Source: a virus (Duplodnaviria; Heunggongvirae; Uroviricota; Caudoviricetes). From it: 17,587 nucleotides of DNA. How positions within the stretch are numbered: position 1 is the first letter of the stretch; each line of letters opens with the position of its first letter. Shown piece by piece: positions 1 through 17,587 of this stretch. The notes below the pieces were generated by a model. The model was not told the origin of the DNA and ran no database searches. It was given only the letters and a program-made list of their open reading frames with translations. The position numbers and the translations under genes were made by a program. The stretch lies in IMG/VR virus record IMGVR_UViG_2660238360_000004; one strand, 5' to 3'.

Positions 1-174
1 TCAGAAAAAGATGATATTGAATCGCCCATTGAAAAACTGGAGGGCAGCGTCGCTGATCTGAATAAAAAATTGTCGGTGCTGATTCCTTCTGAAGATGAAA
101 AAAAACGCCGCGATGAGCAGTTTGCGGCGTTTTACGATTATTGCATTGAAGTTACTCTCGCAGGAATTTTGTGA
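1..174 (+). CDS. Hypothetical protein, C-terminal fragment (gene begins upstream of the window)
   Basis: Frame 1 is open from the window edge to TGA at 172-174, reading ...SEKDDIESPIEKLEGSVADLNKKLSVLIPSEDEKKRRDEQFAAFYDYCIEVTLAGIL. Codons are typical enterobacterial choices (CTG, GAA, AAA, GCG, CGC). Absent from the ORF track because it is under 60 aa. It competes with the antisense 137-aa ORF 1..414. Confidence 0.35.
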   Translation, partial: SEKDDIESPIEKLEGSVADLNKKLSVLIPSEDEKKRRDEQFAAFYDYCIEVTLAGIL

Positions 175-527
175 AGATTTTTGAGGAGGGTAAATCTCTT
201 CAGTAAGCTTAATGGCGGACGCTGCAATTAATTCAGGAAGGTCCGCAAGGTCATCTGTCAGTGGATATGATGAAAAATCGGCGGCAGTTCTGTTAAGAAG
301 CGCTTTAACTAATTCCTTTTCCTTCTCCGGCAACAAGTTGATTAGAGCTACGACTGCTTGCCTGAGTGCGATTAAATCAGCAAAAGTTTGTTTAGGTAGA
401 TTTGTGTAATCCATAGTCGCCTCTGTGTTTATCAGATTGACATCCTCCTCCCGCCAGTGCCCATCACTGGTGAGGTAAGATTTAACATATCCGGGGATTT
501 GAAGCCGATAAATCCTGATAAATATCC

Positions 528-1555
<1,028 letters not shown>

Positions 1556-1738
1556 ATTAATATTAAATCGGATTATTTTTAGCGCTGAATGTGAAATTTA
1601 AATAAAAAGGACTCTTCCATGAGTCAAAATCCTTGAAATCTTAAGGGTAAGATAAAAGGTCATTAGACAGAATGACACGTTTTATTAATAAATAAAGCTA
1701 TTGTTTCATTCGTGTGTTTTTCTTTACAAAAGTAATCC

Positions 1739-1915
1739 TTGCTATGGTTGGTTAATCATGCGTTAATGGTGTTCTGGTTTGTTACAAAATTATCTGAAGC
1801 AGTCATTGTTATAATTTTATTATTTGTACCTCTTGAGATTTCCTTGTTGGTTTTTCTCTCTGATATTTTTTTTCGGACCATTCTGCCCAAGGGCTAACTT
1901 CTTCAAAAGGTAATA
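1739..1915 (+). promoter_or_regulatory. Putative promoter and long 5' leader of the cold-shock gene
   Basis: AT-rich 360-bp intergenic region. Candidate -35 TTGCTA at 1739-1744 and -10 TTAATG about 18 bp downstream. That would give a leader of roughly 150 nt ending AAAGGTAATAATG, like the long cspA-family leaders. No transcription start data, so this is inference. Confidence 0.3.
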
Positions 1916-2131
1916 ATGATGTCTAACAAAATGACTGGTTTAGTGAAATGGTTTAACCCTGAAAAAGGTTTTGGTTTCATCACGCCGAAAGATGGTAGCA
2001 AAGATGTGTTTGTCCATTTCTCAGCTATTCAGAGCAACGATTTCAAAACGTTAACTGAGAATCAGGAAGTCGAATTTGGTATTGAGAACGGACCTAAAGG
2101 CCCCGCGGCTGTTCATGTTGTGGCACTTTGA
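1916..2131 (+). CDS. cspI: CspA-family cold-shock protein (start may be the second ATG at 1919)
   Basis: [38 protein letters not shown]... contains the RNP1-like KGFGFI and RNP2-like VFVHF motifs of the cold-shock domain. Family assignment is secure. The cspI symbol rests on the position just after the Rz-like gene as in Qin, and on recalled sequence. Confidence 0.88.
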
Positions 2132-2330
2132 GGTAGAAAATATTACAAACCATATTCACTTTAGATGCCCGTGTTGCCATGGTTCTCAGTATAGAACATC
2201 ATCTTTTGATGTTTCTGACAGGAATCCTTTCGGGGCAAAATGTATCTTTTGTAAATCAATGATGATTACATTTGATAATATTTCACAATACTTAAATGTT
2301 AGCCGTCTATCGTTAGATTTAAGAAAGTGA
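2115..2330 (+). CDS. Hypothetical small zinc-ribbon protein (CxxC...CxxC), start uncertain
   Basis: ORF 2076..2330 with the first plausible ATG at 2115, overlapping the csp stop. Contains CPCC-x20-CIFC. Many rare codons (AGA, AGG, CTA). Followed directly by an intrinsic terminator. Confidence 0.3.
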
Positions 2331-2334
2331 AAAT

Positions 2335-2360
2335 GAAGGCTCCTTCGGGAGCTTTTTTGC
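2335..2360 (+). terminator. Rho-independent terminator downstream of the csp and zinc-ribbon ORFs
   Basis: GC-rich hairpin AAGGCTCC-TTCG-GGAGCTT followed by a T-run (TTTTTT), a few nt after the stop at 2330. Confidence 0.6.
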
Positions 2361-2442
2361 TTAGTGTCTAGTCGATGGATACTCACATATTACGGTAACA
2401 TTATGAAAAAAAATAATAGTTTTTTTTAACTCTGAACCAGCA

Positions 2443-2634
2443 ATGGTAGTGCCAGTGATGACCGGAGTTAACACCATCATGCGTGAATATCCAAATGGCG
2501 AAACAACACACCTCACTGTAATGGCTGCAGGGTTTCCATCTCTGACCGGAGATCATAAAGTCATTTATGTAGCAGCGGATCGACATGTAACTTCAGAAGA
2601 AATTCTGGAAGCAGCAATGAGACTCTTGAATTGA
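2443..2634 (+). CDS. Small hypothetical prophage protein, possibly YnfN/YmcE-like (likely start at 2479, giving 51 aa)
   Basis: ORF ending at 2634; an internal ATG at 2479 gives MREYPNGETTHLTVMAAGFPSLTGDHKVIYVAADRHVTSEEILEAAMRLLN. Sits between the csp gene and the GnsB-like gene, the position ynfN occupies in Qin. The family name is from synteny and length only. Confidence 0.4.
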   Translation: MVVPVMTGVNTIMREYPNGETTHLTVMAAGFPSLTGDHKVIYVAADRHVTSEEILEAAMRLLN

Positions 2635-2751
2635 TTTGATTCTAATGCATTGATAATAAATGATAATCATCTTTATCTGTTTGTGTGAAATTTAGACCGT
2701 CGTATGTTGATTATTGCGATGTTTCATCTTATCTTTTATACGTTTGCTCCA

Positions 2752-2757
2752 TATAAT
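2752..2757 (+). promoter_or_regulatory. Candidate -10 hexamer (TATAAT) for the GnsB-like gene
   Basis: Perfect TATAAT about 50 nt upstream of the GnsB-like start. The -35 match is weak (TTATCT at about 2729-2734). Confidence 0.25.
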
Positions 2758-2806
2758 TGACACTACTGTGTACCAGGAAAGTCATAACAGACTAAAAGAG
2801 GAAATG

Positions 2807-2980
2807 ATGAACATTGAAGAGTTAAAAACAAAAACAGAAGCAGATATTTCTGAATATATAACAAAAAAAATCATTGAGCTTAAGAAAAAGACCGGGAAAG
2901 AAGTTACCAGTATCCAGTTTACTGCACGGGAAAAAATGACTGGTCTTGAAAGCTATGATATCAAGATTGATTTAATCTAG
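2807..2980 (+). CDS. gnsB: GnsA/GnsB-family protein
   Basis: MNIEELKTKTEADISEYITKKIIELKKKTGKEVTSIQFTAREKMTGLESYDIKIDLI is collinear with recalled E. coli GnsB (MNIEELKKQAETEIADFIAQKIAELNKNTGKEVSEIRFTAREKMTGLESYDVKIKIM). AAGAGG Shine-Dalgarno 6 nt upstream. The N-terminal extension in the track (from 2714) covers the promoter region and is probably not coding. Confidence 0.85.
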   Translation: MNIEELKTKTEADISEYITKKIIELKKKTGKEVTSIQFTAREKMTGLESYDIKIDLI

Positions 2981-3040
2981 TCTGTTTAGTATTAGCATCA
3001 ATTTCTCATCAGATGCTATTCAACAATACAAATTACCCAT

Positions 3041-3070
3041 AAACCTCGTTTTTACGGGGTTTTGTTATAT
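3041..3070 (+). terminator. Possible intrinsic terminator after the GnsB-like gene
   Basis: Imperfect hairpin AAACCTCG-TTTTTA-CGGGGTTT (one G-U pair) followed by a T-rich tract (TTGTTATATTT). Confidence 0.35.
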
Positions 3071-3273
3071 TTAAACATTACCGAATAGGTATAAATCTCG
3101 ATTGTCGATGGTATTGGTTGTGTGACAATACCTAGTCTTTCCGGTATGCCTGAAGAGAATACAAACGACAGATTATGTAAGGGAAACGCGCTGAATCTTT
3201 AACTCTTTCATGCTGAGTGATTTGACGTTATATTTTTAGCCGTAAGTGAAGAGCAAACGCATGGAGCGACAAA

Positions 3274-3480
3274 ATGCATAAAGATCAATACACTGATGCC
3301 CCCTCCCAGGAGCAGGTTCGTGTAAAAACTATGCTTAATAGCACCATTTCGATGGGTTACCCGGATGTTGTAATTGCATGTATAGAACATCAAGTGTCTC
3401 TGGAAGCATTCAGGGCAATTGAGGCCGCGTTAGTAAAGCACGATAAGAATACGAAGGATTATTCCCTGGTGGTTGACTGA
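3274..3480 (+). CDS. Hypothetical 68-aa prophage moron protein
   Basis: ATG preceded by GGAG 7 nt upstream. Translation [68 protein letters not shown]. No family recognised by eye. Confidence 0.45.
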
Positions 3481-3812
3481 TCACCATAACTGCTAACCAT
3501 TCTGACCATTTCACAAGTGACAGAGTCAATATCGTATTCTGTCACTGTCAGGCTAATACAGCAATGCAATTCAACTACAGCAATGCCTCGTATTTAGGTG
3601 AATTTACAATATCGTCCAGTTCGGATGCCGGCTGCATTTCTGAAGATAAGGCATTTCGGTTCTCGTATTTTCCCCTCATGCTCGTCAGTCCTGCGCGTAG
3701 TAAGAAACAGGACACTCACACTAATTTGTGTGGGCATGCTGTGATGTCCTTCTGAATTATCCCCATGCCATTATGTAAAGCTCTGTTTCAGATGCTCGTC
3801 ACGGTTGTCAGG

Positions 3813-3890
3813 CTGTCGGGTCCTCCCAGTGGGGGTCCCTGCCACGGGGCGGGAGCGTCGCGGAAAAAGGCTAGTTTTTGCATTTCCATG
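3813..3890. other. cos site (cohesive-end packaging site); putative cosN 12-nt region at 3847-3858
   Basis: CGGGTCCTCCCAGTGGGGGTCCCTGCCACG-GGGCGGGAGCGT-CGCGGAAAAAGGCTAGTTTTTGCATTTCC is collinear with the lambda cos junction as recalled (...ACGGGTCCTTTCCGGTGATCCGACAGGTTACG-GGGCGGCGACCT-CGCGGGTTTTCGCTATTTATGAAAATTTTCC). It lies about 190 bp upstream of the small terminase gene, as in lambda, and is followed by an AT-rich cosB-like segment. Confidence 0.6.
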
Positions 3891-4030
3891 GCGGCGGCAG
3901 CATGTTTGGTAATTTATTGATAATTAAAAGTTATTTCTCTTTTCAGCTGTACAATATTTTTTTCTCCCTGTCATTAGACTAGTTTGCAATTAATTGAAAT
4001 ATATAAATAAACCTGATTTTCACCTGCCAG

Positions 4031-4570
4031 ATGGAGTTGCTTATGTCAAATGTGAGCGGGATCGGTGATGCTTATTACTGGAGTGTTTTTAAAATCGCCG
4101 AGGCCTTTGGGCTTCACTGGGACACAGTAAAAAAACGGCTCCTCGCGGCCAACACTCCTGTGGCTGCGACTGTCAGGGGGAACCCCGTTTACGCCCTGCA
4201 GCATGTCGGGCCTGCCCTGTTTAGTGTGAAGCATGAGGCAGCAGACTCTGTTCATGATCCATCCCGTATGGAGCCGAAAGAGAGAAAGGACTGGTACCAG
4301 TCGGAAAATGAAAGGATCAAGCTGGAAAAGGAGCAGCGAAAACTCATCCCCGTTGATGAAGTAGTCATCGTCTATTCGTCCATGAGAAAGGCTGTCGTCC
4401 AGGTTCTGGAGACAATTCCGGATGTTCTTGAACGCGATTGCGCCCTGACTCCTCAGGCCGTTGGCGTTGTACAGCAGGCCATTGATGACCTGCGATACAC
4501 TCTTCAGGAAAAATCCTACGAGGCTTGTGCTGCTGAATTAATTCCTGATGAGGAAGGAGAGAGTCTCTAG
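4031..4570 (+). CDS. Terminase small subunit (Nu1-like DNA-packaging protein); alternative start at 4043
   Basis: Immediately upstream of the large terminase and downstream of cos. N-terminal helix-turn-helix-like segment (KIAEAFGLHWDTVKKRL) and a charged helical middle part (ENERIKLEKEQRKL), loosely collinear with lambda Nu1. Confidence 0.75.
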   Translation: MELLMSNVSGIGDAYYWSVFKIAEAFGLHWDTVKKRLLAANTPVAATVRGNPVYALQHVGPALFSVKHEAADSVHDPSRMEPKERKDWYQSENERIKLEKEQRKLIPVDEVVIVYSSMRKAVVQVLETIPDVLERDCALTPQAVGVVQQAIDDLRYTLQEKSYEACAAELIPDEEGESL

Positions 4571-4578
4571 GAGGAATA

Positions 4579-6678
4579 ATGGGTTTTTCATCAGCCCGAA
4601 ATTTGGGAAGGGACATATCGGCAGGATTTTCCCCACCACGTCGCATGCCGATTTCGGAGGCTGTTAAAAAATTCATGCGTGTTCCCAAGGGGGCTGGTAA
4701 CTCGGTGCCATGGGATCCTGAACTGACACCCTACATCATTGAGCCCATGAACTGCCTGGCATCGCGTGAATACGATGCGGTGATTTTTGTTGGTCCTGCG
4801 CGAACAGGGAAGACCATTGGTCTGATCGATGGATGGATTGTCTATACCATCGTTTGCGATCCTTCGGACATGCTCGTTGTGCAGATGACCGAAGATAAGG
4901 CCCGCGAGCATTCAAAAAAGCGCCTCGACAGAACGTTCAGAAGCAGTGCGGCGGTAAAGAAAAGAATGAGTCCACGTCGTAATGACAATAATGTCCATGA
5001 TAAGACGTTCAGGGATGGCTCGTTCCTTAAAATTGGTTGGCCCTCGGTCAACATTATGTCGTCGTCGGATTACCGGTTTGTCGCCTTAACCGATTACGAC
5101 CGTTTTCCGGAGAATATCGACAGCGAGGGTGATGGTTTCTCCCTGGCCTCAAAACGTACCACCACATTTATGTCCGCCGGGATGACTCTGGTGGAGAGCT
5201 CGCCGGGACGTGACATCTGCGACAGCAAATGGCGACGTAAGTCGCCTCATGAAGCGCCACCGACGACTGGTATTCTTTCCCTTTACAATCGTGGTGACCG
5301 CCGCCGCTGGTACTGGCCATGTCCGCACTGCGGTGAATATTTTCAGCCAGCCATGGATGCCATGACCGGCTACCGTAATGAACCGGATCCCTTTAAAGCC
5401 AGTGAGGCGGCGTATCTACTTTGCCCGCACTGCAGCGGCATTATCACGGCGGAGAAAAAGCGTGAGCTCAATAGTGCAGGAGTCTGGTTGCGTGAAGGTC
5501 AGGTCATTGATTGTAACGGCAACGTTTCCGGTGAACCGCGCCGCTCCCGTATCGCCAGTTTCTGGATGGAAGGGCCAGCTGCTGCGTATCAGACCTGGGC
5601 GCAACTGGTTTACAAATTACTGACTGCAGAACAGGAGTATGAAGCGACAGGAAGTGAAGAAACACTCAGGGCGGTTATCAACACCGACTGGGGATTACCT
5701 TATCTTCCCCGCGCCAGCATGGAGCAACGAAAAAGTGAACTGCTTGAGCAGCGGGCAGAGCCAGTTCCTTCCCGCAGTGTGCCGGATGGCGTTAATTTTC
5801 TTGTGGCGACAGTGGATGTGCAGGCGGGACGTCATCGCCGTTTTGTGGTTCAGGTAACGGGCTATGGCAGCCGTGGCGAACGCTGGATTATTGATCGTTA
5901 CAACATCACGCAGTCATTGCGCGGTGACAGCGACGGGGAGAGCCAGCGAATTGATCCGGCCAGCTATCCGGAAGACTGGGATGTCCTGCTGACGGATGTT
6001 TTTCATAAAAGCTGGCCGCTGGCCTCCGATCCTTCTCAACAAATGCGACTGATGGCAATGGCGGTGGACTCCGGCGGTGAAGACGGGGTCACTGATAATG
6101 CCTATAAATTCTGGCGTCGTTGCCGTCGTGATGGCCTTGGTAAACGTATTTACCTGTTTAAGGGCGACAGCATCCGGCGCGCAAAACTGATCACCCGTAC
6201 ATTCCCTGATAACACCGGACGAACGGGCCGACGGGCGCAGGCCGCAGGTGATGTGCCGCTCTGGCTTCTTCAGACGGATGCACTGAAAGACCGGGTGAAT
6301 AACGCGTTATGGCGTGACTCGCCAGGTCCCGGCTATGTGCATTTCCCTGACTGGCTGGGGAGCTGGTTTTACGACGAACTGACGTATGAAGAGCGGAGCA
6401 GTGACGGGAAATGGAGTAAGCCGGGTCGCGGTGCCAACGAAGCTTTTGACCTGATGGTGTATGCCGAGGCTCTGGTCATTCTGCATGGATACGAAAAGAT
6501 CCGCTGGCCGGATGCACCGGAGTGGGCGAGCCGGGAAACCTGGCTGGAGTGTGTCCCGGACAGTACCGAACCGTCATCCTCACCGGAACCGGTATCCACG
6601 CCTGTTAAAAAACAAAAACGGAAGAAAACAGTAACTGACGATGTTAACCCCTGGCTGACTTCCGGAGGATGGTTATGA
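4579..6678 (+). CDS. Terminase large subunit, lambda gpA family
   Basis: 699 aa with AGGAGG Shine-Dalgarno. Walker A-like VGPARTGKT. Collinear with recalled lambda gpA, including the CPHCGE motif (WYWPCPHCGEYF) and the C-terminal EAFDLMVYAEAL (lambda EALDCFVYALAAL). Confidence 0.95.
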   Translation: MGFSSARNLGRDISAGFSPPRRMPISEAVKKFMRVPKGAGNSVPWDPELTPYIIEPMNCLASREYDAVIFVGPARTGKTIGLIDGWIVYTIVCDPSDMLVVQMTEDKAREHSKKRLDRTFRSSAAVKKRMSPRRNDNNVHDKTFRDGSFLKIGWPSVNIMSSSDYRFVALTDYDRFPENIDSEGDGFSLASKRTTTFMSAGMTLVESSPGRDICDSKWRRKSPHEAPPTTGILSLYNRGDRRRWYWPCPHCGEYFQPAMDAMTGYRNEPDPFKASEAAYLLCPHCSGIITAEKKRELNSAGVWLREGQVIDCNGNVSGEPRRSRIASFWMEGPAAAYQTWAQLVYKLLTAEQEYEATGSEETLRAVINTDWGLPYLPRASMEQRKSELLEQRAEPVPSRSVPDGVNFLVATVDVQAGRHRRFVVQVTGYGSRGERWIIDRYNITQSLRGDSDGESQRIDPASYPEDWDVLLTDVFHKSWPLASDPSQQMRLMAMAVDSGGEDGVTDNAYKFWRRCRRDGLGKRIYLFKGDSIRRAKLITRTFPDNTGRTGRRAQAAGDVPLWLLQTDALKDRVNNALWRDSPGPGYVHFPDWLGSWFYDELTYEERSSDGKWSKPGRGANEAFDLMVYAEALVILHGYEKIRWPDAPEWASRETWLECVPDSTEPSSSPEPVSTPVKKQKRKKTVTDDVNPWLTSGGWL

Positions 6679-6887
6679 ACCAGAATGATATCGAAGCCAT
6701 GATTCAGCGTTATACGGAAGCTGAAATGGCGGTGCTGGACGGAAAATCCGTCACCTTTAATGGTCAGCAGATGACCATGGAAAACTTATCTGAGATCCGG
6801 CAGGGACGGCAGGAGTGGGAGCGCCGCCTTGCGGCTCTGATTACACGACGACGGGGGCATCCCGGGTATCGGCTGGCGAGGTTCTGA
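6675..6887 (+). CDS. gpW-like head-tail joining protein
   Basis: About 70 aa. The ATG at 6675 overlaps the terminase stop (ATGA). Ends ...RRRGHPGY, like lambda gpW (...QRRRGPAGF). Position between terminase and portal as in lambda. Confidence 0.8.
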   Translation: MNQNDIEAMIQRYTEAEMAVLDGKSVTFNGQQMTMENLSEIRQGRQEWERRLAALITRRRGHPGYRLARF

Positions 6888-8395
6888 TGGCAATTCTTGA
6901 TGATGTGATTGGCGTTTTTTCACCAGGATGGAAAGCGGCAAGGCTGCGTTCCCGTGCGGTGATCCAGGCTTATGAGGCCGTAAAAACGACGCGGACACAC
7001 AAAGCCCGACGGGAGAACCGAACTGCCGACCAGTTAAGCCAGTACGGGGCCGTGTCGTTACGTGAGCAGGCCCGTTACCTTGATAACAACCACGATCTGG
7101 TTATTGGTGTATTTGACAAGCTGGAAGAACGGGTGGTGGGGAAAAACGGGATTATTGTCGAGCCACATCCGGTATTACGCAATGGGGCCATTGCCCGTGA
7201 CCTGGCTGCGGAGATTCGCACCCGATGGAGTGAATGGTCTGTCAGCCCGGAAGTCACCGGGCAGTTTACCCGTCCGATGCTGGAACGTCTGATGCTTCGT
7301 ACCTGGCTGCGCGATGGTGAGGTGTTTGCCCAGATGGTTTCCGGGCGCATAAACAGCCTGACGCCTTCTGCCGGTGTTCATTTCTGGCTGGAGGCGCTCG
7401 AGCCGGACTTTATTCCCATGACCAGTGATGAGAGCAACAGGCTGAATCAGGGCGTGTTTGTTGATGACTGGGGGCGTCCCGAAAAATATCTGGTGTATAA
7501 AAGCCGTCCCGTATCCGGACGGCAGATGGAAACCAAAGAAGTGGATGCAGAGCGAATGCTGCATCTTAAATTTGTTCGCCGTCTGCACCAGATGCGCGGG
7601 ACGTCTTTATTGTCCGGTGTGCTGATCCGCCTCAGTGCTCTGAAAGAGTATGAAGATTCTGAGCTGACTGCAGCAAGGATCGCCGCTGCTCTGGGGATGT
7701 ACATCCGGAAAGGCGACGGGCAGAGCTATGAAGCGGATGGTAATGGCAGCAAGGATAAGGAACGCGAGCTTACCATTCAGCCAGGCATTATTTACGATGA
7801 TCTGAAACCCGGCGAAGAAATCGGAATGGTGAAGTCGGATCGCCCCAATCCTAACCTTGAAACTTTTCGTAATGGTCAGTTGCGTGCCGTGGCGGCGGGC
7901 AGTCGTCTGAGTTTTTCCAGTACAGCGCGCAACTATAACGGCACTTACAGCGCCCAGCGTCAGGAGCTGGTTGAATCCACTGATGGCTACCTGATCCTGC
8001 AGGACTGGTTTATTGGTGCCGTCACCCGTCCGATGTATCGTGCCTGGCTGAAACAGGCTGTGGCATCCGGTGTTATCAGGCTACCCCGCGATCTTGACCG
8101 TTCTTCACTGTATACCGCGGTGTATTCCGGACCGGTGATGCCGTGGATTGACCCTGTTAAGGAGGCTGAGGCCTGGAAAATCCAGATTCGTGGTGGAGCG
8201 GCGACAGAATCAGACTGGGTACGTGCTGGTGGTCGTAATCCGGATGATGTCAAACGTCGGCGCAAGGCCGAAATTGATGAAAACCGCAAGCTGGATCTGG
8301 TATTTGATACCGATCCGGCCAGTGATAAAGGAGGCAGCAGTGCCGCAACGAAACGACATGAGCCGCAGCACACCGACGACCAGTCCGAAGAATAA
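6887..8395 (+). CDS. Portal protein, lambda gpB family
   Basis: ATG at 6887 overlaps the gpW-like stop (TGATG), with GGCGAGG upstream. The C-terminal half (SRLSFSSTARNYNGTYSAQRQE...YRAWLKQAV) is collinear with recalled lambda gpB (SVFEQSLLRYIAAGLGVSYEQLSRNYAQMSYSTARAS). The track ORF from 6815 is a read-through extension of this frame. Confidence 0.9.
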   Translation: MAILDDVIGVFSPGWKAARLRSRAVIQAYEAVKTTRTHKARRENRTADQLSQYGAVSLREQARYLDNNHDLVIGVFDKLEERVVGKNGIIVEPHPVLRNGAIARDLAAEIRTRWSEWSVSPEVTGQFTRPMLERLMLRTWLRDGEVFAQMVSGRINSLTPSAGVHFWLEALEPDFIPMTSDESNRLNQGVFVDDWGRPEKYLVYKSRPVSGRQMETKEVDAERMLHLKFVRRLHQMRGTSLLSGVLIRLSALKEYEDSELTAARIAAALGMYIRKGDGQSYEADGNGSKDKERELTIQPGIIYDDLKPGEEIGMVKSDRPNPNLETFRNGQLRAVAAGSRLSFSSTARNYNGTYSAQRQELVESTDGYLILQDWFIGAVTRPMYRAWLKQAVASGVIRLPRDLDRSSLYTAVYSGPVMPWIDPVKEAEAWKIQIRGGAATESDWVRAGGRNPDDVKRRRKAEIDENRKLDLVFDTDPASDKGGSSAATKRHEPQHTDDQSEE

Positions 8396-10367
8396 TTCCT
8401 GGTTCAGGATGCAGGCTGGTCACCAGAGTGACGCGGATATTTATATTTATGACGAGATTGGTTTCTGGGGTGTTACAGCGAAGCAGTTTATCAGTGATCT
8501 GAATGCACTGGGCGATATCACCCACATTAATCTCCATATTAATTCACCGGGTGGCGATGTCTTTGAAGGCATCGCCATTTTTAATGCGCTGAAAACACAT
8601 GGTGCGTCCATTACCGTTTATGTCGACGGTGTGGCGGCGTCAATGGCGTCGGTCATTGCGATGGTGGGAAACCCGGTCATTATGCCGGAAAACACCTTCA
8701 TGATGATTCATAAACCATTTGGCTTTACGGGCGGTGATGCGGAGGACATGCGCACCTATGCCGACCTGCTCGATAAAGTTGAGGCGGTTCTGTTACCCGC
8801 TTATGCACAGAAAACCGGGAAAACCACCGATGAAATTGCTGCCATGCTGGCGGATGAGACCTGGATGTCCGGTGCCGAATGTCTGGCACATGGATTTGCT
8901 GATCAGGTAACGCCAGCCGTTAAGGCAATGGCATGTATTCAGTCAAAACGTACAGAGGAATTTAAAAAGATGCCGGAATCCATTCGAAACATGATTACTC
9001 CGCCACGCAACAGTGCTCCACGCGTACAGGATAATGAACCTGAAGCCTCCCGGACGCCAGTGCAGGCAGCAGCACCCGTGGTGGATGAAAACAGCATCCG
9101 TGCGCAGGTACTGGCAGAGCAAAAAGCGCGTGTAAACGGTATTAATGATCTGTTTGCCATGTTTGGCGGGCGTTATCAGACGCTGCAGGCTCAGTGTCTT
9201 GCCGATCCTGAATGTTCGCTGGAGCAGGCCCGCGAAAAGCTGTTGAACGAGATGGGGCGCGAGTCCACGCCATCCAATAAAAATACCCCGGCTCATATTT
9301 ATGCCGGTAACGGTAATTTTGTGGGGGACGGGATCCGCCAGGCGCTGATGGCGCGTGCCGGATTTGAAAAAACCGAACGTGATAATGTCTACAACGGGAT
9401 GACCCTGCGTGAATATGCCCGTATGTCACTGACTGAACGGGGTATTGGGGTTTCCAGTTATAACCCGATGCAGATGGTCGGTGCGGCGTTCACACACAGT
9501 ACGTCTGACTTCGGTAATATTCTGCTGGATGTTGCGAACAAAGCCATTCTGCAGGGCTGGGAAGATGCCCCTGAAACCTATGAACAGTGGACGCGGAAAG
9601 GTCAGTTGTCTGATTTTAAAATTGCCCATCGTGTGGGTATGGGTGGCTTCAGTGCTCTGCGTCAGGTGCGTGAAGGGGCGGAATATAAATACGTCACCAC
9701 CGGAGATAAACAGGCCACTATTGCACTGGCGACCTATGGCGAGCTGTTCAGTATCACCCGTCAGGCCATTATCAATGATGATCTGAATATGCTGACCGAT
9801 GTCCCGATGAAACTGGGCCGTGCGGCGAAATCCACTATTGCCGATCTGGTTTATGCCATTCTGACGTCTAACCCGAAAATCTCCACAGATAATGTAAGTC
9901 TGTTCGATAAAGCGAAACATGCAAACGTACTGGAGAGCGCTGCAATGGACGTGGCATCGCTGGATAAAGCCCGCCAGTTGATGCGCGTTCAGAAAGAGGG
10001 GGAGCGTCATCTGAATATTCGTCCTGCGTTCGTACTGGTACCGACGGCGATGGAGTCTGTTGCTAACCAGGTCATTCGCTCCTCAAGTGTCAAGGGGGCT
10101 GACATTAACGCCGGTATTATTAACCCGGTGAAAGATTTTGCGACCGTTATTGCAGAGCCTCGTCTTGATGATAACAGCCAGACCACCTTCTACCTGGCTG
10201 CGTCAAAAGGCTCCGATACGATTGAAGTGGCTTATCTCAACGGTGTGGATACGCCATATATTGATCAGATGGAGGGCTTCAGTGTGGATGGCGTGACAAC
10301 GAAAGTGCGTATTGACGCCGGTGTCGCGCCAGTTGATCACCGCGGTCTGGTGAAATGTACGGCGTAA
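8340..10367 (+). CDS. Fusion protein: ClpP-like (S14) prohead protease, helical scaffold-like linker, HK97-fold major capsid domain
   Basis: One uninterrupted frame. The N-terminal region has ClpP-type motifs (INSPGGDV, a Ser in VAASMASV, a His in MIHKP). The middle is Ala/Gln/Glu-rich and helical. The C-terminal roughly 350 aa look like a major capsid protein. Start is uncertain: GTG at 8340 has AAGGAGG 5 nt upstream; ATG at 8409 is the alternative. Confidence 0.85.
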   Translation: MPQRNDMSRSTPTTSPKNNSWFRMQAGHQSDADIYIYDEIGFWGVTAKQFISDLNALGDITHINLHINSPGGDVFEGIAIFNALKTHGASITVYVDGVAASMASVIAMVGNPVIMPENTFMMIHKPFGFTGGDAEDMRTYADLLDKVEAVLLPAYAQKTGKTTDEIAAMLADETWMSGAECLAHGFADQVTPAVKAMACIQSKRTEEFKKMPESIRNMITPPRNSAPRVQDNEPEASRTPVQAAAPVVDENSIRAQVLAEQKARVNGINDLFAMFGGRYQTLQAQCLADPECSLEQAREKLLNEMGRESTPSNKNTPAHIYAGNGNFVGDGIRQALMARAGFEKTERDNVYNGMTLREYARMSLTERGIGVSSYNPMQMVGAAFTHSTSDFGNILLDVANKAILQGWEDAPETYEQWTRKGQLSDFKIAHRVGMGGFSALRQVREGAEYKYVTTGDKQATIALATYGELFSITRQAIINDDLNMLTDVPMKLGRAAKSTIADLVYAILTSNPKISTDNVSLFDKAKHANVLESAAMDVASLDKARQLMRVQKEGERHLNIRPAFVLVPTAMESVANQVIRSSSVKGADINAGIINPVKDFATVIAEPRLDDNSQTTFYLAASKGSDTIEVAYLNGVDTPYIDQMEGFSVDGVTTKVRIDAGVAPVDHRGLVKCTA

Positions 10368-10390
10368 ACGTCGCAGACAACAACTCTGAT

Positions 10391-10410
10391 GGCCCGTAAG
10401 GGCTTTTTTT
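10391..10410 (+). terminator. Possible weak intrinsic terminator just after the capsid gene
   Basis: Short GC hairpin GCCC-GTAA-GGGC followed by seven T residues, 25 nt after the capsid stop. A second 7-bp hairpin without a T-run (CAGCCCC-TGAA-GGGGCTG) follows at 10422-10439. Confidence 0.4.
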
Positions 10411-10453
10411 GTACCTGAAATCAGCCCCTGAACGGGGCTGTGCGGAGACAGTT

Positions 10454-10777
10454 ATGGCAAAGAATTTTGTAGAAGAAGGAAAAACGGTGGCGATTGTTGC
10501 CAGTGCAGCCATCAGCAGCGGAGATCTGGTGCAGGTGGGTGATGTTTTTGCGGTGGCGCTGACCGATATTCCACAGGGTGAAACAGGCGACGGCATGACC
10601 GAAGGTGTGTTTATCCTGCCTAAACTGAAAACGGATGACATGAAAACGGGTAAGAAGGTTTATCTGAAGTCCGGAAAAGTTCAGCTGACTAACAGCGGCT
10701 CTGATCCGCTGGTCGGGGTTGTCTGGGCAGATGCCGGAACCAGTGCAGAAGAAGTGCCGGTAAAACTCAATGTCTGA
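10454..10777 (+). CDS. DUF2190-like small head protein (putative capsid decoration or cement protein)
   Basis: 107 aa from an ATG with GGAGA 5 nt upstream. Gly/Val-rich, beta-like sequence. Position directly after the major capsid gene. Family assignment is from memory of DUF2190, not a search. Confidence 0.55.
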   Translation: MAKNFVEEGKTVAIVASAAISSGDLVQVGDVFAVALTDIPQGETGDGMTEGVFILPKLKTDDMKTGKKVYLKSGKVQLTNSGSDPLVGVVWADAGTSAEEVPVKLNV

Positions 10778-11045
10778 TCCCTTTTCCCGGCTGGCAGCGC
10801 GTATGGATGCGATCACGGTCAGAAAGATGGGAAAGACAGCCTCGATTAATGATGTCGATATGGCTGTGATCCCGGGCGAAACACTGGCAGAGCTGAATGC
10901 TCTGTCCGGACCTGCGGTCTCTCTGGTGGTGTTTTCTTCGGGATACCGCCCACGGCGCGGGGATCGCGTTGTTTATGACGGACAACAATGGACGGTCACA
11001 CGGCATGAACGTTTTAACGGTAAGCCAATGATCTTTATTGAGTAA
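10770..11045 (+). CDS. gpFII-like head-tail joining protein
   Basis: 91 aa; the start overlaps the preceding stop by 8 nt. Collinear pattern with recalled lambda gpFII (FSRLAARMDAI vs FDNLFDAAIARADETI; the RRGD motif; a hydrophobic strand before it). Confidence 0.65.
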   Translation: MSDPFSRLAARMDAITVRKMGKTASINDVDMAVIPGETLAELNALSGPAVSLVVFSSGYRPRRGDRVVYDGQQWTVTRHERFNGKPMIFIE

Positions 11046-11056
11046 AGAGGTGTGGG

Positions 11057-11635
11057 ATGAAGGGGCTTGAGAATGCCATCCGCAATCTGAACAGCCTTGA
11101 TACCCGTATGGTGCCACAGGCCAGCGCATGGGCGATAAACCGTGTGGCACAGAAAGCGGTCTCGGTTGCCACCCGGCAGGTTGCCGGGAATACCGTTGCG
11201 GGAGATAACCAGGTGAAAGGGATCCCCCTGAAACTGGTACGTCAGCGTGTCCGGGTGTTTAAAGCCAGTCCGTCAGGAAAAATGACGGCCAGGATCCGCG
11301 TTAACCGGGGCAATCTGCCCGCCATTAAGCTGGGGACAGCCCGGGTCAGACTGGCCCGGCGTGGTGGAAAACTGCAGTACCGTGGCAGTGTGCTGAAGGT
11401 GGGTAAATATCTTTTCCGGGATGCGTTTATTCAGCAACTGGCGAATGGTCGCTGGCATGTGATGCGGCGTATTGATGGCAAAAATCGTTACCCCATTGAT
11501 GTGGTGAAAATCCCGCTTTCCGGACCGCTGACACAGGCATTTGAAGATGCCCGCGACCGCATCATTGCTGCGGAAATGCCGAAACAGCTGGGGTATGCAC
11601 TGAAACAACAACTGAGGTTATGGCTGACCCGATGA
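11057..11635 (+). CDS. gpZ-like tail completion protein
   Basis: 192 aa, the same length as lambda gpZ. Position between the FII-like and U-like genes. GAGG Shine-Dalgarno. Basic, Arg-rich protein. Confidence 0.65.
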   Translation: MKGLENAIRNLNSLDTRMVPQASAWAINRVAQKAVSVATRQVAGNTVAGDNQVKGIPLKLVRQRVRVFKASPSGKMTARIRVNRGNLPAIKLGTARVRLARRGGKLQYRGSVLKVGKYLFRDAFIQQLANGRWHVMRRIDGKNRYPIDVVKIPLSGPLTQAFEDARDRIIAAEMPKQLGYALKQQLRLWLTR

Positions 11636-12033
11636 ACCGACATACACAAATCCGCCAGGCCGTACTGGCACGCCTTCGGGAACAGTGTGGAGACAGCGCC
11701 ACGTTTTTTGACGGGCTTCCGGCATTTATTGATGCGCAGGAACTGCCTGCCGTGGCGGTGTGGCTGAGTGATGCTCAGTACACCGGAAAAATGACGGATG
11801 AAGATGACTGGCAGGCTGTTCTGCATATTGCTGTCTTCATCCGGGCACAGGCACCGGATTCAGAGCTGGATATGTGGATGGAGAGCACCATTTTCCCGGC
11901 TCTGAATGATATACCGGCACTTTCCGGACTCATCGACACCCTGATCCCTCTCGGTTTTAACTATCAACGTGATAATGAGATGGCCACCTGGGCGATGGCG
12001 GAAATCACGTACCAGATCACGTACACGAATTAA
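11632..12033 (+). CDS. gpU-like tail terminator protein (alternative start at 11620)
   Basis: Strongly collinear with recalled lambda gpU: ATFFDGLPAFIDAQELPAVAVWLSDAQYTG vs ATFFDGRPAVFDEADFPAVAVYLTGAEYTG; PDSELDMWMES vs PDSELDAWMES; DIPALSGLI vs DIPALSDLI; C-terminal ITYQITY vs LTYVITY. The ATG at 11632 overlaps the gpZ-like stop (ATGA). Confidence 0.9.
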   Translation: MNRHTQIRQAVLARLREQCGDSATFFDGLPAFIDAQELPAVAVWLSDAQYTGKMTDEDDWQAVLHIAVFIRAQAPDSELDMWMESTIFPALNDIPALSGLIDTLIPLGFNYQRDNEMATWAMAEITYQITYTN

Positions 12034-12044
12034 AGGAGGTGGCA

Positions 12045-12788
12045 ATGACCACACCAAATCCACTGGCAAAAACGAAAGGTGCGGGAACGACGTTCTGGAT
12101 GTACACCGGCAAGGGCGATGCGTTTGCGAACCCTTTATCGGACACTGACTGGCTGCGTCTTGCGATGGTGAAGGATCTGCAACCTGGCGAAATGACCGCT
12201 GATGCAGAAGATGACACTTATCTCGATGATGAAGATGCAGACTGGAAAACGACAACCCAGGGGCAGAAATCCGTCGGTGATACTTCGGCGACGCTGGCCT
12301 GGCGTCCGGGTGACAGCGGACAGAAAAAACTGGTTCAGTTGTTCGACTCCGGTGAAGTCTGCGCGTTTCGTATCAAATATCCCAACGGCACTGTTGATGT
12401 TTTCCGTGGCTGGCTGAGCTCACTGGGTAAAACCATTGCCTCAAAAGACGTGATGACCCACACAGTGAAAATCAGCGGTGTGGGGCGTCCGTATCTGGCA
12501 GAGGAAGGCACTGAAACAGTGAGCGTTACCGGGCTGACGGTGGCACCGGCATCTGCCAGTGTAAAAGTGGGAGCAACCACCACGCTGACCTTTACAGTAA
12601 AACCTGACGGAGCCAGTGACAAAGCGATCAGTGTGCATTCGACAGATCCACAGACTGCCACGGTGACCCTGAACGGGCTTGTGGCCACGGTGAAAGGCGT
12701 GAAGCAGGGCAGTGTCAGCATTGTGGGCATGACTTCTGACGGCGATTTTGTGGCAGTGGCTGCGGTGGCTGTCAGCGCCGCAGGTTAA
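12045..12788 (+). CDS. Major tail protein, lambda gpV family, with C-terminal Ig-like domain
   Basis: AAGGAGG 5 nt upstream of the ATG at 12045. [36 protein letters not shown]... is collinear with recalled lambda gpV ([48 protein letters not shown]). C-terminal Thr/Val-rich Ig-like region. Confidence 0.95.
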   Translation: [247 protein letters not shown]

Positions 12789-12808
12789 CAGGACGATACT
12801 CATCATTT

Positions 12809-12832
12809 GCCCCGGTTATCCGGGGCTTTTTT
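12809..12832 (+). terminator. Intrinsic terminator (or attenuator) between the major tail gene and the tail chaperone genes
   Basis: Perfect 7-bp GC hairpin GCCCCGG-TTAT-CCGGGGC followed by TTTTTT, 20 nt after the gpV-like stop. Confidence 0.6.
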
Positions 12833-12848
12833 GCAGGTGGAGAACATG

Positions 12849-13235
12849 ATGTTTCTGAAACAGGGCACGTTTAATTATGAAAAGCAGTCCGTGGTGCTCA
12901 GTGAGCTGTCCGGGCTGCAGAGAATTGAATATCTGGCGTTTGTTCAGCAGCGAACGGCAAAGTTTGATGCCGAAGAGGGAGAACTGCCGGAGGCTGAACG
13001 ACAGATTGCTTTTCTGCGGATGGGGATGGATATCAATGCCTGGCTGGTTTCCCGCTCACTGTGGAATGCGGAACAGTCTCAGGATGTTGAGACGCTTTGC
13101 GCATCCGTTATTACAACATGGTCGTATGATGCCCTGGGAGCGGGGGCGGAGATGGTTCTGTCGCTGAGCGGTATGGGAGCCATTGAGAATGCCGGGGATT
13201 TGGAGCATGAGGTGCTGACGCCGGAAAAGTCCTGA
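12849..13235 (+). CDS. gpG-like tail assembly chaperone (start 12846 or 12849)
   Basis: MFLKQGTFNYEKQSVVLSELSGLQRIEYLAF is collinear with recalled lambda gpG (MFLKTESFEHNGVTVTLSELSALQRIEHLAL). GGTGGAG upstream of the ATG. Confidence 0.85.
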   Translation: MFLKQGTFNYEKQSVVLSELSGLQRIEYLAFVQQRTAKFDAEEGELPEAERQIAFLRMGMDINAWLVSRSLWNAEQSQDVETLCASVITTWSYDALGAGAEMVLSLSGMGAIENAGDLEHEVLTPEKS

Positions 13236-13573
13236 CGCGGGAAATGCAGTTTGTCATGCGGCTTGCCCGGGAGTTCAGGCGGGCAGACTGGCGGCGGATG
13301 CTGTCGGAAATGTCGGCCACTGAGCTTGGTGAGTGGGGCGATTATTTCCGGATGCAGAGCTTCAGTGATGTGTGGATGGATGCGCAGTTTGCCTCGCTGA
13401 AGGCATTGATCGTGAGAATGGTGTCCGGCAGCAGTGATGCTGCGGTGGCTGATTTCAGCCTTTTACCGGAAGAGAACGGGATACCGGAGCGAACGGACGA
13501 AGAACTGATGCATCTTGGGGAAGGTATTTCCGGAGGTGTGCGTTATGGACCAGATAGCCAACCTGGTCATTGA
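13223..13573 (+). CDS. gpT-like segment, expected to be made only as a G-T fusion after a -1 ribosomal frameshift near 13223-13229
   Basis: The -1 frame relative to the gpG-like gene is open from 13211 to 13573 and overlaps the end of that gene. It has no convincing start of its own until the ATG at 13244. The heptamer GGAAAAG at 13223-13229 sits where lambda has its G-T slippery site (GGGAAAG). Confidence 0.65.
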   Translation, partial: GKVLTREMQFVMRLAREFRRADWRRMLSEMSATELGEWGDYFRMQSFSDVWMDAQFASLKALIVRMVSGSSDAAVADFSLLPEENGIPERTDEELMHLGEGISGGVRYGPDSQPGH

Positions 13574-16500
13574 TTTGGGGATTGATGCGGCAGAGTTTAA
13601 AAATGAAATTCCCCGTATCAAAAACCTTCTGAATGGTGCAGCCAGCGATGCAGAACGGTCTTCTGCCCGTATGCAGCGTTTTATGGAGCGTCAGACTCAG
13701 GCCGCCCGGCAGACAACGCAGGCGGCGTCTTCGGCTGCAACAGCCGCATCCGTCCATGCGCAGACGGTGGAGAAGAACGCACAGGCTCATGAACGCATGG
13801 CCCGCGAGGTGGAGAAAACCCGCCAGCGTATGGAGGCACTGAGCCAGAAAATGCGCGAGGAACAGGCGCAGGCCATGGCTCTGGCGGAGGCTCAGGATAA
13901 AGCAGCTGCTGCGTTTTATCGTCAGATTGACAGTGTGAAACAGGCCAGTGCGGGGCTGCAGGAATTACAGCGTATTCAGCAGCAGATCCGACAGGCCAGA
14001 AACAGTGGCGGGATTGGTCAGCAGGATTATCTGGCGCTGATTTCTGAGGTTACGGCGAAAACCCGTGTTCTTACGCAGGCTGAGGAAGAGGCTACCCGAC
14101 AGAAAGTGGCGTTTATCCGTCAGCTTAAAGAGCAGGCAACCCGCCAGAATCTTTCTTCTTCTGAGTTGCTTCGTGCTAAGGCTGCCCAGCTGGGGGTAAG
14201 CAGTGCTGCAGAAGTGTATATCCGCAAAATGGAGCAGGCAGGAAAAGCCACGCATTCGCTGGGTCTGAAAAGTGCAGCGGCCCGCCAGGAGATAGGCGTT
14301 CTGATAGGTGAACTGGCCCGCGGCAATTTAGGGGCGCTGAGGGGATCCGGGATAACGCTGGCTAACCGTGCCGGATGGATAGACACTCTGATGTCACCGA
14401 AAGGCATGATGCTTGGCGGGGTTATTGGCGGTATTGCCGCGTCCGTCTATGGTCTGGGTAAAGCCTGGTATGACGGTCAGAAGGAGGGGGAAGAATTTAA
14501 CCGCCAGTTGTCGCTGACGGGGCATTATGCCGGAGTCACTGCCGGGCAGCTGTGGACGCTCAGTCGTGCTATTTCCGGGAATGGTATCACGCAACATGCT
14601 GCAGCCGGTGTGCTGGCTCAGGTGGTGGGGAGTGGTGCATTTCGTGGAAACGATATCGGTATGGTGGCGAGAGCTGCCGCACAGATGGAGCGATCGGTTG
14701 GCCAGTCGGTCAGCGATACCATAAATCAGTTTAAGCGGCTGAAGGATGATCCTGTAAATGCCGCGAAGGCTCTGGACAATGAGCTGCATTTTCTTACTGC
14801 CACTCAGCTTGAGCAGATACGTGTCCTTGGGGATCAGGGACGGTCCAGTGATGCTGCACGGATAGCCATGTCTGCACTGGCAGAGGAAACCGGTCGGCGT
14901 ACTGCGGATATTGATAATAACCTCAATGCGCTTGGCAGTACGCTGAAGTATCTGTCTGATTTATGGAGTCGTTTCTGGGATGCGGCCATGAATATTGGTC
15001 GTGAAGACTCGCTGGATGAACAGATTGCCGCTTTACAGGAGAAAGTGTCGCGGGCGAAAAGACTCCCCTGGACGGCATCATCTTCTCAGGTTGAATACGA
15101 TCAGCAGCGTCTTAACGATCTTCAGGAGAAAAAACGCCAGAAGGATTTGCAGGATGCAAAAGAGCAGGCAGAGCGGAATTATCAGGAGCAACAGAAACGA
15201 CGTAATGCTGAAAATGCTGCACTGAACCGGATGAATGAAACGGAAGCAGCACGACATCAGCGTGAAATTGCGCGTATTAATGCCATGCAGTACGCCGATC
15301 AGGCTGTCAGGGATGCAGCGATACAACGTGAAAATGAACGTTACGAGAAAGCCCTGGCATCCGGTAAGAAAAAAACACGCGAAACCCGTAATGATGAGGC
15401 CACCCGGTTATTGCTGCAGTACAGTCAGCAACAGGCACAGGTGGAAGGACAGATTGCTGCTGCAAGACAGTCAGCAGGCATTGCCACTGAAAAGATGACA
15501 GAAGCGCATAAACAGCTTCTGGCTCTGCAGCAGCGCATCAGCGATCTGGACGGGAAAAAACTGACGGCAGATGAAAAGAGTGTGCTGGCCCGTAAAGATG
15601 AACTGATTCAGGCACTGACGCTGCTGGATGTAAAACAGCAGGAGCTTCAGAAACAGACGGCACTCAACGATCTGAAGAAAAAAACAATTCAGCTGACCAG
15701 TCAACTGGCTGAAGAAGAGCTCGCTCAGCGTCAGCAACATGACCTGGATATCGCCACGGTGGGTATGGGTGATCAGCAGCGGCAGCGATATCAGGTACAA
15801 CTGAGTCTTCGCCAGAAATACCAGCAACAGCTGGAGCAGTTGAGGCGGGATAGTGAGCAGAAAGGGACATATAACACGGATGACTACAGAAAGGCCGAGC
15901 AGGCGCTGACGGAGAGCCTGAACCGACAACTGAATGAGAATCGCCGTTACTGGCAACAGCTTGAAGTTGTGCAGGGTAACTGGAAAAACGGAGTCCTGCG
16001 TGCATTTCAGGATTTTACCGTGGATGCAGACAATACGGCAGGAACAGCAGAACAGGTGTTCTCGTCAGCCTTCAGCAACATGGGAAATGGCCTGGCAACT
16101 TTTGTCACTACCGGCAAACTCAACTTCAAATCCTTCACCTCTTCGGTGCTGTCAGATATGGCGAAAATCCTGGCGCAGGCAACCATGATGAAATCGATAA
16201 AAGGGATTGGCAGTGTACTGGGATTTGATCTCAGCAGCCTTTCCCTGAATGCCAATGGGGGGATTTATCAGTCTGCTGATTTGAGTCGTTACAGTGGCAC
16301 GGTGGTTAACCGTCCGACGTTTTTTGCTTTTGCAAAAGGCGCGGGTGTGATGGGGGAAGCGGGACCTGAAGCCATTCTGCCACTGCGTCGTGGTGCTGAC
16401 GGTAAGCTGGGGGTTGTGGCGGATATTGGTGGTTCAGGTATGGCGATGTTTGCCCCGCAGTACAACATCGAGATCAATAACGATGGCACGAACGGGCAGA

Positions 16501-16610
16501 TAGGTCCGGCTGCCCTGAAGGTGGTTTATGACCTTGGGAAAAAAGCGGCAGCGGACTTTATGCAACAGCAGGCCCGTGATGGTGGTCGGTTAAGTGGAGC
16601 ATATCGGTAA
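13545..16610 (+). CDS. Tail tape measure protein, lambda gpH family
   Basis: 1021 aa from an ATG with GGAGGTG 6 nt upstream. N-terminus DQIANLVIDLGIDAAEF matches lambda gpH VGDLVVDLSLDAARF. Long Ala/Gln/Glu/Arg-rich coiled-coil centre. C-terminus NIEINNDGTNGQIGPAALKVVYDLGKKAAADFMQQQARDGG matches lambda gpH VVINNDGTNGQIGPAALKAVYDMARKGARDEIQTQMRDGG. Confidence 0.95.
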   Translation: MDQIANLVIDLGIDAAEFKNEIPRIKNLLNGAASDAERSSARMQRFMERQTQAARQTTQAASSAATAASVHAQTVEKNAQAHERMAREVEKTRQRMEALSQKMREEQAQAMALAEAQDKAAAAFYRQIDSVKQASAGLQELQRIQQQIRQARNSGGIGQQDYLALISEVTAKTRVLTQAEEEATRQKVAFIRQLKEQATRQNLSSSELLRAKAAQLGVSSAAEVYIRKMEQAGKATHSLGLKSAAARQEIGVLIGELARGNLGALRGSGITLANRAGWIDTLMSPKGMMLGGVIGGIAASVYGLGKAWYDGQKEGEEFNRQLSLTGHYAGVTAGQLWTLSRAISGNGITQHAAAGVLAQVVGSGAFRGNDIGMVARAAAQMERSVGQSVSDTINQFKRLKDDPVNAAKALDNELHFLTATQLEQIRVLGDQGRSSDAARIAMSALAEETGRRTADIDNNLNALGSTLKYLSDLWSRFWDAAMNIGREDSLDEQIAALQEKVSRAKRLPWTASSSQVEYDQQRLNDLQEKKRQKDLQDAKEQAERNYQEQQKRRNAENAALNRMNETEAARHQREIARINAMQYADQAVRDAAIQRENERYEKALASGKKKTRETRNDEATRLLLQYSQQQAQVEGQIAAARQSAGIATEKMTEAHKQLLALQQRISDLDGKKLTADEKSVLARKDELIQALTLLDVKQQELQKQTALNDLKKKTIQLTSQLAEEELAQRQQHDLDIATVGMGDQQRQRYQVQLSLRQKYQQQLEQLRRDSEQKGTYNTDDYRKAEQALTESLNRQLNENRRYWQQLEVVQGNWKNGVLRAFQDFTVDADNTAGTAEQVFSSAFSNMGNGLATFVTTGKLNFKSFTSSVLSDMAKILAQATMMKSIKGIGSVLGFDLSSLSLNANGGIYQSADLSRYSGTVVNRPTFFAFAKGAGVMGEAGPEAILPLRRGADGKLGVVADIGGSGMAMFAPQYNIEINNDGTNGQIGPAALKVVYDLGKKAAADFMQQQARDGGRLSGAYR

Positions 16611-16939
16611 TGGAGACGTTTCACTGGAAAGTGCGCCCGGATATGAATGTGGTATCAGAGCCGAAAGTGGTGACAGTGAAGCTGGGCGATGGTTATGAAC
16701 AGCGTCGTGCGGCGGGACTGAATAACCAGTTGTCGACTTACAGCGTGACGATACGTGTTCGTAAATGTGAACACCCATCTTTAAAAGCCTTTCTGGAACG
16801 GCACGGTGGCGTCCGCGCATTTCAGTGGACGCCACCTTATGACTGGAAGCCGATCAGGGTGGTTTGTCGTAAATGGTCGGCAAGCGTGGGGGCGTTGTGG
16901 GTAACCATAACGGCAGATTTTGAACAGGTCGTGGCATAG
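16610..16939 (+). CDS. gpM-like minor tail protein
   Basis: 109 aa. Start overlaps the tape-measure stop (TAATG). METFHWKVRPDMNVVSEPKVVTVKLGDGYEQRRAAGLN... is collinear with recalled lambda gpM (MKTFRWKVKPGMDVASVPSVRKVRFGDGYSQRAPAGLN; also WTPPY and FEQVV). Confidence 0.92.
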   Translation: METFHWKVRPDMNVVSEPKVVTVKLGDGYEQRRAAGLNNQLSTYSVTIRVRKCEHPSLKAFLERHGGVRAFQWTPPYDWKPIRVVCRKWSASVGALWVTITADFEQVVA

Positions 16940-16948
16940 GAGTCTCTG

Positions 16949-17308
16949 ATGCAGGATATTCCACAGGAAACACATCATGAGACGACACGCCTCACTCAGT
17001 CAGCCCAGGTGGTGCTCTGGGAAATCGATCTGACAGTGGTCGGTGGAGAACGTTATTTTTTCTGTAATGAGCAGAACGAAAAAGGTGAGCCGATCACCTG
17101 GCAGGGGCGACAGTATCAGGCGTATCCCATTCAGGGGACGGGATTTGAACTGAACGGCAAGGGCAGTGCTGCCCGTCCGACACTGACGGTTTCTAACCTG
17201 CACGGCATGGTCACCGCGATGGCGGAAGACCTGCAGAGTCTGGTCGGAGGAACGGTGGTCCGGCGTAAGGTTTACGCCCGTTTTCTGGATGCGGTGAACT
17301 TCGTCAAC
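16949..17308 (+). CDS. gpL-like minor tail protein, 5' portion only (cut by the assembly gap)
   Basis: The first 120 codons are near-identical to recalled lambda gpL (MQDIRQETLNECTRAEQSASVVLWEIDLTEVGGERYFFCNEQNEKGEP...VVRRKVYARFLDAVNFVN). The frame then runs into the N-run at 17309-17318. Translation beyond the gap in the track is an artefact. Confidence 0.9.
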
Positions 17309-17318
17309 NNNNNNNNNN
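17309..17318. other. Assembly gap (run of 10 N)
   Basis: Ten consecutive N characters. Sequence on either side is unrelated: a gpL homologue before it and a hok-type locus on the other strand after it. Confidence 0.99.
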
Positions 17319-17335
17319 TGCTCCCCGCACAACGG

Positions 17336-17488
17336 CTACTTCTTCGGTTCGTAAGCGAGAACAGCCTTAAACTCAATATTACGTTCCTTTACGGTGAACT
17401 CACACAGCGAATCTCCGACCAGAAGCGTAAATCCCAGCACCGTTAAACACAGCACTATGACTGCCGCAAGGGCATATTTCGTCAGCAT
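17336..17488 (-). CDS. hok: Hok/Gef-family type I toxin (small membrane peptide)
   Basis: 50 aa, [50 protein letters not shown]. Single N-terminal transmembrane helix and the conserved family pattern ...LCE...E...AYE at the C-terminus. The 83-aa track ORF is an in-frame upstream extension through the leader. Confidence 0.8.
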
Positions 17489-17587
17489 GTTTATATTGCC
17501 TCCATGCGAAGAAGGGACTACCATCCAAATTGTTCGGGTTTGGAGTGGCAGCCCCAGGGTTGATAGAAATATCTCCTGGGGCTTCAT

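Follow-up and report, generated by a model that had tools for sequence, protein, structure and literature searches.

The left end of this viral DNA raises a simple question: why should a lysis cassette begin with its endolysin? The window, by which we mean the whole stretch of DNA analysed (17,587 nucleotides), carries 527 bases before the lysozyme gene, and these hold two ORF readings on opposite strands and no holin. The initial annotation of this sequence offered two explanations, a holin lying further upstream behind a YdfR-like spacer gene as in Qin, or something inserted or degenerate at this place, and elements of both apply. We give a probability of about 0.8 to the reading that positions 1-527 are the right part of the holin-lysozyme spacer of a Qin/2H10-type lambdoid E. 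coli prophage, where a fusion of a YdfR-family gene with a second ORF, A, meets a moron-type antisense gene, B, and both are frameshifted. The window's frameshifted forms are called A' and B' below, and the features of the region are as follows.

1-174, plus strand: last 57 codons and stop of the YdfR-family::A fusion ORF (A'); matches phrog_2091 positions 117-168, E 9.5e-27
1-154, minus strand: out-of-frame read-through tail of B', 51 codons (SNFNAIIVKRRKLLIAAFFFIFRR...), antisense to A and absent from the 86-aa alleles
98-133, minus strand: terminator-like hairpin of B, AAAACGCCGC, a 12-nt loop, GCGGCGUUUU and U8; -14.1 kcal/mol
155-156, no strand: CT insertion (CTC to CTCTC) seen in alignments, directly before B's TAA and inside A's ACT CGC codons
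157-414, minus strand: the 86 native codons of gene B, for an acidic protein with three predicted helices; phrog_2572
420-424, minus strand: AGAGG, Shine-Dalgarno of B, 5 nt ahead of its ATG (414-412)
452-527, plus strand: remnant of the ydfR 3' end (about 452-477) and the standard ydfR-lysozyme intergenic leader, without a Shine-Dalgarno; from the junction alignment
484-512, minus strand: candidate weak sigma-70 promoter of B in a conserved block, -35 TTTATC (512-507), 17-nt spacer, -10 TATGTT (489-484)
528-1061, plus strand: lysozyme of the rrrQ type, Phage_lysozyme (PF00959, E 5.3e-25), annotated rrrQ in sister genomes
1058-1555, plus strand: rzpQ, Rz-like, DUF2514 (PF10721, E 1.9e-38)
1251-1505, plus strand: Rz1-like lipoprotein ORF embedded in rzpQ, with a lipobox-like LTSC; K-12 rzoQ is nested in rzpQ likewise

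Gene order at the left edge of the window

The two ORFs of 1-527 are as they were first described. On the plus strand, a frame that is open from the left edge reaches a TGA stop at 172-174 and has the C-terminus ...CIEVTLAGIL; on the minus strand, an ORF of 137 aa starts at the ATG 414-412, has AGAGG (reverse complement of 420-424) before it, and ends in a TGA, the reverse complement of 1-3. We also agree that the plus strand of this region lacks a transmembrane ORF: over all plus-strand frames of 1-527 the highest 19-residue Kyte-Doolittle mean is 1.20, compared with 1.62 for the holin of E. coli HS, and by this measure no small ORF before the endolysin contains a transmembrane-grade segment. 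The lysozyme ATG at 528 is preceded only by ...cctgataaatatcc, and a purine-rich Shine-Dalgarno is absent, as the initial annotation had remarked.

The genes that follow are familiar ones. The lysozyme has an Ala/Ser-rich N-terminal segment. Within rzpQ, the ORF at 1251-1505 lies in the +1 frame relative to rzpQ and encodes 84 aa; we take it as the Rz1/RzoQ equivalent, so that a spanin pair is present. A cold-shock gene stands directly 3' of the lysis genes, as in Qin, and the sole match in an Rfam scan of the window falls there, outside 1-527: a cspA thermoregulator (109.8 bits, 1761-2177, plus strand) that covers the leader and the coding region of the cspI-like gene at 1916-2131. The large terminase ORF is intact in the window (699 aa, 4579-6678).

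The first 1100 bases of the window were searched against complete E. coli genomes, and matches were counted when they covered at least 80% of this length. There are 290 such genomes, the best of them 99.6% identical. Over 1-527, E. coli HS and the phages 2H10 and PhiR63_1 are 99.2-99.6% identical to the window. The order in HS is essQ (a class II holin gene of 216 bp), a YdfR-family gene, a hypothetical gene of 86 aa on the opposite strand, rrrQ, rzpQ and cspI; window position 1 corresponds to position 8001 of the HS locus, and the holin gene occupies 7433-7648. The viable phages 2H10 and PhiR63_1 share this order and encode a 183-aa "YdfR family" protein. In L015, an assembly with the exact window allele, the sequence could be extended leftward, and it encodes a 173-aa DUF1327 protein ending in ...CIEVTLAGIL, identical to the end of the window's plus-strand ORF. 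Immediately before it stands the C-terminus (50 residues) of a class II holin, and this holin ends about 350 nt left of window position 1. In the sister loci a YdfR-family gene thus lies between class II holin and lysozyme genes, and for the window's own lineage the holin side is read in L015.

Judged from these alignments, the holin sits off the left edge, some 350-570 nt left of the window, and it appears absent only because the window begins to the right of it. The first of the two original explanations, with its appeal to the Qin order of essQ, ydfR and rrrQ (which is indeed the order in K-12 Qin), is borne out. It had been added that a nearby holin with a lysis-cassette spacer gene would make the arrangement ordinary and the minus-strand ORF spurious; the holin and a YdfR-family spacer are just upstream, but the second part fails, because the first 86 codons of the minus-strand ORF encode a conserved family.

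Some properties of the compared assemblies should be kept in mind. Most of L008-L015 (GCA_0014129xx-0014137xx) consist of contigs joined by N10, with breaks 19-83 bp left of window position 1, which shows that those genomes contain the ydfR/holin stretch more than once. Owing to these joints, unrelated chromosomal genes stand next to the prophage, and gene calls made across them, such as a 423-aa ORF in L009 (6401-7672), are artefacts. The HS prophage copy (L001) is defective, with IS1 and truncated genes on its left arm (1593-3850) and a large terminase gene that a deletion has fused to the tail-tip gene (12563-15585).

The fusion ORF, its antisense partner and their module

The plus-strand ORF of the window is the end of a longer protein. 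The 183-aa protein of HS matches phrog_2091 over 1-183 (E 8.1e-112), and its residues 1-112 match DUF1327 (PF07041) with E 2.6e-42 and 143 bits, far above the gathering cut-off of 25 bits that we used as the criterion for membership in this Pfam family. This part is followed by an extension of about 70 aa, A, which ends in ...EVTRRNFVKIFEEGKSLQ and the stop. DUF1327 had been named at the outset as a family against which to compare the ORF: the portion upstream of the window matches it, whereas the 57 in-window residues alone give no DUF1327 match in Pfam, the domain being off-window. In the reading that we favour, the YdfR-family gene has lost its stop codon and runs on into the small ORF A (about 70 codons). 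PGAP labels the HS gene a YdfR pseudogene "missing C-terminus", and such labels conceal a widespread 183-aa fusion protein that is encoded by at least 1000 contigs and occurs in viable phages. Fusions of 169, 183, 211 and 243 aa were found.

A also exists without YdfR. At least 393 E. coli contigs carry a 67-aa form (MNPEEMN...KSLQ) that begins 4 nt past the stop of the holin gene; of the four loci displayed, two have a called B gene antisense to this form, and the overlap is 53 bp. In Salmonella prophages with a different holin and a GH19 lysin, A is a 73-aa ORF that follows the DUF2514 gene; there the overlap with B is 59 bp, and the genes for DUF1441 and terminase come after B. A has a strongly hydrophilic composition (GRAVY -1.03), and its conserved core, KKRRDEQFAAF...RNF.K...KS.Q, corresponds to the hairpin and the antisense of B's tail.

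The hairpin begins 18 nt past B's normal stop, or 20-23 nt past it in the Salmonella and metagenome lineages, and on the plus strand it encodes A's KKRRDEQFAAF motif. Its position is kept in three diverged lineages, with one compensatory change of G-C to A-U and a single G-U pair; as six of ten pairs are invariant, the covariation is not significant (161 of 500 shuffles). The strong U tract is found in the E. coli hairpin only. Our promoter and terminator consensus scan allows loops of at most 8 nt, hence it missed this hairpin with its 12-nt loop.

These features bear on whether A is a functional domain at all. YdfR function could end at about residue 114, and the extension would then be read-through over B's 3' end and terminator that has been kept open by chance or by constraint on the other strand. 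Such an origin is a serious possibility, although we think it unlikely. It would agree with the PGAP pseudogene flag in HS, with the antisense position of A's last 17 residues relative to B, and with the exact coincidence of KKRRDEQFAAF and the hairpin, in which the compensatory change alters the peptide (RRD to RHH, AAF to VAF) and the base pair is kept. In E. coli the N-terminal half of A has an omega of about 0.4-1.2, no better than that of other frames; in Salmonella, however, this half has an omega of 0.39, the lowest of the six frames. Furthermore, A has an ATG of its own and an open frame of 67-73 codons, the ATG lying either 4 nt past the holin stop or overlapping the stop of the Rz-like gene, in two diverged lineages, its polymorphism (15 nonsynonymous and 9 synonymous variants) is close to that of B, and the abundance of the 183-aa form in contigs and its presence in viable phages also argue for a functional A.

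The A/B pair is missing at this place in K-12 Qin and H-19B (H19); HS, 2H10 and the window have it as an insert at the ydfR stop. HS-type loci have a ydfR 3' end at both junctions of the insert, and the matches of B-less phages to the window begin at 452 or 477. In many Stx-type phages the pair lies directly after the holin gene, in Salmonella prophages after the Rz-like gene, and it is present in PhiR12 as well. B is antisense to the late genes in every locus, with a tail-to-tail overlap of 53-59 bp with the late-strand ORF. Because A is found alone or fused, and the pair at different positions, the pair constitutes a portable module of about 0.5 kb. The second of the original explanations, that something is inserted or degenerate here, thus has its counterpart in this two-ORF module at the ydfR stop and in a 2-bp frameshift.

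Other occupants of the same slot were seen. Stx2_12E129 (L007 2450-3417) has the N-terminus of A fused to a different 150-aa C-terminal part and carries an unrelated 104-aa antisense gene (phrog_1853), which was rejected as a homologue of B (hhalign E 0.54); the hairpin persists there without B beside it. Stx1_14040 (L006 2195-3497) has a 263-aa YdfR fusion and then 510 bp without a called gene. By these comparisons, the holin-lysozyme junction of Qin- and Stx-type phages is a mosaic recombination hot spot.

Late transcription in lambdoid phages is antiterminated by Q. The antiterminated late transcript would read the holin gene, ydfR::A, across antisense B, and then lysozyme and Rz, and B would probably be transcribed independently in the opposite direction. 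Its invariable antisense orientation, its invariable 3' overlap and the portability of the module make B look like a moron-type accessory gene, and its product may be a small, acidic protein of three helices that is located in the cytoplasm and works through binding to another macromolecule.

A and B could instead be a functional two-part system for lysis timing, an antisense safeguard against leaky expression of the lysis genes, or a toxin-antitoxin or defence-like pair, with the overlap and hairpin as its regulatory core. A and B do occur together in three lineages and at three positions, always tail to tail over 53-59 bp, with the hairpin between them and the module inside a lysis cassette. 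This co-occurrence could, however, follow from the physical overlap of the two ORFs alone, and B has been inactivated repeatedly with no compensating change seen. Since neither protein has a membrane segment or a match to a toxin-like family, and a PADLOC match is absent, we consider a two-part system improbable.

A recent report describes binding of K-12 YdfR to the catalytic half of RNase E and, possibly, to RNA (PMC13232886). This report gives the plus-strand gene a possible role, though nothing ties RNase E to B, and it makes the holin-lysozyme slot a cheap target for knock-outs. Either the A/B overlap and hairpin might be an antisense control element in the lysis cassette, in which case transcribing B in the lysogen could lead to silencing or processing of leaky transcripts that run from holin to endolysin, or the B protein might act with YdfR::A on RNase E. 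Both versions are long shots; if one were true, it would represent a new kind of regulator of lysis or prophage stability. The findings themselves give no sign of a new principle, and the moron-type reading of B is the one that we carry forward.

The 86-codon gene and the two-base insertion

The first 86 codons of the minus-strand ORF differ by one residue from the HS protein, and B matches phrog_2572 over 1-86 of 86 positions (E 4.4e-53). Exhaustive and profile searches found full-length homologues of 89-93 aa and 38-55% identity in Salmonella enterica and metagenomes, and an AAGGA equivalent to the Shine-Dalgarno is conserved in the distant homologues. Among E. coli alleles about 9% apart, the B frame has a pN/pS of 0.34-0.55 and no stops; an equally low pN/pS is seen only in the wobble-linked antisense frame, which contains a stop. 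Over 57 haplotypes, the variant types in B are 20 nonsynonymous and 12 synonymous. B is an acidic protein (pI 4.6), and AlphaFold2 models it as three helices with moderate confidence (pLDDT 71.6). The first helix, TFADLIALRQAVVALINLL, has a 19-residue hydropathy of 1.62, equal to the value of the HS holin; it contains D, R and Q, and it reads as amphipathic, not membrane-spanning.

Relatives with a known function were sought by several routes. Scans of A, B and their variants with Pfam, NCBIfam and PADLOC returned nothing significant for A or B, a sequence-profile search of the PDB with B gave no match, and Foldseek comparisons of the B model with BFVD and PDB gave best E-values of 1.7 and 3.9, which are not significant. 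AcrIIC4, the top Foldseek match, was for this reason rejected as a fold relative. We also rejected the DUF1823 label that B carries in the PhiR12 and PhiR5 records (E 0.13, 12.9 bits against a 25-bit cut-off) and, as spurious matches, P0025 and long repeat proteins from the exhaustive search for relatives. A genome contig scan for B found one E. coli locus and one weak Chloroflexi match (L116 3001-3159, MAG DUEH01000032.1; tblastn to B residues 5-62 at 40% identity), which is probably due to chance and whose E-value is relative to the candidates only. In the literature on YdfR, DUF1327, DUF1823 and lysis-cassette morons we found no description of A or B.

With a candidate weak promoter, the AGAGG Shine-Dalgarno, its 86 codons and the hairpin with U8, B has the look of a complete gene unit. 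In the candidate promoter, TTTATC and TAT..T are invariant across the E. coli, metagenome and Salmonella loci; TTTATC-N17-TATGTT agrees with the consensus at 7 of 12 positions, below the threshold of the promoter consensus scan, which gave nothing for B. The block is also present in B-less H-19B-type loci, and it may serve the lysozyme leader instead of B. A segment of about 25 nt at 503-527 (also at L019 1195-1260 and L025 4861-4925) contains two TTTATC copies 10 nt apart, GATATTTATCAGGATTTATCGG in the sense of B. It lies directly before the lysozyme ATG and accompanies B into Salmonella prophages where no lysozyme follows, and H-19B-type loci without B have it too; an antisense promoter and a binding site for a protein are two possible roles.

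Could the minus-strand ORF nonetheless be wholly spurious, an open antisense frame over a non-coding spacer of which only the plus strand is functional? The initial annotation expected this if a holin lay near. The absence of Pfam and NCBIfam matches and of a consensus promoter would be in keeping with it, several annotators of sister phages left B uncalled, and antisense frame +2 has a similar pN/pS, its wobble positions coinciding with those of B. But drift of the DNA would not hold a chance frame open in homologues of the same length at 38-55% identity, and the Shine-Dalgarno, ATG, stop position and downstream hairpin are all conserved. B has its own PHROG family, phrog_2572, and is exactly 86 codons long in 69 of 74 viral contigs. 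We consider a spurious ORF very improbable, and comparative evidence gives good support for the first 86 codons as a real small gene. The gene appears to be dispensable, because it has been lost repeatedly and independently: among the IMG/VR loci L035-L114, four haplotypes have lost the start through ATG to ACG (equivalent to window 411) and one has a Gln to stop change (equivalent to window 358). For one of the ATG to ACG alleles, the annotation uses another start and gives a 127-aa protein.

The remaining 51 codons of the window's ORF have another origin. At 155-156 the window reads GTTACTCTCGC where HS has GTTACTCGC, a gain of two bases. B's TAA is the reverse complement of 152-154, so that the insertion on the minus strand reads as GAG-AG-TAA, and both A and B are frameshifted by it. 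A' ends in ...EVT-LAGIL and a stop in place of ...EVT-RRNFVKIFEEGKSLQ and a stop, which replaces the last 15 residues of the plus-strand protein with LAGIL; the normal stop would be at 204-206. In the intact allele of HS, the minus-strand ORF stops after 86 codons (...QNSCE), and A and B converge with a 53-bp overlap. The two ORF readings, which were initially held to be mutually exclusive, are in intact alleles convergent and overlap only by these 53 bp. It was correctly seen that the minus-strand ORF looks protein-like for about 80 aa and unnatural thereafter: the switch comes exactly after residue 86, at the site of the TAA in most related loci, and the unnatural FFFIFRR tail arises because the CT insertion extends the minus-strand ORF by 51 codons antisense to the plus-strand gene. 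As judged from the allele alignments, these 51 codons are not native protein.

The frequency of the alleles was taken from an IMG/VR viral contig scan, which gave only sequences at least 95% identical and is thus fit for allele counts, not for diversity. Of 74 contigs, 69 have the 86-aa form and four the 137-aa form of the window, a minority allele; the 183-aa partner is encoded on 62. The window's own 137-aa product is WP_159420128.1, present in exactly this form on 22 contigs from NCBI, Logan and ENA sources; its entry is best annotated as a real 86-aa gene that a frameshift has fused to antisense read-through. These 22 contigs and the four independent IMG/VR contigs make it hardly credible that the CT insertion arose as an error of sequencing or assembly and that the window truly has the 86-aa and 183-aa pair, even though the insertion is a length change in a dinucleotide repeat and all eight assemblies listed share the accession range GCA_0014129xx-0014137xx and WGS prefixes beginning with JRR or JRS.

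The insertion, put down to CT slippage at 155-156, abolishes B's stop and rewrites the end of A. B' would read 51 codons through its own candidate terminator to a stop at 3-1, about 95 nt past the U tract. Terminated transcripts would have no stop codon, so the window's allele of B is probably null, that is, non-functional. Taken together, the arrangement is largely ordinary: a Qin/2H10-type lysis region, an already catalogued, uncharacterised antisense gene, and a lineage-specific frameshift. The main value of the analysis is in annotation, with the missing holin explained by the start of the window and an uncharacterised antisense gene placed in the holin-lysozyme slot of more than 1000 E. 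coli contigs and of viable phages.

Comparison with known systems

K-12 Qin (essQ-ydfR-rrrQ-rzpQ/rzoQ-cspI) is the reference for the gene order. The window's lysozyme, DUF2514 and csp genes are ordered as rrrQ, rzpQ and cspI, and a YdfR-family gene lies between holin and lysozyme in both. Unlike the fusion described here, ydfR of Qin encodes 103 aa and has a stop that overlaps the rrrQ start, and Qin has neither the A extension nor B. The closest relatives are 2H10, PhiR63_1 and HS, which have the holin, the 183-aa YdfR::A protein, antisense 86-aa B, lysozyme and RzpQ in common with the window and differ from it by the lack of the CT insertion: their A ends in ...RRNFVKIFEEGKSLQ and their B stops after 86 codons.

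The layout of A and B can be compared with two known kinds of units. The type I toxin-antitoxin locus txpA/ratA has convergent transcripts that overlap at their 3' ends. The A/B pair is similar in that its two units converge and share tens of nucleotides at their 3' ends, around a hairpin common to both; in contrast to such loci, both A and B look protein-coding, neither is a small hydrophobic toxin, and the PADLOC defence and toxin-antitoxin models match neither of them nor their variants. The lambda gene bor is a moron that lies antisense beside lysis genes. Bor is a lipoprotein, whereas B has no signal peptide or lipobox; B further differs from the lambdoid morons in that it overlaps a late-strand ORF and in that its promoter is only a candidate. 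A moron is defined as an independently expressed insert in a phage operon (definition quoted in PMC2629481). B resembles the lambdoid morons as an extra insert between late genes that is present in some relatives and absent from others, is encoded opposite to late transcription, and comes with a ribosome-binding site and a terminator-like hairpin of its own.

Follow-up and report, generated by a model that had tools for sequence, protein, structure and literature searches.

In phage lambda, cosQ is the packaging-termination element, and a dedicated survey of cosN was reportedly published by Vahanian et al. in 2017 (Virology 509:140). Natural differences in cosN among lambda-like phages lie at bp 9 and 12 in N15 and phiD326 and at bp 8, 9 and 11 in Gifsy-1 (PMC4669245). 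Feiss et al. 2015 described variation as common at bp 7-12, the left half of cosN and the CG dinucleotides flanking the nicks being conserved and cosQ highly so (PMC4669245). In lambda, the G2C mutation lowered the yield about 10-fold and the symmetric C11G was without phenotype; the lambda and N15 terminases showed no cosN specificity, and the accepted explanation is that the small subunit TerS, bound to cosB, positions the large subunit TerL for the bottom-strand nick (PMC4669245). For LLS/mEp213, a 12-nt 5' overhang, GGGCGGCGCGCT, was inferred at a site called 'putative' (Genome Res 2025, PMC12315714). Near-identical to the locus described here are the corresponding regions of phage cdtI (AB285204 / NC_009514, 2007), of the isolated phage HannyBb (PP925841) and of Tritos (OV696610), which is prophage 3 of E. 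coli LF82 and forms plaques and virions (PMC9928086).

The DNA that we analysed, hereafter the window, is a stretch of 17,587 nucleotides from a tailed phage (Caudoviricetes, IMG/VR record IMGVR_UViG_2660238360_000004). Its positions 3818-3863 read GGGTCCT-N20-CG/GGGCGGGAGCGT/CGCGG, where slashes mark the predicted nicks, and are collinear with cosQ-cosN of lambda (NC_001416), which reads ...ACGGGTCCTTTCCGGTGATCCGACAGGTTACG/GGGCGGCGACCT/CGCGGGTTTTCG... The wider segment 3800-3890 is ...GTCAGGCTGTC GGGTCCT CCCAGTGGGGGTCCCTGCCA CG/GGGCGGGAGCGT/CG CGGAAAAAGGCTAGTTTTTGCATTTCCATGG, the full lambda junction being ...TTTAC GGGTCCT TTCCGGTGATCCGACAGGTTA CG/GGGCGGCGACCT/CG CGGGTTTTCGCTATTTATG; the part before the overhang ends in ...CTGCCACG at position 3846. 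Window and lambda share the heptamer GGGTCCT, the left half of the overhang (GGGCGG), a CG at both nicks, the 12-bp stagger and CGCGG. They differ in the distance from heptamer to nick (22 bp in the window, 23 bp in lambda), at bp 7, 8, 9 and 11 of the overhang, and over bp 18-33, which read AAAAAGGCTAGTTTTT in the window and GTTTTCGCTATTTATG in lambda. The rotational symmetry of cosN, counted by hand, is also weaker in the window, with 8 of the 16 bp symmetric (pairs -2/14, -1/13, 3/10 and 4/9) where lambda has 10. A search of the window with the composite pattern GGGTCCT-N18-23-CGGGGCGG-N6-CGCGG gave one match, compared with 0.00 expected from 200 dinucleotide-preserving shuffles. A first-pass annotation of this DNA had proposed the collinearity with the lambda junction, with 8 of 12 overhang positions identical; its lambda sequence was correct when compared with NC_001416, and both statements held, GGGTCCT, ACG and CGCGG being common to the two sites. 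Of the flanking blocks CACG and CGCGG that it had called conserved, CGCGG is indeed so, but CACG corresponds to TACG in lambda and only ACG is common. Its further reading of the site as cos-type, with a 12-nt 5' overhang marking the virion ends, is supported, as far as sequence can show, by the collinearity with lambda, a TerL of the gpA family and the termini of the cdtI and Tritos records. The span that it had delimited (3813-3890) takes in cosQ, cosN and a conserved proximal element; cosB, the remainder of the site, probably extends to the start of TerS at 4031. The features of the locus are listed in Table 1.

Table 1. Predicted elements of the cos site and neighbouring genes in the window.
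Feature	Position	Strand	Remarks
Phage lysozyme	528-1061		upstream of cos
Rz-like DUF2514 protein	1058-1555		upstream of cos
cosQ-like heptamer GGGTCCT	3818..3824	+	same as lambda bp 48473-48479; predicted top-strand nick 22 bp further on
cosQ-cosN spacer CCCAGTGGGGGTCCCTGCCA	3825..3844	+	moderate conservation; final CCA (bp -5 to -3) nearly invariant
cosN, 16-bp nicking site CG/GGGCGGGAGCGT/CG	3845..3860	.	aligns with lambda cosN
Predicted nicks	top strand 3846/3847; bottom strand 3858/3859		by alignment with lambda
Predicted 12-nt 5' cohesive end GGGCGGGAGCGT, left virion DNA end	3847..3858	+	
cosN-proximal element CGCGGAAAAAGGCTAGTTTTT (bp 13-33)	3859..3879	+	A5 and T5 tracts flanking GGCTAG
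Putative cosB, TerS-anchoring region	3880..4030	+	from the end of the conserved core to the start of TerS
Candidate IHF site TATCAATAAATTA (bp 64-76)	3910..3922	-	candidate equivalent of lambda I1; exact WATCAANNNNTTR core consensus
Small terminase subunit TerS, 179 aa	4031..4570	+	Pfam DUF1441; PHROG 141 'terminase small subunit'
Large terminase subunit TerL, 699 aa	4579..6678	+	Pfam GpA_ATPase 5e-81, GpA_nuclease 1.8e-86

Downstream of the site lie, in this order, TerS, TerL, a lambda-family portal and a ClpP-protease/major-capsid fusion, all as full-length ORFs and with both domains present in TerL; tail genes are also present in the window. Together with the lysis genes upstream, this gives the lambdoid late-operon order of lysis, cos, terminase and head. 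TerL is 99.6% identical to the TerL of phage cdtI; with lambda gpA, it shares 24% identity across 627 aligned positions (E 7e-22). Since this protein matches gpA-family Pfam domains only and a lambda-type cosN is present, headful (pac) packaging and 3'-overhang packaging of the HK97 type were discarded. TerS belongs to a different sequence family (DUF1441) from lambda Nu1: BLASTP against Nu1 returned no similarity, placing TerS outside the Nu1 family, and a sequence search against PDB chains gave no match. In a structure model of TerS (mean pLDDT 82), a strand-helix-helix-wing domain forms the N-terminus and long helices come after it. The N-terminus is predicted to form a winged helix resembling the DNA-binding domains of lambda-like TerS and Rpp proteins, and the model would fit a Nu1-like mode of working without membership of the Nu1 family. 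Around the site itself, two ORFs (3564-3755 and 3765-3920) overlap the cos elements; they have no family matches and were taken as non-coding. No significant structure emerged when the site was folded as single-stranded DNA (z = -0.87), Rfam had no match at the cos site, and promoter- or terminator-like sites were not detected in 3300-4200.

The window shares with cdtI, Tritos and HannyBb the 12-mer GGGCGGGAGCGT, cosQ, the flanks, cosB and TerS, and differs from them by a few point changes in the spacer and cosB. DNA identity to the three phages is 98-99% over 3847-4100, and HannyBb is 99.2% identical over the whole 501-bp query (3600-4100). Upstream of cosQ the DNA is mosaic, and cdtI diverges a few bp before GGGTCCT. 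The cdtI and Tritos records both begin GGGCGGGAGCGTCGCGG... and end ...CTGCCACG, their base 1 being the first base of the 12-mer; the ends of these records split the 501-bp query exactly at 3846/3847. The ends predicted for the window are, in the form of record termini, the already accepted ends of near-identical phages. The Tritos paper (PMC9928086) states no basis for the start position of its record. Our literature search, which did not extend to Asakura 2007 or Vahanian 2017, found no experimental determination of the ends for this clade. The sole paper containing the exact 12-mer was unrelated, the lambda 12-mer retrieved single-molecule papers only, and a search for DUF1441 yielded nothing on cos.

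Two further records are discontinuous at this place. The mEp460_4F5 record (LR595868) starts with CCACGGGGCGGGAGCGCGGAAAAAGG and ends in ...GGTGGCCTG; when these ends are joined, the resulting cosN falls 3 nt short of the GGGCGGGAGCGGCGCGG of mEp460. An assembly discontinuity located exactly at the predicted cohesive end may be taken as weak, indirect evidence for physical ends. In phage Ayreon (MF807953, record region 44298-44582), cosN is split into CCACGGGG and GTGGAAAAAGGCTAG; some 150 nt that look like coding sequence and carry the annotation 'putative late gene regulator' stand between them. The Ayreon genome was assembled and gap-filled from virion reads and opened arbitrarily, and the split in cosN probably arose during assembly, at the physical ends, and does not reflect a real insertion.

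These comparisons make it very likely that the window holds, from 3818 to about 4030, a cos site that functions in the manner of lambda's. It would belong to a lambdoid prophage with packaging and head genes of the cdtI / Tritos / mEp460 / mEp213 (Gifsy-2-like) type. A less favourable reading is that the site is a relic, descended from a functional ancestor and now carried by a defective prophage, unused except perhaps by a co-resident helper phage packaging across it. Such relics do occur. In E. coli HS (NC_009800, 1661499-1670099), a degraded Qin-like prophage carries a cos segment 100% identical to window 3760-3960 (201 bp) with TerS intact, next to a TerL that breaks off after some 126 codons, where it meets a fragment of a tail-tip gene. 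A similar cos segment was found in 2106 of 5426 complete E. coli genomes, and many of these copies must be remnants; many genomic copies of cos belong to degraded prophages, and the presence of a site does not show packaging. The window, moreover, holds only a part of its prophage (17.6 kb) and gives no view of the regulatory, replication and tail-tip genes. Against this, TerS, the 699-aa TerL with both its domains, the portal and the protease-capsid fusion are all full-length, the cos/cosB/TerS region is 98-99% identical to that of virion-making phages, and in 771 complete E. coli genomes 80% or more of the 17.6-kb window is present. We therefore regard a relic as improbable for this locus.

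In order to place the overhang among its relatives, we performed two pattern scans of IMG/VR, of which the second left cosN unconstrained and yielded 98 unique sequences. The lambda-like cos sites from the two scans fall into two terminase lineages. The first combines Nu1 with a lambda-type gpA and has mostly the overhang GGGCGGCGACCT; the second combines a DUF1441 TerS with a TerL about 24% identical to gpA, and has a cosQ-cosN spacer 1 bp shorter and CGCGGRAAAVGGCTAGTTTT after the overhang. Among the 98 sequences, mean information per position reached 1.90 bits at bp -5 to -1 (CCACG), 1.94 bits at bp 1-6 (GGGCGG) and 2.00 bits at the invariant bp 13-17 (CGCGG), and dropped to 1.03 bits at bp 7-12, the only variable part of cosN. 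Values were 1.38 bits over the spacer (bp -22 to -6), 1.59 bits at bp 18-22, 0.79 bits over bp 33-92 and 0.44 bits in the upstream flank; GGGTCCT was fixed by the search patterns, so that its own conservation is not independently measurable in these surveys. The CG dinucleotides beside the nicks were invariant or nearly so, with at most 2 of the 98 sequences deviating at any position. The conserved island is thus one in which CG flanks both predicted nicks, exactly 12 bp apart. The rule of right-half variation described by Feiss et al. was reproduced in the DUF1441 clade. The sample held 16 overhang alleles, the window's GGGCGGGAGCGT being the commonest (51/98), and this allele differs from the N15, phiD326 and Gifsy-1 variants in having four changes, bp 7 included.

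The overhang had also been taken in the first-pass annotation as a variant suggesting an altered terminase specificity. It does differ from that of lambda, but as the commonest allele of its terminase clade it is not unusual. The conclusion on specificity is not supported, since TerLs at least 99.5% identical are found with different right halves and one overhang is found with two cosB/TerS types. In its strong form it would mean that TerL depends on GAGCGT at bp 7-12 and leaves other alleles, that of lambda included, uncut. The 24% identity of TerL to lambda gpA is in line with such a change, as is a loose correlation between alleles and TerL subclades, pairs at 60-80% TerL identity almost never sharing an allele. 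However, TerLs that are 99.6-99.9% identical occur with one to three differences in bp 7-12 (GAGCGT/CAGCGG and CGCGCT/CTGGCT), and bp 7-12 are the sole poorly conserved part of cosN. The absence of cosN specificity in lambda and N15, and the lack of phenotype of C11G, a change present here at bp 11 (PMC4669245), argue in the same direction, making this reading very unlikely. TerL, then, does not dictate the right half, and the variant overhang is no evidence for a changed cosN specificity. Packaging specificity nevertheless very probably differs from that of lambda, as the comparison of sequences places the difference in cosB and a TerS unrelated in sequence; it is the TerS of another family and the unrelated cosB, not the overhang, that lead to this view.

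The cosB region varied in step with TerS. Sites of the GCATTTCCAT type came with a TerS 99-100% identical to the window's and sites of the GAAATTTCAT type with one about 41% identical, while the overhang GGGCGGGAGCGT occurred with both; cosB can thus be said to track TerS, one overhang being found with two cosB types and two unlike TerS. cosQ, cosN and bp 13-33 were common across the cosB types. The phages mEp213/LLS belong to the terminase clade of the window; they resemble it in a TerL 78% identical, a DUF1441 TerS, a Gifsy-2-like protease-capsid fusion, cosQ, the left half of the overhang and the flanks, but have another allele at bp 7-12, a cosB of the type CGGATCC...TCATCATCATCAT and a TerS starting at bp 130 instead of bp 185. 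More distant are the Chi-like siphophages (Chivirus chi, iEPS5 and relatives), whose TerL is about 40% identical to the window's; at least one of their records labels the neighbouring gene product as a DUF1441 protein. The cohesive ends of chi are 5' overhangs of 12 nt; unlike the window's prophage, these phages are virulent and flagellotropic, and their cohesive-end sequence is unrelated.

Within cosB of the window, we found short repeats only: lambda-style 16-bp R repeats, counterparts of R3/R2/R1, were not detected, by a script that recovers R2 and R1 in lambda. In close relatives TTTTCACCTG occurs twice (bp 94 and 171), and the window's first copy has one mismatch. The pair AGGCTAGTTT/AGACTAGTTT was tried as an R repeat and rejected, as it is a direct repeat in the window only, relatives reading AGACCAGTTT. 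N15 and the phage-inducible islands (PICIs) also lack multiple R sites (PMC9026076). As for the candidate IHF site, the window holds three exact WATCAANNNNTTR matches in its 17.6 kb, compared with 0.52 expected, and the one between cosN and TerS lies on the same strand as the best match in lambda (bp 79-91), 15 bp nearer to cosN. Most of the clade's other cosB types also have its TTGAT core, near bp 68-76, and a few have variants such as TTGAA or TTGGT. Lambda and the window are alike in having an IHF-like site between cosN and terS, a gpA-family TerL and the same gene order.

In the scheme that we infer for the nick positions, the use of IHF, the bases bound by TerS and the activity of the window's prophage, TerS would bind cosB downstream of cosN through its N-terminal winged helix, probably aided by an IHF-induced bend at 3910-3922. 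The cosB-bound TerS would then place the gpA-family TerL on cosN, and TerL would nick the top strand at 3846/3847 and the bottom strand at 3858/3859, leaving 12-nt 5' overhangs of sequence GGGCGGGAGCGT. By analogy with lambda, packaging would run rightward from the terminase-gene end and stop at the next cos, where cosQ (GGGTCCT) would be needed. The tolerance of the right half of the overhang would follow if the bottom-strand nick is positioned by the TerS-cosB anchor and not by base-specific contacts. TerS anchoring is the weakest part of this model, because repeated R-type TerS sites were not identified in cosB.

The lack of R repeats raises the question of a satellite. In E. coli, PICIs that hijack the terminase of a helper have cosQ and cosN near-identical to those of lambda-like helpers and no recognisable R repeats (PMC9026076), in which they resemble the window. 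In these islands, however, cos precedes rpp and there are no terminase or head genes, whereas the window has TerS, TerL, portal, protease-capsid fusion and tail genes, with lysis genes upstream; a cos-rpp module of the PICI type is hardly conceivable here and was ruled out by gene content. Finally, a chance resemblance to lambda cos in GC-rich DNA, which does arise with a degenerate pattern in high-GC genomes (about 85 of 120 matches), was ruled out by the zero expectation in the window, the position of the site exactly between lysis and terminase genes and the conservation of the island across mosaic phages.

The matches just mentioned come from a scan with a degenerate pattern in one genome per species. 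Real sites were found in Enterobacteriaceae only; the chance matches, about 85 of 120, lay in genomes with a GC content of at least 0.59 and had no terminase nearby. Two metagenome-assembled genomes labelled Veillonella parvula and Geobacteraceae carry an enterobacterial phage cos and terminase, with TerLs 100% and 78% identical to the window's, respectively; these are probably mis-binned phage contigs. Four IMG/VR contigs (L019, L024, L046 and L052) each have a pair of lambda-like cos sites that are inverted relative to one another and separated by 0.3-0.9 kb. Those of L024, at 3767-3813 (+) and 4659-4706 (-), flank a gene for a 184-aa Nu1-like protein with no TerL behind it. A further contig, L027, bears three cos sites in a 12-kb stretch. 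These five contigs could be prophage inversion junctions or satellite-like elements.

Sites of this type, the rule that the right half varies and the exact end sequence, in the form of public record termini, are already known, and the window adds one more example of a prophage module that is very common. In genome annotation, the site serves to fix the first and the last base of the virion genome. The prophage family concerned is present in a large fraction of E. coli genomes and includes relatives that carry cdt or stx; for this family, the site predicts cos-type packaging, with unit-length genomes and without generalized transduction by the headful route. As regards mechanism, little is added beyond another case of the documented free right half in lambda-like cohesive ends. 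What is added is that the rule is valid in the lineage with a DUF1441 TerS, that the overhang allele is uncoupled from the TerL sequence and that cosB changes along with TerS, packaging specificity thereby being assigned to cosB/TerS and not to the overhang.

One may ask whether the bp 7-12 alleles, of which there are at least 16 in the samples, are diversifying 'cohesive-end incompatibility types' instead of products of neutral drift. If this were true, a chromosome begun at the cos of one prophage and ended at that of another, in a polylysogen, would have mismatched ends, and a mismatch of two bases in the ends already lowers the yield about fourfold (PMC4669245). Divergent alleles could then restrict cross-packaging, the formation of hybrids or satellite hijacking among co-resident lambdoid prophages with near-identical TerL. 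The occurrence of different alleles beside TerLs that are 99.6-99.9% identical is compatible with incompatibility types and with drift alike, and we hold the former to be unlikely.

Some further features of the site and its surroundings were observed. The 21 bp after the overhang (CGCGG followed by AAAAA, GGCTAG and TTTTT) are conserved nearly as well as cosN itself across different cosB and TerS, so that the bp 13-33 element is common to sites unlike in both. GGCTAGTTTT was fixed in the pattern of the cosN-unconstrained scan, but it is also present in most DUF1441-clade sites from the independent pattern scan, a few of which have GGCTGG or GACTAG. The starts of the two A/T tracts in 3859-3879 are spaced by about 11 bp, as would be fitting for intrinsic bending or a contact with TerL, and lambda has at the same place a different sequence that is likewise rich in A/T tracts. 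We propose that this element may serve as a TerL contact or as bent DNA. The head genes include, at 8148-10367, a single ORF joining a ClpP-type prohead protease (Pfam CLP_protease) to a major capsid protein (Phage_capsid_4); this arrangement is Gifsy-2-like, and the RefSeq name of the product in the matching genomes is 'ClpP-like prohead protease/major capsid protein fusion protein'. Upstream of cos, a cluster of small moron-like genes separates the lysis genes from the site; one of them is a cold-shock gene that has a cspA-type thermoregulator. The thermoregulator (Rfam cspA, window 1761-2177, 109.8 bits) leads into the cspI-like cold-shock gene (1916-2131), and the counterpart of the cluster in E. 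coli HS consists of cspI, ynfQ, ynfN and gnsB.

What the first reader, a model, noticed from the sequence alone, without database searches (positions are those of the whole stretch)
8340..10367. Prohead protease, scaffold-like linker and major capsid protein in one polypeptide
Lambda encodes protease (C), scaffold (Nu3), decoration (D) and capsid (E) separately. Here a ClpP-type serine protease domain (INSPGGDV, Ser in VAASMASV, His in MIHKP), an Ala/Gln-rich helical linker and an HK97-fold capsid domain sit in one roughly 680-aa ORF, implying assembly-coupled autoprocessing. The protease is of the ClpP (S14) type, not the S49 type of lambda gpC. The start codon is ambiguous (GTG 8340 inside the portal gene end, or ATG 8409).
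Basis: partly seen in the sequence, partly recalled or inferred. Interest (0 to 1): 0.45.

Follow-up and report, generated by a model that had tools for sequence, protein, structure and literature searches.

The report
Known protease–scaffold–capsid fusion gene (Gifsy-2 type)
One 675-codon prophage gene really does join a ClpP-like head protease, a helical middle segment and the major capsid protein, but this is the well-known Gifsy-2-type capsid gene, which has its own curated NCBI family and occurs in over a third of complete E. coli genomes.

Summary
Window 8340..10367 (+) is one uninterrupted ORF of 675 codons. It has three parts: a ClpP-fold serine protease (about residues 20-192; Ser101, His124, Glu173), a middle segment (flexible Pro/Ala-rich stretch 193-249, three-helix domain 250-307, flexible 308-326), and an HK97-fold capsid domain (about 327-675).

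It is not new. NCBIfam NF045540, [quoted passage not shown], matches at 986 bits against a cutoff of 475. The DNA is at least 99% identical to phages mEp460, cdtI and Ayreon, and 100% identical to E. coli strain 104. 2017 of 5426 complete E. coli genomes hold the gene. The protein is 70% identical end to end to the Salmonella phage Gifsy-2 "tripartite capsid gene" (Effantin et al. 2010), in the same gene order and followed by the same decoration protein.

More than 100 clusters, 34-60% identical to the window protein, keep the same architecture with the catalytic Ser and His intact, so a sequencing artefact is excluded.

The start-codon ambiguity resolves to GTG 8340. It has a strong AAAGGAGG ribosome-binding site and RefSeq uses it. 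ATG 8358 and ATG 8409 are not conserved.

Self-processing is inferred from homology, not shown for this phage. Low interest; already known.

The parts
6887..8395 (+). Portal gene (lambda-family portal). Its last 56 nt overlap the start of the fusion gene in another frame.
   Evidence: Pfam Phage_portal_2, E 5.9e-82. ATG 6887 gives 502 aa. RefSeq annotates the equivalent ORF as a portal protein.
8327..8334 (+). Shine-Dalgarno sequence AAAGGAGG, 5 nt upstream of GTG 8340.
   Evidence: Read directly from the sequence. Duplex energy with the anti-SD is -11.6 kcal/mol, the strongest of all in-frame start candidates in the ORF.
8340..10367 (+). Complete fusion gene: ClpP-like prohead protease, scaffold-like middle segment and major capsid protein (675 aa, 73.6 kDa).
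   Evidence: NCBIfam NF045540, 985.9 bits against a cutoff of 475, covering residues 32-674. PHROG 133 covers 15-675. RefSeq CDS in the same place and with the same start. 70% identity to the Gifsy-2 gene over the whole length.
8397..8915 (+). ClpP-fold serine protease domain (about residues 20-192). Catalytic codons: Ser101 at 8640-8642, His124 at 8709-8711, Glu173 at 8856-8858.
8916..9086 (+). Poorly conserved Pro/Ala-rich linker (residues 193-249). It contains the conserved aromatic-x-x-x-Pro motif (Phe208...Pro212). Residues 223-245 are predicted disordered.
   Evidence: pLDDT below 50 for 223-245. Low conservation and many gaps. Pro212 is present in 138 of 143 sequences.
9087..9260 (+). 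Three-helix middle domain (residues 250-307), the presumed internal scaffold (delta-like) domain.
   Evidence: Helices 250-273, 280-288 and 294-306 at pLDDT 90-97. Arg264 is at least 90% conserved in 143 sequences. No Pfam family matches it. The scaffold role is inferred.
9261..9317 (+). Flexible stretch (residues 308-326) between the helical domain and the capsid N-arm. This is the most likely place for the maturation cleavage.
   Evidence: pLDDT falls to 55-71 and is below 50 at 322-324. Cleavage here is inference only.
9318..10364 (+). HK97-fold major capsid protein domain (about residues 327-675, roughly 38 kDa).
10391..10410 (+). Terminator-like hairpin GGCCC-GTAA-GGGCT followed by TTTTTTT, between the capsid gene and the decoration gene.
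   Evidence: Pattern scan and the sequence itself. The equivalent site is annotated as a rho-independent terminator in mEp460.
10454..10777 (+). Head decoration (cement) protein gene, 107 aa, partner of the capsid domain.
   Evidence: Pfam Phage_cement_2, E 1.3e-20. PHROG 122 'head decoration', E 1.4e-46. 61% identical to the Gifsy-2 protein in the same position.

Best explanation
This is the Gifsy-2-type 'tripartite' capsid gene of an ordinary E. coli lambdoid prophage in the mEp460/cdtI group.

Proposed mechanism:
1. Translation starts at GTG 8340 and makes a 73.6-kDa polyprotein.
2. The C-terminal HK97-fold domains assemble into the shell of a procapsid. It is T=7 in Gifsy-2, which means about 415 subunits.
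3. Each subunit carries its own helical scaffold-like domain and its own ClpP-like protease on the inside.
4. Once concentrated inside the shell, the protease (Ser101/His124/Glu173) cuts at the flexible stretches, most likely within 308-326 and probably also within 193-249.
5. The protease and scaffold pieces are degraded and leave. This leaves a mature capsid protein of about 38-40 kDa.
6. The shell then expands on DNA packaging and is stabilised by the 107-aa decoration protein encoded just downstream.

Shown here: the single ORF, the three folds, the conserved catalytic residues, the start site, the synteny and the family membership.

Inferred from the relative and from general head-assembly knowledge: cleavage, the cleavage positions, the scaffold role of the middle domain and the stoichiometry.
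For: - Single ORF with no stop.
- Pfam CLP_protease plus Phage_capsid_4 in one protein.
- NF045540, 'ClpP-like prohead protease/major capsid protein fusion protein', at 986 bits against a cutoff of 475.
- 70% identity over residues 18-674 to the Gifsy-2 gene, and 61% for the downstream decoration protein.
- The same order in Gifsy-2 (small terminase, large terminase, small ORF, lambda-family portal, fusion gene, decoration gene) and in a Pseudomonas phage.
[quoted passage not shown] 2010. Gifsy-2 has T=7 and a trimeric protein at its 3-fold axes.
- AlphaFold2 model at pLDDT 88.4, with ordered domains separated by disordered stretches 223-245 and about 308-326.
- Ser101 98%, His124 99% and an acidic residue at 173 in about 95% of 128 diverse full-length fusions.
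- More than 100 of the best 150 cluster representatives keep the full architecture at 34-60% identity to the window protein.
- The gene is in 2017 of 5426 complete E. coli genomes.
- GTG 8340 has the best SD (-11.6 kcal/mol) and is the RefSeq start.
Against: - Nothing in the sequence contradicts the model.
- There are no experimental data for this phage: processing, the cleavage positions and the scaffold function of residues 250-307 are all inferred.
- The Effantin 2010 paper could not be read with these tools. What it showed beyond 'genes are fused', T=7 and a decoration trimer rests on my recollection of its abstract.
- The third catalytic residue is Glu rather than the Asp of ClpP.
- The AlphaFold2 pTM is only 0.58, so the arrangement of the domains relative to each other is not predicted.
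Confidence: 0.9

Rival explanations
1. The fusion is an artefact or a pseudogene: two or three separate genes (protease, scaffold, capsid) joined by a sequencing error or a frameshift mutation in a decaying prophage.
For: Artefactual fusions do occur at this locus. The protein database holds 1135-1159-aa portal+protease+capsid 'proteins' whose junctions differ from one sequence to the next.
Against: - The same uninterrupted architecture occurs in isolated, plaque-forming phages such as mEp460, cdtI, Ayreon and Tritos.
- It occurs in Gifsy-2 and in Pseudomonas phages at 56% identity.
- It occurs in more than 100 cluster representatives and in 2017 E. coli genomes.
- A curated NCBI family is defined on the fusion itself.
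Confidence: 0.01
2. The gene is nested like lambda C/Nu3. Besides the full-length polyprotein, an internal start makes a protease-less scaffold-capsid protein, so only a minority of shell subunits carry a protease. The best candidate is ATG 8970 (Met211), 9 nt after a GAGGAA.
For: - Met211-Pro212 is invariant in the 41 enterobacterial and pseudomonad homologues.
- ATG 8970 has a modest SD-like sequence (-6.0 kcal/mol).
- Two database representatives (P0349, P0286) contain only the middle and capsid parts.
- Lambda makes Nu3 in this way (my own knowledge).
Against: - In the 143-sequence alignment position 211 is Met in only 34 sequences and is Ala, Val, Ile or Pro elsewhere. The neighbouring Pro212 is kept in 138, so the conserved feature is a peptide motif, not a start codon.
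- The SD is far weaker than that of GTG 8340.
- Whether P0349 and P0286 are complete genes was not checked.
Confidence: 0.07
3. The ClpP-like domain is a catalytically dead structural or scaffold module, and maturation cleavage, if there is any, is done by a host protease.
For: The third triad residue is Glu, not Asp. No activity data exist for this protein.
Against: Ser101 and His124 are 98-99% conserved across fusions only 34-60% identical to the window protein. Position 173 is acidic in about 95% of them. This pattern is expected for an active enzyme. The fold superposes on active ClpP at 1.9 A.
Confidence: 0.02

Closest known systems
Salmonella phage Gifsy-2 'tripartite capsid gene' (STM1034.3n in NC_010393; Effantin et al. 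2010, Virology 402:355)
   Same: ClpP-like protease, middle domain and capsid protein in one ORF. 70% amino-acid identity over the whole length. The same flanking genes: lambda-family portal upstream with an overlapping start, and a 107-aa decoration protein downstream at 61% identity.
   Different: The Gifsy-2 protein is 696 aa as annotated, with a longer and unrelated N-terminal leader and small indels in the linker. Gifsy-2 has been studied by cryo-EM; this phage has not.
NCBIfam NF045540 (scaf_prot_MCP1), 'ClpP-like prohead protease/major capsid protein fusion protein', as in phages mEp460, cdtI, Ayreon and Tritos
   Same: The window protein is a full-length, high-scoring member (986 bits). 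It is at least 99% identical in DNA to these phages and 100% identical to a prophage of E. coli strain 104.
   Different: Nothing of substance. This copy has Met at residue 7 where relatives have Arg. GenBank annotations disagree on the start and on the name, using 'protease/scaffold', 'major head protein' or 'Nu3'.
Phage HK97 gp4 protease and gp5 (delta domain fused to the capsid protein)
   Same: An internal scaffold-like domain is fused to the N-terminus of an HK97-fold capsid protein and removed by a phage protease inside the procapsid (my own knowledge of HK97). The HK97 fold was confirmed here.
   Different: In HK97 the protease is a separate gene and belongs to a different family, not the ClpP fold. 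HK97 stabilises its shell by covalent cross-links rather than by a decoration protein.
Phage lambda C / Nu3 / D / E
   Same: A lambda-family portal and a gpA-type large terminase sit upstream. The general logic of protease, scaffold, capsid and decoration protein is shared. The Gifsy-2 capsid is T=7 with trimers at its 3-fold axes, as in lambda.
   Different: Lambda keeps E and D as separate genes and nests Nu3 inside C. The S49/SppA model scores far below its cutoff here, 22 against 155 bits. The decoration protein here belongs to Phage_cement_2.
Capsid-protease fusion genes of actinobacteriophages (for example Arthrobacter clusters AN, AU and AW, and Microbacterium cluster EE)
   Same: Capsid and maturation protease are encoded as one gene, and this is routinely noted in genome announcements.
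   Different: Different hosts. Homology and domain order were not compared here.

Membership tests
NCBIfam NF045540: ClpP-like prohead protease/major capsid protein fusion protein | Whole-protein score above the curated cutoff of 475 bits | tested here: met
   985.9 bits, E 1.1e-296.
NCBIfam NF045540: ClpP-like prohead protease/major capsid protein fusion protein | End-to-end match, so that both the protease and the capsid parts lie in one polypeptide | tested here: met
   Residues 32-674 match profile positions 2-651 of 652. There is no stop in 8340-10364.
ClpP-type (MEROPS S14-like) serine protease | ClpP/crotonase fold | tested here: met
ClpP-type (MEROPS S14-like) serine protease | Catalytic Ser and His at the ClpP positions | tested here: met
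   Ser101 aligns with the Ser of the ClpP motif G-x-A-A-S-M, and His124 with the His of MIHQP. They are conserved at 98% and 99% in 128 diverse fusions.
ClpP-type (MEROPS S14-like) serine protease | Catalytic Asp as the third triad member | tested here: inconclusive
   The aligned position holds Glu173: Glu in 84% and Asp in 10% of homologues. An acidic residue is kept, but it is not the canonical Asp. Activity was not tested.
ClpP-type (MEROPS S14-like) serine protease | Proteolytic activity | not testable with these tools
   This needs biochemistry or a Ser101Ala mutant.
HK97-fold major capsid protein | HK97 fold in the C-terminal domain | tested here: met
Gifsy-2-type head module | Synteny: small terminase, gpA-type large terminase, small ORF, lambda-family portal, fusion gene, decoration gene | tested here: met
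   Window genes against the Gifsy-2 record. The same order occurs in a Pseudomonas phage.
Gifsy-2-type head module | Proteolytic removal of protease and middle domain to give a mature capsid protein; T=7 shell with decoration trimers | not testable with these tools
   T=7 and the decoration trimer are reported for Gifsy-2 in papers citing Effantin 2010. No data exist for this phage.
Lambda gpC-type (S49/SppA) prohead protease | Match to the S49/SppA peptidase family above its threshold | tested here: not met

The most novel reading that the evidence does not exclude
Besides the full-length polyprotein, the gene might yield a protease-less scaffold-capsid product. This would come from internal initiation at ATG 8970 (Met211), which is invariant together with Pro212 in the enterobacterial and pseudomonad members and is preceded by GAGGAA. 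The protease-to-capsid ratio would then be tuned as lambda does with C and Nu3. The evidence does not exclude this for the enterobacterial/pseudomonad branch. It argues against it as a family-wide feature, because Met is present at that position in only 34 of 143 diverse members.
Probability: 0.06. Interest if true: 0.3.

Novelty: already known. Interest (0 to 1): 0.08.

Why it matters
This adds little. Fusing the protease, an internal scaffold and the capsid protein is an elegant way to guarantee that all three are packaged together in fixed proportion. However, it was described for Gifsy-2 in 2010, it has a curated NCBI family name, and it is among the commonest prophage genes in E. coli.

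The useful outputs here are practical ones:
- the start codon is GTG 8340;
- the domain boundaries are defined by a confident structural model;
- the likely catalytic residues are Ser101, His124 and Glu173;
- GenBank names for this gene are inconsistent ('Nu3', 'protease C', 'major head protein', 'protease/scaffold').

Tried and rejected
- The first AlphaFold2 run, with 41 homologues at 53-95% identity to the window protein, was poor (mean pLDDT 48.7; capsid part below 50) and was discarded. A 143-sequence alignment fixed it.
- Sequence searches of the PDB gave little for the capsid and decoration parts. With the whole protein or the family profile, every match shown was a ClpP. The capsid part alone matched only weakly to capsid chains named as Mu GpT domain proteins (E 2e-4). 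The decoration protein matched nothing meaningful.
- The Effantin 2010 paper and the Casjens-Hendrix lambda review could not be retrieved. Two literature searches found nothing. Several papers that mention Gifsy-2 say nothing about the cleavage site.
- Internal initiation at Met211 was considered and judged unlikely.
- ATG 8358 and ATG 8409 were rejected as starts. ATG 8358 has no SD (0.1 kcal/mol) and relatives have Arg there. ATG 8409 has no SD (-2.2 kcal/mol) and is Ile in Gifsy-2 and Pseudomonas. A start at 8409 would also cut off the conserved Ser-Trp-(Phe/Tyr) motif.
- A programmed portal-protease frameshift was considered because of the 1159-aa database proteins. It was rejected because their junctions all differ. 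The open stretch of the protease frame inside the portal gene is not statistically unusual (roughly p = 0.06, my estimate from the stop counts).
Full report
**1. What is in the sequence**

The + strand has an open frame from 8148 to a TAA at 10365-10367, with no internal stop. It follows a lambda-family portal gene (6887-8395; Pfam Phage_portal_2, E 5.9e-82). That gene is preceded by a gpA-type large terminase and a DUF1441 small terminase.

Pfam places CLP_protease (E 2.7e-36) at the N-terminus and Phage_capsid_4 (E 2.3e-54) at the C-terminus of the same protein.

**2. Start codon**

Three in-frame starts were possible: GTG 8340, ATG 8358 and ATG 8409.

- GTG 8340 is preceded by AAAGGAGG at 8327-8334 with a 5-nt spacer. 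Its predicted pairing with the anti-Shine-Dalgarno sequence is -11.6 kcal/mol. That is the strongest of all in-frame candidates and comparable to the large terminase start at -10.2 kcal/mol.
- ATG 8358 (0.1 kcal/mol) has no such site. It exists only in this copy; close relatives have Arg there.
- ATG 8409 (-2.2 kcal/mol) has no such site either. The residue is Ile in Gifsy-2 and in Pseudomonas relatives. Starting there would remove the conserved Ser-Trp-(Phe/Tyr) motif just upstream.
- Gifsy-2 and a Pseudomonas phage also have SD-preceded starts 25-30 codons upstream of that motif.
- RefSeq uses the GTG 8340 equivalent. The mEp460 GenBank record uses the ATG 8409 equivalent.

I take GTG 8340 as the start. 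This gives 675 aa and 73.6 kDa, with a 56-nt overlap with the portal gene.

**3. Anatomy**

A first AlphaFold2 run with 41 homologues was poor. A second run with 143 homologues gave mean pLDDT 88.4. It shows the following parts.

| Residues | Feature |
|---|---|
| 1-17 | Disordered, unconserved leader |
| about 20-192 | Alpha/beta protease domain |
| 193-249 | Weakly conserved, Pro/Ala-rich stretch; disordered at 223-245 |
| 250-307 | Confident three-helix domain (helices 250-273, 280-288, 294-306) |
| 308-326 | Second flexible stretch |
| 327-675 | Large domain |

The middle segment is not especially Ala/Gln-rich: Ala 12% and Gln 7% over residues 193-330.

**4. Catalytic residues**

In the alignment to solved ClpP structures, Ser101 and His124 fall on the ClpP catalytic Ser and His. 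The ClpP catalytic Asp aligns with Glu173.

In 128 full-length homologues taken from clusters at 50% identity, Ser101 is kept in 98% and His124 in 99%. Position 173 is Glu in 84% and Asp in 10%.

This pattern fits an active serine protease with an acidic third residue. It argues against a dead domain.

**5. Is it real, and how common is it**

- The DNA of 8340-10367 is at least 99% identical to isolated phages mEp460, cdtI, Ayreon, Tritos, phi458 and others.
- It is 100% identical to a prophage in E. coli strain 104. 2017 of 5426 complete E. coli genomes hold at least 80% of the gene, and 771 hold at least 80% of the whole window.
- 80 phage records hold at least 80% of the protein in one place, including a Pseudomonas phage at 56% identity with the same gene order.
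- In a search of 1.84 billion cluster representatives, most of the best 150 are full-length fusions. The 114 of them placed in alignment A2 are 34-59% identical to the window protein.

**6. What it is**

NCBIfam NF045540, [quoted passage not shown], matches end to end at 985.9 bits against a cutoff of 475. RefSeq gives the gene exactly that name.

The protein is 70% identical over residues 18-674 to the Gifsy-2 gene at 22471-24561 of NC_010393. The 107-aa protein encoded next (10454-10777; Pfam Phage_cement_2, PHROG "head decoration") is 61% identical to the Gifsy-2 protein in the same position.

Gifsy-2 is the studied example. [quoted passage not shown] 2010)". [quoted passage not shown]

From my own recollection of the abstract of Effantin et al. 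2010, which I could not read here:
- the paper describes a ClpP-like protease at the N-terminus, a central domain of about 200 residues with a possible scaffolding role, and the capsid protein at the C-terminus;
- it reports cryo-EM maps of procapsids and capsids fitted with HK97 gp5 and lambda gpD.

**7. Mechanism**

The best-supported account runs as follows.

1. The polyprotein assembles through its HK97-fold domain into a procapsid, with the protease and helical domains inside.
2. The protease then cuts in the flexible stretches.
3. The internal pieces leave, and a capsid protein of about 38-40 kDa remains. Residues 312-675 would be 39.6 kDa and residues 331-675 would be 37.6 kDa.
4. The shell expands and binds the decoration protein.

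A rough estimate from my own figures: about 415 copies of a 36-kDa internal part come to about 15 MDa, which would fill roughly a third of a T=7 procapsid cavity. That is physically feasible.

Shown here: the ORF, the folds, the conserved catalytic residues, the synteny and the family membership. Inferred: the cleavage itself, its positions and the scaffold role of residues 250-307.

**8. Rivals**

- Artefact or pseudogene fusion is excluded by the conservation described above.
- A nested internal start at Met211 (ATG 8970; weak GAGGAA, -6.0 kcal/mol) was considered, because Met211-Pro212 is invariant among 41 close homologues. In the 143-sequence alignment, however, Met occurs in only 34 sequences while Pro212 occurs in 138. 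The conserved feature is therefore a peptide motif, not a start codon.
- An inactive protease domain is unlikely, given the conservation of Ser and His.

**9. Novelty**

This is already known. It is a routine member of a named family, and its closest studied relative was published in 2010. Capsid-protease fusions are also routinely noted in actinobacteriophage genome papers. Interest is low.

Noticed in passing
window 8148-8395 (end of the portal gene, protease frame open): The protein database holds many 1135-1159-aa 'proteins' that join portal, protease and capsid and are 99% identical to this window. Their junctions lie at different codons in different entries, so they look like independent indels or sequencing errors, not a programmed frameshift. 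One representative only 37% identical to the window protein (P0385, 1224 aa) has the same three-way fusion.
   Followed up: partly
window 10391-10410: A terminator-like GC hairpin followed by seven T sits between the capsid gene stop and the decoration gene start. The same site is annotated as a rho-independent terminator in mEp460. Its role inside a late operon is unexplained; it is presumably read through under Q antitermination.
   Followed up: no
window 8856-8858 (Glu173): The third catalytic-triad position of the ClpP-like protease is Glu where ClpP has Asp. It is Glu in 84% and Asp in 10% of 128 diverse fusion proteins.
   Followed up: partly
window 8358-8360: This copy has ATG (Met7) where close relatives encode Arg. 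This creates a misleading extra start candidate.
   Followed up: yes
window 8961-8975 and 9270-9272: Two prolines in otherwise variable stretches are kept across 143 diverse homologues: Pro212 in 138 of them, within an aromatic-x-x-x-Pro motif, and Pro311 in 125. They lie on either side of the helical middle domain (Pro212 about 38 residues before it, Pro311 just after it). They may mark domain caps or protease recognition sites.
   Followed up: no
proteins P0349 (468 aa) and P0286 (443 aa), from the representatives search: These relatives match only the middle and capsid parts (query 223-672 and 258-674) and have no Clp domain by Pfam. This suggests that HK97-like scaffold-capsid versions with a separate protease exist in the same family. 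Whether the two genes are complete was not checked.
   Followed up: no
window 1-4000: Upstream of the packaging genes lie lysis and moron genes like those of prophage Qin: rrrQ lysozyme, rzpQ, cold-shock genes cspI and ynfQ, ynfN, and gnsB. This is according to the RefSeq annotation of a 99%-identical prophage.
   Followed up: no
GenBank records matched by window 8340-10367: Names given to this same gene in public phage records are inconsistent: 'head-tail preconnector protease C', 'preconnector protein Nu3', 'major head protein', 'putative protease/scaffold protein' and 'head maturation protease'. The annotated start also differs: the ATG 8409 equivalent in mEp460 against the GTG 8340 equivalent in RefSeq.
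   Followed up: yes

What the first reader, a model, noticed from the sequence alone, without database searches (positions are those of the whole stretch)
13211..13250. G-T programmed -1 frameshift with a non-canonical slippery heptamer
The gpT-like frame is open only from 13211 and overlaps the last 8 codons of the gpG-like gene, so the shift must occur within 13211-13233. The only candidate heptamer is G_GAA_AAG, not lambda's G_GGA_AAG. After a -1 slip the P-site tRNA would need a G-U pair at the middle position, which predicts either lower efficiency or a different mechanism. The conserved G to G-T ratio is required for correct tail assembly.
Basis: partly seen in the sequence, partly recalled or inferred. 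Interest (0 to 1): 0.4.

Follow-up and report, generated by a model that had tools for sequence, protein, structure and literature searches.

The report
Known G-T tail-chaperone frameshift site
This is the ordinary lambda-type tail-chaperone G/G-T programmed -1 frameshift of a very common E. coli prophage, and its "odd" slippery sequence GGAAAAG is already annotated as the slip site at the same junction in phages N15 and phi80.

Summary
The G-like gene (12846-13235, PF06894) ends at TGA 13233-13235. The T-like frame (PF06223) is the -1 frame and is open only from 13211. The only in-phase slip motif in the overlap is G_GAA_AAG (13223-13229).

The frameshift reading is well supported:
- The fused product aligns with lambda gpGT straight through the junction (PEK|VLTREMQF against AGK|VFDGELSF).
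- All seven heptamer bases are invariant in 35 unique relatives, while the 60 nt upstream are about 70% identical.
- The ATG at 13244 has no ribosome-binding site and is not conserved.

It is not new. GenBank records of N15 and phi80 mark exactly GGAAAAG as the "slippery sequence for -1 translational frameshift" at their G/T junction. Gifsy-1 carries the identical CCGGAAAAGTCCTGA, and its T is annotated as a frameshift product.

G_GAA_AAG, G_GGA_AAG and A_AAA_AAG alternate at this position across the family. In vitro, G GAA AAG is less slippery than G GGA AAG (Peng 2019), so its efficiency in vivo is still unmeasured.

One modest addition is a Shine-Dalgarno-like GAGGTG 8-10 nt upstream. It is positionally enriched in this clade and could be a dnaX-style stimulator. 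This is untested.

About 1830 of 5426 complete E. coli genomes carry this junction, with T annotated as a separate gene.

The parts
12846..13235 (+). gpG-like tail assembly chaperone gene in frame 0 (ATG 12846 or 12849; RefSeq uses 12849), stop TGA at 13233-13235
   Evidence: Translation. PF06894 Phage_TAC_2, E = 1.8e-39. RefSeq product 'phage tail assembly chaperone G'. SD CAGGUGG, -7.2 kcal/mol.
13208..13210 (+). TGA in the -1 frame; sets the upstream limit for the shift
13209..13214 (+). Shine-Dalgarno-like GAGGTG, 8-10 nt 5' of the heptamer; candidate upstream stimulator (inferred, untested)
   Evidence: Anti-SD duplex of -9.3 kcal/mol; only 4% of same-size windows in G+T are as strong. 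In 17 lineages of the clade the mean duplex energy peaks at distances 8-10 nt.
13223..13229 (+). Slip site G_GAA_AAG (P-site GAA, A-site AAG)
   Evidence: Homologous in position to lambda G_GGA_AAG. The same heptamer is annotated as the slippery sequence in N15 and phi80.
13229..13573 (+). T extension read in the -1 frame after the slip (first codon GTC at 13229-13231; stop TGA at 13571-13573). Predicted G-T fusion of 242 aa.
   Evidence: PF06223 Phage_tail_T, E = 5e-15. The -1 frame motif K-[VA]-[LFVM]-x-x-E-x-x-F is conserved from the slip site onward.
13244..13246 (+). ATG used by RefSeq and GenBank as the start of a separate T gene; probably not a real start
   Evidence: Annotation. No SD (-1.1 kcal/mol). 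Not conserved in Salmonella, Gifsy-1, Symbiopectobacterium or lambda relatives.
13545..16610 (+). Tape measure (gpH-like) gene; its start overlaps the T 3' end and has a strong SD GGAGGTG inside T
12809..12832 (+). Hairpin plus T-run terminator between the V-like and G-like genes (context)
   Evidence: Annotated at the same place in Ayreon, mEp460 and N15.

Best explanation
A small fraction of ribosomes translating the gpG-like gene slip back one base on G_GAA_AAG (13223-13229) and continue in the -1 frame. This gives a 242-aa G-T fusion (...LTPEK|VLTREMQF...). The remaining ribosomes stop two codons later and make G (128-129 aa). As in lambda, G and the G part of G-T would coat the tape measure protein, while the T part recruits the major tail protein.

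The main driver of the slip is the single E. coli tRNA-Lys moving from AAG to AAA. The P-site tRNA-Glu re-pairs with GGA through G:C, a middle G.U, and A:U. This re-pairing is weaker than in lambda's G_GGA_AAG.

In this clade an SD-like GAGGTG 8-10 nt upstream may raise the yield by pairing with 16S rRNA, as in dnaX.

Shown: the gene and frame layout, homology across the junction, conservation of the heptamer, and the lack of an independent start. Inferred: that the fusion is made, its level, tandem as opposed to single-tRNA slippage, and the role of the SD-like element.
For: - PF06894 lies in frame 0 and PF06223 in frame -1.
- The gene order is V-like, G, T, tape measure.
- The fused product aligns with lambda gpGT over 251 columns, with the K|V junction in register.
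- All seven heptamer bases are invariant in 35 unique clade sequences, against about 0.7 identity upstream.
- The heptamer is also present in six further lineages.
- The same heptamer occurs at the same junction in N15, phi80, mEp043, an Enterobacter Ravinvirus, a Klebsiella phage, a Providencia phage and Symbiopectobacterium.
- The base before GAA is always G, although the codon differs (CCG, GCG, CTG). This fits P-site re-pairing.
- N15 and phi80 records annotate GGAAAAG as the slippery sequence. Gifsy-1's T is annotated as a frameshift product.
- ATG 13244 lacks an SD and is not conserved.
- A_AAG is the most shift-prone tetramer in E. coli.
- A G:GT ratio of about 30:1 is needed in lambda, so a low-efficiency site is sufficient.
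- The SD-like element is positionally enriched.
Against: - No protein data exist for this phage group.
- In a reconstituted E. coli system, AUG GAA AAG gave mainly 0-frame product and was used as the 'less slippery' control.
- A_AAG without a stimulator is barely above background in vivo.
- No significant downstream RNA structure was found (z = -1.3 and -1.0), and there was no Rfam match.
- The SD-like element is absent from N15- and phi80-type sites that use the same heptamer. The lineages compared are related, so the enrichment is not a formal probability.
Confidence: 0.9

Rival explanations
1. The frameshift is the same and the product is the same, but only tRNA-Lys slips on A_AAG (A-site slip, or P-site slip while the UCC codon waits). 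tRNA-Glu plays no re-pairing role, so the 'heptamer' is really a tetramer.
For: A_AAG is the best tetramer in E. coli and reaches 5.6% with a stimulator. [quoted passage not shown]
Against: The G at heptamer position 1 is invariant across CCG, GCG and CTG contexts in at least five divergent groups, and GAA is never GAG. That conservation is not needed for a pure tetramer slip. GAA and CCG are, however, also common E. coli codons.
Confidence: 0.3
2. T is made as a separate 109-aa protein from ATG 13244, as RefSeq and GenBank annotate it. This would be by its own initiation or by termination-reinitiation after the G stop 9 nt upstream.
For: The annotation shows separate G and T CDSs. An in-frame ATG lies 9 nt after the G stop in the E. 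coli subclade.
Against: The ATG has no SD: -1.1 kcal/mol, against -5.6 to -12.6 for neighbouring genes. It is replaced by ATT, CTT, CTG or CGT in Salmonella, Gifsy-1 and Symbiopectobacterium relatives and by CTG in lambda. Conservation in the -1 frame starts at the heptamer, upstream of the ATG. From established knowledge, lambda T is made only as G-T (Levin et al. 1993, cited).
Confidence: 0.05
3. The frame break is a mutation, a decaying prophage or a sequencing error, or the fusion arises by RNA polymerase slippage on the A run.
For: None specific. The A4 run is the only homopolymer at the site.
Against: The same layout is found in viable phages (Ayreon, mEp460, cdtI, phi458), in about 1830 complete E. 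coli genomes and throughout the family. Four A's are far shorter than the runs known to give transcriptional slippage (established knowledge; A7 and T7 runs are discussed).
Confidence: 0.02

Closest known systems
Phage lambda G / G-T programmed -1 frameshift (G_GGA_AAG; Levin, Hendrix and Casjens 1993; Xu, Hendrix and Duda 2004, 2013)
   Same: The same protein families (PF06894 and PF06223), the same gene order V-G-T-H, and a slip site at the homologous codon pair. The fused products are 34% identical and collinear through the junction.
   Different: One base differs in the heptamer (GGA to GAA), so the P-site re-pairing has a middle G.U. The 0-frame stop comes 1 codon after the heptamer instead of 5. 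An SD-like element lies 8-10 nt upstream and has no counterpart in lambda.
Phage N15 genes 14/15 and phage phi80 gpG-T
   Same: The identical heptamer GGAAAAG at the G/T junction is explicitly annotated as 'slippery sequence for -1 translational frameshift'.
   Different: The G proteins are only about 33% identical to this one. The preceding codon is GCG, not CCG. The 0-frame continues 5 codons after the site. There is no SD-like element in the 5-13 nt window.
Salmonella phage Gifsy-1 STM2596/STM2595
   Same: It belongs to the same clade (55% G identity) and has an identical 15-nt site, CCGGAAAAGTCCTGA. Its T is annotated as 'part of ... gpG by translational frameshifting'.
   Different: It has no ATG at the position of 13244 (CTG instead), and its SD-like element is weaker (AAAGGAC, -5.3 kcal/mol).
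E. coli dnaX -1 frameshift (A_AAA_AAG with an upstream SD-like sequence and a downstream stem-loop)
   Same: The A-site slip is AAG to AAA by the single tRNA-Lys. An SD-like sequence lies about 10 nt upstream of the heptamer.
   Different: dnaX has a fully slippery P-site codon and a strong downstream hairpin. Here there is no significant downstream structure. The purpose also differs: dnaX makes a truncated product, whereas this site makes an extended one.

Membership tests
Lambda-type tail assembly chaperone G/G-T frameshift | The upstream ORF is a gpG-family chaperone lying between the major tail gene and the tape measure gene | tested here: met
   PF06894, E = 1.8e-39. Neighbouring genes.
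Lambda-type tail assembly chaperone G/G-T frameshift | The T domain is encoded in the -1 frame, overlaps the 3' end of G, and has no start of its own | tested here: met
   PF06223 in the -1 frame. ATG 13244 has no SD and is not conserved.
Lambda-type tail assembly chaperone G/G-T frameshift | An in-phase slip site lies inside the overlap at the position of lambda's site and is conserved among relatives | tested here: met
Lambda-type tail assembly chaperone G/G-T frameshift | The slip site is a canonical X_XXY_YYZ heptamer | tested here: not met
   G_GAA_AAG has XXY = GAA. This is not disqualifying, because N15 and phi80, which are accepted members, carry the same heptamer.
Lambda-type tail assembly chaperone G/G-T frameshift | The G-T fusion protein is made at a few per cent of G and is needed for tail assembly | not testable with these tools
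   This needs a reporter assay, mass spectrometry or genetics.
dnaX / IS911-type stimulated -1 frameshift | An SD-like sequence lies about 10-14 nt 5' of the heptamer | tested here: inconclusive
   GAGGTG at 13209-13214 gives -9.3 kcal/mol. It is positionally enriched in the clade (10 of 17 lineages at or below -7 kcal/mol, against 3 of 17 in adjacent windows). The lineages are related and its function is untested.
dnaX / IS911-type stimulated -1 frameshift | A stable hairpin or pseudoknot lies 5-9 nt 3' of the heptamer | tested here: not met
   The folds of 13230-13330 and 13230-13280 are not better than shuffled sequence (z = -1.33 and -0.97). No Rfam hit.

The most novel reading that the evidence does not exclude
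In this large E. coli / Salmonella prophage clade, the weak heptamer G_GAA_AAG is made usable by a conserved Shine-Dalgarno-like element placed 8-10 nt upstream (GAGGTG in this window). It would work as in dnaX, but without any downstream structure. The element is kept at the RNA level through different codon combinations in a poorly conserved protein linker. It would set the G:G-T ratio. To my knowledge this has not been described for tail chaperone frameshifts.
Probability: 0.35. Interest if true: 0.35.

Novelty: already known. Interest (0 to 1): 0.2.

Why it matters
The scientific value is limited, because the G-T frameshift and this exact heptamer are already on record for N15 and phi80, and for Gifsy-1 in the same clade.

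Practical value:
- About a third of complete E. coli genomes (1832 of 5426) carry this junction with T annotated as a stand-alone gene starting at a non-conserved ATG with no ribosome-binding site. The annotation should be a joined G-T CDS.

Mechanistic value:
- This is an abundant natural case of a site that in vitro work treats as poorly slippery.
- Measuring its efficiency in vivo, and testing the upstream SD-like element, would show how much P-site mispairing a bacterial frameshift site can tolerate.
- It would also show whether the G:G-T ratio differs between lambdoid tail modules.

Tried and rejected
- **Downstream stimulatory structure:** folds of 13230-13330 and 13230-13280 are no better than shuffled sequence. 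Rejected as a supported feature.
- **Known RNA families:** no meaningful Rfam match in 13050-13450.
- **Independent T start:** rejected on RBS strength and lack of conservation.
- **SD-like element as general compensation for G_GAA_AAG:** rejected. N15, phi80, mEp043 and the Providencia phage use the heptamer without such an element. It remains only a clade-specific possibility.
- **Literature in the held library:** full-text searches for GGAAAAG with 'frameshift' or 'slippery' found only Peng et al. 2019. Xu, Hendrix and Duda 2004 is not held, so I could not check whether that paper lists this heptamer or tested it.
- **Wasted scans:** two viral-contig scans returned only near-identical copies. 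The scan with alignment A1 returned copies of this window's G and the scan with lambda G returned copies of lambda. The genome-contig scan gave only 11 loci.
- **Single-ORF G-T proteins in the database (P0032, P0046):** these are in-frame deletion fusions seen on single contigs, not evidence about the slip.

Full report
**Context.** The window is a lambdoid prophage of E. coli.
- The 1-kb stretch around the finding is 97-99.8% identical to phages phi458, Ayreon, cdtI and mEp460.
- It is more than 95% identical to a site in 1848 of 5426 complete E. coli genomes.
- The gene order is tail terminator (U-like), major tail protein (V-like), G, T, tape measure.

**The observation.** Read directly from the sequence:
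- The G-like ORF runs from ATG 12846 or 12849 to TGA 13233-13235.
- The -1 frame has a TGA at 13208-13210 and is open from 13211 to 13573.
- The overlap holds the 0-frame codons GTG CTG ACG CCG GAA AAG TCC TGA.
- G_GAA_AAG sits at 13223-13229 in the phase needed for tandem slippage.
- It is the only in-phase heptamer or tetramer candidate in the overlap.
tRNA-Glu would face GGA with a middle G.U, and Peng et al. 2019 say the same.

**What it is.**
- Frame 0 matches PF06894, the lambda gpG tail assembly chaperone (E = 1.8e-39). The -1 frame matches PF06223, minor tail protein T (E = 5e-15).
- If the ribosome slips on the heptamer, the product is a 242-aa fusion. It aligns with lambda gpGT over its whole length (34% identity, E = 1e-41), with the junction in register...TPEK|VLTREMQF against ...SAGK|VFDGELSF.
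- The site is therefore the positional homologue of lambda's G_GGA_AAG and differs from it by one transition.

**Comparative evidence.** I collected about 370 loci and reduced them to unique sequences.
- In the clade of this window (G identity 100% down to about 40%; E. coli, Shigella, Salmonella, Symbiopectobacterium) all seven heptamer bases and the preceding C are invariant in 35 unique sequences. The 60 nt upstream average about 0.7 identity and encode a variable acidic linker.
- Six more lineages fetched one at a time also carry the heptamer.
- It recurs in other branches of the family: N15, phi80, mEp043 and an Enterobacter Ravinvirus (GCG_GAA_AAG), a Klebsiella phage (GCG_GAA_AAG), and a Providencia phage (CTG_GAA_AAG followed directly by TAG).
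- Lambda, Stx2a phages and Serratia or Symbiopectobacterium prophages have G_GGA_AAG. Stx1a phages have A_AAA_AAG. Some metagenomic relatives have GCA_AAA_TAG.
- The base before GAA is always G, whatever the codon. This is expected if tRNA-Glu must re-pair with GGA.
- In the -1 frame, the pattern K-[VA]-[LFVM]-x-x-E-x-x-F is conserved from the slip site onward.

- ATG 13244, which RefSeq and GenBank use as the T start, has no Shine-Dalgarno sequence. Its best anti-SD duplex is -1.1 kcal/mol, against -7.2 for G, -12.6 for the tape measure gene, and -5.6 and -6.8 for the next two genes.
- The ATG is replaced by ATT, CTT, CTG or CGT in Salmonella, Gifsy-1 and Symbiopectobacterium relatives, and lambda has CTG there.
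- A mutation or sequencing error is excluded, because viable phages and about 1830 genomes share the layout.
- Four A's are too few for transcriptional slippage (established knowledge).

**Is it known? Yes.**
- The N15 record marks 10027-10033, which reads GGAAAAG, as 'slippery sequence for -1 translational frameshift'.
- The phi80 record does the same for 10194-10200 and gives a joined gpG-T CDS.
- Gifsy-1 belongs to this window's clade and has the identical CCGGAAAAGTCCTGA. Its T is annotated as 'part of bacteriophage tail assembly chaperone gpG by translational frameshifting'.
- PRFect lists non-canonical 'twofour' motifs among annotated phage frameshifts and discusses G.U re-pairing of tRNA-Glu on GGA.
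- I could not read Xu, Hendrix and Duda 2004, so I do not know whether this heptamer was tested experimentally.

**How it probably works.**
- E. coli has one tRNA-Lys for both AAA and AAG, and A_AAG is the most shift-prone tetramer in E. coli. It is near background alone and reaches 5.6% with a strong stimulator. G_GGA_AAG alone gives about 0.3%, rising to a few per cent in a good 3' context.
- In a reconstituted system, AUG GAA AAG gave mainly 0-frame product and served as the 'less slippery' control next to G GGA AAG.
- Lambda needs only about one G-T per 30 G, so a weak site can be sufficient.
- I found no significant downstream structure (z = -1.33 and -0.97) and no Rfam match.

**A possible upstream stimulator.**
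- An SD-like GAGGTG at 13209-13214 is fully complementary to CACCUC of 16S rRNA (-9.3 kcal/mol). When both are aligned on the 16S sequence, its spacing to the heptamer (about 11 nt) is close to that in dnaX (about 10 nt).
- Only 4% of same-size windows in G+T are as strong.
- Across 17 lineages of the clade, the mean anti-SD energy peaks at 8-10 nt from the heptamer: -6.2 to -6.4 kcal/mol, against -1 to -3.7 at most other distances.
- 10 of 17 lineages reach -7 kcal/mol in the 5-13 nt window, against 3 of 17 in the neighbouring windows.
- The element is built from different codons in different lineages: GAG-GTG, CAG-GAG, GCG-GAG-GCT, CAG-GTG-ACG.
- Cautions: the lineages are related, the linker is rich in Glu and Gly codons, and N15- and phi80-type sites lack the element. 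I rate this a clade-specific hypothesis at about 0.35, not a finding.

**Verdict.**
- It is an ordinary, already recorded variant of the lambda-type G/G-T frameshift.
- What remains open is quantitative: how efficient G_GAA_AAG is in vivo, whether both tRNAs slip, and whether the upstream SD-like element matters.
- The main practical point is that T is mis-annotated as a separate gene in about a third of complete E. coli genomes.

Noticed in passing
window 13209-13214 (and the equivalent position in L182, L186, L362-L367 and others): An SD-like element (GAGGTG here; GGAGG, AGGAGG or CAGGTGA in relatives) lies 8-10 nt 5' of the heptamer. It is positionally enriched in 17 lineages of this clade and is made from different codons in different lineages. 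It is absent from N15-, phi80- and lambda-type sites. It may be a dnaX-like upstream stimulator.
   Followed up: partly
window 12809-12832: A GC-rich hairpin (GCCCCGG-TTAT-CCGGGGC) followed by T6 lies between the major tail (V-like) gene and G. A terminator is annotated at the same place in Ayreon, mEp460 and N15. It would lower G/T/H transcription relative to V.
   Followed up: partly
window 13244-13573; RefSeq records such as NZ_OZ547461.1: PGAP and most phage records annotate T as a separate CDS starting at ATG 13244. About 1830 of 5426 complete E. coli genomes carry this junction. The ATG has no RBS and is not conserved, so this looks like a systematic mis-annotation of a frameshift product.
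   Followed up: yes
L187, L190 (IMG/VR metagenomic contigs); L355 (Stx1a phage); L354 (Providencia phage PSTCR8lys): Other slip-site types occur at the same G/T junction. These are GCA_AAA_TAG (an A_AAA slip next to a stop), A_AAA_AAG in Stx1a phages, and CTG_GAA_AAG followed directly by TAG in the Providencia phage.
   Followed up: no
proteins P0032 (215 aa) and P0046 (212 aa): These are single-contig proteins that carry both PF06894 and PF06223 in one ORF. Their sequences show in-frame deletions of the G linker that fuse G directly to T (for example ...WSYDA|GKVLTREMQF). They could be natural hard-wired G-T fusions or assembly artefacts.
   Followed up: partly
window 13545-13573: The tape measure gene starts at ATG 13545 inside the last 10 codons of T. 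A very strong SD, GGAGGTG (-12.6 kcal/mol), is embedded in the conserved GGVRYG C-terminal motif of T, which lambda shares.
   Followed up: no

Follow-up and report, generated by a model that had tools for sequence, protein, structure and literature searches.

The join between a lambdoid prophage and the hokE/sokE locus across a run of 10 N is probably a product of scaffolding

The window, the 17,587-nt stretch of DNA held in IMG/VR as virus record IMGVR_UViG_2660238360_000004, ends with a phage tail gene that runs into a short run of N and, on the far side, a small toxin gene on the opposite strand. Does this prophage carry a type I toxin-antitoxin locus in place of its remaining tail genes, or have two unconnected pieces of an Escherichia coli chromosome been set side by side? 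The initial annotation described a gpL homologue that meets 10 N after codon 120, followed by a minus-strand Hok/Gef gene with part of its leader, and both descriptions were borne out by profile searches (Table 1). It left open two accounts of the arrangement. Either the gap hides L, K, I, and J and the hok locus is far away, or the tail module has been deleted and a defective prophage carries an addiction module. We conclude, with a probability of about 0.9, that the prophage-hokE join is an artefact of scaffolding (at best, the two pieces were placed without order) and does not represent a biological junction.

Table 1. Features on either side of the N run, in window coordinates
Feature	Position	Strand	Basis
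gpM-like minor tail protein gene	16610..16939	+	PF05939 Phage_min_tail, E=1e-39, profile 1-108/108
gpL-like minor tail protein gene, first 120 codons	16949..17308	+	PF05100, profile 1-92/206
Run of 10 N	17309..17318		Scaffold gap placeholder between two contigs
First 17 nt of hokE 3′ UTR	17319..17335	-	Comparison with 214-4, K-12, and KSC64
hokE toxin gene, 50 codons plus stop	17488..17336	-	PF01848, identity to K-12 HokE, K-12 alignment
Partial hokE mRNA leader, 99 nt	17489..17587	-	Rfam RF01794
Candidate sokE promoter, TTGCCT-17 nt-TACCAT	17496..17524	+	Read from the sequence; inferred only
sokE antisense RNA gene, 56 of 60 nt	17532-17587	+	Transfer of K-12 b4835 (607733-607792)

Upstream of the gap, the plus strand carries lambdoid prophage late genes, arranged as in lambda. 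Public gene calls comprise a DUF1441 small-terminase-like protein, a GpA-type large terminase, a portal, a ClpP-protease/capsid fusion, and a decoration protein, followed by Z, U, the tail tube gene, G, T, the tape measure gene, and M. The window covers the right side of a lambdoid prophage of the Qin family and holds its lysis, terminase, portal, and head genes together with the tail genes as far as gpL. The tape measure gene and the gpM-like gene both lie upstream of gpL, and the latter is the last complete prophage gene 5′ of the break. The best complete-genome matches to the whole window were 97.9 to 99.1% identical over 17.3 kb, and all of them ended at position 17308. In the two relatives whose flanks were examined (99.0% and 97.9% identical), gpL is followed by K-I-J-lom-stf(-tfa)-pinQ-ydfK-ynfT and a truncated ydfJ, with stf interrupted by IS1 in one of them. 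From stf(-tfa) through pinQ-ydfK-ynfT-ydfJ, the right end of both matches that of the K-12 cryptic prophage Qin, including the attachment site (ydfJ). While K-12 Qin lacks head and tail genes, the window prophage keeps them up to the contig end. The hok gene that Qin natively carries, in its early region, is hokD rather than hokE.

Several further features of this prophage group were observed. Many close complete-genome relatives match the window only from position 482 onward, which indicates a mosaic boundary at about this position, close to the window's left end and preceding a lysozyme-like ORF (528-1061). The closest complete relatives, H46 (NZ_CP006636.1) and H77 (NZ_LR881940.1), contain ISEc23 (IS66-like) inside the region that matches the window, and the large terminase of NZ_CP006636.1 is annotated twice. 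Further relatives carry IS2 or IS3; prophages of the window's type are often IS disrupted in other strains. Prophage-borne hok genes do exist in Qin-type prophages, where they occupy the early region and not the tail end: in K-12 Qin, hokD (L137, 20120-20275) adjoins relBE and differs from hokE.

The gpL-like ORF extends from its ATG for exactly 120 codons up to the N run, which is the only one in the window. In a Pfam profile search, its product matched PF05100 (Phage_tail_L; E=8e-43) over the N-terminal part of the profile alone, and no match over all 206 positions was obtained from the window. The 120 residues fit the lambda gpL family and the gene occupies its place in a lambda-like order, Z-U-V-G-T-H-M-L. 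The difference from lambda gpL is the C-terminal 112 residues, which the window record lacks because of the gap and which are present in a sibling assembly (L013, described below). The shortfall is an artefact of the record, as the identical prophage in that sibling covers PF05100 positions 1 to 206; the truncation is caused by the scaffold gap and not by mutation. Consistent with this, the 30-mer before the gap continues with GGAAACAG, corresponding to gpL codons 121 to 123, in all of at least 120 IMG/VR contigs. No exact match to the junction, taken across the 10 N, was found in IMG/VR. A chimeric ORF of 165 residues spanning the N run was found in one contig, JRSP01000059.1 (GCA_001413885.1), a 1.36-Mb scaffold that is identical to the window over the 10.6 kb compared.

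The sequence after the gap starts at position 17319 and contains a minus-strand ORF with its stop codon at 17338-17336. The product belongs to the Hok/Gef family (PF01848 HOK_GEF; 32.1 bits against a cut-off of 22, profile positions 1-42 of 42) and is 100% identical to K-12 HokE (b4415). An ungapped 620-nt alignment to K-12 contained four differences, each a synonymous change in the hokE coding region, which aligns without gaps to K-12 607836-607988. The post-gap fragment of 268 to 269 nt was found in 5407 of 5426 complete E. coli genomes; 601 records were at least 99% identical, and the RefSeq records listed annotate the fragment as hokE. Adjacency of hokE and ybdK was found in 4892 of 5426 complete genomes.

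The same neighbourhood follows in the scaffold. Past the window end, JRSP01000059.1 encodes, after hokE, the Pfam families GCS2 (YbdK), DUF1158, YjbR, nitroreductase, MS channel, amino-acid permease, and ACR_tran (CusA), and the families, order, and sizes match ybdK-ybdJ-ybdF-nfsB-ybdG-pheP-cusA-cusB. This neighbourhood is also annotated beside hokE in strain 214-4. The flanking core genes and the identity to K-12 HokE together indicate that the hok gene is native chromosomal hokE and not prophage cargo. A prophage-borne addiction module was not found, since the sole link between hokE and the prophage is the 10-N gap and the far side of the gap is native chromosome. With K-12 hokE/sokE (b4415/b4835), the locus shares the toxin, a leader/Sok region without differences over the stretch aligned, the neighbour ybdK, and the IS186 insertion site at the contig end. 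None of the differences is biological: the window cuts the 3′ UTR at the gap and the leader and promoter at the window end. On the K-12 map, Qin occupies 1.632-1.653 Mb and hokE lies at 0.608 Mb, a separation of ~1 Mb.

What follows gpL was also compared among sibling assemblies. Siblings were defined as NCBI drafts that encode the window's exact tape-measure protein; they have neighbouring accessions (JRRI to JRSS, GCA_0014129xx-0014138xx). All ten sibling loci compared had 0 mismatches to the window over the 13.7 kb before the break. In nine of the ten, gpL is broken by an N run at nt 300 (n = 5), 360, 362, or 364 (n = 2), and the gap is 10 N long in eight and 567 N long in one. The nine broken siblings continue after the N run into nine different chromosomal neighbourhoods. 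With gene names read from the Pfam lists, these were GST/amino-acid permease/YncE/TonB-receptor; purU-like/YchJ/H-NS/thymidine kinase; PflA/PflB/FocA/YcaO; TomB/Hha; NlpD/Pcm/SurE/TruD; Mhp/LacI/LacZ; KdsA/PrmC/PrfA/HemA; ABC-transporter/TesA-like; and Glyco_hydro_4/PTS/IbpAB. The tenth sibling (L013; JRRI01000005.1) is gapless. Here, the same 360 nt lead into a 232-residue gpL that matches PF05100 over positions 1-206 of 206, and downstream of it come K (NlpC/P60), I, J, Lom, and the side tail fibre (stf). Ten mutually inconsistent neighbours (the window's included) alongside one intact version suggest arbitrary or erroneous scaffolding at a repeat and are unlike a deletion. The initial annotation had named an intact gpL followed by K, I, and J, with hok unrelated to them, as the arrangement that would speak against a real join, and this is the arrangement present in the tenth sibling.

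The sibling breaks (L004-L012, locus positions 13705-13778) fall into two classes, one at nt 300 (five siblings) and one at nt 360-364 (four siblings and the window). The existence of two classes despite identical upstream sequence is probably due to different assembly parameters or to co-resident prophage copies.

A probable reason why the two contigs end where they do can be given for both sides of the gap. On the hokE side, the contig end lies in the IS186 target GGGG-N6-CCCC, inside the 10-bp target duplication GGATTGCTCC. Read in the sense of hokE, the window runs ...TAG CCGTTGTGCGGGGAGCA and then enters the N run. In strain 214-4, the counterparts of these bases are followed by ATCC and then by the IS186/IS421 terminal repeat CATAAGCGCTAACTTAAGGGTTG, and the 10-bp duplication recurs at the other end of the IS. 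The K-12 annotation places IS186B from 608007, 18 nt past the hokE stop codon, and in IS-free KSC64 the IS186 target is uninterrupted (GCGGGGATTGCTCCCCGC). An IS186-type element (IS186/IS421) is present at the exact hokE junction in 1732 of the 5426 complete genomes. The post-gap contig thus begins 4 nt from the boundary of a multi-copy IS, which is typical of a short-read contig end, and a break at this site suggests that IS186 is present in the source strain.

On the prophage side, we compared the sequences flanking the break across E. coli genomes. The 720 bp after the break (gpL codons 121-232 and the start of K, taken from the intact sibling) matched 14,684 places, full length in 4337 genomes, with a median of 3 and a maximum of 15 per genome. 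The 720 bp before the break (the end of the tape measure gene, M, and gpL codons 1-120) matched 8,458 places, full length in 1782 genomes, with a median of 2 and a maximum of 7 per genome. The break point is therefore the entry into a stretch that is commoner and higher in copy number among E. coli genomes than the sequence preceding it. Because the post-break stretch is more widely shared, it is probably multi-copy in the source genome as well, so that the assembler could not extend the contig. Insertion of IS186 inside gpL was also considered as the cause of this break and was rejected, as the gpL sequence at this point lacks a GGGG-N6-CCCC target and the siblings do not all break at the same nucleotide.

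We propose the following sequence of events. In a scaffolded short-read draft of an E. coli genome, the prophage contig stopped in gpL at codon 120, and the scaffolder set a 10-N gap and attached a second contig that ends at the IS186/IS421 site just downstream of hokE. This second contig is core chromosome, carrying hokE/sokE, ybdK, ybdJ, ybdF, nfsB, ybdG, pheP, and cusA. In the real genome, gpL is most likely intact, with K, I, J, lom, and stf after it, an arrangement seen in the gapless sibling, and hokE lies elsewhere, by the K-12 map at the distance given above. Judging from the siblings, K, I, J, and the 3′ half of gpL would be present in the source strain. A scaffolder based on read pairs could in principle have had real links between the two contigs. 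Of the first account given in the initial annotation, the distant location of hok is retained, but the gap does not simply hide L-K-I-J, as each of the two contig ends stops at a repeat.

Two other explanations have to be weighed against an artefact of scaffolding. The least probable, and in our judgement a highly improbable one, is a real rearrangement in which the part of the tail module past gpL codon 120 was lost by deletion or inversion, perhaps via the IS186 copy beside hokE, to leave a defective prophage fused to hokE/sokE; this is essentially the second account of the initial annotation. The gap is a minimal 10 N, and some scaffolders use 10 N for very short estimated gaps. Large deletions in evolved E. 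coli B lines are also documented to end at the IS186 beside hokE (hokE_large deletion, PMC4557228), and hok genes do occur in prophages, hokD of K-12 Qin being one example and a preprint reporting hok enrichment in prophages (10.1101/2025.08.07.668861). However, nine siblings with the identical prophage attach nine other loci and a tenth is intact, and these cannot all be real. The junction is absent from all 5426 complete genomes, in none of which do gpL codons 1-120 and hokE lie within ~800 bp of each other. The gpL break site lacks the IS186 target, and its position varies (nt 300 versus nt 360-364) as expected for repeat-limited contig ends and not for a single insertion or deletion point. 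Finally, hokE is in its native chromosomal neighbourhood and close relatives have the complete tail module, neither of which fits a deleted tail module in a defective prophage. If the rearrangement were real, an IS186-associated fusion at gpL codon 120 would put a chromosomal type I toxin-antitoxin locus in a defective prophage remnant.

It is also very unlikely that the scaffold order is correct and that the gap is large. The prophage would then sit beside entD/IS186/hokE, and the 10 N would stand for >11 kb holding the remainder of L together with K, I, J, lom, stf, tfa, the att end, and IS186. Such an order corresponds to the first account of the initial annotation. Neither contig end alone contradicts this order, and the matching of complete genomes, which joins pieces up to ~9.3 kb, would miss such an arrangement. 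The close relatives examined (n = 2) nevertheless sit at ydfJ, the Qin site, and not near hokE. Moreover, ybdK flanks hokE in 4892 genomes, and on its opposite flank the three genomes examined have an IS186-type element or entD and no prophage. The ten mutually inconsistent neighbours that the scaffolds give for the same contig end argue against this order as well. Scaffolding of two unrelated contig ends thus remains the explanation that we favour.

The two genes brought together in the window, hokE/sokE and gpL, are both already known and unremarkable. The window end and the gap cut the toxin locus on either side. Within the window, RF01794 matched model positions 48-157 at 41.5 bits, under the gathering threshold of 59, since the window end cuts the leader. 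In the source scaffold (L014, 10532-10687; window equivalent 17480-17635), the match covered 157 of 157 positions at 84.4 bits (gathering threshold 59; E=2.5e-19). From this alignment, the hokE mRNA would start ~48 nt past the window end, with the 5′ 48 nt of the leader and the promoter also beyond it. The match of the RF01794 model ("sok antitoxin") is to the strand of the hok mRNA leader, where it stops at the hok AUG, and not to the Sok-encoding strand of the K-12 annotation. Strand calls made from RF01794 need care.

The antisense gene was placed by transfer of the K-12 annotation, for which window and K-12 coordinates sum to 625324 in the ungapped alignment. The transferred sokE occupies 17532-17591 on the plus strand, with its last 4 nt past the window end, and is identical to K-12 over the 56 nt inside. 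The initial annotation had predicted Sok on the plus strand at or beyond the window end; the strand was correct, but most of the gene (56 of 60 nt) lies inside the window. Identity to K-12 sokE and the full-length RF01794 match together identify a cis-encoded antisense gene opposite the toxin leader. In its predicted fold (-24.6 kcal/mol; z = -2.8), the 60-nt Sok RNA begins with a single-stranded 5′ tail, which leads into a GC-rich hairpin with U-rich sequence after it. The candidate sokE promoter lies 7 nt upstream of the transferred Sok 5′ end and agrees with 8 of 12 consensus positions; a scan for sigma-70 promoters (at least 9 of 12 required) and terminators gave no hits across hokE/sokE. 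The promoter and terminator of Sok are thus putative assignments from K-12 homology and reading by eye.

Two further ORFs overlap the toxin locus. A 42-codon TTG-initiated ORF (17528..17400) overlaps hokE in another frame and is a candidate mok equivalent. An 83-codon ORF that starts at 17587, in frame with hokE, is called in the public record with a weak PF01848 match. This longer form is probably a gene-caller artefact; RefSeq annotates the 50-codon hokE. In the family mechanism, translation of the small inner-membrane toxin Hok, which is coupled to that of mok, is prevented when Sok pairs with the leader (10.1101/2025.08.07.668861). By the established hokE/sokE scheme, the cis-encoded antisense Sok binds the mRNA leader, resulting in a translation block and degradation of the message for the small membrane toxin. 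HokE overexpression has been reported to be toxic, and the chromosomal hok loci tested gave no post-segregational killing, according to the summary in the same preprint (10.1101/2025.08.07.668861).

No fbi fold-back element or terminator was found downstream of hokE in the window, where 17 nt of 3′ UTR precede the gap. In the KSC64 3′ UTR, AAGGCACCUGC was read by eye as complementary to the 5′ end of the leader, GGGUGCCU, and the fold-back stretch and a terminator-like hairpin lie ~50-100 nt past the hokE stop codon. In IS186-bearing genomes, these 3′ elements are displaced by ~1.3 kb. An IS186 at 18-23 nt past the stop codon, if present in the source strain, would probably separate the fbi-like element and terminator from hokE, as in K-12. 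Inactivation of chromosomal hok loci by IS elements was reportedly described by Pedersen and Gerdes in 1999. The locus resembles hok/sok of plasmid R1, the prototype of post-segregational killing systems, in its families (PF01848 and RF01794, the latter at 84.4 bits over the full-length source sequence) and in its layout, with a leader, an antisense gene upstream of the toxin start, and, in IS-free relatives, a 3′ element complementary to the 5′ end. In contrast with the plasmid-borne prototype, hokE/sokE is chromosomal, and its 3′ element is here probably displaced by IS186.

IS-free KSC64 (L136, NZ_CP018840.1, 1020-1675) contains two tandem hokE/sokE units ~500 bp apart in the entD-ybdK interval, and their HokE proteins differ at one residue (A8V). 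The tandem units fit the median of 2 places per genome observed for the hokE fragment. IS186-bearing 214-4 and K-12 have a single hokE copy, and IS insertion may accompany loss of the second unit.

The limits of the window itself bear on how hokE came to be counted with the prophage. A minus-strand ORF of 137 aa without a Pfam match has its stop codon at position 1, and the 83-aa ORF in the public record has its ATG at position 17587. As both ends fall on gene boundaries, the window appears to be a provirus call that was trimmed there, which suggests that the provirus prediction continued past the N gap and included one additional gene.

Provirus calls on scaffolded drafts can cross N gaps and pick up unrelated chromosomal genes in this way. 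Here, such a join would miscount hokE as prophage encoded and label a probably intact tail module as deleted. Surveys of hok or toxin-antitoxin enrichment in predicted prophages (such as the IMG/VR-based one in 10.1101/2025.08.07.668861) could be inflated by joins of this kind. Regions spanning N runs should be split prior to interpretation.
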